Below, one piece after another: positions 1 through 64,000 of a DNA stretch of 64,000 bases. Within the stretch, counting starts at the first letter, position 1. Every line of letters begins with the position of its first letter. The position numbers and the translations under genes were made by a program. The notes beneath the pieces were generated by a model. The model was not told the origin of the DNA. It did not search any database and saw nothing but the letters and a program-made list of their open reading frames with translations. Origin of the DNA: an uncultured Planctomycetota bacterium. Lineage in GTDB: Bacteria; Planctomycetota; Planctomycetia; Isosphaerales; Isosphaeraceae. Location of the stretch: NCBI GenBank assembly GCA_963823665.1, contig CAWGMQ010000003.1, positions 256,001 through 320,000 of the forward strand, read 5' to 3'.

Positions 1-1535
1 CGGGTGAATGTCCCTTCTTCGAGCATGCCCACCGTCAAGTGAGCGAGACCCGCCTGGCCTCCCCGCAGCACGCCCGCGCCACCGGGCAGCACAATCGAAC
101 CCGTCACGGTCGGCAGGTCGCCGCGCGGAAAAACCCAGAGCGGAATCCCACCCGCGAGCTCGATCACCCGCGGCGTGGGGGGCCGGAAGGCACGTGCGGC
201 GGCGCTCCGAGGCGGAACTGAACGATCGAGCCGGGGCAGAGTCGAGCGTTTGCCACGCCCTACGACCGAGAGCTCAACTCGGGGCCGCCCTACCAGATAG
301 CGCTCGGCCACCGCTTGAAGCTCGAAGGGCGTCGCTCGCTCAAACCGGTCGACGTCCAGCGTGATCTGGCCAGGGTCTCCCCGGTAGATGTTGTAAGCGT
401 TCAGACGGTCGGCGACTCCGCCGAAACCGCCGACGTGCTCGAGCGCAAACCAGAACGCCGCAACTCGCAGGCGCTGCACCCGCTTGAGCTCCGGCTTCGA
501 AACGACCTCTCGCGATAGACGGGCCACCTCAAGGTCAATCCATCGCATCGCATCCGCGATTGATCGCGACGGCCGAAGCGTGACGACAATTCCAAAGACG
601 CCGGCCAGCTCGCGGCCCGCCTGATAGGCGGTGACTTCTTGAGCGATCTGCTCTTCCACCACCAGCTTACGATAAAGCCGGCTCGATCGCCCACGTCCCA
701 GAATGTCGCCGAGGAGCAAGAGCGCCGCATCGTCCTCATCAAAGTGCCGAACCGTTGGCCACATCAGGTACAGGCGGTCCAGCTCGACCCGATCGTTGAG
801 GACGATCGGAATCGTGTCGACGAGCGGCCGGGCGGGAGCCCTCGGGCAAGCAGAGCCTTGCGTTCCCCCGGCAATCGGCCCGAAGTAACGCTCCGCCAGC
901 GCGAATGCACGGTCTTCCTCCAGGTCGCCGACCAGCGCCAGGCTCGCGTTGTTCGGCACATAAAACCGGCGGAAGAAGGAACGAACATCTTCCATGCTTG
1001 CACGCTCAATATCCTCCATCACCCCGATCGTCAGCCAGTTGTAGGGGTGCTGCGGGGGGTAGAGCGCTTCTGCGATCAAGAATGAGGCGGATCCGTAGGG
1101 TCGATTGGCATAATTCTGGCGGTACTCGTTTGTTACGACGTCTTTCTGAACGCGGAGCTTGGTCTGGTCGAGGGCGCCCATCAGATGGGCCATGCGGTCT
1201 GACTCCATGGCGATGGCCCGTTCGAGATGGGCCTCGGGCAGGTCGACGTAGTAGTTCGTCCGATCAGACGATGTTGATCCATTGATCTCCGCACCCAGTT
1301 TCTGGAGGTGCTTGAAAAAATCGCCGCGGTAATGCTCCGAGCCCTCGAACATCAGGTGCTCGACCAGGTGTGTGAAGCCTCGCTGGTTGCGCTCCTCGTC
1401 TTTTGAACCAACGTGATACCAAAGATTTACAGCCACGATCGGCCGGTCTGCCTGACGCCGGAAGATGACGTCGAGGCCGTTATCGAGCGTGTGTTTGGAG
1501 AAGCGAAACGCAGCTCGAGAAATGGATTCAGTCAT
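1..1535 (-). CDS. M16 family zinc peptidase (pitrilysin/insulinase-like), runs off window start
   Basis: Hand translation from ATG at 1535: MTESISRAAF..HTLDNGLDV..VNLWYHVGSKDE..GFTHLVEHLMFEGS (inverted HxxEH), NGSTSSDRTNYY; second M16 lobe (GLAHLTVGMLEEGT) near base 1. Not in the ORF track because it has no stop in the window. Confidence 0.9.
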   Translation of the reverse strand, partial: MTESISRAAFRFSKHTLDNGLDVIFRRQADRPIVAVNLWYHVGSKDEERNQRGFTHLVEHLMFEGSEHYRGDFFKHLQKLGAEINGSTSSDRTNYYVDLPEAHLERAIAMESDRMAHLMGALDQTKLRVQKDVVTNEYRQNYANRPYGSASFLIAEALYPPQHPYNWLTIGVMEDIERASMEDVRSFFRRFYVPNNASLALVGDLEEDRAFALAERYFGPIAGGTQGSACPRAPARPLVDTIPIVLNDRVELDRLYLMWPTVRHFDEDDAALLLLGDILGRGRSSRLYRKLVVEEQIAQEVTAYQAGRELAGVFGIVVTLRPSRSIADAMRWIDLEVARLSREVVSKPELKRVQRLRVAAFWFALEHVGGFGGVADRLNAYNIYRGDPGQITLDVDRFERATPFELQAVAERYLVGRPRVELSVVGRGKRSTLPRLDRSVPPRSAAARAFRPPTPRVIELAGGIPLWVFPRGDLPTVTGSIVLPGGAGVLRGGQAGLAHLTVGMLEEGTFT

Positions 1536-1972
1536 GGGAAAGTTCGTCGCCCTAGTCTGGGTTATTCGTTTGCCGGTCACACACAGATGATGGCAAAAGT
1601 AATATTAAGTGCTTTATCGCTTCGGCGGACCAGACCGACTTTGCGCGAACGTTTGTGCCCGCCCTAGCTGCACGGCTGGTTAGGAGGATTGAAAAACGGG
1701 CCACATCGCCGGAGTGTGTGCTCTCTTTTGCGCCTTTCGGACGATACAATCCCACAGACGACCGCAGAGACTTTTGATCATTCCCAGTGGAGCCGGGATC
1801 CAGGCGTCCAGAGCGGGAGCCGGTCAGAACGCGGAGCCGGTCGGCATGTGCCTGGAGACACGATGGCGCTCGGGCCGCTTTTCAAGATCGTAGGACCTCG
1901 TGACCGAACCGGGTCGAACCGATCGCAAGGTCGCGCCGTCGCAAGCCAATTGGCTCTCTACAAGGTCAGGCT

Positions 1973-3149
1973 GTGAACTGGGACGACACCATCATCGACG
2001 CGGCCGCGACTGATACGGGCATGCGTCGCGCAAACAATCAAGACAGCCACACCGCGGTGCGCGCATCTCATGCGGCGGGCTGGCGGCAGCGGGGCCATGT
2101 GTTCATGGTCGCCGACGGGATGGGAGCCCACGCCGTCGGCGAGCTCGCCAGCAAGATGGCCTGCGACTTGATTCCTCACACCTACATGAAAACCCGGGCC
2201 GGCACCCCCTCGGAAGCCATCACCAAGGCATTCCGTGAAGTCAGCTCGCTCATCTACAGCCGGGCTTCGGCGAATCGCGACTTCCAGGGAATGGGCACAA
2301 CCTGCTCGGCGCTCGTCCTGCTCCCGGAAGGAGCGCTCATCTCTCATGTGGGCGATTCGCGGGTCTACCGCATCCGGCGAAACCGCATCGATCAGTTCTC
2401 GTTCGACCACAGCCTGGTCTGGGAGCTGGTGCGGCGCAACCACTTGACCTCGGAGCAGGCCAGCCTGAGCGTTCCCAAGAATGTCATCACCCGCAGCCTG
2501 GGGCCGGAGGTCGACATCGAGGTCGACATCGAGGGGCCGCTGGCGGTCGAGCCCGGCGACGTTTTTCTTCTCTGTTCAGACGGTCTCTCGGGGCCGGTCG
2601 AGGACCCCGAAATCGGCGCATTCGCGGCCAACTTCCATCCTCGCGACGCCTGCCGCTACCTGATCGCTCTGGCCAATCTGCGCGGCGGCCTCGATAACAT
2701 CACGGTTCAAATCGTCCGGATCGGCCCATGGATCGATCCCGATTCGGCCGAGGTGCAAAATCAAGAGACCGGCGAAAGCGGCCGTGGCAAGGGCGGCACT
2801 GCAACGGAGCTTCGGATCGCGCCTGTTCGGTCTTTTCAAGCCGAACCGGCGCGGTTCGACCATGCCGGCGGACGAGGAACATCCCTACCGCACAGCCGAA
2901 TGCACAATCGACGACGCCCTTATCGAACGCCTCGAAGAGCTGACCCGAAGCGCACAGGAGCAGGCGATCGCCCAGGCGTGGTCGGTCGACTGGAGCGCCC
3001 TGGCCACACTGCGCCGCGAGTCCGCCGACTCGCGCTCCACCGGCAATCGCCGGACCGCACTCCGCAAGCTCGGCGAGATCATGACCCTCCTGGGCGAAGC
3101 CGCTCGATTCTTTCGCAAAACCGCCGGCACTACCCCATTCTATCATTGA
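1973..3149 (+). CDS. PP2C-family Ser/Thr protein phosphatase (frameshift near 2790)
   Basis: Motifs GMRRANNQD, VADGMGAH, GMGTT, HVGDSRVY, ITRSLG, LCSDGL, GGLDNITV; C-terminus continues in ORF 2784..3149. Confidence 0.88.
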
Positions 3150-4856
3150 TTCCGGCATCCGGCCCAGGCAGCGGTCGAAGGTTGCGACCACGATCGAGAA
3201 GAGCCCGGTTGCCAGGCGCGCCATGAATCGCTGCCCAGAGAAAGCAGCCCATCCAGACATCCGCCGGCGAGCCCGGCATGTTGTGCGGCCCCGCTGCGAC
3301 GGTCAGTGTCGCGAACAATCGTTCCGTAGAAGCGGAGTGCCCATGATCACAGGCACGATGAAGCGATCGTTCACGCTCGCAGGCACCATCAGGGAGAGGA
3401 CCAGCGCCGGCCAGCCGATCGCAAGCAGCACCAGGGCGCCCACGCACAGCGCCACGGCACGCTCGAGCCTGCTCTGCCAGGTGGCCAGCGCGAGCCCCAG
3501 GCTGACGACCAACGCACTGAATGCCAGCAAGAGTCCCAGGAAATTCAGGTAGGAAAACCAGTGCCCACTCTCACAGGCCAGGAAAAACGTCGTCAAGGCG
3601 GGCGCAAAGAGCAGTTGCGGAACGGTCCGGAATGATCCCAGCCATTTCCCCTGCACCACCGACCGCGTCGAGATCGGCGTCGAGAGCAGAATGTCCAGGC
3701 TGCCACGCACCCGCTCTTCAACCAGGCTCGTGCACGCGTTGACGGCGAGCAATAGCAAGCCGAGATTGACCTGGAACACATTCATGATCGCGATCATGTC
3801 GCGGTTCGTGTTCCCGGAGACGACGCTGCTGAATGCCAGCACCACAAAGACGATCCCCATCCCCCAGTACACCATCCAGACGAGGCGCATGAAGCGCGAC
3901 GGCTTCGATCGATACCATTCGCGCCAGAAGACCGGGTTGCCGTCGAGCGACGGCCCCGGCAGCAACGGCCGCTTAGGCTTCACAGTCCGAGCGGCAAACC
4001 ACGGGCGGCGAGTTCTGGTCGGGCGCAGATTGAATCGCGTCTGAGCGACCCGGCGAATCCGGATCGTTGCCAGGCACACCAGGATGCCCGAGATGATCAG
4101 GCAGCCCGCCAGGAAAGCCAGATACATGAGCAGGCTCACGTTCCGCGACCAGAGAGTCGGAGCCCACACGAGGTAGAACGGATTCATGCCATCGATCAGG
4201 TCCATCACCGGCCCCGCGTAAAACGGCAACGACGACCATCCGAGGCCGCTCCACACTAACCCGGTGAGATACCGGCAGAAGAGCCAGAGGGTGATGATCA
4301 AATAGGTGAGCATCAACACATCCTGTGGCTTCCGGCCCCAGACCGACAGCGTGATCGCCAGCGAGCAGCCCAGCACCGCGCACCCAATCGCCGCCAGGAA
4401 CGACCCGAACACAGCGTTCGGGTCGATCCCTCCCAGAAGCGCGGAAATCGCCATGAGCGGCAAGACGCAGGCGACCAGTGAGAGCACCGGCACCAGGCGC
4501 ACTCCCAGCTTCCCGAGCACGATCTCGGCATTTGAGAGGTCTGTGGTCAGCATGTGGTCGAGCGTGCCGCGCGTCTTGTCCAGGCAGATGGCGCCCGCTG
4601 TCGTCGCCGGCGCCACCAGCAGCACGACCGCCAGCTCGATCGAGACAATCGTCAGATAAAGGTGTTGTCCAAAACGCGCCAGCTCGTTACGCGTGATCGT
4701 CGGGCCTGCTCCAGGATTCCCCCGATCGGTCCACAACGTGAAGTACATCCCCGCCAGAATCGCGAGCACAAACCCCGCGCGCACCGCGTAGAGTTGCCAC
4801 CGCCTCGTGGTCAATAACCACTCGTATGCGAAGACCGGTCCTGCCCCAAGCCGCAC
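3150..4856 (-). CDS. ABC-2-type transporter permease (planctomycete type); 3' end frameshifted and approximate
   Basis: GTG start at 4856 (MRLGAGPVFAYEWL); duplicated EK/ER..RGTLD.LL.T.LS..IV.GK motif; many TM helices; C-terminal TFDRCLGR in another frame. Confidence 0.75.
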
Positions 4857-5103
4857 GTCGCGTCCTCTGCAATGGAGAAACTCAAGGTCGCCATCGAGTC
4901 GTCCCTGTCCGCCATTCTCGTCGAGAGATCGGACGTTTGTCAAACGCCATGCCGTGCGCACCTTGTCCTGTCGGCAGTCGTGGGGCTCCGTTTCAAAGCA
5001 GGAGCTTCGGGTCCTTGTCATTTCGCTTTGGGTTCTGGCATCGTAGAGCGCTTTTGACAACCACTTTCGAGTCACGGTTCTTCGATCACCACAAGGGCAA
5101 ACC

Positions 5104-6296
5104 ATGTCATCGAACGAGCGACCTCTTGAGCCTGCGACCCTGTGTGCGAGGGCGCCGGCACCGGCCCCATCGACCAGCCGGCCGCTCATTCCGCCGCTCG
5201 ACCTGAGCGTGGTGTACTGCCCGGCTGATCTTGACCACGTGGATGCGTTGAACACGGGAACGAAGGAGGGCTTCATCTATGCCCGCGACGGCCACCCCAA
5301 CGCCGCCCAGCTTGCCGAGAAGATGGCTCGTCTCGAAGGCGGCGAAGCGGGGCTCGTGTGTGCTTCGGGTATGGGTGCGATTGCCGCCGTTTTCCTGTCG
5401 CTTCTTTCGCAGAACGATCATGTGCTGGTCGCGAGTGGAATTTACGGTAAAACGACGGCACTCGTCGCCCGGCTGCTTCCCCGATGGGGTATCTCGCACG
5501 ATCTGTTCGACGCAGCCGACGTGGCATCGCTGCGATTGCGGTTGACCCCGAACACGCGTCTGGTCTTCGTGGAGACCATCTCGAACCCGTTGCTTCGGAT
5601 TGCTGACCTGGAAAGCCTGGCCGAAGTCGCCGCGAGCGCCGGAGTTCCTCTGGTGGTCGACAACACCTTCGCCCCCCTGCTCTGCCGGCCGATTGCGCGA
5701 GGCGCTGCTTGGTGGTGCATTCCGCGACCAAGATGATCGGCGGCCATAGCGATCTCACGCTCGGCGTGCTCGTCGGCCCGCGCTCCATGATCGACTCGAT
5801 CCGGACGGTGGCCTCGACGCTCGGACAGACCGGCAACCCGTTCGAAAGCTGGCTGGCCTTACGCGGGCTGGCGACGCTCTGCGTGCGGATGGAGCGCGCG
5901 AGCCGCACGGCGCTCGAGCTCGCCCGGCGCTTCGAACATCACAATCAGGTCAGTCGCACGTTCTATCCCGGCCTGGAGTCGCACCCGGAGTTCGCCCTGG
6001 CAGGGCGCTTGCTCGACGGGGGCTTTGGCGCGATGGTCACGATCGACCTGGGCAGCCGCATCCGTGCCGAGTCGTTCATCAAGAATCTGGCGTCGTCGAT
6101 CCCCTTCGCCCCCAGCCTGGGCGACGTTCAAACGACGCTGAGCCATCCTGCGACAACCAGCCACCGCGGTCAGGACGAAGCTCAACTGGCCGCGCAGGGA
6201 TTGACCGCCGGCATGGTGCGGCTTTCGGTGGGGCTCGAGGATCCGGGGGATCTGTGGTCAGAGTTTCGCGGGCCGCTGGATGGGCCTGGAAGTTGA
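5104..6296 (+). CDS. Cys/Met metabolism PLP-dependent enzyme (cystathionine gamma-synthase/lyase family), frameshift near 5700
   Basis: YARDGHPN, ASGMGAI, ETISNP, VVDNTFA, HSATKMIGGHSD (PLP lysine), SLGDVQT, VRLSVGLED across ORFs 5104..5736 and 5709..6296. Confidence 0.9.
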
Positions 6297-6305
6297 GGTT
6301 CGCGT
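6108..6305 (+). repeat. 198-bp direct repeat copy 1 (3' end of the PLP-enzyme gene)
   Basis: Ungapped hand alignment with 9350..9547: 177/198 identical. Confidence 0.95.
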
Positions 6306-6335
6306 TTAATACGGTGACAAGCGCGATGCCCATGA

Positions 6336-6404
6336 CCACGCTCGTGAGAGCGTGGTTCGGACGGGACGAACGTCCTCCAGCCTCGGGCGTAAGCCCGATC
6401 CGCG
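6336..6404. repeat. Two short intergenic hairpins, REP-like
   Basis: ACCACGCTC-GTGA-GAGCGTGGT, and CTCGGGCGTAAGCCCGATCCGCG (6382-6404), which recurs identically at 56152-56174. Confidence 0.7.
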
Positions 6405-6487
6405 GTCGAGATGGTCGGACTTACGTGTGATTATTACAATGAAGTGGAAGGACTCGGAAGCGCCGATTTTCGTGCGGAGGCTTATTC

Positions 6488-6976
6488 GTGGAATCACTCA
6501 AGGAATTCATCGCATCGCAGGCTGAAAAGCTGCGAAACGAGGAGTCGCAGGCGGCGGATAGGTGTAGCGAATGGGTCGCCGCTGTCGATCGGCTCAACCA
6601 GCAAATCATGGCGTGGCTGACCGATGCAGACCCGGATCACGCAATTCTCGAGGTGCGCGAAACTCCTTACCAACTTCGGGAGGAAGGTATTGGAAGCTAC
6701 GAGGCTCGTGGACTTACCATCCGCGCGGGACGGCGCGCGCTTCGTGTGGAGCCGATCGCGCGGAATGTAGCGGGACCACTTTCGTCAACCGGTGTCATCC
6801 ACGTCAGTCGAGCTTACGGGCGAGTGGACCTGACCGATGGCTTGCAAAAATTCATGATCTTCAGGATAGAAAAAGTCCCAGACGATCGGTGGAGTATCAT
6901 AGAGCAGGATGGGTTCCGGATGCAGGCTTTCGACCAGGTCGCGTTCGAGGGAGCTTTCAAGGCCCTGCTTGAATGA
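6488..6976 (+). CDS. Hypothetical protein (162 aa), translationally coupled to the next gene
   Basis: GGAGG RBS before GTG; protein-like composition; ATGA overlap with 6973. Confidence 0.8.
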   Translation: MESLKEFIASQAEKLRNEESQAADRCSEWVAAVDRLNQQIMAWLTDADPDHAILEVRETPYQLREEGIGSYEARGLTIRAGRRALRVEPIARNVAGPLSSTGVIHVSRAYGRVDLTDGLQKFMIFRIEKVPDDRWSIIEQDGFRMQAFDQVAFEGAFKALLE

Positions 6977-7524
6977 TCGACCTCGAAGATGCTTGGACGT
7001 GGTATGTCACGACCCGGAAGCAGCTACGACTGTTCGGCCGGCTCGGCCGGAAACATTGGGATAAGCTGCCGTGGGATGGCAAGCTCGGCGAAGACGATGC
7101 CCTGAAGAGCCTCGAGTCGGAATCGGTCGTCACCGGCTCGGCCTTCTGCTTGGAACATCTCGACGACTTCGCAGTGCTCATCCTTTTTTCCGTGTTCGAA
7201 TCCATCGTGCGGGCTCAAGTTCTCTCCGAAGTCGAAGACGAGAAGAGTCGGTTGCGCCATGCGCTCATCATTCAGATTGTGACCGACGCCACAGATGAGA
7301 TCGAGCACGGCAGTTTCCACCGCGTGCTTCGGGTGTTTAGAGGGCTCGATGCGAATCTTACCGAGGAAGTCAGTCAAGTACGAAGGTATCGCAATTGGGT
7401 GGCGCACGGACGCCGGACTGCGAAGCCGGAAGCCGTTGATCCTGAGACGGCTTTCCGACGCCTGAAGGAGTTCCTTGATGCGCTGGGGATGGGCTCGGCT
7501 AATGGCGGCACAACACATAACTGA
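6973..7524 (+). CDS. Putative HEPN-domain protein (183 aa)
   Basis: Helical protein with LILFSVFESIVR and C-terminal RRYRNWVAHG (Rx4H), the HEPN RNase signature arrangement. Confidence 0.6.
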   Translation: MIDLEDAWTWYVTTRKQLRLFGRLGRKHWDKLPWDGKLGEDDALKSLESESVVTGSAFCLEHLDDFAVLILFSVFESIVRAQVLSEVEDEKSRLRHALIIQIVTDATDEIEHGSFHRVLRVFRGLDANLTEEVSQVRRYRNWVAHGRRTAKPEAVDPETAFRRLKEFLDALGMGSANGGTTHN

Positions 7525-9021
7525 CCGCCAGCTTCACCGCGACAGCCGGGACCGGATCGGCGGGCTGTTAGAGTTTGCCTTTGCGCTCAGCGCCTCACTG
7601 CTGGCTTTTGCGGCCGTCATATCAGCGCCGGCCTCTGTGAATGGAGCCGTGTGGTTTGCGCGAGCGAAGGCATCCGGAGACGGCACGAGCCGGGCCAGCC
7701 CGATCGGCTCATCCACCGGACTCGACACCGTCACCAGACCCGGCGACATGATCATTCTACTGGCGAATGACGACCCGTTTGACGGCGGCGTGACGCTCAA
7801 AGCGGGCCAGACGCTCATCGGTCACGCGGAGGCCGGTCCCAAACCCGCGATCACGAATTCGAATGCCGAGCGCAACGGCGGCAACGGCGTCGTGCTGGCC
7901 GACGACTGCAAAGTCATCGACATACGCATCGAACGAACAAGGGCGAGCGGAGTCTTCGGACTCGATGTCTCGGGCACCTGCCTGGTCGGCGTCGACGTCG
8001 ACGGCGCCAATCAATCCGCCGGCCTCACGACAACTGAGGTGAGTCTGCTCGGGCGGATCTCGAATGCCGGCATCCTGTTCATCGCGGCTCGACCCGGAAA
8101 GGTCTCCGAGAATCGCCTCCTGCGATGCCGCGTCATGAACGCCGCCGGCATCGGTATCGGCGCCTTCGCGCTCAAGGGAGGGCAAACCCGGCTGGTTATC
8201 AGCCACAGTCGCGCCGAGGGTGGGGCCCTGATACCTCCACTGTTCGACATGGGAGTCGTGGCATTCGCCGATGGGAGGGCCTCGGAGTCCGCTCTGGAGA
8301 TCAGGGACAGCGTCGCCTCGGGCCGCATGAGCCAGCAGGGCGCAACATCCTTGCCTTCGCCGCCGCCGGAGCGAAGGCCAAGGCCCGCATCGAACGATCG
8401 GTGTCGGGTGAATCGGGCCAGGATGGCGTCATTGCTGTGGCGGCGATGGTCCCCGCCACGGTCGAGATGGAGATCCGAGACTCCACGCTCGAGAAAGCGG
8501 CCCAGATGAACCTCGAGGGGACGATCCTCGACCTACCCCCGTCTGATCCCGACCGGGCCGATCAGAGCCTTGTCTCGATCGACGTCGAAGGGAGTGTGAT
8601 CCGGGATGCCGGGTTTGTGGATGGATTTCGGGGCGAGGCCCAGAACATCTGGCTGGCGCCGTCGGTCCTTGCCGGCGGGCCATTCGCCAGGGGCCGCTAT
8701 CGTCTCGCAGTCCGCGACTCGATCGTGGAGAAGGCCCTCAAAGGCGGCATCGCCGTTGGCAACGCCGGCTCGGATTTCAAGATTGGAGCCGACGAGGGTC
8801 AGTACGAGGTCCGGCTGCGCGACAACACGATCCGGGATAACGGCACCTGCGAGATTGCCATCGCCGCGGCAATTGCCCGCGTCGACGCACGCGGGAACTT
8901 CTGGGGATCGCCATCGGGGCTCGCCAACGACCGCATCATCCTGCTCGATGCGGCGCGGCGGTCGCAGATCGATGCTTCGGAGCCGCTCGCTCGCCCAGAG
9001 GAGCGGTTGAGATCCAAGTAG
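7502..9021 (+). CDS. Secreted right-handed beta-helix-like protein (frameshift near 8340; start approximate)
   Basis: Hydrophobic signal segment, then GDGTSRASP..PGDMIIL..GGVTLKAGQTLIG and ARGNFWGSPSG; ORFs 7475..8509 and 8125..9021 join. Confidence 0.6.
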
Positions 9022-9349
9022 TGCGCGTGGCGGAGGGTGGCTCCTTGTGCCGCGCCGCAGGCTCGTGCGGTGGAGTAACTTGCAGGGACCGACAACCACG
9101 GCGAACCCGGGGGGCAACGGCACCAGCGTGTCATCTGACGTCAATTTTAGACGCTGGATCGTGGCGTACCGCAATCCCGCGAAGGTGGGATTTGACCCCA
9201 CCGAGCTCAAGCTCTCCGATAAGGCTCAGGTTCGGTAGGCGGGTTTTCGTTCACGAAGCGAGACTCAATCCCCCGATCGATTCTCGTCGCGATAACGCTC
9301 CGGTCATTCCGCATGCAGTCAGTCCTCCCCGTACCGCCGCAAGCACGCT

Positions 9350-9547
9350 GCCCCCAGCCTGGGCGACGTTCAGATGACGCTCAGCTATCCGGCGACAACC
9401 AGCCACCGCGGTCAGGACGAAGCCCAGTTGGCCGCCCAGGGATTGAGCTCCGGCATGGTGCGGCTTTCGGTAGGGCCTGAAGAGCCCGAGGATCTGTGGT
9501 CGGAGTTTCGCGGGGCGCTGGATGGGCTTGGAAGTTGAGGTTCGCGT
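9350..9547 (+). pseudogene. Displaced 3' fragment of the Cys/Met PLP-enzyme gene (direct repeat copy 2)
   Basis: Reads APSLGDVQMTLSYPATTSHRGQDEAQ..GLGS* with no upstream part; 89% identical to 6108..6305. Confidence 0.9.
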
Positions 9548-9746
9548 CGAACATGCCTGGCAGCGCGCATTCGACGACTCCACGCGCGGCCAGGCGAACG
9601 ACCGAGGACTTCACCAGTGACCAGGAAGCAGGCTGGGCGAACAGCGGCACGTCGGGCAGCCCGGCTCGTTCGACCCTTCTTTCAGGTTGGGTGTCTGGGT
9701 CCTCTGACCGACGAGAGAGTCGAGGCCGCGATCCTCGGCAATTCCA

Positions 9747-11285
9747 TCATTCCGCATGCCGCTGCTGTTTGGTCCCGTGCCGGCGCAGCACTTCCATGAC
9801 AGGTTCGGTCCCCCTGGTAACATCTGGGATCTTTGCGCCGGATTTGAGCAAGGTCTCGACTGTAGCGGCATAATCTCCCGTGCTTGAGTGCCAGCCGTGC
9901 TCGGAGCCGTGCATCGCCCAGCCGAGCGGCGTGCCCTGAAAGTCCGCGTCGGTGACCTCCAGCGGTGGGCTGAAGCGCAGGATGGTCTTGGCCATCGCGT
10001 CGTTGCCATGGAAGGCCGCCCAGTGCAGCGGCGTGGCCTGGTGTTGCCCCGCGCGTCCACGGGCCAGCCACACTCGAGCATGAGGCGAACGACTTCGGTC
10101 TCATTGTTGCGCGCGGCGTGCGCCACCATTCGGCGGTCGGCTTCGCTCAGACCGTCAACGACGTTTAGATTCTCGCGCCGGATCGCCAGCGCTTTTCCTC
10201 CTCGCCCATCCAGCACGCTTCGATGAGCTTGACATCGGCCGGGCTGTGCTCCTCAAGCAGTGGAAGGACATCGTCGTGGCCGAACTTCCTGGCGACTTGA
10301 TGTGGTGAGACGTACCAACCCAGCTTCCACTGATAGATCGTGCCGCCCGATTTGGGATTGACCATGGGGAAGAATTGCTCGCTGACACGCATCCGGATAC
10401 AGTCCGGATTCGCCTCGAGATGGCGGCGAGCGAGCTCCAGGTCGCCGAGCGCCGCCGCCATGAGCAAGTCGGTCTGGCAGCCGCGGGCGACCAGGTATCG
10501 GGCTACGTCGAGGCGTTCGTCCAGCATCCATTGCGCGGGAGTCGACTCGTGGTCCAGATCGCGTGTATCGATGTGAGCTCCGTGGTCGAGCAGGTATCTG
10601 GCAATCTCGACCGAGGCCGCGAAATGAAGCGGCGTCTGGCCATCGCCGCCGCGGGCATGGACAAGCTCCGGGTCAGCTTTGACCAGGTCACGAAGTCGAT
10701 CGAGCAAGCCCAGCCGCGCCGCGGCGTGAACGTCCACGGTCGCTCCGCGCTCGATCGCATAGGCCGCTAACTCGGTACTGGCCGAGTGCAGCAGCCCGAA
10801 GCCGCCCGCCCACCAGCGGCTCTTGGCGTTCAGATTCGCGCCAAAGGCCAGCAGTACATCGAGCATCTCCTTGCTGCGAACGTTGGTGATCACCGGTGAG
10901 TCAAAAGGTCCCAGCGGCTCGTCGATCTGCGCTCGCAGCACGGGGTGGGCCTCGAGTAAGCGCCAGCGCCCGCGGCATCGTCGCTTCGTATGGCCTGTGT
11001 GAATTGTTCGACGAGACGCTCCGCACCGGGCGCGAGCGACTCGACGTGGGCCTTCAGCTTGGGCCAACTGGTAAAACCATACTCACGCGCGATGACGAGC
11101 TGCGCGCCACTGAGCGTGAAGCGAAACGTCTGGATCTCGTGGACCGACGATCCCGCAAGCCGAGGATGATTGGCCTGAATACGCTCGAGCGCCTTTGGGT
11201 CTCCGGCCTTGTGAGCCTTCTTGAGGTCTTTGGCCTGATTCTTGAGCTGGTCGAGGTTGGGACGCTCTGGCAGTGGCGTTGCCAT
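9747..11285 (-). CDS. Ankyrin-repeat protein with N-terminal LPERPNLDQLKNQAK helical domain (several frameshifts)
   Basis: ORF pieces 10890..11414, 10165..11067, 9611..10216 and 9747..10073 give GQTPLHFA, ATPLHWAAFHG, GTPLGWA; SD GGAAGGAG before ATG at 11285. Confidence 0.85.
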
Positions 11286-11289
11286 CAGG

Positions 11290-11415
11290 AACACTCCTTC
11301 CGTTGATGCCTGTTGTCCGCAGTTCAGGCCGAAAGAAGGTTCGCTGCTATCAACGTATTGTCTGACGAGTGGACTCTGTCCTTCCCGCGGACCGGGCGCG
11401 CCTCGCACGCGCACG
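11290..11415 (-). promoter_or_regulatory. Candidate structured 5' leader RNA of the ankyrin gene
   Basis: On the minus strand: GUCCGCGG/CUGCGGAC, GAAGG/CCUUC, GCCUG/CAGGC, CGUUGAU/AUCAACG and a GCGCGU/GCGCGC hairpin within ~125 nt ending at the SD. Confidence 0.5.
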
Positions 11416-11844
11416 GTTCAGGATACAGGGAAATGCGGGGAACACAAATGGAGAATCTCAGGCTCAGGGGATGCAGACGTTTCTCTCGGCCTACGCAAAT
11501 GCCAGGTCTCGGCGGTGCCGGTTCAACGGGCACGTTCTCCAGAACGGTTGACGGACGGAGCTGATCGAAGACGAGTTGCGTTGGACGAAGGCGCACCACG
11601 CCTGGACTCTTGAGAGCCAGAACGTCGTCGATGGCATCAGGGCGATGTTAGATCCCGGTCAATCGCGGCTTTGCAGCGTAGTCGGTGTCTCGGGCTGGAA
11701 GGTGAAGCAAGCGCCGGTGTGGCTCGGCAGGAGCTTCGCGCTCTCGGAAGCGGTGGCCTTCCGGGCTGGCGGCGCTTTCATCGCATGTGGACCGATCGGG
11801 GACCCTTCGCGAAGCGAAGGGCGACAATGGGGACCGACGCGCGG

Positions 11845-13164
11845 TCACCGAGCCGATGCGCCCGCCCCTGCCGGCTCGACCAGCTCATGAATACGCCCGT
11901 CGAAGGCCAAGATGTAGAGCTCGCCCTGGGAATCCTCGCCGAAGGACGCGATGTTTAGCTTCTGGGTCTTGCGCATGTCAATCAGCTCGCCGCTGGCGAG
12001 CAGCTTGCCGTTCTCATAGCGGAGGCCCCAGATCCGGCCGCTGTCGAAATCGCCGTAGACGTAGACCCCTGCGAGCGAGGGTACTTTTTTGCCGCGGTAG
12101 ACGTAACCGCCGGTGATGCTCAAGCCGCTATCCGGGCGGTCGCGGGTCGGGGCATGCGGATATTCGACGATCGGGGGCGCGATCTTGGAGGCGGAGTCGG
12201 CCCGCTGGCGGCGCTGGGGTTGAAAGGCATGAAACCCTTCCCTGATGCTCCAGCCGTAGTTGCCGCCGTTCTCGATGCGATGCACCATCTCCCACAGGTT
12301 TTGCCCGACGTCGCCGGCCCACAGGTCCCCGGTCTGGCGGTCGAAGCTGAACTTCCAGACGTTGCGCAGGCCAATGCAATAAACCTCGGGCGCCCACCGC
12401 GCGAACTTCCTTGCTCGCTTGGCCGGGTTATCCGCGGGTATCCCGTACGGCTTGCCATCGGCCGGATGATCGACGTCGATCCGCAGGATCGATGCCCACC
12501 AGTCCGACGGGTTCTGGCCGCTGGTCAACGGGTCGTCGGCCGCTCCAGAGTCACCCAGCGTGATGTACAGGTAGCCGTCGGGCCCGAAGGCAATCGTGCC
12601 GCCATTGTGGTTTTCAAACGGGTCTTCCTTAGAAACCCAGATCCTCTGTTCACTCGCCGGATCGGCCGATCGCGGGTTGTCGCTCGACGCCTTGAATCGA
12701 GAGACAACCGAGTGCCGCTTGTTCTGGTCGTTGGCCGAATAGTAAACAAAGAAGAACTTGTTCTCCTTGTATTTGGGATGAAACGCCATCCCCAGCAGCC
12801 CTTCTTCATTTCCGCGATTGATCGGATCGGGAAGCTTGAGGAAGAGCTGCTTGACACTCGTGGATCGCTCGTTGGGAAACGACCAGATCGTGGCCGTGTG
12901 CTGCTCGACTATGAAAAGGAGGTTCGACCCGTCCGCCGGGTCAGCCATGGAAACCGGCCGATCGAACCTGAGGTTGGGAAACGCGACGGCGGTGCCCAGC
13001 ACCGGCAAGCTGGCCGTCGCTGCCTTCTTGCCCGCAGCCTTCTTCGTTTGGGCCGCGGCCGGGGTGTTCTGCGTCAGCGCGGCGATGACGATCGCCGCCA
13101 GCAGTCCTCGCCATCCGAGGGCGCAGGGCACTCCAGTCCCGATCTTCTTCCGGTGCATGGGCAT
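11845..13164 (-). CDS. PQQ-dependent glucose/sorbosone dehydrogenase-family beta-propeller protein
   Basis: EEGLLGMAFHP, NHNGGTIAFGPDGYLYITLGD, GLRNVWKFSFD, GGNYGWS, SITGGYVYRG, SFGED; signal peptide. Confidence 0.9.
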   Translation of the reverse strand: MPMHRKKIGTGVPCALGWRGLLAAIVIAALTQNTPAAAQTKKAAGKKAATASLPVLGTAVAFPNLRFDRPVSMADPADGSNLLFIVEQHTATIWSFPNERSTSVKQLFLKLPDPINRGNEEGLLGMAFHPKYKENKFFFVYYSANDQNKRHSVVSRFKASSDNPRSADPASEQRIWVSKEDPFENHNGGTIAFGPDGYLYITLGDSGAADDPLTSGQNPSDWWASILRIDVDHPADGKPYGIPADNPAKRARKFARWAPEVYCIGLRNVWKFSFDRQTGDLWAGDVGQNLWEMVHRIENGGNYGWSIREGFHAFQPQRRQRADSASKIAPPIVEYPHAPTRDRPDSGLSITGGYVYRGKKVPSLAGVYVYGDFDSGRIWGLRYENGKLLASGELIDMRKTQKLNIASFGEDSQGELYILAFDGRIHELVEPAGAGASAR

Positions 13165-13168
13165 CGTC

Positions 13169-14701
13169 TCATTTCTCCATTTTTTTCGGCTTGCCGTTAT
13201 TCCAGATCGGCGCGACGTCGGCCGAGCATTGTTCACGAATACCGTTTTCACTCAGCACTTCTGCCGTGGCTGCGATCGCTGCTTCTCGCGGAAAGACGAT
13301 CAGCTCGCTGTACTTGCCCAGGAACTTGAATTCGACGAACTCGTCTGTAAGGTCACGAAGTGTTTCGACCAGGTGCTTCAGGTTGCGGATTTTTATGCCG
13401 TTGACCTGGGAAATGGCGTCGGCATACGGCCCCCTGTAACCGGTGCTGATCTTGTGGACGAACATCGGGTGCGCGAGCAGGACGATTCGTTCCTCGGGAA
13501 AGGAAGGACGGTCTCCATACCGGCTGAGCATCGGATTACCCTGGTTGGCATACCCGAGCAGCGTATCGGCACCATCGCCGTACGTGAAGGCCCGGACGTA
13601 GTTTTCGGTCGCTTCCGTGAAAACCAGAGGTCCATAAATGAAATACGATGGAGCGTTGCCGGCCAGATACGGAAAAAGCCAGCGGTCCTGAGTCGGGCTG
13701 ACAGGAACCTCCACGACCTGCTCCGCGCCGTTGCGAAGGATCGTGAGCCGCAACTTGTTATCGCGCGCGAGCCGCTGCACCAGGTAGTGGAACCGAAAGT
13801 GGTGATCGTCGACCTGCACCATCCCTGCGTTGTCGATCAAGTGATCGCCGATCCGGGTCACGATGTCGCCGGCTTGCAGCAGAAAAGGTCCGTCGTGTAT
13901 TTCCACGGTCTTGACGAGGACACCCGTGGTCTTCTTGTCGAGCTTGAGCTTGCGCCTGAGCGCCAGATTCTCGAGGTTTTGAAACCCGTCGATCAAGACG
14001 GGCTTGCCGTCGTACCGGCCATCCTCGACGTCTTTCAAGAAGAGCTCGATTTCCTCCATGGGGATGATGTAACCGATGTTATCGGCCTGCTGAAGCTTGC
14101 TGAAGACCAGCCCGATCATCTTTCCGTCGGCAACCGCCGGGCCGCCGCTGTTGCCCGGGTTGATCGCCGCGTCGATCTGGATGCGCAGTCCCTCGGTCAC
14201 CTGATAATACTCGGCGTACTCGAGCCGCGACACGATCCCACGAGTGATCGAGAGGTCCATCCCCCCCTCGGGATATCCGTAGGCAAAGACCGTTTGCTGG
14301 ATCTTGGGGAGCTGCTTCTGGTGCGGCAGAGCGGGATGTTTGTCAAAGAACTCGGCGTCATCGAGCTTGAGCACCGCCAGATCGATCGACGCCGCGATCG
14401 CAACAACCTTCGCAGGCAGCTTGTCGCTGGACCTGTCGGGCTGAACGAAGATCTGGCTTGCGCAGTTCACGACGTGCGCGTTTGTCAATATGCGTTTATC
14501 GGAGATGACCACGCCGGAGCCGGTCACTTCCTGGGGCGAGCTCTTGGTCCAGGGCCGGAACATGTCTGCCGTACGGGTCGATGCGGTGATCTTGACGACG
14601 GACTTGCGCACCTTGGCGTCATCGTCCTGGGCGGAGGCAACGCGTGCCGTGAGCGTGACGAGAAGACTTGCGGCGATGATGAGCCTGTTGCAATTCCACA
14701 C
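13169..14701 (-). CDS. HtrA/DegP-like trypsin serine protease with PDZ domains
   Basis: GSGVVI, LTNAHVV, DLAVL, IDAAINPGNSGGP; signal peptide; two PDZ-like regions. Confidence 0.92.
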   Translation of the reverse strand: MWNCNRLIIAASLLVTLTARVASAQDDDAKVRKSVVKITASTRTADMFRPWTKSSPQEVTGSGVVISDKRILTNAHVVNCASQIFVQPDRSSDKLPAKVVAIAASIDLAVLKLDDAEFFDKHPALPHQKQLPKIQQTVFAYGYPEGGMDLSITRGIVSRLEYAEYYQVTEGLRIQIDAAINPGNSGGPAVADGKMIGLVFSKLQQADNIGYIIPMEEIELFLKDVEDGRYDGKPVLIDGFQNLENLALRRKLKLDKKTTGVLVKTVEIHDGPFLLQAGDIVTRIGDHLIDNAGMVQVDDHHFRFHYLVQRLARDNKLRLTILRNGAEQVVEVPVSPTQDRWLFPYLAGNAPSYFIYGPLVFTEATENYVRAFTYGDGADTLLGYANQGNPMLSRYGDRPSFPEERIVLLAHPMFVHKISTGYRGPYADAISQVNGIKIRNLKHLVETLRDLTDEFVEFKFLGKYSELIVFPREAAIAATAEVLSENGIREQCSADVAPIWNNGKPKKMEK

Positions 14702-14843
14702 GCGACTGACTCCGAGGCAATTTCTTGAATCTCGATTTCGGGAGCGATTTGTTGTACTTGAGAAGACAGTTTCCTGACGCCGGACCGGTATCAGTGTATT
14801 ATGAGGTTCTGCATTCGATCAAAGCCAATCTGCAGTCGCCGCT

Positions 14844-15089
14844 ATGAAAGTGATCAATCTGGCTGAGAGCCGGCCGACGCTCGACGATGTGATTCGGCTT
14901 GCGCGGAACGGAGTCGTTGTATTGCGCGAAGCGGATGGTACGGCTTTCGCGCTCGCCGCCCTCGACGATTTTGACGTCGAGGTTGAGCTGTTGCGAAACA
15001 GTCCGGACTTCCTGAGTTTCCTGAGGCAGCTCTCAAGCGAGAGAGCTTCAATCACGCTCGACGATCTTCGGGCGGAACTGGCCCTTTGA
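14844..15089 (+). CDS. Small protein, Phd/YefM antitoxin-like (81 aa)
   Basis: MKVINL..TLDDVIRLARNGVVVLR..G..FAL; acidic C-terminus ITLDDLRAEL; TG-TATTAT upstream. Confidence 0.5.
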   Translation: MKVINLAESRPTLDDVIRLARNGVVVLREADGTAFALAALDDFDVEVELLRNSPDFLSFLRQLSSERASITLDDLRAELAL

Positions 15090-15110
15090 AGCCCGACCAT
15101 CGAATCGCGC

Positions 15111-16754
15111 TCAAATCTCGGCAAGCACCCGGTGGGCGCACGTGACCGCCAGGGCGCCGTCGCCGACGGCGAATGCCACGCGCTTGGTGGTGCCGCTGCG
15201 GACATCGCCCGCCGCGAAGACTCCGGGACAGGTGGTCTCAACCGTGCACGGCTCGCGGTCGGCAAGCGGCCAGCGGTCGGATTTGGCGGCATCGGCTCCG
15301 GTCAGGATGAAGCCCTTGGAATCGACGGCGATGCTCGGAGGCAGCCAGTCGGTCCTGGGCTTCGCGCCGATGAAAACAAAAACGGCCGAGCAATCGAGGT
15401 CGCGGGAACTGGAGCCGCGCAGATCGCGAAGCCGCAGCCTCGTGATCGTGCGGTCGCCGTGGATGGCGTCAATCTCGACATGACGGATGACTTCGATTCT
15501 CGGGTGGCGCTCGATCCGCCGCGCGAGGTAGTCGGACATGCTCTTGCGCAGGTCGTCACCACGCAAGAGCAGCGTGGCGCCGCTTGTTTGTTCGGCGAGG
15601 AACATCACGGCCTGACCCGCCGAGTTGCCGCCGCCCACGACGGCGGCGCGGCCATCACGGCATGAGCGCGCGTGAACCGACGTGCAGGAATAAAAGATCC
15701 CGGAGCCCTCCCAGCGCTCGCAACCCGCGACGGGAAGGCGTTGATACGATGCGCCCGTGGCGATCAGAATGGTTCGTCCGCTGACGACCTGGCCGTCGTC
15801 GAGGACGAGCCGGTGCAAGCGGTTCTCGCACGTCATGGAGCGGACCTCGACCGGAGCGACGAGCTCGGCCCCGAACTTGAGGGCCTGGAGATAACCCCGA
15901 TTGGCAAGGTCAGCCCCGGTGAGACCGGCGGGGAACCCCATGTAGTTCTCGATCCGCGAGCTGGTTCCTGCCTGGCCGCCGGGTCCGAAGCGGTCGAGCA
16001 CGATGGTGGCGAGGCCCTCCGAGGCACCATAGACCGCGGCCGCGAGTCCGGCCGGGCCGGCCCCCACGATGACCAGATCAAACGGCTCCGTACGAATCTG
16101 GCGCTTGAGGCCCAGGCACTCGGCGAGCCGGGTGACCGTCGGGCGCGGCGACCGTGTGCCCCGGTTGCAGGCGACGAACGGCAGTTGGTCCGGCCTCACA
16201 TCCAGCTCTTTCAGCGCGGCTTTTCCCTCCGCTCCGTCGGCGTCGATCCAGGTATGCGGCACCTTATTCTTGTCAAAGAACTCGCGGATGACGGTGACGT
16301 CCGGATCTCCAAGGTGTCCGAGAAGTCGCACGCCGACGAAGCCGGAACGCTCCAGCATGATCCGGCGAGTCTGAAATGCCTCGAGCAGCTTGTCGCTCAG
16401 ATCGGGAATCTCCTGGATGATTCGCCGCAGCTCACCCTGACTGACGCAGTAGGCCCGGCAAGCCCCTCTGGCATAAGCCGAAACGGCGGCCGGCCGGTCG
16501 GTGAGGAGCGAGACGTCACCGGTGAACTCGCGTGGGCCATGAACAACGACCGTTTTCGGCTCGGCGCGCGATTCATCCACGATCGCAATTTCACCGGAAA
16601 TCACGACGTAGAGCGGCAGCCCGCGCTGGCCTGCCTGAAAGATCGGCTCGCCGTCCTCAAACGAGCATGTCTTTGCGAGCGACGCGAGGCATTCGAGCTC
16701 TTCCTCGCTGAGCTTTGGAAATGCGATGTGATGCGCGTATTCGACAGTCGCCAT
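15111..16754 (-). CDS. cNMP-binding domain fused to thioredoxin-reductase-like FAD oxidoreductase
   Basis: N-terminal FPKLS..GPREFTGDVSLL cNMP fold; IVGAGPAGLAAAVY, SSRIENYMGFP, VVGGGNSAGQA, FAAGDVRSG. Confidence 0.9.
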   Translation of the reverse strand: MATVEYAHHIAFPKLSEEELECLASLAKTCSFEDGEPIFQAGQRGLPLYVVISGEIAIVDESRAEPKTVVVHGPREFTGDVSLLTDRPAAVSAYARGACRAYCVSQGELRRIIQEIPDLSDKLLEAFQTRRIMLERSGFVGVRLLGHLGDPDVTVIREFFDKNKVPHTWIDADGAEGKAALKELDVRPDQLPFVACNRGTRSPRPTVTRLAECLGLKRQIRTEPFDLVIVGAGPAGLAAAVYGASEGLATIVLDRFGPGGQAGTSSRIENYMGFPAGLTGADLANRGYLQALKFGAELVAPVEVRSMTCENRLHRLVLDDGQVVSGRTILIATGASYQRLPVAGCERWEGSGIFYSCTSVHARSCRDGRAAVVGGGNSAGQAVMFLAEQTSGATLLLRGDDLRKSMSDYLARRIERHPRIEVIRHVEIDAIHGDRTITRLRLRDLRGSSSRDLDCSAVFVFIGAKPRTDWLPPSIAVDSKGFILTGADAAKSDRWPLADREPCTVETTCPGVFAAGDVRSGTTKRVAFAVGDGALAVTCAHRVLAEI

Positions 16755-16949
16755 GGGCTCGAGCTCTCCCTTGCTTCGTTCCGTCCTGTGAACTGTGCAG
16801 ACGTGGGCGAATATGAGATCGTCGCTTGATTTACGTATGCGAGTCAAGACCAGGTCTGCTCTGTCGAGCAAGATGAAGGCACCGCGACTCGGCATGCGGA
16901 GCGGCGGCCTGGAAAATGACCTCGCTCGACTCTTCACGCCCCGGTGTGG

Positions 16950-19900
16950 TCAATCGGGCACGAATACATTCGCAGGCAGATCGGCGAGCCCGAGCCTCTG
17001 CTTCCACGCCGCGGCCTCGGCAGGCTTGCCCCACTCCTCGTACAGCCGCAACACCCGACTCGCCGCTTCGTTCAGAGCCGATTTGTATTGCGCCGGGATC
17101 TTCCCTTCGCGCGCCTTCATGCCGTTGTAACCGCCAACGATCAATGGCTCCGCGTCCGCGAACTTGTTCTGGCGCACCAAGACTTCTCCGATCAGAGATC
17201 GGCCGCTGAACATATCCCAATCGTCGGGCCGCGCCTTTTCGACGATTACCATGGACTCGCGAAGGATCGCCTCCGCCCCGGCCCACTTCCTCTGATGGAT
17301 CAGATTCTGGCCTAGACCCGAAAGCGACGCCGCGATCGCAAGGTCGGCCGGCCCAAACTGTTTGCGAGCGCGGTCAAGCGCCTTGCGCAAGAGAGGCTCA
17401 GCACTCGCATGTTTGCCGGCGCGGTCGTAGGCAGTGGCCAGTTCCGCCTCGGCCATCGCGGCTAGTCCCGCAGTTGCTCCGGAATTCGCACTCATACGGT
17501 CGAGCGCCTGTTCCATTAATCGGATTCCATCGTTCAAACGGCCTGCGTCACGGTAGTTTATTCCCAAATTGATTTTTACCCCGAGTGTGGTGGGATGGCC
17601 AGCCCCGAGCGCGCGTTCCGTATTCTCGAGGTTCGCTTCGAGCAGCGGGATAGAACGATCCAGCCTGCCCTGCTTCCAATAGGCGATGGCGAGGTTGTTT
17701 CGGGCGACCAGGGTGGTCGGGTGGCCTGGCCCGAGTTTCGACTCCATCTGCTTGAGCGTCGCCTCCTGCATTTTGACGGCGAGGTCGGCGCGTCCGGTTG
17801 CACGGTAGGCAACCGCGAGATTTGTCCGGGCAGTGAGTGTAGTAGGATTGTCAGAACCGAGCTTCGACTCCATCAGCTTGAGTACCTCTTCGAACATCTT
17901 GATGGCGTCGTCGGTGCGACCGGCAGCGGAGTAGGCGTGCGCGAGATTATTGCGGCCGGCGAGCGTATCGGGATGAGTAGCGCCGAGCTTCTGCTCGTAC
18001 CGTTCGAGCGTGGTCTCGAGGAGCTTGATAGCAAGCTCAGTGCGGCCGGCCTTGTTGTAGGCTGTCGCCAGATTATTGCGGCTCTGTAGCGTGTAAAGAT
18101 TGTTCACGCCGAGCGTCGACTCCAGACGCGCAAGGGTCGCCTCGTGAAGCTTGATCGCTTCGTCGATGAGGCCCGCGTCGTAATAGGAATTGGCGAGGTT
18201 GTTGCGAACGCCGAGCGTGTCGCGGTGGTCGGGGCCAAGCTTCGATTCCATGATCTTGAGCACGGCGTTCTGCATTTTCATGGCTTTGTCGGTTCGACCC
18301 ACCTTCCAGTAGGCCGAAGCGAGGTCGGAGCGGCAGGTTACCGTGTCGGCGTGGTCTGGGCCGAGCTTCGATTCGAGTTCCTCGAGCGTAGCCTCGAGCA
18401 TCGTGACGGCTAGCTCTGCGCGACCGGCGCTCGAGTAAGCCTCGGCGAGATTGTGACGGCTTACGAGGGTCTCATGATCGTCGGATCCGAGCCTCGCTTG
18501 ACGCAGCTCGAGGGCACGCTCCAACTGCGGAATGGCCAGCGCCGCCTCACCGAGGTGGTGGTAAGTCACCCCTAGCGTGTCTCGCACGTCGGCCTCGACG
18601 AGCGCTTGGTTCTGGAACCTTTCGGCGATCTTGGGCTCGGCGTCGTCGATTGCCTTGCGCAGGGTGATGTCCCTCGCAATCCCCCCATCCCTCCCCTCGG
18701 GCCGCGTGGCCGCGAGCACATCGTTCTTGAGAAATGCCAGTAGTGACTCGGCCCGCTGCCGCGACTCGTCAGACTTGTGGAGCGCTTTGATGGCCTCGTT
18801 CTTCGCGTCGGTGGTCGCGGCGCTCGCGGCGGCCAGGTCGGTGTAGGCCTTCGCCTGCACGATCGCCACGGCCGAAAGGCCCATGACACCGACGACGAGA
18901 GCCGCCGCCGCGCTGGTGACCGCCGTCCGTTGGCGCCGCGCCCATCGCCGGGCCCGAACGGCGAGCGGCTCCCGCCACGCAGAGACCGGCTCATCAGCCA
19001 GCCAGCGCTCAAGGTCAGCTTTGAACGCCTCGGCTGACTCGTATCGATCGGCTGGCGCGATCGCCATTGCCTTCAGGCAGATCGCCTCAAGCGCCGCGGC
19101 AATGCGGCGATTATGCGACCGAGGCGGCGGGATGTCCCCCGCCATCACCTTCTGATAAACCTCTGCGCGGTCGGGCGCCTCACACGGAGCACGGCCCGTA
19201 AGCAGATGGTATAGCGTAGCGCCCAGACAGTACACATCGCTTCGTACTCCCAGATCACCAACTCGACCGAGGACCTGCTCGGGGCTCATGTAAGCCGGTG
19301 TACCCACCGCCGACCCCGCGCGGGTCGACTCGAGCGCGCTACCGGAGGCGGGCTTGAGCGGAAGCTCTGGTCGCTGGCTCGGGATCTCGGGCTCGGTTTC
19401 ATCAAGCATCTTGGCCAGGCCCCAATCAACCACGAGCGTTTCACCGTAATTGCCCAGCATGATGTTGGCGGGCTTCAGATCGCGATGCAGCACACGCCGG
19501 CTGTGCGCATAGGCCACCGCATCGCAAACGTCGATGAACCGGCCGAGGAGCTCGCGCAACTCCAGCGTGCTTTGCCCCTCGTCACGCCCAGACTGGTGCT
19601 CGGCTTCATGAAAACGGCGTATCGCTTCCTTGAGACTGCTGCCCCTCACAAACCTCATTGCATAGAACGGCCGCCCGTCGGGTAGATGACCCAGTCCGTA
19701 AACCGGCACGATCCCGGGATGTTCCAGTCCGCCGGTCACCTCAGCCTCGAACTCGAACCTGGCTCGAACGTGCGCATCGAAAGCAAACTGGGGTTGAATC
19801 TCCTTGAGCGCAACCTCGCGATTGAGCTCCGTATCTCGGGCAACGAACACCTCGCCAAGTCCCCCCTTCGCATGAGGGCGGAGAATGAGAAATCGGGCGG

Positions 19901-20300
19901 CATAGGAAGTCAGATGGCCAACGATCGTGGCATTGACCGCGCCCTCGGGTTCGTCGCCGTTCGGAATCTGGCTGTCGCGTAGCTGCCCCAAGCTCGCAAC
20001 GATCTCGGCGTCTGCCATTCGCGACCAGTCGTCGTGGACCGAGCCGACCGAACGAAGCGCAGCCAGGCTCTTGTGCGGATCGTTTCCGTGAATCTCGATG
20101 TGTTCTTCGACCAACCCCTCCATGAGCTTGTGGCGGCTTCGCGTGAGCGCTCCACGCTCGAGTAGAATCTGCCCGAGCGATCGAGACTTGTCAGCCACCC
20201 AGGAGTTGAAGGCTCCTAGCAATGTGTCGCGATCGACGAAGTTATTCTGCAGCGCCAGCAGACCGAACAACAGGTTCCGACTGGTGTCCACGGGTGCCAA
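16950..20300 (-). CDS. Ser/Thr protein kinase with TM segment and TPR array
   Basis: GGLGEV, VALKE, HRDLKPAN, DWGLAK, GTPAYMSPEQ; repeated LGPDHxxTL..RNNLA units. Confidence 0.95.
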   Translation of the reverse strand: MAPVDTSRNLLFGLLALQNNFVDRDTLLGAFNSWVADKSRSLGQILLERGALTRSRHKLMEGLVEEHIEIHGNDPHKSLAALRSVGSVHDDWSRMADAEIVASLGQLRDSQIPNGDEPEGAVNATIVGHLTSYAARFLILRPHAKGGLGEVFVARDTELNREVALKEIQPQFAFDAHVRARFEFEAEVTGGLEHPGIVPVYGLGHLPDGRPFYAMRFVRGSSLKEAIRRFHEAEHQSGRDEGQSTLELRELLGRFIDVCDAVAYAHSRRVLHRDLKPANIMLGNYGETLVVDWGLAKMLDETEPEIPSQRPELPLKPASGSALESTRAGSAVGTPAYMSPEQVLGRVGDLGVRSDVYCLGATLYHLLTGRAPCEAPDRAEVYQKVMAGDIPPPRSHNRRIAAALEAICLKAMAIAPADRYESAEAFKADLERWLADEPVSAWREPLAVRARRWARRQRTAVTSAAAALVVGVMGLSAVAIVQAKAYTDLAAASAATTDAKNEAIKALHKSDESRQRAESLLAFLKNDVLAATRPEGRDGGIARDITLRKAIDDAEPKIAERFQNQALVEADVRDTLGVTYHHLGEAALAIPQLERALELRQARLGSDDHETLVSRHNLAEAYSSAGRAELAVTMLEATLEELESKLGPDHADTVTCRSDLASAYWKVGRTDKAMKMQNAVLKIMESKLGPDHRDTLGVRNNLANSYYDAGLIDEAIKLHEATLARLESTLGVNNLYTLQSRNNLATAYNKAGRTELAIKLLETTLERYEQKLGATHPDTLAGRNNLAHAYSAAGRTDDAIKMFEEVLKLMESKLGSDNPTTLTARTNLAVAYRATGRADLAVKMQEATLKQMESKLGPGHPTTLVARNNLAIAYWKQGRLDRSIPLLEANLENTERALGAGHPTTLGVKINLGINYRDAGRLNDGIRLMEQALDRMSANSGATAGLAAMAEAELATAYDRAGKHASAEPLLRKALDRARKQFGPADLAIAASLSGLGQNLIHQRKWAGAEAILRESMVIVEKARPDDWDMFSGRSLIGEVLVRQNKFADAEPLIVGGYNGMKAREGKIPAQYKSALNEAASRVLRLYEEWGKPAEAAAWKQRLGLADLPANVFVPD

Positions 20301-20532
20301 TGTCGCGCCTCCTCATCAAAGCGTTTCAGGTCTGTTCACCAGCCCAGATCAATTCTAACCGTTTGCTCGCGGCCTGCGGCGCGATTGCTCTCTGGAAAAT
20401 ACAAGAATAACTGACTAGAGTTGAGCACTCTGGGTCAGTGCATCGAGCTCGCGGCCCATCCGACGCCGGCGTGTGCCGCTTTGCAGCAGGGAAGCTGAAG
20501 CGACTTCTCCCACCACCTTCAGGCCGACACCC

Positions 20533-22758
20533 ATGAATCTCAGAGTCATTCGATTCACGCCGGCGCGGGTACGGCCCCCGCGCCGGGTGCGAAACCACCC
20601 GGTCCGTGCTCTGCGCCTCGAGGCGCTCGAGGATCGGCTCGTCTTGAGCGGGCAAGGCACCTGGTCGGCATTCAACCCCGTTGGCCCGGCCCCGCGATGG
20701 GGGGCGCCGATCGTTGCACTCGGGCCCCTGTCGGTGGGCAACACGTTCGTGACTCCCGGCACCAACTACTTCTTCGGCGGTACCGACGGCACGAATACCT
20801 ACGATGACACCTGGGCCATCTCCCAGGGCACCACACTGGCAACGCGATTGCAGCCCGCGACAAGCCCCCCCGCGCGGCACGACCAGGCGGCAGTCGCTTT
20901 TAACAATAAAATGTACATATTCGGCGGCGAGGACGCGGCCGGCAACAGTTTGAGCGACGTCTGGGCTTTCGACCCGATTGCGGACACCTGGCAACAGCAA
21001 CCGAGTCAAGCGGGCGCACAGGCCTGGCCGGGCGGTTTCGACGCGGTTGCCGTCGCGATCGGGCAGCAGATCATCCTTTACGGTGGAAGCGTCTCGAGCG
21101 GCGGTGTCGCGCAGCCGGCAGCCGCTTTCGCCTACGCATACAACCCGGCTGACGGCTCGTGGACCAGGCTTTCCGCCGACCCCTTGGGGCCCGATCCGGG
21201 CGCCACGGCTGCCGCATTCGCGGGCGACATGTACGTCTTCAGCTCGACCAGCAGCACGATCGAGTCGTTCGACCCGGTCGCAAACACATGGTCAGCAGTG
21301 ACCGTGCAAGGAACGGGGCCGGCCCCGCGCGCTCACGCCGCGGGTGCCGCAATCTCGAGCATCTTCTTGCTGGAGGGTGGTGCCGGCAGCTCGGGCGACG
21401 CGTGGGAGTTCAACTTCACGACCGGCACGTGGACGCAGAAGGCGTCGTTCCCCGATTCCGGCGTCCAGTACCAGGGCGCGGCAGCCTTTTACAACTCCGG
21501 TGTCCCGCTCTTCATGGTGTACGGAGGCCAGGTCGAAAACCCGTCGACTCAAGCGCCAATCCCGAACCCCGGCGCCATCGTCGGGCGTTTTCAAGGAGTG
21601 GGAGCAGTTGTCGCATCCGATAATCTTCCGGCCGGTCTGCCTGGTCTGGTGGCGCCAGATCTCGTTGTGGCCGAGCCGGGAGGGACCGATACGTATTTCG
21701 TCGAGCTGTCGGGCGAAACCAGCTCGGCTACCGTGACGATCCCGCTCTCCAGTACCAACCCGGCCGAAGGCACTGTCTCGCCTGCACAGCTCGTATTTAC
21801 ACCCGCCAACGCGAGCACGCCCCAGATGATCACCGTCAAGGGCGGAGCCAGTACGGCCCAGAACGGCGACGTGCTCTTCCAGATCCAGTACGGGCCGATC
21901 ATCAGCGCCGACCCCGACTGGAGCGGCTTGACTGACAGCGTGCCGGTCATCGGCCGGCCGCTTCCGGCCTTCACCGTCGGCAACTTTGGCAGCTATGACA
22001 TCACGACAAACGGTTACGCGGTCAGGCAGAGCGGCGGTGCACTGCCCTTGGGTCTGAGCTTTGACCCCGCCACGGAGACGATCAGCGGCAAGCCCGATGC
22101 AGGAACGGCGAGAAGCTACACGCTCTCGTTCCAGGGAGAAGCTCCGAGTACCACGATCTCGTTCACCGTCGCGGTGGCGAACGGCTCTAACGCGGGCTCC
22201 ACAGCTCCCATCGTGACGCTGAAACCGGCCAACCAGACGGTCAGTGCAGGTCAGACAGCGCTGTTCACTGCAGAAGCAAGCGGATCGCCGGCGCCAAGCG
22301 TGCAGTGGCAGATGAGCACCGATGGCGGGAAGACGTTCACCAACATCCCCGGCGCCACTTCGACAACGCTTTCGTTGCTGGCAAAGGGGACGATGACCGG
22401 CGACGAGTACCGGGCCGTGTTCACCAACACGGCCGGCCAGATCGCGAGCATCGCAGGCATTTTGACGGTGAAAAACTTCGCGCCGATCATCACGCTTCAG
22501 CCAGCGAGCGTGAGCACGACGGCCCAGAAGATCGTCCGATTCACGGTCGTCGACGCCGCCGATCCGACGGCGACTTTCCAGTGGCAGAAGGCAGCCAAGG
22601 GCAGCTCGAAGTTCACCAACATCAAGGGCGCCACGTCGGCCACGGTCAGCGTCGCCGCCACCAAGGCCGCGAACGGCCAGAAATATCGCGTGGTGATCAC
22701 GAACAAGTTCGGCAAGGTTACGAGCCAGGCTGCGGTTCTCGAGGTCGTGAAGGCCTGA
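20533..22758 (+). CDS. Secreted Kelch-repeat + Ig-like domain protein with planctomycete LEDRxLL motif
   Basis: [11 protein letters not shown]; Kelch [31 protein letters not shown]; two I-set-like repeats (VQWQ..YRAVFTN). Confidence 0.85.
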
Positions 22759-22764
22759 CGTCGA

Positions 22765-23427
22765 TCACGACACGATCAATCCGTCCTGGATCTCGAGCAC
22801 CTGGTCGCCGGGGCGGATAAAGCGTCGGTCGTGGGTGACGACGACCAGCGTGCAGCCGCGCTTTTCCTGCTGCTCTCGCAACAGCTCGAAAATCTCGTCG
22901 CCTCCCTTGCGGTCGAGGTTACCGGTGGGCTCGTCGGCGAGGAGCAAGATCGGATCCTTGACCAGCGCGCGAGCAATTGCGACCCGCTGCTGCTGGCCGC
23001 CGGAAAGCTTGGAAGGCTTGTGGGAAAACCGATGCCCGAGCCCGACCTGGCGGAGCAAGTCTTCGGCCTTTTTGCGGCAGTCGTCCGATACGCCCAGCGG
23101 TATGAACGGAAGCAGAACGTTTCCGACGGCCGTGAGGTTATGAATCAAGTTGAACTGCTGGAAGATGAAGCCGAGCTTCTGGCGCCGGACCGTGTCCTGC
23201 TGGGTCTCGTTCATCGTAGTGAGCACATTTTCTTCGATGGCAATCGACCCCGACGTGGGAGAATCGAGGGCGGCGAGTAGATAGAGCAGCGTGCTCTTGC
23301 CGGACCCAGACGGACCGACGATAAACGTGAAAGACCCGTTGGGGACCTCGAAAGACACGCCGCGCAGGGCGTGGACCTGTTCTTCACCACTCACGTAGCA
23401 CTTCTTGAGGTCGGACACGCGGATCAT
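22765..23427 (-). CDS. ABC transporter ATP-binding protein (LolD/MacB-like)
   Basis: [38 protein letters not shown]. Confidence 0.95.
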
Positions 23428-23469
23428 GGGATCACTTCCGTTTCGAGGGAGAAACGTTGGCCTGGTTGC

Positions 23470-24707
23470 TCATGACGCCTCGTTGCGTATTGCGTCCATG
23501 GGCGTCATTCGCGAGGCGCGCCAGGCGGGGTAAAGGCCGGCGAGCACCGCGATCAGGATGGCCACGAGCGTGCTGGCGGCAATCAACCCCGGCGTGAGCT
23601 CGAGCTGAAGCTCGAACTGGGTCAGAAAATGGTTGAGCGCGATCACGCCCGCGAAGGCCAGAATGCTGGCCAGGATGCCGGAGAGCAGGCCGAGGAGCGC
23701 GCTCTCGATCGTGACGAGGCCCAGGACGTTCCGCCGGGTCCAGCCGTTGGCCCGCATCACGCCGAATTCGACGATTCGCTCCATGGCGCTCATCAGCATG
23801 GTGTTGGCGATTCCCACACCGCCGACCAAAAGCGCCAGCCCGACCGTCAGCGACAGGAAAAGCTCGAGCTTGCCCATGATATCGCCCACCTGGATGTTGA
23901 ACTGAGACATCGTGCGGATCTGAACGTCGTCGAGCGCACCGGTGATCCGCTCGCCCAGTTCCGATAGTTCGACCTCCGGCTTCGGCTCGACGTAGAACGC
24001 GGAGACGGTCTTCTTGTCGACGTTGAGAAGTTCCCGCGCGGTCTCGATATCCATGACCACGGTGGTATCGATCAAGAGCGAGCCGGTTTCGTACAGGCCG
24101 ATCACCTCGAATTTCTTGCCGCCGATCAAGATCGAGTCGCCGACCTTCTTGGGCGAGCCGTCCGAGTTGGGGTAGTCGTGGGCGATCTTGGTGCTGATCA
24201 GGACGTTGTGCTTACCCACGTCGTCCATCGTGAGGAAACGGCCGCCGCCTTTTTCGGGCGGAAGAAGTCCTTGCTCAAACACGCCGCTTTTCAAATCGAG
24301 GTGTTCAGGAAGCTGCTGTCCTTCGACCAGTATGGTCTCCGCGAATGAGCTGAACCGATCGTTACCCTTCTGGGTCAACATCCGCGCGGCAGCCTGGAGC
24401 TGCAAGTTGCGTCCTTCGATGGGCGGGCACATTCCCCAGACCTCGGGCGCGACAATCCGCGAACCGGGTATCTTGCGCATGTCATCGACCATGCTCGCGG
24501 GCAGATTGCTGAACACGGGGGCCGGTGAATTGGCCCGCATGACCATCAAACCGTTCATGCGCGCAGCGTGTTGCCCATCAGCGTGCGAATGCCGGTGGTC
24601 AGGCTGAACAGACCCAGGATCGCGATGATGGGAATCGTCAGGCCGAGGACCGCCAGGAACGTGCGGGTGGGGCGAGTGATCAGGTTTTGCCAGGCGAACA
24701 GGAGCAT
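23470..24707 (-). CDS. ABC transporter permease, FtsX/MacB-like (frameshift near 24560)
   Basis: MLLFAWQNLITRPTRT start at 24707; GIANTMLMSAMERIVEFGVMRANGW; YPAWRASRMTPMDAIR. Confidence 0.9.
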
Positions 24708-24815
24708 GAGACGAAGCTCTCCGGGAGCAACATATCGAGTCGTCGGGCGACCAAACGTATCCTTATAGCCGCTCGAACAGTAAGCTCATAGTGGTAAATC
24801 AAGGAGTTACGAACG

Positions 24816-25580
24816 ATGTCCTGCATCCGGCGTGCCGTCATCCATCTCGTGGTTCTGGCCGGTGCGTCGCCCGCGCTGGCCCAGAGTGTGCCGCTGGGCG
24901 CGCTCGACAACTGGATGTGGTACACCGAAAATGCGTGGAAAGACCTCGAAAAAGGGCATTACGACCGCGCCGAAGCGAAGTTTCGCCGCGCCATCAAGGA
25001 ACTCGAGCCCTATGCTCCTGCCAACCGTAAATTGATGGCAAGGACGTATTGCGACCTGGCCCGCGTGTTCTACCATCAGAAACGCTACGCCGATGCCGAG
25101 CCGCTGGCGAAGTGGGCGCTTGCGGTGCGCGACGCCGACAAGAAATCCAGCTCGGATTCGGTCTTTCTGTCGTTGTTCACACTGGCGTCGATCCAGACCG
25201 CGCAAGAGCACTACGCCGATGCCGAGCCGCACTTCAAACGTGCTCTGGCGCTTCAAGAGAAAGAGCTGACCGCCAGCCACGTCAACACATTGGTAACGCT
25301 CGAGCGGCTGGCCTTCGTGCTACGCAGCCAGGGAAAGTACAATGAGGCCGATCCGCTCTATCGGCGCGCGATTGCCGTCCACGAGCGAAAGACGCCCGAC
25401 GAGAATACTGACCTTGCCGATACGATCGATCAATACGTGATCCTGTTGCGCAAGCTTAACCGCAGCGACGAAGCCGAACGATGGCAGGCCCGCGCGCTCA
25501 AGATTCGCGACACTGCCGCAACCAAGGCGGCCCGGGCCAAGGCGGACCAGGTCTCGAAGACACTCAAGGGATTCAAGTAG
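24816..25580 (+). CDS. Secreted TPR-repeat protein
   Basis: Signal peptide; YADAEPL/YNEADPLY TPR repeats. Confidence 0.85.
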   Translation: MSCIRRAVIHLVVLAGASPALAQSVPLGALDNWMWYTENAWKDLEKGHYDRAEAKFRRAIKELEPYAPANRKLMARTYCDLARVFYHQKRYADAEPLAKWALAVRDADKKSSSDSVFLSLFTLASIQTAQEHYADAEPHFKRALALQEKELTASHVNTLVTLERLAFVLRSQGKYNEADPLYRRAIAVHERKTPDENTDLADTIDQYVILLRKLNRSDEAERWQARALKIRDTAATKAARAKADQVSKTLKGFK

Positions 25581-25611
25581 CTTTCGTGGGATAACCCTTC
25601 GTGGAGCAACG

Positions 25612-26703
25612 ATGACGACCGATGCCGGCGCGATGCGCCCGCGCACTCGCAAGCGTACGTGGGTTTTGCTCTCGCTGGGAGCCGTGGTTCTGATCGCGCT
25701 GGTCTGGAGCGCAATCGCCGGCCTTGGATCGGGTGGAGGACCTTTACCGGAACCGCCGCCGATCCCGGTTCCGAATGGCTACGACGACGTGCTGGAGGCC
25801 GGGCGCGCGATCGAAAAATCGGGACTGGTCGGGTCGAAGCTCGACCTCGCCAAAGCCGACGCGAAAGAGCTTGGGCCGATCGTGCAAGGATCTGGCGAAC
25901 CGATCGCACAGGCTCGCAAAGGCCTCGAGAAGTCGTTCCAGGTTCCGGTGATTTATGAAATGAACGCGATGATGGACGTGACGATGCGCGACCTGGGCTC
26001 GATTCGAGGGGGACTGGTCCGCGCGATGGTCGCCCAGGGCCGGCTCGCCGAACTGGAAGGACGCATCGACCTAGCGGCGGGTCGTTACAGCGACCTCATT
26101 CGCCTGAGCGAGGTCATGAGTCATCGCGTGCCCATGATGGCTTTTCAGATCAGCGAGGCCATAGAAATGCAAGGGCTTTACCATTTGCGCGACATGCGCG
26201 ACAAGCTCTCCCCCGAACAGTGCCGGAAGCTGATCGCTCTTCTGCTCGAGGTCGATCGCAAACAGGAGCCCGCCGCGCAATCGATCCTGTACGAAAACAT
26301 GTTCATCAACGCGAACATGAAGCAGATGGGATTCTTTCCCTCAATCATGATCAAGGTTTCTGGCGTACAGGCAAAGACACAGGCCCAGGTCACGCAGACG
26401 CTGGAATCGTCGGAGAAGCGCCACGCCGCGGCTCGCCGGGTGCTCTTGACCGATCTGGCCGTGCGGATCTATCGCGCCGAGCACGGTGAGGCCCCGCCTG
26501 ATTTGAATGCGCTGGTCCCATCGATTTTGAAATCGGTACCTGTGGATCCGTACACGGGTAAACCGCTGCGCTATGTGAAACGCGGGAAAGACGGCGTCGT
26601 CTATAGCGTGGGCCCCGACCGAAAGGACGACATCCTCGCCACGCCGCTCGGCAAGCGCCATGTTGACTCCACCGCCGGTGATTTCACGATCGATTCGTTT
26701 TAG
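25612..26703 (+). CDS. Membrane-anchored hypothetical protein with GspG-like C-terminal motif
   Basis: N-terminal TM; C-terminal PPDLNALVP..PVDPYTGKPLRY..YSVGPDRKDD. Confidence 0.7.
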   Translation: MTTDAGAMRPRTRKRTWVLLSLGAVVLIALVWSAIAGLGSGGGPLPEPPPIPVPNGYDDVLEAGRAIEKSGLVGSKLDLAKADAKELGPIVQGSGEPIAQARKGLEKSFQVPVIYEMNAMMDVTMRDLGSIRGGLVRAMVAQGRLAELEGRIDLAAGRYSDLIRLSEVMSHRVPMMAFQISEAIEMQGLYHLRDMRDKLSPEQCRKLIALLLEVDRKQEPAAQSILYENMFINANMKQMGFFPSIMIKVSGVQAKTQAQVTQTLESSEKRHAAARRVLLTDLAVRIYRAEHGEAPPDLNALVPSILKSVPVDPYTGKPLRYVKRGKDGVVYSVGPDRKDDILATPLGKRHVDSTAGDFTIDSF

Positions 26704-26810
26704 TAGGTCAGGCTTTAGCCTGACGATTCTTTGCGGTACGTCTGCCTTGCGGCGCAACATCCGCCAAAAGACCAGCGCTAAAAAATGCGTCGGGCTGCAG
26801 CCCGACCTAC
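26703..26810. repeat. Inverted GTAG-family REP doublet
   Basis: GTAGGTCAGGCTTTAGCCTGAC (26703-26724) and GTCGGGCTGCAGCCCGACCTAC (26789-26810). Confidence 0.8.
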
Positions 26811-26975
26811 GAGTTTTCGACGGTGCTTTCCGAAGGCGGCAGGGCTGACCGACGTCAATCACAGCAGTCGCGTCACGCGGCGGGCAATCGGCAATCGAGC
26901 CCGAACATGACGGTGGATGACGCATTGGGAAAAACTCATGCGGCGCATTAGATCGATCTCCAGGAGGAGGGTTCT

Positions 26976-27854
26976 TTGCGGCAAGTTGTCGTCATGCTGA
27001 TGATTGGCTGGACTGCGTTCTGCGGATGGGCACGTGATCCTGATCCAAAGATCCGTGCCCAACTGCTCGAATATGCCGCGTGGACAACGCGGGAATATCG
27101 GTCCTGGCGAACCTTTGGTCCCCGAACGGATGAGGTGATCCCGGCAATCGCCTCCGCGCTCGCCGACTCGGACGATTCGAGCGCGGCCGAGATCGCCTTG
27201 ATCGAACTGGGCATGCGGTCGATGCCCGTCGTGTTGCCGTTGCTAGCTGACCAGAATTCCGCAATCAGCGAAGGCGCCGAGTCGGTTCTCTCGCATCTCG
27301 CCGTTGATGACGAAACGGTGCCGGGCGAGACCGTTGCGCAGGCGGCTGATCGGATTCGCGAAGTTCGCTCTGCGCTCGTCGCCACACTCAAAGCTCCGAG
27401 CAAGCGTGCCCGCTACCACGCGGCATAAGCCCTTCTGTATGCCGGCGAGCCGCATGTCTCGAGTCTCGCTCTCGGACTCGAAGACCCGGCTCCGCTTCTC
27501 CGCCTGCATGCGGCATACGCGATCGATGAGGTCGAGCCCGCCAAAGCGCGCGTCGCCCTCGACGCGCTGCAAAAGTGCTTGCGAGACCCTTCCGCCGATG
27601 TGCGCACCGCCGCGGCAGCCGCGATCAAGAAGATTCGAGATCGCGCGCTTCTCCGTCGATGCGTGAAGCGGCCGCCAGGCGGGGGCGGGTCGGGATTGGG
27701 GCCTCGACGGGACAACAGGCGGGGGCGGGATCTGTCGGCTGGACGCAGCGGGCCGGATCCTGGTCGGGACTGGGGCCTCGACGGGACAACAGGCGGGGGC
27801 ACTGTTTCGAGGCTTGTCATGTTTGGGACAATGGCGGATTTGAACAGGAGGTAA
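26976..27854 (+). pseudogene. HEAT-repeat protein interrupted by in-frame TAA at 27426-27428
   Basis: AGGAGGAGG RBS; HEAT-like units continue in frame after the stop (LGLEDPAPLLRLHAAYAI, LRDPSADVRTAAAAAI). Confidence 0.65.
27688..27800 (+). repeat. Two 39-bp direct repeats with a 35-bp spacer
   Basis: GGTCGGGAYTGGGGCCTCGACGGGACAACAGGCGGGGGC at 27688 and 27762 (1 mismatch); partial third copy CAGGCGGGGGC at 27676. Confidence 0.85.
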
Positions 27855-27969
27855 AAAAGGTAACGAGGAGGAGGCGTCAAGAGTAAGGACCAGGCGGACA
27901 CGGTGTGAATGGTGGCAACTGTCGTTTATCGCGCCGGGCATTCGGCGAGGGGCCCTAAACCCGTGGATG

Positions 27970-29199
27970 TCAGGGCTTCGTGTCGTCGAAGCCCACGGTG
28001 ATCGGGACGAGTTTCCTGTCGGGGACGCCTACCAGGTAGAAGATGAATCGAATGCCGGTGTTGGCGAACGCTCGGAGCTCTTCGGCGTGTTCTTCTTCGA
28101 ACGAGGTGGAATCCCAGGAGTCGCAGAAGGGGACGACGGTTTGGGTGGCGCCTCGGGATTCAATCAGCCGGGCCTTGATCTGGCGCATGAGCTTGGTGAA
28201 GGAACGGGGCGAGTTCCCGGACCAGCCTTTTGTCGCCGCGAGCAGGATTGGTCGCGCGGCGTCTTCGAGGTAGCCGGGGATGACCATGACGTCTTGTGAG
28301 GCGAGGAGGGAGTCTTCGCCGCCGATCAGGTCTGGGGAGGAGAGGTCTTCGATGATGGCGTCGTAGCCTAGCTCGGAGATTGCGGCTTTTAAGCGGTCTA
28401 GCAGCTTGGCCAGGGAGTCGGACGGCTGGGTTTCGAGCTGGGGAAAGCCAACCATCGGTTGCCGCGCGAGCGACATGGGTTTGCTCCTCCACGAAAGGCT
28501 CAAAAGGGCCGAGGCTTCGGGTCTCGAATCGGTCAGCCAGGATACGCAGAGCGTGGAATGTACGTAATGGCGAAGGTGCACGAGGATCTGATCCTGCATG
28601 CGTCTTGGTAGCTCGTGCCATTGGTCGAGCAGACGTTCATTCTGCTCGAGGACGACGGATCGGGACATGCCAAAATCGCCGGAGCCAGGGACGCTACGCT
28701 TGTAGAGCTTCTCTTTGACGGCGAGCGGGAGCTCGATTCGGGCGGCGCGGCTTAGCAGGTTTGCTCGCTCGTGATTTCTTGCGACGTGGGTATAAGTCGC
28801 GGCGACGTCGTGCTCGCGGTGCTTTCCGCGCGCCTTCCGCATCGGTTCTGAATCGGTCCAGGACCTGGCGATGAATTCGTCGAGCGTTTGGTCTCGAGTC
28901 AGTGTGAAAACGAGTAGGTTGCAGTTCGCGATCAGTTGCGACCAAGTCTTGGGAAAGGACTCGAGTTCTTGACCAAAGTAGCGGCAGAATCGCTCGAGCA
29001 GGCCGGCCCAGTTGCTCCAGGTGAGCAGGAAGAGCTCGGCGAGGAACCAGTGTTCGATGGTGGCGTCGGAGTCCAGCGTTCGCCGGGCCCGAACCTCGGC
29101 GCTCCATTCAAGGCGCGCGAAGGATGAATCTCGCAGGTCGTCGTGAAGACGGCGCAAGGTAGTCTGCCGCGATTTCAGCTCATTTCTGAGGTTGGCCAT
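27970..29199 (-). CDS. Hypothetical protein (409 aa)
   Basis: Intact long ORF with AGGA RBS; helical N-terminus, alpha/beta C-terminal region; no family recognised. Confidence 0.75.
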   Translation of the reverse strand: MANLRNELKSRQTTLRRLHDDLRDSSFARLEWSAEVRARRTLDSDATIEHWFLAELFLLTWSNWAGLLERFCRYFGQELESFPKTWSQLIANCNLLVFTLTRDQTLDEFIARSWTDSEPMRKARGKHREHDVAATYTHVARNHERANLLSRAARIELPLAVKEKLYKRSVPGSGDFGMSRSVVLEQNERLLDQWHELPRRMQDQILVHLRHYVHSTLCVSWLTDSRPEASALLSLSWRSKPMSLARQPMVGFPQLETQPSDSLAKLLDRLKAAISELGYDAIIEDLSSPDLIGGEDSLLASQDVMVIPGYLEDAARPILLAATKGWSGNSPRSFTKLMRQIKARLIESRGATQTVVPFCDSWDSTSFEEEHAEELRAFANTGIRFIFYLVGVPDRKLVPITVGFDDTKP

Positions 29200-29308
29200 C
29201 GCGGATCATCCTGAGGTTAATGATGAGACGGCCCTTTTCCTTGATGCGGAGGTCGTCTAGATATCGGAGCCGTCGCTGAGCCACCGACACGCCGCGGCCG
29301 GGGATGTT

Positions 29309-29443
29309 AGACATCCACCTTTCGCCGAGCGACGGGTACTGGCATTTTGGGTGTTCGAAACGACCCGAGGCCGTGGTTTTTTGCCGAACGTGCGGGCCAC
29401 GGATGAGTGGATGCGGAGGACCGTGACAATAGGATGGGTGTCT
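29309..29443. mobile_element. Candidate non-autonomous mini-element (135 bp) with short inverted ends
   Basis: AGACATCCACCT (29309-29320) vs AGGATGGGTGTCT (29431-29443); ends resemble those around the RAYT gene. Confidence 0.35.
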
Positions 29444-29452
29444 GGAATACTT

Positions 29453-32400
29453 CTAACCGCTGCCATTCGCCCTGGTCAGGAGCTGATCGACGTCGTTCCA
29501 GAGCCGTTTGAACGCGGCGCGCTCGTCTTCGGGCAGCTTGGCCAGTTCCTTTTCATCGCGGATGCCGGCGAGGTCGGTGTCTTCCTTCCAGTGCTGAAGG
29601 GTCGACGCGACCTTCGCCTTCATGTCTGCCGCGCCGGAATCGAGGATGTTGGCCCAGGTGGCAAGCTCGGCCCGGAGCCATTCACGAGCCTGGCGGCGGA
29701 GCTTGGCCTTGGCGGCGTCATCGGGAGGCGGGTCGTCCTTGCCGTGACCCGCGCCCGCCAGCGCGGCGGCGCAGGCGGCGTTGTAGCGGTGCTGGGCCTG
29801 GCGATCGTCGGCAAGGCTCGGCTCAGCCGCGAGCGCCTCGGTCCAGAGCCGGGCGGCGGCGGCATGCAGCAATTTGTCGTAGGCGCGCTGGGCCAGTTGG
29901 AGACGCTCGCTGTTGTCCCTGGGAGTCTGATCGCCCTTGAGGATCCCGGCCAATCGCGCATCCATGGCCGCCATCGCCGGGTCGGAGGCGCGGAACTTGG
30001 CGAGTTCTTGCTCAGCCTCGGCCGCGCCTTTGGCGTCGTTCAGCCCTCGGCAAGCTTTGATGAGATTGCTGAGCTGAGCGTCCATAGGCCGCCGGAAGCC
30101 CGTGGTCGCGGGATAAACCGCGAGAGCCTTGCGCTGCGATTCGATGGCCTGCCGGAGAAGGTCGCGGGCCTGCTCAAACCGTTTTGCATCCAGTTCGATC
30201 ATCGCGAGATTGTTCAATATCCCGCCTAAGTTGCTCTGCCAAACGGGCGACTCGGGATGGTCCCGCGCTATCTTCTGCCGGATCAGCAGCGCCGACTCGT
30301 ACGATTTCAGCGCCTCGGCTGGCTTGCCGATCGCGCAGGCAGAGGCCGATGCTGTTGTGGCTGCGCCAGCTCCTCCTGGTACCAGGTGACGGAGGGGTTG
30401 TCGTCGGCCAGCTTCTGTCGGACTTTCCGCGCCGACTCGAGCGACTTCAGCGCCTCGGCCGGCTTGTCGCTCTCGTGCAGCATGATGCCGATGTTGTCCT
30501 GGGTGCGCGCCAGGCCAGCGACGAACTCGGTGACGGAGGGATTGTCGTCGGCCAGCTTCTGATAGAACTCGCGCGCCGACTCGAGCGACTTCAGCGCCTC
30601 GGCCGGCTTGCCGGCGTCGTGGTGCACGTAGGCGATGCTGTTGTGGGTGTTCGCCAACTGGTTCTGGAACCTGGTGACGGCGGGATTGTCGTCGGCCAGC
30701 TTCTGGAAGAGCGCCGCGCCCGCTCGTACGATTTCAGCGCCTCGGCTCGCTTGCTGGTCACGCCCAGCACGAAGCCGATGTTGCCGTAGCTCGCTGCCAG
30801 TTCGCCCTGAAACAGCCTGACTGTGGGGTTATCGTCGGCCAGCTTCTGTCGGACTTTCCGCGCCGACTCAAGCGATTTCAGGGCCTCGGCCAGCTTGCCG
30901 CTAGAGTACAGCAGCATGCCTATACTACTGTGGCTATTCGCCAGGTCGCTCTGGACCTGAGTGTCGGTGGGGTTGTCGTTGGCCAGCTTCCGCTGGATCG
31001 CAAGCGCCGACTCGGCCGCTTCCAGGGCCTCGGCCGGCTTGCCGGTCTGCTGCAGAAGCGTGGCGATGTTGTAGCGGCTGACGGCCAGGTCGCGCTGAAA
31101 CTTGATGACGTTGGGATTGTCGTCGGCCAGTTTCTGCCGGATCGTCTGCGATTCCTGGAAGGCCGCCAGGGCGTCTTGCTTGTCGCCGATCTCATCGGTG
31201 AGAGAGCCCAGGTCAAAGCTCGCTGATGCCAGCCGGGCAAGCGATTCCGGAGTCGTCGCCTTGTCCGCCTGGAGGCGATCGCGCAGCGCGCGGAAGAACG
31301 CCAGCGGCTCCTTCAGCAGGCGCTTGCGAAGGGCTTCCAGTGCTGGATTCTTCTTCAACTCCGGCTCGTTGGCCACTACGTCGCCGAACTGCTTCACCGC
31401 CGCGATCGCCTGCGCCTCGCGATCCTCGGCGCGGCGGCGCTGGGCGTCCAGGGCCGCATTGGCCCGGATCAGCTCGCTGTTTTTGCGACCGATCTCGCTG
31501 GCATGTGCCGACCGTTCCGACGCGAAAACGGCGAACGAGGCCACGGCTACCAAAAGCACCGCCGCGGCACTGGTGACCAAGGTACGATGTTTGCGGCCCC
31601 ACCGCGTCAACCGCACCGTGAGCGGGTCGCGATACACCGACACGGGCTCGTCGATCAGCCAGCGCCGCACCTCATCGGCCAATGCCGATGCGCTGGCGTA
31701 CCGGTCGTGGCGATTGAGTGACAGGGCTTTGGCGCAGATGGCATCGAGTGCGGCTGGGACGGTCAGGTCCACCTCGCGAGCACGGGGAATGCGGCCCGCT
31801 GAGACGTTTTGATAGATCTCTTCGAGCGTCGTACCTTGCGCGGGAGGACGATTGGCGAGGATCTCGTAGAGGATCGCACCGAGGCCATAGAGATCCGTGC
31901 GAGTGTCGATCTGATCGTCGTTCATCGCGACCTGCTCGGGGGCCATGTAAACCGGCGTGCCCACGCGGCCATGCGTCTTGTCGCTTTGGGCGCCATCGGT
32001 GACTTCGATCGGGTCGGCATCGACCGTCGAATGCGGGCGGAGCGATTCCGTGAGGAGCTTCGCCAGTCCCCAGTCGAGGACGATCGCCTCGCCGTGATCC
32101 CCCAGTACGACGTTTTCGGGCTTCAAATCGCGGTGGATCACGTTTCGTGAATGGGCGTAGCCGATTGCCTCACAGATCTTCAGAAACGGCTCTAGTAGCC
32201 GGCGCTGCCAGTCCAGCCGGGAGGCGGGCTTGCCGGCGCGGTCGCGATGAAACTCGGCAATCTCCTGGCCCAGCGTCCGCCCTTCGACAAATCGCATGGT
32301 GTAGAACGGATGGTCGTCCTCCTTGCGGCGGGCGAGCTCATACACGGGAACGATGTTGGGATGTTCCAGTTGCCCGGTGACCTGCGCTTCTTTCAAGAAC

Positions 32401-32921
32401 CGGCGGAGGGTGCGGACGTCGGCGGTCCGATCGATGCGGACTTCCTTCAGGGCGACCTTGCGGTTGAGGTCGGTATCGTGCGCCAGCCAGACCCGACCTA
32501 GCCCCCCTTCGCCATGGACGCGACTGAGCGTGTAGCGGATCGACGTGTGCTGCGAAGCCCTGTCGGGGATCAAGGTGGCCAGCACATGTCCGGTGGCCGG
32601 CGCCAGCTCGTCAACGGATTGGCGGACCACCGGCTCGTTGATCGTTCGGAGGATCTCGCGCACGGAAGAATCGGCCGCGGCGGCGAGCGAGGCGTGGGCG
32701 TCTCCGCGGTGCTTCTTGAGCTTGCGCTGGAGATTGTGGGTGATTTCCTGGCGGTCATCCGGCGAGATCCAGCCGCGATCCAGAAGGAGCTCGTCCATTG
32801 GCCGTTCCATGGTCAACGCCCAGACGGCGCAGGCCTCGGCGAACTGTTCCTGTTCGAGGATGTCAAGCTGCAGCGCGATGACGGCAAAGAGCAGGTTGCG
32901 GTCGGTTATGGATGGGGCCAT
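29453..32921 (-). CDS. Ser/Thr protein kinase with 48-aa TPR-like tandem repeats (frameshifts near 30720 and 30350)
   Basis: GEGGLGRV, HRDLKPEN, DWGLAK, GTPVYMAPEQ; KLADDNP repeats; C-terminal HRYNAACAAALA..QAREWLRAEL; ORFs 30591..33218, 30307..30657, 29453..30217. Confidence 0.9.
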
Positions 32922-33311
32922 GGCGGGGCCTTCTCGGTGAAAGATCCGAACGTCTGTGAGTGCGAAATCCGTAAAGGTGTGTGATCTTCGGTAGCGTCTC
33001 ATTTTGGCAGATCCGCCTCGATCGCGGAACAGGCCGGGACCGCGAGCGCTCGAGGACAAGGACGAGGACAAGGACAGGCGTCGCGAATCAAGCTTGGAGT
33101 TGGTAGGTTCGGTCAGCGGCACGAAGGCCACGAGGCCCACATCGGGGAGAACGCCCCCCGCGCGGCCTGCACTCCTGCGGGCCGCCACGGGGGAACGGTT
33201 CAATGCGCATTCACGCACGTGGAAGAGTGTGATCGACGAACGGGGGTGTGAACAGCGCGCGTACGGCTGGCGACGTGTGGCGCACGGCTGAGCCGGGATT
33301 CGTCGATTCGA

Positions 33312-34346
33312 TTATCGGGCGGGGCAGCCGGCGAGGTTAGCGAGGTGGTGGACGCCCAGGTGGGCGGCGACTTCTCGCAGGCGCGCGCGGCTGGCGGCGA
33401 AGAAGCGGCCTAGCAGCTTGCCGTTGCTCAGCTTTTCGAGGCGGGCCCACCAGTTTTCGGCGTTTGAGCCGATTCGTTCGAGGATTCCTGATAGCTCGGC
33501 CGAGATGGCGGTCTTGCCGTCGCGGAAGAGGCGGCCGGTGTGTTCGACAAGGAGCAGATAGTTTCCCAGTGAGAAGTCTTCGAGCATTCCTTCACGTGAT
33601 GAATCCAGCTTGCGGCGATCTTCGACGGGGCAGAGCCAGATGGATTCTTCGAGAGCGGCGGCGGCGTTTGATCCGGCGATTCCGCCGGATTTTGCGGGGG
33701 TCAGGTCGGGAATTCGGCCTTGGTCCTTGACGTGTTCGATTCGCGTGGTGATCGACGTATGGGGGCTTAGTTCGGGGACTTCCACGATTCCTGCCGCGAC
33801 GGGATTCAAGTCGATGTAAGCGCAGGTGGCCAGGAGCGATTCTTCGTCGAGGATCGCGACGCTTTTGAATCGTCCTTCGAAGAATGCGCCGCGGGCGTTG
33901 TCTTGGCGGTTGGCCAGGCGAGAGAGTGGTTCTTTCAGGCATTTCATGAACCAGCTCAGGCTTTGCAGTCGCTCGCGGGCTATGGCGATCCAGTTGGCAT
34001 CTTGCAAGCGCCACTCGACCCAGGCCTTGGTGACCGGGAGGGGCTGGCGGGACTTGTCGCGTGGTGGGAAGAGCCTTCCCCAGCGCCGGACGACGTCTTC
34101 GTCTGACCAGTTTTTGGCCAGGTCGGCGTCGAGGCGCACGAGGACGTGAAGATGGTTGTCCATGACGGAAAATCCGCCTACGGATATCGCGAAAATACCC
34201 GCAAGTTCTTGCAGCCGTTGATCGATCCATTGTTTGCGGTCGAGCGGGCCTTCACTGAGCAGGAACGCCCGTCGCACGCAGCGGGTGACGCAGTGATACC
34301 AGCGAGTTACGGCGGGATCGACGAGATGTGCACGGGGCATTGTCAT
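33312..34346 (-). CDS. HUH/Y1 tyrosine transposase, REP-associated (RAYT/TnpA-REP-like)
   Basis: YHCVTRCVRRAFL, VMDNHLHVLV (HUH), SLSWFMKCLKE, GAFFEGRFKS, YIDLNPVAAG (catalytic Tyr). Confidence 0.92.
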   Translation of the reverse strand: MTMPRAHLVDPAVTRWYHCVTRCVRRAFLLSEGPLDRKQWIDQRLQELAGIFAISVGGFSVMDNHLHVLVRLDADLAKNWSDEDVVRRWGRLFPPRDKSRQPLPVTKAWVEWRLQDANWIAIARERLQSLSWFMKCLKEPLSRLANRQDNARGAFFEGRFKSVAILDEESLLATCAYIDLNPVAAGIVEVPELSPHTSITTRIEHVKDQGRIPDLTPAKSGGIAGSNAAAALEESIWLCPVEDRRKLDSSREGMLEDFSLGNYLLLVEHTGRLFRDGKTAISAELSGILERIGSNAENWWARLEKLSNGKLLGRFFAASRARLREVAAHLGVHHLANLAGCPAR

Positions 34347-34373
34347 GGGTGGAAATCCTTGGGTGATCGACGG

Positions 34374-34402
34374 AGATTACCTAAACTAACGAGTCGTGTC
34401 AA
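34374..34402 (-). promoter_or_regulatory. Sigma70-type promoter of the transposase
   Basis: TTGACA-17 bp-TAATCT on the minus strand, ~28 bp upstream of the ATG. Confidence 0.7.
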
Positions 34403-34429
34403 GAATGCAATGCATGTCCTTGTTCTCGT

Positions 34430-36159
34430 TCTCGCCGCCGGCCGGTCAGGCAGAGCTAATTTTCGCAATGCTCGAGAGGACGACCTTTGCCGGTGATGCT
34501 GCTCCCGCAGTATGTATCCTTGATCGCGGCGTCAACCGCGGTCACCCACTAATCGAGCAGGCGTTGGCTGAACAGCATAACCTCGCCTGGATCGATGACT
34601 GGGAAGCCTCCGATCGCCATGGACACGGCACCCAGATGGCAGGATAGGCACTCTATGGCCCGACACTTGCCGAATTGCTTCGCCAACGCGGCTCGGTCGA
34701 GCTTGAACATCGTCTGGAGGCAATCAAAATCATTCCCGATGTTGGCGTGAACGATCCACCGGATTACGGCCCGATCACCGTGGGGTCGGTGGCCAAGGTA
34801 GAAATCGAATCGCCTCAACGCAGCCGTGTTGTCTGCATGGCGATTACCGCCGACGATAAGGAAAAGTGGGCTCCGACCCTGTGGTCTGCTGCCATCGATC
34901 AGATGTGTGCCGGGGCCCTTGACGACGTCCGCCGATTGATGGTCGTCTCCACTGGGAATTTCGACGACACACTTTCAGCCGCAACCTATCCCGAAGCCAA
35001 TCGTCAGGCGAGCATCCAGGACCCAGCTCAGGCATGGAATGTAATAACGGTCGGTGCCTACACCGGCAAGGCGATGATCGAGCACCCGGATTATTCAGGA
35101 TACAATCCTCTTGCCCTCAAAGGGGCGTTGAGCCCAAGAAGCACCACGTCATTCAGTTGGGCCAAACGCGACTTTCCGCTGAAACCCGATATTGTGATGG
35201 AAGGCGGTAATTACGCAGTCGATCCGGCAGGACAAGTTTGGGAGATCGACGATCTTTCGCTGCTCACCACGCATGTTTCGCGTGACGGCTCGCTTTTATC
35301 GACCATGCTGGACACTAGTGCGGCAACGGCATTGGCAGCACGATACGGGGCCATCTTGCAAGGCGAATACCCGATATTGTGGCCCGAATCAATACGCGGC
35401 CTGCTCATCCATTCCGCCCGGTGGACAAAAGCGATGGTCGCCGAGTTTCCAGAAAAACGGGATCGCCAGGACCTGCTTCGCTGCTACGGGTATGGCGTAC
35501 CCAGCCTTTCGATCGCCCGCCGATCTGTGACCAGCCGGGCGACAATGATCATTCAGGATTCGTTGCAACCCTTCTGCTGGCAGGAAGGCAAGACAAAACC
35601 ATCCTCGAATGAAATGCATATCCATGCATTACCGTGGCCGATCGAACTCCTGCGGGAGATTAACAACGTCGAATTGAAAATGCGTGTTACGCTATCGTAC
35701 TTCATCGAGCCAAGTCCGGGTCGTCGTGGCTGGAACATGAAACATCGCTATCAATCGCACGGACTGCGATTTGACGTCCGGCGACCAGAAGAATCGATGA
35801 CCCAGTTCCGCCGACGCTTAACCCGAGATTCCTGGGAAGAAGGGGAAGAAGGCAGAGTCCGGCCCGCCGATCTGGTAAGCGATTCGAGAAACTGGGTGCT
35901 TGGCGATGACATTCGTAGAAAAGGTTCGATTCATTCGGATTGGTGGAAAGGCACTGCCGCCGAACTGGCCGCATCGGCGTACATCGCAGTATTTCCAATT
36001 ACCGGCTGGTGGCGTGAGCGACCGAACCGCAACTGTTACAACAAGAAAGCACGGTATTCGCTGATACTAACGCTAGAATCACTTAATACAGAAGTGGACG
36101 TTTATAACGCTATTGCGTCGATAATAGCTAATCGCGCGGACATTAGCACTCTCATATAA
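34430..36159 (+). pseudogene. S8 subtilase (IetS/Y4bN-like), 5'-truncated, with in-frame TAG at 34645-34647
   Basis: VCILDRGVNRGHP (Asp), DRHGHGTQMAG* (His), VVSTGN, KPDIVMEGGN, DTSAATALAA (Ser), RVTLSYFIEPSP, GSIHSDWW; coding begins abruptly at the transposase right end. Confidence 0.85.
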
Positions 36160-36585
36160 CGATATTTAGAATTACCTTACGCCTGCAACAAACCCGCTCG
36201 ACTTCGGGGTTTAGGGAGCGACGGAACGTAAAACCCGGTTAAGCGTCGCTAGGGTTGCGATGCCCCCTAGTTCACCCGGTCGACGACGCCGTCGCTTTGC
36301 CGAGTCTCCCGCATTTTGTGACAACATCGATACTAACGCCTGCGTGCGAACTCCTCCAGTTAACCCGTTTTAGTTGGACTGGCGGAGCAAACCAGACCGC
36401 TCCCCGGCGACCGCCACGCCCGGCCCCGGCGTACCGAGGCCGTTCATGCCGGATCGCGAATCGGTTCGCTTAGAGCAAGCGTGATTGGTATTTGCTCGGC
36501 CCGGCCCCGTTGAACGTTGGGGGGCCAGACCGGCAAAAGATGGTTTCAGGCGGTGTCGCCGCAAGCGGCGAGATAGGCGAAAAAT

Positions 36586-36632
36586 TCCCCCTCCCCCTCC
36601 CCCTTCCCGTTCCCGCTCCCGCTCCCGCTCCC
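36586..36632. repeat. C-rich hexamer tract (TCCCCC)3(TCCCGY)4
   Basis: Read directly; minus strand has eight runs of three or more G. Confidence 0.8.
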
Positions 36633-36937
36633 TGTCAGGGAGGGGGAAAGCGGAGGGTGGGCCACGGGAAAGCCACACGGCAGCCATCCGCAGCCTGCGG
36701 CAACGCTCCCCTTGATCGCGAAGCACCGCCGGTGGAACTGCTGCTCAGGCCCCTCAGTCAGCCCCGACCCTTTTCATGCTGAGCCGCACCGCGAAGCGGT
36801 GCCGTTCCACCTTTTTGGCTGATGATAGCTACTGTTCTCATGTTTGGCCGTTTAGTCGTTATATCGTTTGAGACCATGCGACCAAACACTTCAACGTTCA
36901 AGCGAAAAAGAGCGAGCAGGCCGAGCCGCGGCATCGC

Positions 36938-36976
36938 TTGGCAAAACGGTCTCGACGTGATAATCTGATCAGGAGG
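36938..36976 (+). promoter_or_regulatory. Promoter and RBS of the TA operon
   Basis: TTGGCA-17 bp-TAATCT with TG extension; AGGAGG at 36971-36976. Confidence 0.6.
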
Positions 36977-36987
36977 AGCATAACGAA

Positions 36988-37254
36988 ATGACGATTCATT
37001 TACCTAACGACCTCGAAAGCTCGATCCAGGCCATCGTGCAAAGCGGCCGCTTCGCGTCCATCGACGATGCGATGGCCGAAGCCGCACGGCTTTTGCTGCG
37101 GGAAGTCAAGCAGACGCCGCAGAATGGCAACGCCACCGACGACGATCCCTTGCTCGGCTCGATGCCTGACGCCGCCGATGAGCTGGACGCCATCGTCGCC
37201 GACGCCATGAAGCGTCGCCGCGACGAACCCTGGCGGACCGTCTCCGTTGAATAA
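36988..37254 (+). CDS. Ribbon-helix-helix antitoxin (ParD/CopG-like)
   Basis: MTIHLPNDLESSIQAIVQSGRFASIDDAMAEAARLL; overlaps the toxin start. Confidence 0.8.
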   Translation: MTIHLPNDLESSIQAIVQSGRFASIDDAMAEAARLLLREVKQTPQNGNATDDDPLLGSMPDAADELDAIVADAMKRRRDEPWRTVSVE

Positions 37255-37666
37255 AGCTCTGCTCGATACCGACATCCTGTCGGAAATCATCAAGGGTTTC
37301 GACCAGACCGTCGCCGGCAACGCCAAAAGCTACCGCCGGGCGTTCGGCCATTACACCCTCTCGGCGATCAGCGTGATGGAGATCGTGCAGGGGTTCCAGA
37401 AAAAACAGAGCGTCCGCCGGCTCCAGTCCTTTCTCGCGTCGCTGGCCGCTCAGGAAGTGATTGCATTCGAGGAATCCGATGGTGAGCTGGCCGGCCGCAT
37501 CGCCGGCGAACTCGAACGGGTAGGCCGCCCGATCGGCCCCGCGGATGCGATGATCGCCGCACTGGCCTTGCATCACGGCCTTGAACTGGTCACCGGCAAC
37601 ACACCCCACTTCCAGCGGGTGCAGCAGATCGGCTACAACCTCACGCTTGCCAACTGGCGGATATAA
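37247..37666 (+). CDS. vapC: PIN-domain VapC-family toxin
   Basis: LLDTDILSE, SAISVMEI, IGPADAMIAALAL, LVTGNTPHF: PIN motif pattern. Confidence 0.9.
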   Translation: MNKALLDTDILSEIIKGFDQTVAGNAKSYRRAFGHYTLSAISVMEIVQGFQKKQSVRRLQSFLASLAAQEVIAFEESDGELAGRIAGELERVGRPIGPADAMIAALALHHGLELVTGNTPHFQRVQQIGYNLTLANWRI

Positions 37667-38146
37667 TGCGGTTTCCTCACCCAGCCGCCCGATGGCATCG
37701 TGGTCACGATTAGGTGGTACGGGTCGATCCTGCGCTGGTTCCGCGAGTTTCGCCACGCGGTCCAGTAGTCGATATTGACCTGTCGGCGCTCCAAGATGAC
37801 CGCGATCAAGGTCCGGATGATCTCGACGTCGAAGATCGCCGGGGCCGCGGACCGGAACGACAAGGCCTCGCCCAGCCGGCGGGCGTCGACGTCGATCGGA
37901 TCAGTCAGCGCGCTTGTGAGCTTGTCGAAGGCGCGGGCGAGGTCTGGGCCGTAAGGCGTGCCGCGGTACTGGCGCAAGAGCTTCTCGCCCAGAAACAACG
38001 CGACAAGCTCACCCTCTGTCAAGCGCAGAAACGGGAGCTGGTACGTGGCCTTGGTGTAGCAGAAGCCGTGCTGCCGCGGGTCGAAGTCGGTCGGCGCGTC
38101 GAGCCGGTCTCCGCATGAACTCGATGTCGCGCCGGATTGTACTCAT
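37633..38146 (-). pseudogene. Truncated HTH-WYL transcriptional regulator
   Basis: TIRRDIEFMR..GFCYT..LPFLRLTEGELVALF..ARAFDKL..NIDYWT..RRIDPYHL; lacks most of the HTH and breaks before the WYL motif; frameshift near 38100. Confidence 0.75.
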
Positions 38147-38150
38147 ACCG

Positions 38151-38169
38151 TAGGACAAAGATGGTCCGA
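38151..38169. promoter_or_regulatory. Candidate operator palindrome upstream of the WYL gene
   Basis: TAGGAC-N7-GTCCGA, 4 bp from the ATG. Confidence 0.4.
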
Positions 38170-38518
38170 GGTTCCGGTGCGGGCATTTTTTCTTGTGGGT
38201 GGATGGTGGACGGGCAGGCGGAAGCCTGGCGGAGGGAGGAGAACTGAGGACTGAAATCAGGCCGGAGGACGGAGGGGGCGGCTGACGCGAAGGTGCCGCG
38301 GCGAGCTCTGGGCTGCATCGGTTGCAGGAGAGGAGGCGGTGGAGGGGTATCACCTGGCAAGATCAGACCGAGCTGGGCTGTCGCTTACCGCGCGTTTGGG
38401 AATGCAAGTTTCTGGCGGAATCGGTGCTCGGACCTTTCCTGTTTGTTCATTGCGATCGTGATGATCGTTGTGGTCGCTCTGACTGGCAAGAGAAATCCAG
38501 ATTTCCTGATCGACGAAT

Positions 38519-38547
38519 TAGCCAATCCGCGAGGCTCGTGTTATAAT
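38519..38547 (+). promoter_or_regulatory. Sigma70-type promoter with no convincing downstream CDS
   Basis: TAGCCA-17 bp-TATAAT with extended TG. Confidence 0.6.
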
Positions 38548-38553
38548 CTATGC

Positions 38554-38637
38554 ATCTGAGTCTCGATCGCTGACACCGGAGTCGGCACGGGGCAACGACC
38601 ACCACCTCGTTCCCTTCGTCCTCTTCTTCTTTTTTTG
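38554..38637 (+). ncRNA. Candidate ~85-nt small RNA
   Basis: Follows the promoter; hairpins GCTGAC/GTCGGC and ACGGGG-C-AACGA/TCGTT-CCC-TT-CGT, then a pyrimidine tract ending in T7. Confidence 0.35.
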
Positions 38638-39286
38638 TTCTTGTCGCTCGCCCTCTGGAACCGGGGAATGATTCATTTGTTCGTTCTTGGGGATGCTGAA
38701 CCACTTGCCGCGTGCTCACCAGCCCCTTGCAGCGGGAAAGAAGGGGTCGGATTGCGTCTGGAATGGGTGAACGTGGCGCGAGGGGATTGCGTGGGGTTTT
38801 GAGCGGAACGCGGCGCGGGACGACCCTGGGCCAAGGTGAGGATGAGTTTTTACCTGGCGAACGAGCGGTCGACGAGCGGGACTGGCGGCGCTATCCTCTT
38901 TGTGCGTCAGCACTTCCGTGCTGCCGAAGCGTGTTTCTACCAGCCGAGGACGAGGCCCGAGCCCGCAAGCAAAATGGGATTGTTTTTGGGCTCTGGAGTC
39001 CCATTTAGGTCCATTCACGTATGTTTATTTTTAATGTGCGATACGTGTGTCGTGGGCGTAAACGCCGAGTGCAGGAGGACGACCCCTTACCCGGCCTTCG
39101 GCTGACAGTGCCAGGCGCGCGATCAGCGGGAGGGGCGAGGGCTCATCGCGTAGGTAAGGGCGACACTCAAGAAGCCACCAGTACTCACCGCCGCTGTTCC
39201 CCTACTCCTTGTGGCGTAAGGACGCGCGACGAATATACAAAACGAAATCGCTGATCGGGGGGTGGGTTGAACGCGGAGGGTGGGAG

Positions 39287-39340
39287 CAGGATTAAGATTG
39301 GGATCAGGATTAAGATTGGGACCACGATTAAGATTATGAG
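39287..39340 (+). repeat. Three 18-bp tandem repeats with core GATTAAGATT
   Basis: CAGGATTAAGATTGGGAT / CAGGATTAAGATTGGGAC / CACGATTAAGATTATGAG. Confidence 0.85.
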
Positions 39341-39400
39341 CAGGAGTAGGCGTGGTGCGGGCGGGACATGCGGGGCGGGCGAGGCGATGGTTGATTCATT

Positions 39401-39540
39401 CTGCGTCACCTACTGCGTCACCGCACAAATCATGTGGAGATATTGAGTTCCGTTGATTTCGGGGGGGTTCCGATTATTCCTGCGTCATCGGTTAAGTCCA
39501 GTTGCTGCAAGGGGATGACGCAAAAGACGGGTGACGCAGG
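39401..39540. repeat. Cluster of five TGCGTCA motifs (3 direct, 2 inverted)
   Basis: CTGCGTCACC at 39401 and 39413, CTGCGTCATC at 39480, GATGACGCA at 39514, GGTGACGCAG at 39530. Confidence 0.8.
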
Positions 39541-39559
39541 CCCGAAGAGATTTTTTTCA

Positions 39560-39725
39560 AACGAAAGTAAACGCCAATTGGCTGATCCAAGGGTAGATCG
39601 GGTGGTGGGCACGCGGACTTGCTCGGGAGCGCTGTCCGCAAAAGCGACTGAGACCACGGTTGCTCAAGTACGGATCGAAGCGAACAGCACCTCCAACCGT
39701 CGTTCCCTTAAGCCTTACTGGGAAA
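39560..39725 (+). mobile_element. Possible group II intron remnant, broken inside domain V
   Basis: Ends in TAAGCCTTACTGGGAAA (AGC triad + GAAA-like loop); resemblance to intron 3' regions is from memory and unverified; no 3' strand of DV, no RT. Confidence 0.35.
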
Positions 39726-40169
39726 GGGTGCGCGACAAATGTACAAAACGAAGTCCCCCCCCCGTTTGGACCAGTGGGCGAACGACGCGGAGCGTCGGTG
39801 AGCCCGAGGCGACGCGGAGCATCGCAACGAGGGGCGCGTTTTGAACCAGGCAAGAACTTTCACAAACTGCTCGGGCCGCGTCGCCGATCTTCTGGATGTC
39901 GAATCCTGCGCTGGGCGATCGAACTGGATCGCCGATCGTACGAATTGTGGAAAGCAGACCGGCTGTGTCCCCCACCCCTCAGGGGTTGCCTTCACGCGCC
40001 AAATAGCAAATAATTAAGACTTGGAAGCGGGCCGAGACTCGCGACGGCTCTCCGGTCGCGGTTTCTTTTTCCTTCCAGCCGCTTCGTGCCTCGATTTCCC
40101 GCCCGGTCATGGTCCATGCCGTGATCGAACCTTCCTCCGACGAAAACTAGCTCGAGTTTCTGGAAACTC

Positions 40170-43113
40170 ATGCATTATTTTGCTTTCCAGCCTCACGCCC
40201 GATCCCGAGCCCGCAGAATCTGCCGACGCTTTTCGCCGTTCAGCATTGCCCTGGGCGCATTGCTCGTGCTCCTGGCTGCATCGCAATCTTCCGCGCGTGC
40301 CGCTGATGACGCAGCCGGCAAAGTGGCCGCACGCCCGGCGTTTCCACCGGAAGCGATCGAGTTCTTCGAGTCGCGGGTGCGGCCGATCCTCGCGGACAAG
40401 TGCTTCAAGTGCCACGGTGAAAAGAAGCAATCCAACGGCCTGCGTCTTGATAGCCGCGAGGCAGCCTTCAAGGGGGGCGACACCGGCCCGGCGCTGGTTG
40501 CCGGCAAACCGGACGAGAGCCTGCTTGTTCAAGCCGTCGCACAAACCCACGCCGAGCTGAAGATGCCGCCGTCCGGCAAGCTTCCCGATGCGTCTGTCGC
40601 CGCGCTCCGTCAGTGGGTCAGCCAGGGTGCGCCGTGGCCCGCGATCAAGACGGAGACCGCCAACCCCGCGAAGGCCGCGCCGATGCTGCCACGCACTGGG
40701 CGTTCCGCCCGATCAAGCCCGTCTCGCCGCCCTCGGTCAAGAATCGGGCGTTGGTGCAGTCGCCCGTAGACTCATTCGTCATGGCCAAGCTGGAATCGAG
40801 CGGCCTCAGCATCTCTCCCCTGGCCTCGAAGCGAACGCTGATCCGCCGCGCGACGATCGACCTCTGGGGCATACCGCCGACCGCCCAGGAGGTCGATGCG
40901 TTCGAGGCCGACCATTCGCCCGATGCGTTCGCGCACGTCGTCGACCGCCTGCTCGCGTCTCCCCGATATGGCGAGCGATGGGGCCGGCACTGGCTCGACG
41001 TCGCCCGCTACGCTGACACGAAGGGATATGTGTTCACCCAGGATCGCCGCTACCCGTTTGCTTATACTTTTCGCGACTACGTCATCTCGGCGTTCAATTC
41101 CGACCTGGGCTACGACAAGTTCGTGCAGCAGCAGCTTGCCGCCGATCAGCTTGGCGGTGGTGTTGACCGCCGGGCCCTGGCCGCCATGGGGTTCCTCACG
41201 GTCGGCAGGCGGTTCCTGCTCGACCAGAACGAGATCATCGATGACCGCATCGACGTGGTCAGCCGTGGGTTTCTTGGCTTGACGGTGACGTGTGCCCGCT
41301 GCCACGACCACAAGTTCGACCCGATTCCCACCGAAGACTATTACTCGCTGTACGGAGTCTTCGCCAGCACGATCGAGCCGGCCGAGCTGCCCCTCCTGGC
41401 TGACGCGACGGGAAGTCCGCGTTTTGCCGCGTACCAGAAGAAACTGGCTACGGCCACCAAGACGCGAGATGATTATCTGGCGGCCCGGCGCGGGGAATTC
41501 TCCGCCGAGATGACGGCGAAGCTTTCGCAATACTTGAAGGCTGGCCAGAGTCTGAATTTCGACGCGCGCAGCCGGAAGCTCGAAGAACAGGCGCGTGCCG
41601 CCGGGCTGAATTCAAGGCGGCTGCGCGGTGTGATGTCGATGTGGCGGCGGCACGTCACTGGCGTGAACCCGAAAGACCCGGTGTTCGGCCCGTGGCGGGC
41701 ATTCGCCGCGCTGCCTCCGAGTCAGTTCACCGCCAAGGCCACCGAGCTTCATCGCGAGCTCGTCTCGCCCAAAGACCCGAAGGCCGCGCCCGTTCACCCG
41801 CTGGTTGCCAAGGTTGTGCTTGCCGGCCCGCCTTCGAGCGCAGGCGAAGTGGTTGATCGTTACGCGTCGCTCTTCGCTCAGCTTGAAAGTCGCTGGAACG
41901 AGCAGACTGCGAAGTCGAAGGGGGCACCCGTCGCGGCTCTGCCGGAACCGGAATGGGAGTCGCTGCGGAAGGCGATCTTCGGCGAGGGCGGACCGCTGGC
42001 GGTGAACAACGATGGGATGCGGTTCATCCTCGATCAAGGGCAGCGCAACCGGCTCGAGCAGTTGAACGCCGTTATTCAGCAAATCAACGCCACCGACCCC
42101 GGGTCACCTCCGCGGGCGATGGTGGTCAGTGACACGCCAAAGCCCATCGACCCGCACGTTTTCATGCGAGGCAATCCGGGGCGGCCCGGGCCGGCAATAC
42201 CCCGGCGGTTCCTCAAGGTGCTCTCGAGCAGCGAGCGTGCGCCGTTCCAACACGGAAGCGGCCGCCTCGAGCTCGCACAGGCGATCGCGTCGGAGGCCAA
42301 CCCTCTGACTGCACGCGTGTTCGTGAACCGGGTCTGGCTCTGGCATTTCGGCAAGGGCTTGGTCGGCACGCCCAGCGACTTCGGTGTTCGCAGCGATCCC
42401 CCGTCGCATCCCGAGCTGCTCGACTATCTCGCGGGCGAGTTCATCGAAGTCCGGCTGGTCGATCAAGGCGGTTCACCGCTCGCATCATGCTCTCGACGAC
42501 TTACCAGCAGCAAAGTCTGCCGCGGCCGGCTGGGCTTGAGGCAGACGCCGATAACCGCCTTTTGTGGCGGTTCAATCGCCAGCGGCTCGACTTCGAGGCG
42601 ATGCGCGATTCGGTGCTGGCCGTCTCCGGCTCCCTGGGCCCTTATTTCGGCGGTCCGACCACGCCGGTCGAATCGCCGGCGTTCGTGTCGCGGCGCACGC
42701 TCTATGGGTTTATCGACCGCCAGAACCTGGACGGCGTCTACCGCACGTTTGACTTCGCCGTGCCCGACGCGACCAGCCCGCGGCGCTTCGTCACGACGGT
42801 TCCCCAGCAAGCTCTCTTTCTGATGAACAGCCCGTTCCTCCACGAGCAGGCGCGACGGCTCGCGGGCGAAATCGTGCGGGAGCAGGCTTCCCGCTCCGGC
42901 GATCAAACCGCGGAGGCCGTCCGCGGCCTGTATCGGCGGGTCCTGGGCCGATTGCCCGAGAAGGATGAGCTCGCGCTGGCGACGGGCTTCATCGCCGGGC
43001 AAAGCGGCGGCGCGAAATCCGCCTCGACCACGGGCAAAGAGCCGCGGCTCTCGCCCTGGGAGCAGTTGAGCCAGGTCTTGCTACTGACCAACGAGTTCAT
43101 GTTTGTTGATTGA
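40170..43113 (+). CDS. Planctomycete cytochrome c / DUF1549 / DUF1553 (PSD1) protein, frameshifts near 40680 and 42460
   Basis: FFESRVRPILADKCFKCHG, HWAF, YGERWGRHWLDVARYADT, CARCHDHKFDP, PSHPELLDYLA, PQQALFLMNS, NEFMFVD. Confidence 0.92.
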
Positions 43114-43161
43114 CTGGAGAGAAGCACCGGTTTCGGCTGCTTCTCAAGCGAGGTTTTTCTG

Positions 43162-44661
43162 ATGTCGCATCCTGCACCAAGGCTCGAAGACGCCGTCATG
43201 ACGCGCCGCGAGCTGCTGACCCGCTCGGGTATGGGCATGGGGGCCGTGGCGCTTGCCGGCGTGCTTTCAGATGCCGGGTTGTTAACTCACGCCGCCCGCG
43301 CAGCGGCCGGCGACGGCGACAACCCGGCGGCCCGCCTGATCGCGGGCTCGATCAACGGACCAAGCCCGCTGCTCCCCAAAGGGCCCCCGCTCCGCGCTCG
43401 TGCCAAGCGCGTCGTGCATCTGTTCATGAACGGCGGGCCGTCGCACGTCGATACATTTGATCCCAAGACGATGCTTGACCGCCACAATGGCAAGCCGGTG
43501 CCCACGAATCTGCCCACCGAGCGCAAGACCGGCGCCGCGATGGGCTCACCGTTCAAGTTCAAGAAGTACGGGCAGAGCGGGATTGAAGTCAGCGACCTTT
43601 TTGCCCACACGGCCGGAATGATCGACGAGATCTGCGTGATTCGCTCGATGCACGCTGATGTTCCCAATCATGAGCCGTCGCTCATGCTCATGAACTGCGG
43701 CGAAGCGCGGCAGGCGCGGCCGTGCGTCGGCTCGTGGGTTCTCTATGGCCTGGGTACGGAGAATCAGAACCTGCCCGGGTTCGTCGTGATGTGCCCAGGC
43801 GGGTTTCCGATCGCCGAGTCGCAGAACTGGCAGTCGGCCTTTCTGCCCGGGATCTTTCAGGGAACCTATGTCGACAGCAGGCACACCGAGATCGACAAGC
43901 TGATCGCGCACATCCGCAATCACGGCGTCGGGCCCAAGGCCCAGCGCGCCCAGCTCGACTTGCTCGGCGAGCTCAACCGGCGCCATCTCGACAAGAGCGG
44001 CCACGAGCCCGAGCTCGAGGCGCGAATTCAGTCGTTCGAGCTGGCCTACCGGATGCAGTCGGAAGCGGCCGATGCCTTCGACGTCAACCAAGAGCCCGAG
44101 ATGATCCGCAGGATGTACGGACCCGGCGTCCACGCGCGACAGCTTCTGGCGACCAGGCGGTTGCTCGAGCGCGGGGTGCGGTTCGTCCAGCTCTGGCACG
44201 GCGACGGCCAGCCCTGGGACCACCACGACGATCTGGCCACTGGCCACCGCGAGCTCGCCACCCAGTGCGACCGGCCGATCGCCGCGTTCCTTGCCGACCT
44301 CAAGATGCGCGGAATGCTTGACGACACCCTGGTGATCTGGGGCGGCGAGTTCGGCCGTACGCCGACTGTCGAGCTGCCCACCCCTGGCTCAAATCAGGGA
44401 AAAATGAACGGCCGCGACCATAACCACTACGGTTTCACGATGTGGCTGGCTGGCGGCGGCGTGAAGGGGGGATACGTCCACGGCGCCACCGACGACCTCG
44501 GCTTTCAGGCCGTGGACAAGAAGGTGCACGTCCACGATTTGCACGCGACGCTGCTTTACCTGCTGGGATTCGACCACGAGCGCTTCACGTTTCGCCACGC
44601 CGGCAGAGACTTCCGCCTGACCGACGTGCACGGAACGGTCGTGAAGGACATCATCGCCTGA
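43162..44661 (+). CDS. DUF1501 domain protein (Tat-exported)
   Basis: TRRELL Tat motif; HLFMNGGPSHVDTFDPK, GEFGRTP, GRDHNH, VHVHDLHATLL. Confidence 0.93.
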   Translation: MSHPAPRLEDAVMTRRELLTRSGMGMGAVALAGVLSDAGLLTHAARAAAGDGDNPAARLIAGSINGPSPLLPKGPPLRARAKRVVHLFMNGGPSHVDTFDPKTMLDRHNGKPVPTNLPTERKTGAAMGSPFKFKKYGQSGIEVSDLFAHTAGMIDEICVIRSMHADVPNHEPSLMLMNCGEARQARPCVGSWVLYGLGTENQNLPGFVVMCPGGFPIAESQNWQSAFLPGIFQGTYVDSRHTEIDKLIAHIRNHGVGPKAQRAQLDLLGELNRRHLDKSGHEPELEARIQSFELAYRMQSEAADAFDVNQEPEMIRRMYGPGVHARQLLATRRLLERGVRFVQLWHGDGQPWDHHDDLATGHRELATQCDRPIAAFLADLKMRGMLDDTLVIWGGEFGRTPTVELPTPGSNQGKMNGRDHNHYGFTMWLAGGGVKGGYVHGATDDLGFQAVDKKVHVHDLHATLLYLLGFDHERFTFRHAGRDFRLTDVHGTVVKDIIA

Positions 44662-46411
44662 AGAGCCAGGCGAGGGATTTCGGCAGAGATCGCGGCCAGA
44701 TTCCGGCCTTTCTCAGGCTGATCGCCCCGGCGACGATGAAGAAGAGAAGCCCGCAGGCGATTTGATCCAACCCGACCAGGATGCGGCGAAGCTGCTTGTA
44801 ATTCGGGGCGCCCGACTGTGCGAGCCACGCCGCCAGGCCCGCGGCCGCCACTGCGACATAGCGCCGGTCGCGCAAGCGGAATCCATAGGCAATCCCCACG
44901 CCCGTGATCGCCGCCACATAGATTGGAACACCGTTCGGAGTCAGCGCATCGACCAGCGGCTCATAACCGAGTACCGCAAAGAGTTGAAGCACCAGGAGTG
45001 CAAAACAAGCCCATGTCCTCGCGAACCTCGCAGCTATGTCATCCGGGACTGCGCCCACGGCCATGAAGGTGACGACGATCAAGTGAGCGGCCACCAGGAA
45101 TGAATCGACTTCTGGCCAGATGATCGTGCAAGAACGCGCGATGGCAATTGAGAGCGCGGTTCCCGACAGGAGCGCCTCAATCGTGTCCCGCCGGCGCCAG
45201 GCGAGCCGCGCCAACACCAGACCCGGCGGCGACCAGCGGTAGTGGTCGGGCGCGACGAGCGCGTCGAAATCGAGCGAGTTTCGCCCAATCGCCGACAGCA
45301 AGGCCAGTGACACCCACAGAAAATCCCAGGCCGCCGGCACGCGCCGGATCACCGCGTAAAACTGGAACAGCACCACCGCAACGGCGGCGAGATAGAACGG
45401 CGTGCCCCCGAGCGTGTTGCGGAACTCAGTCCAGAAGCTCAAGTAGACCGGCTCGTAACGGTGGCCGGTCGTGGCGACGTACGCGAGCAAGAACGGCACA
45501 ACCGACGCCGCGATCATGACACCGCGCCGCCGACCGGCAATCCCGATCTCAAGCCAGATGAGGCTCACGGCCAGCCCGACCGGAACAAGGAAATATGGCG
45601 CGAAGATGGTGCGGCTGCCGTTGACGTAGTGAAACGACATACAGAGCGAGTAGCTCCGGACCGCGAGCCCGCCGGCCATGATCAGGAAGAGCGACCACGG
45701 ATACAGCGGCCACCGCCAGGGGCTGCCGTTCTTGGCGACGTAGGCCGCACCGCCTCTCGCCGCCGGCACGAGCAACAGAAGCACAAGTGTAGCCAGAGGC
45801 GAAAAGCCGAAGAGCGCCCACTGAAGCCGCGGGCTCTCCGGCTCGTTCAAGAGCGGCACCAGAGCAATCGGGTAGAGAAATACGAGGGCGAGAATTGCGT
45901 GATATGCGGCACGATACCAGCCAGGCAGCCTCAATCGAATCGTGTGCAGAACGATCTCGCTCAAGACGACGGCGAAGCAGAACCCGATCAGATATCCGAT
46001 CGCACCGCGGAGCGAGTCTGCCGCCATCTTGTCATCACCGCTGGTCGCGATCGCCAGGAACATCATGACGATCAGGAGCAACAAGCTGCGCAGGTCGTCC
46101 CAGAGTTTTCCCACCCGGATCAAGAAACAAGCTGTCGTGGCCAGGAGCAGCGTGTAGCCCGCGAGGCTCATTCCCAGCGCCCACGGGTACGCGGCCGGCC
46201 CGCGTGGGCCGAACGAGATCCGCAGTCCGACGAAGACCAGGTCGGCACTCAGGATGTAGAACGGGTTGCTCGAATACAAGAATCGAACAAACCCCCGCGC
46301 CGGCTGGGCCAGAATCGCGCCGGCTGGCTGCGGCAAGCAGTCCGATGCCGGGGCAGTCTGTCCGGTTCCTTGCTCGGGCAAGAGTTCTTCAAGATTGCGC
46401 GCACTATCCAC
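44651..46411 (-). CDS. Polytopic membrane protein of unknown function
   Basis: NPFYILSA, WDDLRSLLL, WRWPLYPWSLF; many TM helices. Confidence 0.75.
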   Translation of the reverse strand: MDSARNLEELLPEQGTGQTAPASDCLPQPAGAILAQPARGFVRFLYSSNPFYILSADLVFVGLRISFGPRGPAAYPWALGMSLAGYTLLLATTACFLIRVGKLWDDLRSLLLLIVMMFLAIATSGDDKMAADSLRGAIGYLIGFCFAVVLSEIVLHTIRLRLPGWYRAAYHAILALVFLYPIALVPLLNEPESPRLQWALFGFSPLATLVLLLLVPAARGGAAYVAKNGSPWRWPLYPWSLFLIMAGGLAVRSYSLCMSFHYVNGSRTIFAPYFLVPVGLAVSLIWLEIGIAGRRRGVMIAASVVPFLLAYVATTGHRYEPVYLSFWTEFRNTLGGTPFYLAAVAVVLFQFYAVIRRVPAAWDFLWVSLALLSAIGRNSLDFDALVAPDHYRWSPPGLVLARLAWRRRDTIEALLSGTALSIAIARSCTIIWPEVDSFLVAAHLIVVTFMAVGAVPDDIAARFARTWACFALLVLQLFAVLGYEPLVDALTPNGVPIYVAAITGVGIAYGFRLRDRRYVAVAAAGLAAWLAQSGAPNYKQLRRILVGLDQIACGLLFFIVAGAISLRKAGIWPRSLPKSLAWLFRR

Positions 46412-46600
46412 CGTGCACCTCCTCGACTTGAAAATCGACGGGATGAAGAACGCGTCCGACTTGACGTGTCACGACCACGCAGCGATCGGCCCGAGAATGA
46501 GACAGGATCCGGATCGATCGCGGCAGCAGACTTGATTATCAACATGTACGACAAATGTCGCAAGAGGTGACGCGGAACAAACTGAAAGCGCGGCAACCAC

Positions 46601-46655
46601 GCGGGGCGGCTCCCGAATTCCGGAGGCTTCGTCTCCGGGGTCGGGGCAGCCCTAC
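46601..46655. repeat. Long intergenic hairpin, degenerate GTAG-REP-like
   Basis: GCGGGGCGGCTCCCGA..CCGGAGGC-TTC-GTCTCCGG..TCGGGGCAGCCCTAC. Confidence 0.55.
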
Positions 46656-46700
46656 GGGGTTTGGCTGGTTGGCAAGGTCTCGCGGTCCGCGCCGGCGGTC

Positions 46701-49589
46701 TCAGGAAATCGCCGCGCCGTTCAACATGTAGTTGGTAGGTGCGGTGGGATGCCCGGGCGAGGCGTTGAAGCCGATGGTCACGCTTTGGCCGGGGTTGATC
46801 ACGGCGTTGTACGAAGCGTTCACGATCGAGAACTGATTGCCGGTCTGGCTCATGATGCTTGCGTTCCAGATCGAGCTGATCGTTCCCACGAAATCGAACG
46901 CGAGCGTCCAGCCACTGATCGGCGAGCTGCCCGTGTTCGTGAGTGTCAGACTGCCGGTGAAGCCGGTTCCCCAGTCGTCCGTGTCCGCAAAGGTGACCGT
47001 GGCCGACGGGGTATTGCTCGGCGGCGGAGGCGCCGAGCCGCTAGTCGTTCCGTTCACGACGTAGTTCGACGGTGCCACCGGCGCACCGCCGGGGCCGCCC
47101 AGGAACCCGAACGTAACACTCTGGCCCGGGGCGATCGAGCTGTTGTATCCGGCATTCTGGATCACGTAATGCGAGCCGGAGTGGCTCTGGACCGTCGCAT
47201 CCCAGATCTGGGTGATCGCGGCCGCGAAGTTGAACTGCAACGACCAGTTGGTGATGCTCGTCGTGCCCGTGTTCGTGATCGTGATGCTCGCCTGGAACCC
47301 CGTGCTCCAGGAATTCACAAGCGAGTACGCCACGGTCGAGCTGGTGGTCGGCGGCGCCAGTACGGTTACGCTCCCCGTGCCGGAAACGGCGCCGCTCGTG
47401 GCGCGCACCGTGGCCGAGGCCGCCGCGCTCGGTGCGGTGTAGAGGCCGCTGGTTGAAACGATGGCGCCCGAGCCGCTCGAGACGGACCATGTCAGGGCCG
47501 GCTGCGTGCTCATCGGGTTGCCGAACTGGTCGTCCGCGACGCCCGAGAATTGCTGCTGGCCGCCCGCGGCGAGCGTCACGGTGGCGGGCGAGACCTGGAT
47601 CGAGCTGAGCGACTGATTGACGGTGACCGTCACGCTGCTCGTCGCGATGTAACCGCCGGGGTCGGAAACGGTCACCTGAAAGCTGTACGTGCCCGCTTTC
47701 GAGAACGTCGCGGTGGTGCTCGACGCAGTATTAGTGCCGTTGGTGCTGTATGCGACCGCAGCCGGAGGCGTGCCGGTCGTCGTCCAGGTGTAGATCAGGC
47801 CAGTCGTTCCGGAGGGGTCCGTGGCAGTCACCGAAAGCACTGTCGTCTTGCCCGTGACGGGGCTGGGCGACGCGGAGGCCGCTTTCGTGATCGTTGGCCC
47901 GGCCGTGCCGCTGGGCGCTCTGCCCAGGTCGAGCACCGTCATCGAGTAGGCCGGGAATGAGTAGCTAAACGTCGACCCATTCACGGTGAGACTGGCGGTG
48001 AAGTTCGCCAGCGCCGATGCGCCGGTGGTCGTCTGGCTCTGAGCCGTGTCCTGCGTCTCGCCGTATTGCCAGACCGTGGCCTGTGCCGCCGGATCGAAGT
48101 TCGCGAGCTGGAAGGCGCCGGTGAGTGCGCTTGTTGCACTCTTGTTGACGACCAAGAGGTCGAGATGACCGTCGGGCTCAACGACCGCATAAGCCGTGAG
48201 GTTGGGATCACTGCTCGAGGCCTGCACGACGTTGCCGCCGGACTGGATGATCTTGGAGGCGAGCTCCTCGGCGAAGTAGGTCGGGTAAGGTACGTACGGA
48301 CCTGAATCCGGCGCCGTTCCACCGGGACTGCCGATCAGGCCGTAGTCGCCCCCGTCGCGCCAGCCGTAGAGACTCGACGAATCATTGCCGCCGGTCGAGT
48401 AGCCGTTGCGAAGATCCCAGAAATCGGATGCGTCGTAGGGAGTTTCGAGCATCGCGCCCAGCGAGTCAGCCAGGAACAGCCCGTTGACCAAGCTGGTCGT
48501 CTGCTTTCCCGGGTCCGAGTACACCGAGTTGTACTCCGTCGCAAAAAGCTGAACCTTGCTCGCGGCGGCGGCACCGAGATACTTCGTGAGGTCGCTTTCG
48601 TAGTCGGCCGCGCGCTGGGCCCAATCATATGGGTTGCCCGGGTCCGAGGGATCGGTGTTCGTGCCGCTGACGGTGTCGAGCAAGAGGTTGGAATCGCTTT
48701 CACTTCCCGGAGCTTGCACATAGTTGTGGTCGCTCAGGAACCCGATCGTGGCCCCCTGGCTGGCTGCCTGCTGCAGGATGTTGCCGATCCAGTTGTTGAA
48801 GTCGGTTCCGGGGCTCTGCACGTCGACTCCAACCGAAATTGACGGGTCGATCGTCGCCGCGAGCGTCTCGAACTGCTTCATGAACGCGATGTACGTCGCA
48901 GGATCATGCTGCACCATATGGTGGTCGATTTCCCAGCTTCCGTACTCTTCATTGCCGACTTCCCAGTAGGGCACGTTGAAGGGTGCCGGATGATTCAGGC
49001 GCAGGAAGTTCAGCCCGTCGTCCTGGGCCAGCGGAGCCGCCGCCCGCAAGCTCGCCCAGTAGCCGGCCGTCTCCCAGTTGACCGTCTGCCAACTGTTCGT
49101 CGAGTCATTCCACTCCTGGCCGTCGCCGATTTGCGTGGTGTTGCCAACCGGCGCCTCCAGGTAAGCCAGAAACGCTGCAGCTTCCTGCGGGCTGCCGGAG
49201 CCGTAGTCGATTGTCGCCAGCCCGACGCCGTTCACCGAGCTGATGAAGCTCGCCATGCTCCCGTCCGTGCCCTCACCGTTATACGTCGGGGGCGCGTTGA
49301 AGTGAAAATCATCCGAGCTCGAACCGCCGGGGAAACGGAACATCGTGAGGCCGGCCGCCTGCACCATCTGCTGCGTCTGCGGTGTGTTCAGCACCGAGTC
49401 GTACCAGGCCACATTCACTCCCAGGAGCTGGGTGTCGACGGCCCGCACGACGGTGGCAGCATTGATGCTGATCGTGGCCAGAAGCGCACGATCTTCGAGG
49501 CCCTCAATGCCCAAGGCGCAGCGCCTCTTCCGTGGCCCCAACCCCAGCCGAAACGCCCGCGGCATCTGCCGATTCTTGAGAACGCTCAT
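46701..49589 (-). CDS. Secreted clan GH-A glycoside hydrolase (GH51/GH79-like) with Ig-like domains and two CBM2 modules
   Basis: LEDRALLA motif; RFPGGS, WEVGNEEYG (acid/base), ATEYN (nucleophile); two W.TGF...ITNTG...W CBM2 repeats. Confidence 0.85.
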   Translation of the reverse strand: MSVLKNRQMPRAFRLGLGPRKRRCALGIEGLEDRALLATISINAATVVRAVDTQLLGVNVAWYDSVLNTPQTQQMVQAAGLTMFRFPGGSSSDDFHFNAPPTYNGEGTDGSMASFISSVNGVGLATIDYGSGSPQEAAAFLAYLEAPVGNTTQIGDGQEWNDSTNSWQTVNWETAGYWASLRAAAPLAQDDGLNFLRLNHPAPFNVPYWEVGNEEYGSWEIDHHMVQHDPATYIAFMKQFETLAATIDPSISVGVDVQSPGTDFNNWIGNILQQAASQGATIGFLSDHNYVQAPGSESDSNLLLDTVSGTNTDPSDPGNPYDWAQRAADYESDLTKYLGAAAASKVQLFATEYNSVYSDPGKQTTSLVNGLFLADSLGAMLETPYDASDFWDLRNGYSTGGNDSSSLYGWRDGGDYGLIGSPGGTAPDSGPYVPYPTYFAEELASKIIQSGGNVVQASSSDPNLTAYAVVEPDGHLDLLVVNKSATSALTGAFQLANFDPAAQATVWQYGETQDTAQSQTTTGASALANFTASLTVNGSTFSYSFPAYSMTVLDLGRAPSGTAGPTITKAASASPSPVTGKTTVLSVTATDPSGTTGLIYTWTTTGTPPAAVAYSTNGTNTASSTTATFSKAGTYSFQVTVSDPGGYIATSSVTVTVNQSLSSIQVSPATVTLAAGGQQQFSGVADDQFGNPMSTQPALTWSVSSGSGAIVSTSGLYTAPSAAASATVRATSGAVSGTGSVTVLAPPTTSSTVAYSLVNSWSTGFQASITITNTGTTSITNWSLQFNFAAAITQIWDATVQSHSGSHYVIQNAGYNSSIAPGQSVTFGFLGGPGGAPVAPSNYVVNGTTSGSAPPPPSNTPSATVTFADTDDWGTGFTGSLTLTNTGSSPISGWTLAFDFVGTISSIWNASIMSQTGNQFSIVNASYNAVINPGQSVTIGFNASPGHPTAPTNYMLNGAAIS

Positions 49590-50092
49590 CCAAGTCCTCC
49601 CGTTGTCAAGCGACGGAGGAAAGCCCACCCGGCGAGCGCACAGTCCGCACGGCCGGGCCACAAGGGCCATCCTTGTCAAAACGTACTGTGGCTTCGATCT
49701 GTTGATCCTCAGCGATGAGCCGTTTCCCGGTCCCGGGTGACGGCGCTATCCACGACATCTGTCAAAGAAGCCAGAGCTCAAACCAACGACGATTCGAAGT
49801 GCGAAAGACCGAAACACGCCGGACACGGCAAAATCATTCGCTGTGCCGGCAAATCTCTGATGCGACGTGGTCTTCAACGCTCAAAATACGACACATCCAC
49901 CCAATCGTGACTCAATGTGTTCACAATTGAGCGGAACGGATCGTTAGCGACCATCCGATTCGGCGGAGGTCGTGATATTACATCAAACGCAGCATGTACT
50001 TGCGATCGCAAGAGATGGCTTGAGAAAGTGGGAGCCACGGGCTGGTGTAAAGGAAGCAAGCGTACAGTCACACCTGCGATGGTCCGCAGCAC

Positions 50093-50155
50093 GTGGGGTG
50101 GGTGCAACCCACCGGCCGTAATGCTATATCGGATGGTGGGTTACACCCACCCTAC
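50093..50155. repeat. Inverted GTAG-family REP doublet
   Basis: GTGGGGTGGGTGCAACCCACC ... GGTGGGTTACACCCACCCTAC. Confidence 0.8.
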
Positions 50156-50263
50156 CGAGAGACCCGGCTGGGCGGTTGCATTCGAAGGGGGTGCAGGAGC
50201 GTCCCTTTCGTTTGAGCCAGGCCGCAGCAACGGCGAACGTGGAAAAGTGTGCGACACCTTTTG

Positions 50264-51919
50264 TCACTTCGGCGAGCCCGGCCATGCGGCGAGGACGGCT
50301 TCGTCGAGCGTGGGGTGGCATTCGACCAGCATGGTCAGCCTGACCTGGTGCAAAACGGCCATGACCCGCGCGGGCGTTTGACAGAGCCGCAAGGCGCCGC
50401 CAGCACGGTCGAGACGGAAGTGGTGGGCAAGCAGTACACCGATTGCCTGCGCGTTCAGGTGGCGGACAAATTCCAGGTTGAGCACCACCTGGCGCGGCAT
50501 GGGCTGCTCGAAAAGGTAGTGGAAATAGGAGCGCAAGTGCTCGATTGCGTCGGGGTCGTCGAGCTCACCCGTTCGGGGAGTGACAACGAGCACATCCTGG
50601 ATGATTTCGTGCTTGATGCGATCTTCCGCGGGATCTTGCTCGGAGCCGAGGTCAGCGGTTGTGGGAAATGAAATCGTCTGCTGGCTTTCACCGTGATAGG
50701 GTTGTGAGACGGTGCCTTCTCCCTGAAGCCAACCGGCGATCATCTTCTCGACGGGGCCGGTGGGGGCCTTGTCGTGGCCGATCGTCAGCGTGCAGACGGC
50801 CGGGCCGACCTGGACGCGGGCTCCGTCGTGAATTTCAACCTCGGCCTCCCGCAACGTGCGGCCGTCGACGATCGTGCCGTTGGTGCTGCCTGAGTCGCGG
50901 ACGAAGACCTTGCCGTCCCGGAGCTCGATCGCGGCGTGCAGTTTGCTGACCATGGCGGAGCCGAGCCGCAAGTGGCAGTCTCGATCGCGGCCAATCACGA
51001 ATCGCGGGCCGTAGATGGCAATCTCACGGCCTTTGGCCATACCGATCTGAACCCGCAGCCAGACGCTGCATTCGTTTGACGGAGGGGGCAAGGTTGAGCC
51101 GTCAAGAAACGACTCGTCTTCGATGGAGGCGAGCGGGTTGAGATCCGCCGCCTCGGAGGGTGCACCGCCGGAAATCGGCAAGATGTCGGCGGCCCGCGTC
51201 AGCGCGCTCAAGATCTCGACCGGCAGCGGCCGCGGACCGGAGCATGCCGGCCACGGGCTTTCGATCGCGGCGGCCTCGTTTTCGTAGATCGAAACGCCGA
51301 GCCCGACCCCGGCAATCGGAAACATCCGCGCGAGCGACGACGGAAGACCGCAAACCTTGAGCGCGCCGCCGTCGCCCGCGGCACATCTCCTGCCTGCTAC
51401 GTGCACGACGAAAGCCATCCAGCTCGCCAGACGCTCGATCGCCTGAAAGTTCAAGACGACGCGATGATTGCCCGCCGCGATCAAGTCGAGAAGATCGCGG
51501 GCCAGCTCGCGAATTTGAGACTCCTTGACGAGTGCCTTTTCCAGCAGCCGGACGATCGTGATTCCACGCTTGTATGCAACTTGAAAACATTTCCATGAAT
51601 CGAGAGTCGAGGCGCCGGAAGACTGTCGGCCCGTTGCCTTGGGTTTGCGCTTGAGCCCCGGCAAGTTTTCGATGATTTTGGACCAAGGGCTCGCTGATTT
51701 GGGCGCGGACAGCTCTCCCAGATCAAGATGGCTCGCGATCCACTCTTCCATTCGCCGATCATCGTGTTGAGATTGGTTGGCTGGCCCGGCCAGGAGACCC
51801 ATCCGCTCCGAAAGTAGCGACGTGCGGGGCGCCGACTCAGCACGCTTCGCGAGCCGAGCATCCGCCAGGGCAGCCTCGTCCGCGTCCGCCAGCGCGATTG
51901 TAAATTCTTCGTATTTCAT
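50264..51919 (-). CDS. STAS-FHA-STAS signalling protein
   Basis: VVLNFQAIERLAS..GALKVCGL; FVIGRD..VSKLHA..DSGSTNGT (FHA); VVLNLEFVRHL..GALRLC. Confidence 0.85.
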   Translation of the reverse strand: MKYEEFTIALADADEAALADARLAKRAESAPRTSLLSERMGLLAGPANQSQHDDRRMEEWIASHLDLGELSAPKSASPWSKIIENLPGLKRKPKATGRQSSGASTLDSWKCFQVAYKRGITIVRLLEKALVKESQIRELARDLLDLIAAGNHRVVLNFQAIERLASWMAFVVHVAGRRCAAGDGGALKVCGLPSSLARMFPIAGVGLGVSIYENEAAAIESPWPACSGPRPLPVEILSALTRAADILPISGGAPSEAADLNPLASIEDESFLDGSTLPPPSNECSVWLRVQIGMAKGREIAIYGPRFVIGRDRDCHLRLGSAMVSKLHAAIELRDGKVFVRDSGSTNGTIVDGRTLREAEVEIHDGARVQVGPAVCTLTIGHDKAPTGPVEKMIAGWLQGEGTVSQPYHGESQQTISFPTTADLGSEQDPAEDRIKHEIIQDVLVVTPRTGELDDPDAIEHLRSYFHYLFEQPMPRQVVLNLEFVRHLNAQAIGVLLAHHFRLDRAGGALRLCQTPARVMAVLHQVRLTMLVECHPTLDEAVLAAWPGSPK

Positions 51920-52147
51920 GAATCCGATTCACCCATTCTCGCCAGTCATCGGCACACGTGGGCAGACTTAACCGATCAAAACGTAACACAATTCACTGCT
52001 GCGTCCCCCCTTTCCTCAGTAGGCGACAAGTGCGGCGAAAACGGCCCGTTCTCCGCGATTTGGAAGCGGAACCCCGTGGCGGGAAGAAACTTTGGGGAAA
52101 TCGGCAGAATGGCAGGCCGAATCGCGTGCTGATGACGCCTATCTTGA

Positions 52148-53018
52148 TTACGCATCCCGCCGAGCGGTGTCGACCGAAGCAGGCAGAATCTCTCGCACGG
52201 ATGCCTCAATCTTGGCGCAGTAGTGTTCCAGAGGAAGGTTGTCTCCGCTCACGCGGAACGGCTCTTCGATTTCTTCGGCCACCATCTCGATGCCGAGCAG
52301 GAAGTAGGCCGCGAGCAGAAACAATGGGAAGCTCGAGGGACCAACGTCTTCCATGAGGTAGAACGGCGAGATCAGCACATAAACTGCGATCCCGTGGCGA
52401 AGCAGCGCGCGATATGACGAAGAAATCGGCGTGTACCGGATGCGCTCGCACGCGCCGCAGACATCCATGAAGCTCTTGACGTGGCCGTCCAGCCAGAGCA
52501 GTGAAAACCCGTCGAGCACGCCGGACTGGCGCAAACGAACCAGGGTTCCGTAAAGGTCGCCGGCGACTCGCGAGGGTGCGTGTTCCCGTTCCTTGAGCGC
52601 AGCCGGATCGGGCAACTGCTCGTTTGCGGGGCTCTTGCTCCGGAGGCTCTGCTCGAGCGCGAGGGCAAAACCGATGACGAGTGTGGCGATTTCCTGGCGC
52701 TCGGGCGCACGGCGCCAGGAGTGCGCGCACCTTCAAGCACAAGTTGCGGCTGTCGTTGACGAGCTGGCCCCAGAGCTTCCGGGCTTCCCACCAGCGGTCG
52801 TATGCGTGGTTGTTGCGAAACGCGATCAAGAAGCCGAGGACCACCCCGTTCAGAACGGTTGACTCAGCGCCCCAGTCGATGTGAGGCAGGTGCTCGAGCT
52901 CGACAAGCGCGTAGACCATCCAGCCGTAGACGGCGAGCAGGACGACGAAGACCAAGAGCTTCCGCTTGATCAATAGCGGCGGAAAGAGCCGGCGAATCAT
53001 GAACAGGAAGGGTGCCAT
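52148..53018 (-). CDS. Bestrophin-family ion channel (frameshift near 52700)
   Basis: LIAFRNNHAYDRWWEARKLWGQLVNDSRN, GACERIRYTP, EEIEEPF, DNLPLE. Confidence 0.9.
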
Positions 53019-53205
53019 GTGCGGTTTGAACCTCGATCCACTTTTCGTCAACTTCCGTCGCTAGGGCGGGCCGGTGACGCTACACTCTAACTAGATTACG
53101 AAGCGAACGCGCCCGCCTGCGAGGCAAAAGCCGGGCGGCGGGTGGATCGCGTCGCGACGGCTGCACCGGACGCCAAGCTCCAAAGTGTGATTGCGAGTAA
53201 ATTGA

Positions 53206-55107
53206 TTGATGAACATCACCGGGGCCAAGGCAGACGACTTCCTCACAATTAGCCCGAGGGTCCGGGTCATGCCGGTCATCCACGGCTCGGGTGATTTCGC
53301 CGTCCAGGTGCGGGAAGAGCTGCTTTCGCGGCCCTATGACTGTGTGGCGGTGCCGCTGCCTCCTTCCTTTCAGGACGACGTCGAAGCGGCGATCGAGCAG
53401 CTTCCGCGGATTTCAATCGTCGTCCAGGTCGACTCGGAGACGGGCGAGTCGGAGGGCGAGGCCGAGGGCGGCTTCAGTTACGTGCCGATCGACCCCTGCC
53501 AGGGCGTGATCGCGGCCTTGCGCACCGCGCGTGGCGAGCGGATCGCGCGCGAGTTCATTGATATGGAGACGCCGCGATTCGTGGCGGTCTCCGGCACGTT
53601 TCCCGATCCCTACGCGCTCAAACGCGTGAGCCCGAGGTTGTTCTCGGCCGCTCTTCTCTATGCGGTTCCGCGGCCGTTGCCCGGCCAGAGCGCGGATCGA
53701 ATCAACTGGATGGCCGCGCGGCTCAAGGAGCTCGAATCGCAGTACAAATCGATCCTCCTCGTTTGCTCGATCCTGGACTGGCCCTGGATCCGCGAAGCCT
53801 ATCAGATCGGGACGCCGCCGCCGGAGCAGGAGACGTTCTTCTCGCCGATTCTGTCATTTCCGGTCGACCCCAAGAACCTGATCTTCGCGCTGGGAGAGTT
53901 GCCGTACATCACCAGTCTCTACGAGCGCGGGCGAGTCGAGCTGCTGCCGGATGACAACCTCTCGGTCGACGGCATCAAGGAGATGGTGCTCGACGCGCGC
54001 AAGAAGCTCAAGGAGAAGCACCCCAAGATTGCCGACCGTATCACGCCGCAGATTCTGTCGATCTATTTCCGGTATATCCGCAACCTGTCGCTGCTGGATC
54101 GCCGGCTGACGCCTGATCTCTACACTTTGATCGTCGCGGCCAAGCAAACCGCCGGCGACGATTTCGCCCTGGCGCTGGCCGAGACGGCTCGTTCCTACCC
54201 ATGCTTGGAGCAAGCTTCGGACTCTGGCGCGGGTTTCGAGTTTGACGAGCCCGGCTTCGCCCGGCTGGGAATCAACCAGGGCGAGCTACCCGTCTGGGGA
54301 GCGGGCCCGATGGTCAGCCGACTGCCGGGCCAGGCGCTCTCGTGGCGCACGTGCGAGCTGCGGCCCAAGCCACAAAAATCCGAGCAGGCGCAATGGCGAC
54401 AGCGCTGGAACCCGTTCGGGATGTGCTCCTATCCTCCCGAGGATGACAAGATCGAGAGCTTCCATCGCCACGTGCGCGATCAGGCCAAGGCGATCCTGGG
54501 GGCAGACCTGGCGCGCACCGAGAAATTCACCACGAGCGTGCGTGACGGGATCGACATTCGAGAGACCTTGCGCAACTGGCACACCGGCGAGCTGTACGTG
54601 AAGGTCGTGCCGCCTGGCCGCGGCTCGATCGAGGTTGTCGTGTTCCTGTTCGACCTTCCGGCTGATCCCGAGATCTACACAAACCGCACCACCTGGTACG
54701 CAGAGCATCTCGAGGAATCAACCCTGGCTTTCTATGCCACCGACCCGATGAAGAACCTGGTCGGCCCGGGAATCGCCCAGGCTGAATATGGCGGCGCGCT
54801 CTTCATCTTTCCGCCGCGGCCGATCCCCGATATCTGGACCGACCGGCGGCTCAATTTCGTCGATACGCTCGAGGAACGGCTGCTCGCGGCCGCGTTCCTG
54901 CACAGCCAGGACCGGCACGTTGCGGTCGTGAGCCCCAAGATTCCGGCGGGCTCGTGGCGCAGGCTCGCGCGCCGGTTCGGCCGGAAGATCGTCCACGTGC
55001 CGCTCAAGCGCTTCGGCGGCCAGATGCTCGAGCGTTTGCGCACCTTCCACGTCTTGAACGGCAAGCACGTGCGCTCGTACGCGGCCGATTACATTCGCGG
55101 TCTGTAA
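53206..55107 (+). CDS. Conserved-looking hypothetical protein (633 aa)
   Basis: Intact ORF with GC-rich third codon positions; N-terminal pattern PVIHGS..VAVPLP..IDME..WMAARL..ILLVC recalls TraB/TIKI-like folds. Confidence 0.8.
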   Translation: MMNITGAKADDFLTISPRVRVMPVIHGSGDFAVQVREELLSRPYDCVAVPLPPSFQDDVEAAIEQLPRISIVVQVDSETGESEGEAEGGFSYVPIDPCQGVIAALRTARGERIAREFIDMETPRFVAVSGTFPDPYALKRVSPRLFSAALLYAVPRPLPGQSADRINWMAARLKELESQYKSILLVCSILDWPWIREAYQIGTPPPEQETFFSPILSFPVDPKNLIFALGELPYITSLYERGRVELLPDDNLSVDGIKEMVLDARKKLKEKHPKIADRITPQILSIYFRYIRNLSLLDRRLTPDLYTLIVAAKQTAGDDFALALAETARSYPCLEQASDSGAGFEFDEPGFARLGINQGELPVWGAGPMVSRLPGQALSWRTCELRPKPQKSEQAQWRQRWNPFGMCSYPPEDDKIESFHRHVRDQAKAILGADLARTEKFTTSVRDGIDIRETLRNWHTGELYVKVVPPGRGSIEVVVFLFDLPADPEIYTNRTTWYAEHLEESTLAFYATDPMKNLVGPGIAQAEYGGALFIFPPRPIPDIWTDRRLNFVDTLEERLLAAAFLHSQDRHVAVVSPKIPAGSWRRLARRFGRKIVHVPLKRFGGQMLERLRTFHVLNGKHVRSYAADYIRGL

Positions 55108-55121
55108 TTCCTGGAGGCTCG

Positions 55122-56148
55122 ATGTCCCCTGCACTTTTATTGCTGGCCTGTTCGGTTGCGATTCAAGCGGGGCAGGACGTCAAGGCAACCGAGCCTTTTG
55201 ACGCCCCCAAGTACGGCCTGGCGACCAGGATCCCCGAGGAGTGGAAGATCGCCGCGCGCGAGGAGGACGACCGCGTCTTCGTGGCGATCATTCCGCAGGC
55301 TGACTTCGACCGCCCGGGCATCGCGGCTTGCGAGCTGGCACTGGCCCCGCAAAGCCTGGACGAGTATCGCACCCGCATTGACACAGGCGCCAAGAAGAAC
55401 GGGCGACCCAGTGGCAAGCTTGCCTCGAACAAGCTCATCAAGGACGATCGCGGCGAGCGGCTCGAGACCGTGTGGGAGCTCCATCCCGATGCAGGCGGCT
55501 TCTGGCGCGAGATCAGCGTGCGGATCATTGCCAATCGCCAGCTCTACACGTTCATCCTGAACGTCGAAGACTCAGTTTATGCGAAAACCCGCCCGGCCTT
55601 CGACGCCCTCCTGGCCGCCACCAAGTTCACCCCACCCAACACGGGCGCCGACTTGCTGGCGAAGGAAAAGAACTGCTGGATCCAGCGCGAGTACCGCTTC
55701 GCACTGGAGCTTCCGCAAGGCTGGCAGCCGGCGCTGGCACCGAGCGAAATCGCGCTGCTCTTCGCCAATGGGCCTGCCACGGGTATCTGGTCCGACAATC
55801 TCCTGGTGCTCGCGCATCCGCATCGCAACCACGATCTGGAAGAACTCGCCAAGCTCCTTCCTGAGCAGCTCAAGCAAGAAGATCCGAAGTGTCAGCTCAT
55901 CGCGTGCAAGGTCATCGCGCAGGGCGAAAGGAAGGCGACTTGAGACCGTCGTGCGAACCGACAGAGGGCCGTTCTCGATGACCGTCATCGAGCGCCGTTT
56001 CCGCGGCGACCGGTTCGACTACGAAGTCAAATTCACGGTCGAAACCAAGCGCTTCGATGAACTTGAGCCGAAACTTCGTGAGAGCCTCGAGAGCTTCCGG
56101 GAGATGCCGGGCGATGTTCCGGGGGCGGCGAAGGCCAAGGCGGCGTGA
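55122..56148 (+). CDS. Exported hypothetical protein with two PsbP-like repeats (frameshift near 55935)
   Basis: GGAGG RBS, signal peptide, YGLATRIPEEW / YRFALELPQGW duplication. Confidence 0.65.
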
Positions 56149-56151
56149 GTG

Positions 56152-56174
56152 CTCGGGCGTAAGCCCGATCCGCG
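56152..56174. repeat. REP-like hairpin between convergent genes, identical to 6382-6404
   Basis: CTCGGGCGTAAGCCCGATCCGCG. Confidence 0.75.
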
Positions 56175-57359
56175 TCATTGCAGAATTTCGCGTTGGTGCT
56201 GGCTTGCCGGCTTCGCATTCGGCTCCGGTTTGCGCACTGCAAATCGCAGGGCTTGCAGAATCACGAACAGTACGAGCAGTGGTGGAATGGCATAGGCGAT
56301 GTAGATCGTCCATCCCAGGCCCAGCGGCGGCCCGGCCAGGGCAAGGGGAAGGACCAAGATCGATACGATGAACAGCATGCAGCCGGTCGAGGTCATCACG
56401 GACTTGAAGCTGGTCTCTTCGCTGATTGCTTCGTAATGAAGGTCAACAGTGCGGCCCTTGCGCAGGCTGCGGGCGGTGGCCTCGGCTAGTTCCATCGATC
56501 GGGTCGCGTCGTGCAGGGTTGGACCGTGTGGATCGCTCGAAGCGAGCCTTCCAGTGGCCGCGAGCAGCGCAGAGAAGATGGCCTCGTGCCGATCCCATGG
56601 GTCAAGCGTCTGGCTGACCGGCGGATCCGACCCTGACTGGCGGACGAGGACCGCAGGCGCGTCGAGCGCCGAGTCGAATTCGAGCGTCCAGGTTCCGGTC
56701 GTGCCGCTTGCGGACAGGCGATTCACCGACTCGTGACCCGGGCGGATTCGCAGCTCGGCCCGGCGCTGCTCGGCGGCACGAAGCTGGACGATCAGCTCGA
56801 GATCCGGGTGATCGCCGGGCGGGTCACCGGTCGCCGAGAGCGCCTCGATGTCGCCCAGGAGCGCGCGAATGACGTCGACCATTCGAGGAAACACGACTCG
56901 GGCGAGATCGACGCCCTCGCCTTCAGACACGGTCTCCAGGCGCACGCTTCGAATGGTACCTAGCTCGCCGGAGGCGAGCGCGTCGCGTATTGCCGAGACG
57001 CCGGGATGAAGCCGCAACGGCAGGTCCGGGACGATGACGGCGCCTGTCTCGGCGCGGCTCAGGGCAACCTGGTAATAAGGCTCGGAGTCGGCCCCCGCCG
57101 GGTGGAGACAGATGATGGCGATTCCTTCGGCGGCGCAGCGCCTCAGGTACTCGCCGCGAAGCTCGATCGGGCCACCGACGATCACAAAGTCGACGCCCGG
57201 GCGCGCGAGCAGGTCGTCGAGGTCGTTCGCGCGAGGAACGAGCTCCAGTCCCGGCTCGGAAAATCCCGGAAACGCAGCAGCGATTTGAAGATCGTTCTCG
57301 AGCAGCCAGTGCGCCCAGTCTTGCTCCTCTTCATCGTTTCCGAGAATAACGCCGTTCAT
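56175..57359 (-). CDS. Gfo/Idh/MocA-like oxidoreductase-fold protein with C-terminal TM helices
   Basis: DLDDLLARPGVDFVIV, LRLHP, GELGTIRSV, PTLHDATRSMELAEA. Confidence 0.7.
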   Translation of the reverse strand: MNGVILGNDEEEQDWAHWLLENDLQIAAAFPGFSEPGLELVPRANDLDDLLARPGVDFVIVGGPIELRGEYLRRCAAEGIAIICLHPAGADSEPYYQVALSRAETGAVIVPDLPLRLHPGVSAIRDALASGELGTIRSVRLETVSEGEGVDLARVVFPRMVDVIRALLGDIEALSATGDPPGDHPDLELIVQLRAAEQRRAELRIRPGHESVNRLSASGTTGTWTLEFDSALDAPAVLVRQSGSDPPVSQTLDPWDRHEAIFSALLAATGRLASSDPHGPTLHDATRSMELAEATARSLRKGRTVDLHYEAISEETSFKSVMTSTGCMLFIVSILVLPLALAGPPLGLGWTIYIAYAIPPLLVLFVILQALRFAVRKPEPNAKPASQHQREILQ

Positions 57360-57490
57360 CGTGAAATCATCGCTCCTTTGGCTTTTGGACCATCATAGGC
57401 CAAAGGTCAGGACCGATCCATGACAGTCAGGACGCAACTGAGTTATGATCAGCGATCGGAAGGTGCGGAGTCCATTCCGGGTGGAATTCA

Positions 57491-58681
57491 TTGATGGTGA
57501 TCGACGGCATGAACAGACGATCGCCCATGGTCCTCGGTAAGATCGCGGCCATCGCGTTGCTCACGCTGGCAATCGATTGGAGCGTGAGGCAGGCGTTGCT
57601 GCGATCTTACCATTTCGTCTTTCGGGAAGAGCTGACCGATGCAGTCACTCACGTCCATTTTCACATTCCGTTCATCCTAGCAATTCTCATGGAGTTATTC
57701 ATTTGCCGAAGCACGATCGCTAACTGGATTGGTGGGCTGTGCCTGTGGTGCTCGTTCGGTCTGTTCGCGGCGTACGCGACTGCTTGTTCACTTACATTGA
57801 GAGATCTGGGGCATGCTCAGGAGCTCATCAAGGGCGGATGGATATGGGCGGTCGCGATCATCGATCTTGGCGCGATCGGCTATTTCTGGTTGCTTCTACC
57901 TTTCAGATGTCCCGCCTGCCAGAAGAGGGGCTTCGTCACGCACTGGGTCGAGGACTGCAAGGCGACCCAGGGCAAGTGTGTGCGATGCGGCCAAGCTTTC
58001 TTCAGGTGTCGGGGCGAGCGGTCATGGTCGCCTGGCGAGCCGCCAACGAGAAAGCAGCCCATCATCCCGCCCGAGTCTGAGATGTTCCCCGGAATGATGG
58101 GTGCGGAGCTCCGCGCCGCGAAACGTGGCCGGCCTGCGATCGATCCTGATACCGGCGCGCTTCAATTCCGTTATGATCGATTTGCTTCGTCCACTTGTCT
58201 TGCTCTCGCGATCGCCTTTCCCATTCTGTTCTACGCTTGTCTCGTGCTAAGGCCAGATCGACCGACCGCCGCGCCGCAGGGTTTTCTGGTGCTGTCATGC
58301 GTTTTCGCGCTAGGGACCGCAATGTTCGTCGCCCTGACATGGCACTTCAGACGGTTTTCACTGATCGTATCGCGCGACGGGCTGTTATGCCGGCCGCCCT
58401 GGAAAACAGGTCGCTTGCTGCGCTGGGATGACATCCATGAGTTGTCATACAGCAAGGAGAGCATATGGCTGGGCGCATGGTTCACAATCCGCGCCACGGA
58501 CGGGTGGAAGTTCCGGGTATCGATTCTCGTCCCGGGCCTTTCCGAGTTTCTCGGGCAATGCGAACAACATCTGTCAAGAGAGGCGTTGTTGAAGGCGAGG
58601 TTGGGTTTCCTTCGGCTGGACCGCATGTTTCCAGCGCCGGGCGACGAGTCGGTTGCCAACGAAGTCGGGTCTGCGCCTTGA
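57491..58681 (+). CDS. Membrane protein with CxxC..CxxC zinc ribbon and PH-like C-terminal domain
   Basis: Four N-terminal TMs, CPAC..CVRC, two TMs, then LIVSRDGL..LRWDDI. Confidence 0.65.
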   Translation: MMVIDGMNRRSPMVLGKIAAIALLTLAIDWSVRQALLRSYHFVFREELTDAVTHVHFHIPFILAILMELFICRSTIANWIGGLCLWCSFGLFAAYATACSLTLRDLGHAQELIKGGWIWAVAIIDLGAIGYFWLLLPFRCPACQKRGFVTHWVEDCKATQGKCVRCGQAFFRCRGERSWSPGEPPTRKQPIIPPESEMFPGMMGAELRAAKRGRPAIDPDTGALQFRYDRFASSTCLALAIAFPILFYACLVLRPDRPTAAPQGFLVLSCVFALGTAMFVALTWHFRRFSLIVSRDGLLCRPPWKTGRLLRWDDIHELSYSKESIWLGAWFTIRATDGWKFRVSILVPGLSEFLGQCEQHLSREALLKARLGFLRLDRMFPAPGDESVANEVGSAP

Positions 58682-58755
58682 GTGCCAGTGCTATCACGCC
58701 GTCCAACAAGTGCGGCATTGACGCCAAACACGAATGAGATGGAGGGATCCGAGCC

Positions 58756-59337
58756 GTGCCCGTAGATTACTTTCCGAATTATCACGCGACATTGCTCTGC
58801 CGCGCAGCTCCGCAAGGATTCAGCACGGCCGCCCTGCTCTGCCGCGTCATTCCGGCCAATATCGCGGTGGATCTTAATCAGACGGACAAATGGCTGCATT
58901 TCGATGACAGCGCTTTCCTTGCGGGCGTTGAGCATATTGAGACATCCTGGGCATCCGTCGAAGCGGGCATCCGTCGCATGTCCAATTTTGGCAGGCTCAC
59001 ACACACCGTCCAGGACTTCTACTCCCACTCGAACTGGGTCGAGCTGCACCAGCACCTGAGCCCCCTGCCCGTCTGGGACCTGACAATTGCGGGTCTTCCG
59101 GCAGCCGCTCACACCGGCACGTATCCGGGTCGCAACCGTCGGCCCGGTCAGACCACGCCGACGCACGGCGAGCTGAACAAGGATTGCCCCTTTGGGTGGT
59201 TCTCACCATCGGGCGCCCGCGTCGTCGCCGAAGGACCGAACCGCGGGAAGACGCTGTTCGAGCTGGGCTATCAAGCGGCCCTCGCGGCTACGCGAGTGCA
59301 GTTTGATCGACTCATACGTGTACTCTCGCAGGATTGA
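58756..59337 (+). CDS. Stand-alone Het-C/VWA7-N-like domain protein (Zn-dependent phospholipase C/P1 nuclease fold)
   Basis: ANIAVD, HFDD, GRLTHTVQDFYSHSNWVE, HGELNKD; GGAGG RBS. Confidence 0.75.
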   Translation: MPVDYFPNYHATLLCRAAPQGFSTAALLCRVIPANIAVDLNQTDKWLHFDDSAFLAGVEHIETSWASVEAGIRRMSNFGRLTHTVQDFYSHSNWVELHQHLSPLPVWDLTIAGLPAAAHTGTYPGRNRRPGQTTPTHGELNKDCPFGWFSPSGARVVAEGPNRGKTLFELGYQAALAATRVQFDRLIRVLSQD

Positions 59338-59447
59338 CCACTTGCCTTACGCGCGGCGATAATGCCTGGATTACGGCCTGGAACTCACGAAGGGCGATCC
59401 GATTGATCGAGCGAGACCTGGAATTCGTGCAGCGGGGATCGACGCAG

Positions 59448-60383
59448 GTGTTCTCGATTGACGGATCGGGTGATATTCCCGAAAAAGCCAGGGGCGCGAT
59501 CGTTACCGTCGGCAACTTCGACGGCGTGCATCGAGGCCACCAGAGGCTGCTCGGCCGGGCGAGAGAGAGAGCCGACGCGGCGGGCGTGCCGGCGCTTGCG
59601 ATCACGTTTGATCCGCACCCGGTGGCCTTGCTGCGGCCCGAAGCGGCGCCTGTGCCGCTGGTCTGGCTCGAGCGCGAAGTCAGCCTGCTCCAGGAAGCCG
59701 GTGCATCACTGGTCGGCGTGTTTCGCACCGGGCGGTGGCTGCTGGAGCTCACCGCTCGCGAGTTCTTCGACAACATCTTACGGGAAAAGCTTGGCGCCCG
59801 CGGGATCGTCGAAGGGCCGAACTTTGCGTTCGGCCACGATCGCCTGGGAGATGTTCGCACGCTCGGCGCCTGGTGCAGCGAGGCGGGCATCGGTTTCGAG
59901 GTGGTCGAGCTAGCGGACATCGACGGCCAATTGATCTCGTCTTCGCTAATTCGCCAATGCATAAGCGAGGGAGACGTCGCCCTGGCCAGGCAATACCTGG
60001 GCCGGCCGCATCGAATTCGCGGCATTGTTTCAAAAGGAGCAGGCCGCGGGGCAACGATGGGTTTTCCGACGATCAATCTGGTCGGCACAGACACGCTTGT
60101 TCCAGCGGAAGGGGTGTACGCCGGGCTCGTCCGGATCGGCGGCGACGAACAGCCTTATCCGGCGGCGTGCAACATCGGGCCGAACCCGACGTTCGGCGAG
60201 CTTTCCAGGAAGATTGAGGCGCACCTGATCGGCTTCTCCGGCGACCTCTACGGAAAGCAGGTCGAGCTCGATTTCCTGGAACGCCTTCGATCGACCCGCA
60301 AGTTTGCGGGGAAAGAGGACCTGCTCAAGCAGATCGCCACGGATGTGGACGCGGCCAGGCGAATTTGTGTCCCAGGGCGCTAG
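59448..60383 (+). CDS. ribF: Bifunctional riboflavin kinase/FAD synthetase
   Basis: GNFDGVHRGH, TFDPHP, ISSSLIR, GFPTIN, NIGPNPTF, EAHL. Confidence 0.95.
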   Translation: MFSIDGSGDIPEKARGAIVTVGNFDGVHRGHQRLLGRARERADAAGVPALAITFDPHPVALLRPEAAPVPLVWLEREVSLLQEAGASLVGVFRTGRWLLELTAREFFDNILREKLGARGIVEGPNFAFGHDRLGDVRTLGAWCSEAGIGFEVVELADIDGQLISSSLIRQCISEGDVALARQYLGRPHRIRGIVSKGAGRGATMGFPTINLVGTDTLVPAEGVYAGLVRIGGDEQPYPAACNIGPNPTFGELSRKIEAHLIGFSGDLYGKQVELDFLERLRSTRKFAGKEDLLKQIATDVDAARRICVPGR

Positions 60384-60388
60384 CGCAA

Positions 60389-62287
60389 TCACGCATTCCT
60401 GCGCTGTTCGTAATACTGGCTCAAGAGCAGAATGCGCTTGACCTGGCGCGCCACCACGTACCCGATCAGAAGCACTCCGGCCACGAAGATGTTCGCATGG
60501 ACGAGGTCGGGGCTGGGATTCCAGAGGGGCTTTCCGTCGCGCCAGGAGAAGGCGGCGTCCAGGTAGAGCCAGATGCAGGCCAGCATCGCCATCGCAGTCG
60601 TGAGCCAGACCAGCCAAACCCGCCACCAGAGGCCGGATGCGGCCACCAGGATGGGATAGCCCACCAGCAATGTGGTCACGATCCGGACAACGGGCGCGCC
60701 GTCGGGCACCAGGCGTTCCACGTGCTCGAACAGCTTGATCTCCGTGGTGACGAACACAATATCGGCGGCTGACCAGAACACCCGAACGCGATCGGTTTGC
60801 CATCCGGCACGCGTCATGATCTGAAACAGGATCGCCGAGAAGGCCCAGAGCGCGAGCACGCCCTGGATCGTGTAATGGTGGCGAAAGTCCGGCGTGTCCG
60901 AGACGAAGTAATAGTTGAACTGGGCGATCAGCGCGACGAGGAAAAGCCCGCCTAGCCGCGCGACTAACTCGGGCTCGCGGCGCTGCCAGCGCCTCAGGCG
61001 CGGAAGGAACGACGTGGCGTCGATCACTTCGCCCTGAAGGTGGCGCTCGAGCTCCTCAGCGAGGGCCAAGGCCGAGGGATAGCGCTCCTTGGGATCTTTC
61101 TCCAGGCATTTGAGACAGATCGTTTCGAGCTCCCTGGGAGTCTCCGGCCGAAGCTCCCGCGGCGGCAGAGGATCTCGCTCGAGCACTTCGACCACGGTCT
61201 CCATCACCGTCGGATTGCGAAAGGGAGGCACGCCGGTCAACAACTCGTACAGGATCGCCCCCAGGCCGTAGACGTCGGTGGCGGGCGAAAGGCTCTTGCG
61301 GGCGCCGGAGGCCTGCTCGGGTGCCATGTAGCTGGGCGTTCCCAGGATCGCACCGCTCAAGGAGAGCGAGCTATCCTCGCTGGCGCGCTTCGCCAGGCCG
61401 AAATCGGTGACATAAGGCCGGCCGTCACGCTCGAGCAGGATATTCGATGGCTTCAAATCGCAATGAAGAAAGCCGTGCTCGTGGGCGAAGTGGACCGCCC
61501 GAGCCACCGTGGCCACGAGCCGAGCGGCGGCTCGCGGCTCTAACGCCGATTTTTCTCGAGCTTTTTCCTTGATCAAATGAGACAGGCTCTGACCTTCGAT
61601 GAGCTTCATGCTGAAGAAAGGGCAGCCTTGAAACTCGGACACTTCATAGATTGGAACGATATTGGGATGGTCGAGGTTGGCAGCCAGCTCGGCTTCGCGG
61701 AGAAACCGCTCTCGCTCTTCGTTGCTGGCCATCTGGCCGGTGAGGATCATCTTGAGCGCGACCAGCCGCTTGACCGGCTTCTGCCGCGCCTTTTAGACCA
61801 CGCCCATGCCGCCGCGAGCGATCTCCTCGAGCACCTCGTACTCGCCGATCCAGCCGAATGAACCGGCCGCCCCTCCGGGAAAGCTTGCTGAATCGCCCGG
61901 TCGCGGAGGCAGAAACGCCGTGGGAAGATCGCCGGGAGAGAGGAACTGAGGATCTTTTGCGATCGAGCGGCCGAGCCCGGATGAGCCGGCGGTTGTCGCG
62001 CACTCGGCGAATGCGGCGTCAATATCGCTCATGGCTTCGGGAAACCGGCTCGTGTAGCCGGCACGCGTGGGGGATTGACCCGAGGAGTGCTTCATCTCCA
62101 ACTCGAGAAACAGCAGTTCGCGAAGCAACATCCTTCGGTCATCCGGGCAGGCGCAGTCCAGGTAATCCTCGATCCGGGGCCAATTGCCTTGGCGGGCGCA
62201 GGCTTCGAATTCTTCGCACAGCAAGTGGATGCGCTGCGCTTGCTCGAGATCGCCGGGCGAGTTCACGTCGAGGGAGTCGCCGGCCAT
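60389..62287 (-). CDS. Ser/Thr protein kinase with C-terminal membrane domain (frameshift near 61795)
   Basis: ORF 61793..62314 ends in ARGGMGVV; ORF 60389..61750 has HCDLKPSN, DFGLAK, GTPSYMAPEQ and about six TMs. Confidence 0.9.
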
Positions 62288-62928
62288 CAGGCCACCTCTC
62301 CGCGCGCGAGCCATGTCTTGCGGATCAATTCCAATCGCCGGGCGACGGTGCGGCGGGCGCAGCCGAGCTGGGCGGCGATCTCGTCGTTGTTGTAGCCTTC
62401 CATGCGGCAGAGGGCGACCTGGCGCAACGAATCGTCATCGAGGGCTTCGAGGAGGATGCGGCACTGCTCGGCCATCATCGCGGCGAACTCCGGAGTCGGC
62501 CCCTCGGCGGCGACCTGCTCGAGACCTGCCAGGGGCCCCGCGCTCACGTCGCCTTCGTGGCCAAAGAGCACCGCTTCGGAGACGACGCGTCCGCCGCCGC
62601 GTTTCTGTCGTGCATTTCGATTGGCCTGGGCCATCGCCTTGCGGGCGGTGATCACGACCAGGAGCCGCCAGAGATCATCCCGATCGGCCAGTTGCGGGAA
62701 CTTACCCCGCGCGGCGCCGGTGCAGAAACTGTTGAACGCGCTCAGGGCCGCATCTTCCTCATCCTCGCCGGCACCGGCGGGCCGCATCTTCTTGAGCTTG
62801 GTCCTGGCAACCACAACCAGCTTGGCGAAGTAGCGCTCCCAGAGCGGCTGCGCCGCGGCCTGATCGCCGTCCTTCAGCTCGCCGAGCCATCCCGTGATCG
62901 AATGACCATCCTCGTCCGACATTGCCAT
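62287..62928 (-). CDS. ECF-type RNA polymerase sigma factor
   Basis: GDQAAAQPLWERYFAKL, DEEDAALSAF, MEGYNNDEIAAQLGCARRTVARRL; TGATG overlap with the kinase. Confidence 0.9.
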   Translation of the reverse strand: MAMSDEDGHSITGWLGELKDGDQAAAQPLWERYFAKLVVVARTKLKKMRPAGAGEDEEDAALSAFNSFCTGAARGKFPQLADRDDLWRLLVVITARKAMAQANRNARQKRGGGRVVSEAVLFGHEGDVSAGPLAGLEQVAAEGPTPEFAAMMAEQCRILLEALDDDSLRQVALCRMEGYNNDEIAAQLGCARRTVARRLELIRKTWLARGEVA

Positions 62929-63294
62929 CCTCGTCGTCTCCGGCGGGTTTGCCGCCGCGATTGGGTTCCAGACGCCGCGCCTCGCACCTCCAGACCTCGT
63001 TATTGTAACCGCGAAATGGCCGCACGCCACTCACGGCGCGCGGGAGCCAATCGGCGGGGTCAGGGGTCACGCCGAAGGTGGGTTGTCGCCCGTGATGGCA
63101 CACAACGGCCGGATTTGAGCATGAAACACTCTAGGAGACGCTCCAGCCCGGGCTGCAATCCGCAACCGTGCATGCTCTCTCCATCCGGGAAAGTTTGAAT
63201 TCCGACGTATTTCCTCGTGATTCCCAGGCGACTTGTGAAGGATAATTGAGTCGGCAGATTCAACCTCCATGCTGATTCATCGGGAGACGGGGTC

Positions 63295-64000
63295 ATGTCC
63301 GGTTTGAGCGAACGTGAATGCGCGGAGCCGCGACCCGGCATGGATCGCCGGGCCTGGCTGCTTCGCGCAGCGTCAAGCCCGGCCGTGCTCGCGGGGATCG
63401 CGGGATCAACGAGTCTGGGCCGCACCACACAGGACGAGAAGCAAGACCCGGCCGGCGTTGCCGCGCGGGAGCTCGAGCGCGCCCTGACCCGGGTTCGGGC
63501 CGTCACGGGCGGCTCCCTGCAATCCGCCGCCTCGGAGCATTACCAGGCCCTTGGCGATGCCTCCGAGTCGTTCATGAAGATAGCACTCGAAGACTGCGAG
63601 CTGATCGCCCAGGACTTTCTGGATTACTACCGGGCGAAGGGATTCGAGGTGAAGGCTCCCGCGCGGCGGATGACGGTGGTGGTCTTCCGGGACGAGCGTC
63701 CGTTCATGGAGTTCGCCCGCAAAACCGTGCGCAACGTGCCGCCCAACGTGGTGGGGTTCTACTCGCGCGTCGACAACTACCTCGTGCTCTTCGATTCCCG
63801 CAACGTGCCTGCGGCCCAGCGCGGCGGGGCGCTCAAGAACATGAGGAACCTGGCGCATGAGGGGACGCACCAGTTGAGCTTCAATTCGGGACTGCTGAGT
63901 CGCAAGGGAGATACTCCCGCCGCAGTGGTGGAGGGCCTGGCCTGTTACGGCGAAACGCGGCGCCTGCGCGGCCGCAGCGAGCCGGGACTCTTGAACAGTG
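63295..64000 (+). CDS. DUF1570 zincin-like protein, runs off window end
   Basis: Hand translation: DRRAWL Tat-like motif, VGFYSRVDN, LAHEGTHQLSFNSGL, VVEGLA. Confidence 0.85.
   Translation, partial: MSGLSERECAEPRPGMDRRAWLLRAASSPAVLAGIAGSTSLGRTTQDEKQDPAGVAARELERALTRVRAVTGGSLQSAASEHYQALGDASESFMKIALEDCELIAQDFLDYYRAKGFEVKAPARRMTVVVFRDERPFMEFARKTVRNVPPNVVGFYSRVDNYLVLFDSRNVPAAQRGGALKNMRNLAHEGTHQLSFNSGLLSRKGDTPAAVVEGLACYGETRRLRGRSEPGLLNS

Follow-up and report, generated by a model that had tools for sequence, protein, structure and literature searches.

The minus strand of the window (the whole 64,000-nt stretch of Isosphaeraceae DNA analysed here) carries a putative promoter, a structured leader RNA and a gene whose product begins with a small helical domain and continues into ankyrin repeats (Table 1). 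A sequence-only reading of this DNA had described a riboswitch-like leader controlling an ankyrin-repeat gene, and all of the pairings that it listed do exist on the minus strand where it had placed them. The ankyrin gene is split, with three single-base gaps relative to an intact 511-aa Isosphaeraceae orthologue (locus L007). At least two of the three frameshifts are probably assembly errors, because short-read contigs of low depth, identical in all other respects, have a single additional base at both 10964 and 10196; no near-identical contig spans the third place. Further genes at 5104-6296 and 7475-9021 look split across overlapping frames, which fits assembly indel errors, and 9200-9520, just downstream of the ankyrin gene, is apparently a partial duplicate of the gene at 5709-6296, whose 3' part it resembles.

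The promoter is weak in the window and was missed by a consensus promoter scan, and it is consensus-like in many homologues. Homology between the L007 orthologue and the window DNA starts at 11447. A -35-like pentamer lies just upstream of the leader in 55 of 72 homologues compared with 47 of 354 background windows, and P1, the first hairpin of the leader, therefore probably marks the start of the transcript.

Table 1. Features of the leader RNA and its gene (window coordinates; SD, Shine-Dalgarno sequence)
Feature	Position	Strand	Basis or remark
Putative sigma70-type promoter (TTGTGT, 16 nt, TATCCT)	11420..11447	-	by eye
Leader RNA, long form ('type I')	11286..11414	-	precedes gene with ATG at 11285
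P1 hairpin, GCGCGU 11412-11407 / GCGCGC 11401-11396	11396..11412	-	3' strand is core strand X
P1 loop GCGAG, 5' strand of pseudoknot PK1	11402..11406	-	pairs with 11369-11365
P2, 2-3 bp, closing a 7-nt loop; GUCCGC (11392-11387) is the kissing strand	11384..11396	-	86.6% paired
Conserved AA junction and P3 hairpin GGAC-AGA-GUCC (P3 11381-11371)	11371..11383	-	compensations
Purine and CUCGU, 3' strand of PK1	11365..11370	-	alignment, RNA-first set, tree counts
Variable linker, holding CGUUGAU (not conserved)	11343..11364	-	duplex test
Anti-Shine-Dalgarno strand (P4a 5')	11331..11342	-	cognate-duplex test, compensatory events
P4b, GCCUG 11329-11325 / CAGGC 11312-11308; terminal loop bears kissing partner GCGGAC (11320-11315)	11308..11329	-	
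SD GGAAGGAG 11301-11294; GUUC 11292-11289 paired in P4a; start codon 11285-11283	11283..11301	-	
N-terminal five-helix domain, about 82 residues	11034..11285	-	AlphaFold2 pLDDT 88
Ankyrin-repeat cargo, in three further frames	9747..10962	-	Pfam Ank

Covariation in the long-form leader

Folded as a single sequence, the window leader is unremarkable (z -1.51; 14 of 200 shuffles were equally stable), and the case for it therefore rests on its homologues. These were gathered from two directions. The protein-first set took the 85-residue domain as query and comprises the best 80 of 520 confirmed loci; among these 80, the full leader lies directly upstream of the domain in 73, one locus keeps the leader's 3' half only, and in six the leader sits about 1 kb upstream. 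By their record titles the loci presumably span more than ten phyla, the phyla being assigned from names. Seventy of 76 full leaders were aligned with MAFFT, the six excluded near-duplicates being recovered later at 82-99 bits by R1, a covariance model for which the window leader was itself a training sequence (own match 11283-11414, 91.6 bits). The RNA-first set was collected by a DNA pattern that fixed both sides of neither PK1 nor the anti-SD/SD helix, and shares at least four loci with the protein-first set.

Across the 70 aligned leaders, a structure of seven helices and 35 pairs is 89.8% paired, with changes on both sides at 23 pairs; it outscores all 500 of 500 shuffles, and slid controls reach 42-49%. 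The same alignment then yielded a tree on which independent compensatory events were counted, the null means being about 1 or less. PK1 has 16 independent compensations and P3 has 10, in each case a number reached in 0 of 5000 null draws, while P4a has 8, P1 has 5 (38 of 5000 draws as high) and P4b, which is 95.7% paired, has 4. The kissing helix GUCCGC/GCGGAC is 99.8% paired with 3 independent events, and Rhizobium copies have both sides altered in P4b as well as in the kissing helix. P2 is the weakest helix, its 2 independent compensations not being significant (223 of 5000 null draws as high). The anti-SD/SD duplex is more stable between cognate strands than in the null (-14.1 vs -9.1 kcal/mol, 0/5000). 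The RNA-first set gives the same picture both for this duplex (-14.1 vs -10.3 kcal/mol, 0/5000) and for PK1 (3.21 vs 2.72 bp, 0/2000). In a nested RNAalifold consensus, the GG that follows GUCCGC has as its partner the CC that follows P3; we prefer to assign this CC to PK1, because the P1 loop changes with it. The kissing strands and the junction are nearly invariant in sequence, and the spacing from PK1 to GCCUG is 31-49 nt in all 70 rows of the alignment.

Several elements of the sequence-only reading thus reappear in this structure. Its GCGCGU/GCGCGC hairpin is P1, and this hairpin, the GCCUG/CAGGC pairing and the helix joining CCUUC to the SD all covary in the 70 leaders, while of its longer stem GUCCGCGG (11392-11385) / CUGCGGAC (11322-11315) covariation supports the 6-bp core GUCCGC/GCGGAC. 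Two other pairings fared worse. The inner GAAGG (11384-11380) / CCUUC (11339-11335) is 68.9% paired, with 200 of 500 shuffles as high and 0 independent compensations, and the register adjacent to it does little better (89 of 500 shuffles as high). CGUUGAU (11355-11349) / AUCAACG (11307-11301) involves the variable linker, and its duplex is at -2.46 vs -2.35 for the null (1280 of 5000 permutations as low). The proposal that CCUUC switches between two exclusive partners is accordingly backed by comparison on the SD side and has no such backing on the internal GAAGG side, where the core constrains the internal GRAAGG and so makes the test a weak one. Among the 70 aligned leaders, no ON fold of the long form showed covariation; only the closed fold covaries. 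Absent from the earlier list of pairings were the P1-loop pseudoknot, P3 and the short P2, which makes GUCCGC a loop.

The regions upstream of domain-sharing genes, which the sequence-only reading had proposed to compare, are therefore conserved and covarying, and covariation in homologues supports its core claim of a conserved, cis-acting, SD-sequestering leader. We take the long form, on this comparative evidence, to be a genuine structured and knotted RNA that is predicted to hide its SD. In pseudoknot-free folding, all 8 SD bases of the window leader have a predicted unpaired probability of at most 0.11. With pseudoknot energies excluded, the SD-closed fold lies at -31.6 kcal/mol and is predicted to be the ground state; the ON fold of the sequence-only reading, which is open and holds the inner GAAGG/CCUUC pairing, lies 6 kcal/mol higher (-25.6 kcal/mol). 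Such a ground state would suit a leader that responds to no ligand at all, either thermometer-like or constitutively damping, which heat, stress or ribosomal protein S1 would open and to which the domain would be unrelated; the presence of proteostasis-type domains among several of the cargos fits this idea too. We regard it as very unlikely, given that the core is sequence-invariant across presumably more than ten phyla, whereas a melting hairpin needs less than that, and that the tie to the domain would be left unexplained.

An extra hairpin lies between P4b and the SD in ten long-form leaders (L102, L115, L117, L124, L134, L158, L171, L182, L186 and L192).

One domain, many cargos and several leaders

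The N-terminal domain falls into 9405 sequence clusters at E<=0.001. Almost without exception it lies at the very N-terminus, and many proteins have 2-3 copies of it. It is basic, with a positive net charge in 71 of 80 (median +4) and conserved K15, K19, R35, R67 and K78. Sequence and structure searches gave no confident match to a known RNA-binding fold or family: Foldseek with the domain model returned nothing at E<=0.001, the best structural match, VIA (Z 4.2, rmsd 3.6, 63 aligned), is not confident, ESM Atlas yielded hypothetical proteins only, and PHROGs yielded nothing convincing. A PDB sequence match, 9s82 'JUBO2' (E 0.013), was dropped, as it looks like a designed helical protein.

The link between RNA and domain is tight whether one starts from the protein, as above, or from the RNA. 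The RNA-first loci number at least 119, of which four end within 50 nt, leaving 115 assessable; among the matches listed, 113 of these have the domain directly downstream, and the two misses are one decayed domain start and one locus without the domain. In the window's own genome, three RNAs adjoin three domain genes, and five other genomes hold 9 RNAs and 10 domain genes. Among 41 relatives, the RNA occurs in 6, in up to 6 copies, and the domain in 7, the seventh being a weak partial match. Here 12 of 15 RNA matches adjoin a domain match; the other three are a decayed RNA, a weak RNA without the domain, and an RNA before a domain start of about 20 residues that is fused to globin and ankyrin. 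The RNA lacks the domain at L089, L396, L461 and L519 and precedes only its first ~20 residues at L517, and conversely no leader was detected upstream of the domain at L520, L521, L289 and L304. The domain at L521 (G331:C39:421980-422219) belongs to a more divergent subfamily, and no leader is visible in the 170 nt upstream of it.

Cargo could be assessed in the 76 of the 113 RNA-first domain loci that have enough flank, and is ankyrin in 63, DUF5655/DUF5990 in one and unassigned in 12. Selected other loci carry Clp_N, a bifunctional nuclease (BFN) domain with Clp_N, or FliG_N repeats, and VOC, globin and DUF1835 occur as well. Because 113 of 115 loci carry the domain while the cargo varies, the RNA is tied to the five-helix domain and not to ankyrin. 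The claim that the leader controls an ankyrin gene is thus true of what lies downstream at this locus but too narrow, since it is the domain and not the repeats that predicts the RNA.

The domain can also occur by itself. At six loci of one clade, the RNA is followed by an exported SnoaL-like gene and then, 20-26 nt further on, by a bare domain of about 94 residues. The variable codons of this stand-alone domain are 21 synonymous and 5 non-synonymous, consistent with purifying selection; the corresponding count for the SnoaL-like gene is 54 vs 50, on which we place no weight. Since the bare domain is kept under purifying selection in a predicted RNA-headed operon, it would seem to have a role that needs no cargo, though the case is a single evolutionary event. 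The leader of these loci has lost the P2 pairing. Upstream of the stand-alone gene, the leader's 3' arm (AGGC...GAAAGGAG) is present once more (L068-L074, 1440-1488), which suggests that a duplication of the arm brought in the SnoaL-like gene.

This arrangement bears on two other explanations. In one, the device acts in cis: the nascent domain would grip the leader of its own mRNA, so as either to restrict how often that mRNA is translated or to hold a protein-mRNA particle together. The extreme N-terminal position of the domain would then make sense, and so would the sharing of one core by paralogues of the same genome, which would cross-repress if they acted in trans. A stand-alone domain encoded in a second cistron and the 2-3 domain copies of many proteins do not sit well with it, and we think it quite unlikely. 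In the other, promoter, RNA and domain form a mobile 5' cassette that captures cargo, the RNA serving recombination or catalysis rather than regulation. The patchy distribution and multiple copies among relatives, the many cargos and the second 3'-arm copy could all be read in this way. We consider it highly improbable, as no nuclease, recombinase or reverse-transcriptase cargo appeared among the scanned proteins, and covariation in the anti-SD and pre-AUG helices suggests that translation is what is controlled. Part of the linkage of the leader to the 5' end of the gene could come from 5' cassettes being shuffled whole.

The tenth domain gene of the five-genome set is a domain-VOC fusion (HHalign probability 97.9) with a weak model match just before its start, and it belongs to a second, short form of the leader. 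A short leader occurs in 78 of 79 assessable domain-VOC loci, carried by Acidobacteria, Rhizobium, Sphingomonas and others. The AA junction and P3 element are present in 78 of 79 short-form leaders, and the kissing pair in none. A scan of metagenome and viral contigs for the core only gave 123 loci, with the domain within 200 nt at 108 of them; among the 113 that have the 3' strand of PK1, the domain is near in 105, far in 2 and absent in 4, and 2 are truncated.

The two forms differ in what core strand X does. In short leaders, its partner is the run of bases immediately preceding the AUG (cognate -7.29 vs -6.33, 0/5000), and a 5' partner for it is unsupported (4963/5000), a test that internal mismatches and a variable register may blunt. 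In long leaders the result is the opposite, with 0/5000 for the 5' partner of strand X and 265/5000 for pre-AUG pairing. The core-only scan further includes 18 short-form leaders that have no SD and keep the helix between strand X and the pre-AUG bases. A structure test on 72 distinct short leaders of 100 parsed gave 19 pairs, 93.8% paired, with 61 both-side cells (0/500 shuffles), and 2 of its 5 measures were not above shuffles. One core is thus wired in two ways, and in both the fully folded state hides the initiation site. In our view this speaks for a ligand that stabilises the fold and so serves as an OFF signal.

The distantly related Glyoxalase_8 domain comes with a different leader of its own. 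The window domain scores 17.0-17.6 bits against PF20066 (Glyoxalase_8), below the 23.7-bit cut-off, and the sequence similarity is weak, with 25 of 56 members at E<=1 (best 0.00063) and an HHalign probability of 89 over 30 columns. Homology between the domain and the N-terminal part of PF20066 is probable but not certain. A scan of 301 genomes of the phylum for PF20066 gave no signal in any of them, its controls included, and carries no weight. Like the window domain, this part (about 55 residues) is N-terminal, is joined to varied cargos (in the 20 scanned out of 80, these are Lon substrate-binding, DUF3471 or S1) and lies downstream of a knotted, SD-hiding leader; unlike in the window, that leader has a different core. 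In Alphaproteobacteria, 78 of 79 PF20066 loci carry this other conserved leader about 150 nt upstream of the start (L305, L314-L393), with a GAUAC/GUAUC stem, a kissing pair that takes three compensated forms, and an anti-SD hairpin. Model R1 does not find it, and the one locus scanned has no Rfam match. A change of RNA with a change of domain subfamily, irrespective of cargo, is what one would expect of RNA and protein partners that co-evolve. Yet another long conserved leader lies about 190 nt upstream, after a TTGACA promoter, in two sequences from two Rhizobium genomes (L302, L303) whose genes are full-length PF20066.

A putative portable feedback switch

Our preferred reading, to which we assign a probability of roughly 0.55, is that leader and domain make up a portable module for translational feedback, in which the domain binds the folded core, locks the ribosome site and so regulates a protein whose cargo is a sensor or decoy. 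The comparisons show a core made up of the helix on strand X, PK1, P2, the AA junction and P3, and this core is coupled to a helix by which the ribosome-binding site is hidden: in the long form by the kissing helix between the P2 loop and the tip of the anti-SD/SD hairpin, and in the short form by pairing of strand X with the bases just before the AUG. By binding the core of its own mRNA, the domain would stabilise the closed state and repress its own translation. The results lend indirect support to the autoregulation that the sequence-only reading had raised as a possibility. More speculatively, the cargo (ankyrin, glyoxalase/VOC, Clp-N, Lon-N, FliG-N, S1, globin or others) may sense or absorb a target, and the leader may then be freed when the protein is engaged or lost, as happens with ClpC2 at a DNA operator. 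The leader has, as a protein-bound autogenous translational operator does, a conserved 5' structure overlapping the initiation site, and, judging from spacing, RNA and candidate binding-protein gene share one predicted transcript. Counting against the feedback module are the want of a confident RNA-binding fold and of a covarying ON fold, the loci at which RNA and domain part company, and the near-invariant kissing strands and junction, which might equally be a small-molecule pocket.

This last point leads to the orphan riboswitch, in which the core would take a small molecule or an ion as ligand and the domain would either be what the regulated proteins usually begin with or itself bind the same signal. 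A conserved complex core attached to an expression platform was indeed found, as in riboswitches; the fold is a compact double pseudoknot with a near-invariant junction and an SD-hiding platform, the core sits right after the promoter, and it is reused with a different platform, as aptamers are. SAM-II and preQ1-II are SD-sequestering pseudoknot riboswitches, and the cobalamin riboswitch is of the kissing-loop kind; like these, the leader uses a pseudoknot or kissing loop to link a folded core with the blocking of the ribosome-binding site, and unlike them it has no Rfam match and no shared downstream metabolic theme. The regulated cargos belong to no common pathway. The near one-to-one tie to a non-enzymatic domain, the retention of the bare domain in the RNA's operon and the different core of the other domain subfamily also speak against a riboswitch, which we judge unlikely.

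There is also a broader reading, which we put forward tentatively and hold to be rather less than an even bet. On this view, small helical domains at the N-terminus would form a superfamily whose members have each co-evolved with a knotted leader of their own (the RNA forms number at least three). They may serve as a plug-in translational feedback switch, attached either to decoys or sensors that are copies of domains of essential proteins (Clp-N, Lon-N, S1, FliG) or to binders (ankyrin, VOC). Were this true, self-inducing sponge proteins under RNA-level control would be widespread, and one core would have been strand-swapped between two expression platforms.

The closest precedents come from two systems. 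In PMC5100602, S15/rpsO is described as having a structured leader that overlaps the initiation region, with homologous proteins paired with different RNA structures, and a title cited there names the E. coli S15 operator as a pseudoknot. The leader described here resembles this account in its position over the initiation region, in having its gene product as proposed binder and in the pairing of related domains with different RNAs; it differs in that the predicted partner is non-ribosomal, has no known primary RNA target and is a separable domain fused to unrelated cargos. Mycobacterial ClpC2, according to PMC10030653, is a partial homologue of an essential protein that represses its own gene and is released by a ligand. 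Clp-N and Lon-N cargos likewise occur in the family studied here, but ClpC2 binds a DNA promoter, whereas the operator here is a covarying RNA and cargo sensing is conjectural. By analogy, the leader-domain module would work like S15/rpsO and, if cargo sensing holds, like ClpC2, while being a member of neither.

The sequence-only reading could assign the leader to no named family, and Rfam 15 likewise gave 0 matches in the window at the gathering threshold (best E 8.5, over the leader). Seventeen long- and short-form loci had none except an unrelated tRNA, and 6 more had none. The Solibacter-1 motif (Weinberg 2010, PMC2864571; not in Rfam) was considered and set aside, being a different sequence as far as the alignment rows of its supplement go. 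Full-text literature searches returned no description of the leader, and the main texts of PMC5737381, PMC8632094 and PMC11109978 contain neither 'ankyrin' nor 'glyoxalase', though their supplements could hold the motif under another name. The leader is real, widespread and uncatalogued, with a fair chance of representing a new modular system. It is abundant, occurs in many phyla and is missing from Rfam, and its companion domain, with some 9,400 clusters, has no function assigned to it. If the domain binds this leader, RNA and protein would recognise each other as a new pair and would form a module of autoregulation that lies outside the translation machinery, and a role would follow for the N-terminal part of PF20066, whose name is a misnomer; if the leader is a riboswitch, it would be a common orphan class. 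Both readings lend themselves to direct tests, since cultured Rhizobium, Streptomyces, Amycolatopsis and Sphingomonas have copies and little is needed at minimum, a core of about 50 nt and a protein of about 90 residues.

Two BFVD entries, A0A3Q8U5R0 (73 residues) and A0A858NGP1 (57), have a high TM-score against the domain at non-significant E-values (0.89 and 2.6), and are possible phage-encoded stand-alone versions of it. In addition, a phage record flagged as unverified (OQ572412; L523:1340-1480) holds a long-form leader before a domain-DUF1835 gene. This DNA may be host chromosome instead of phage DNA, and by eye its PK1 strands look flipped, with a C-rich loop and GG after P3.
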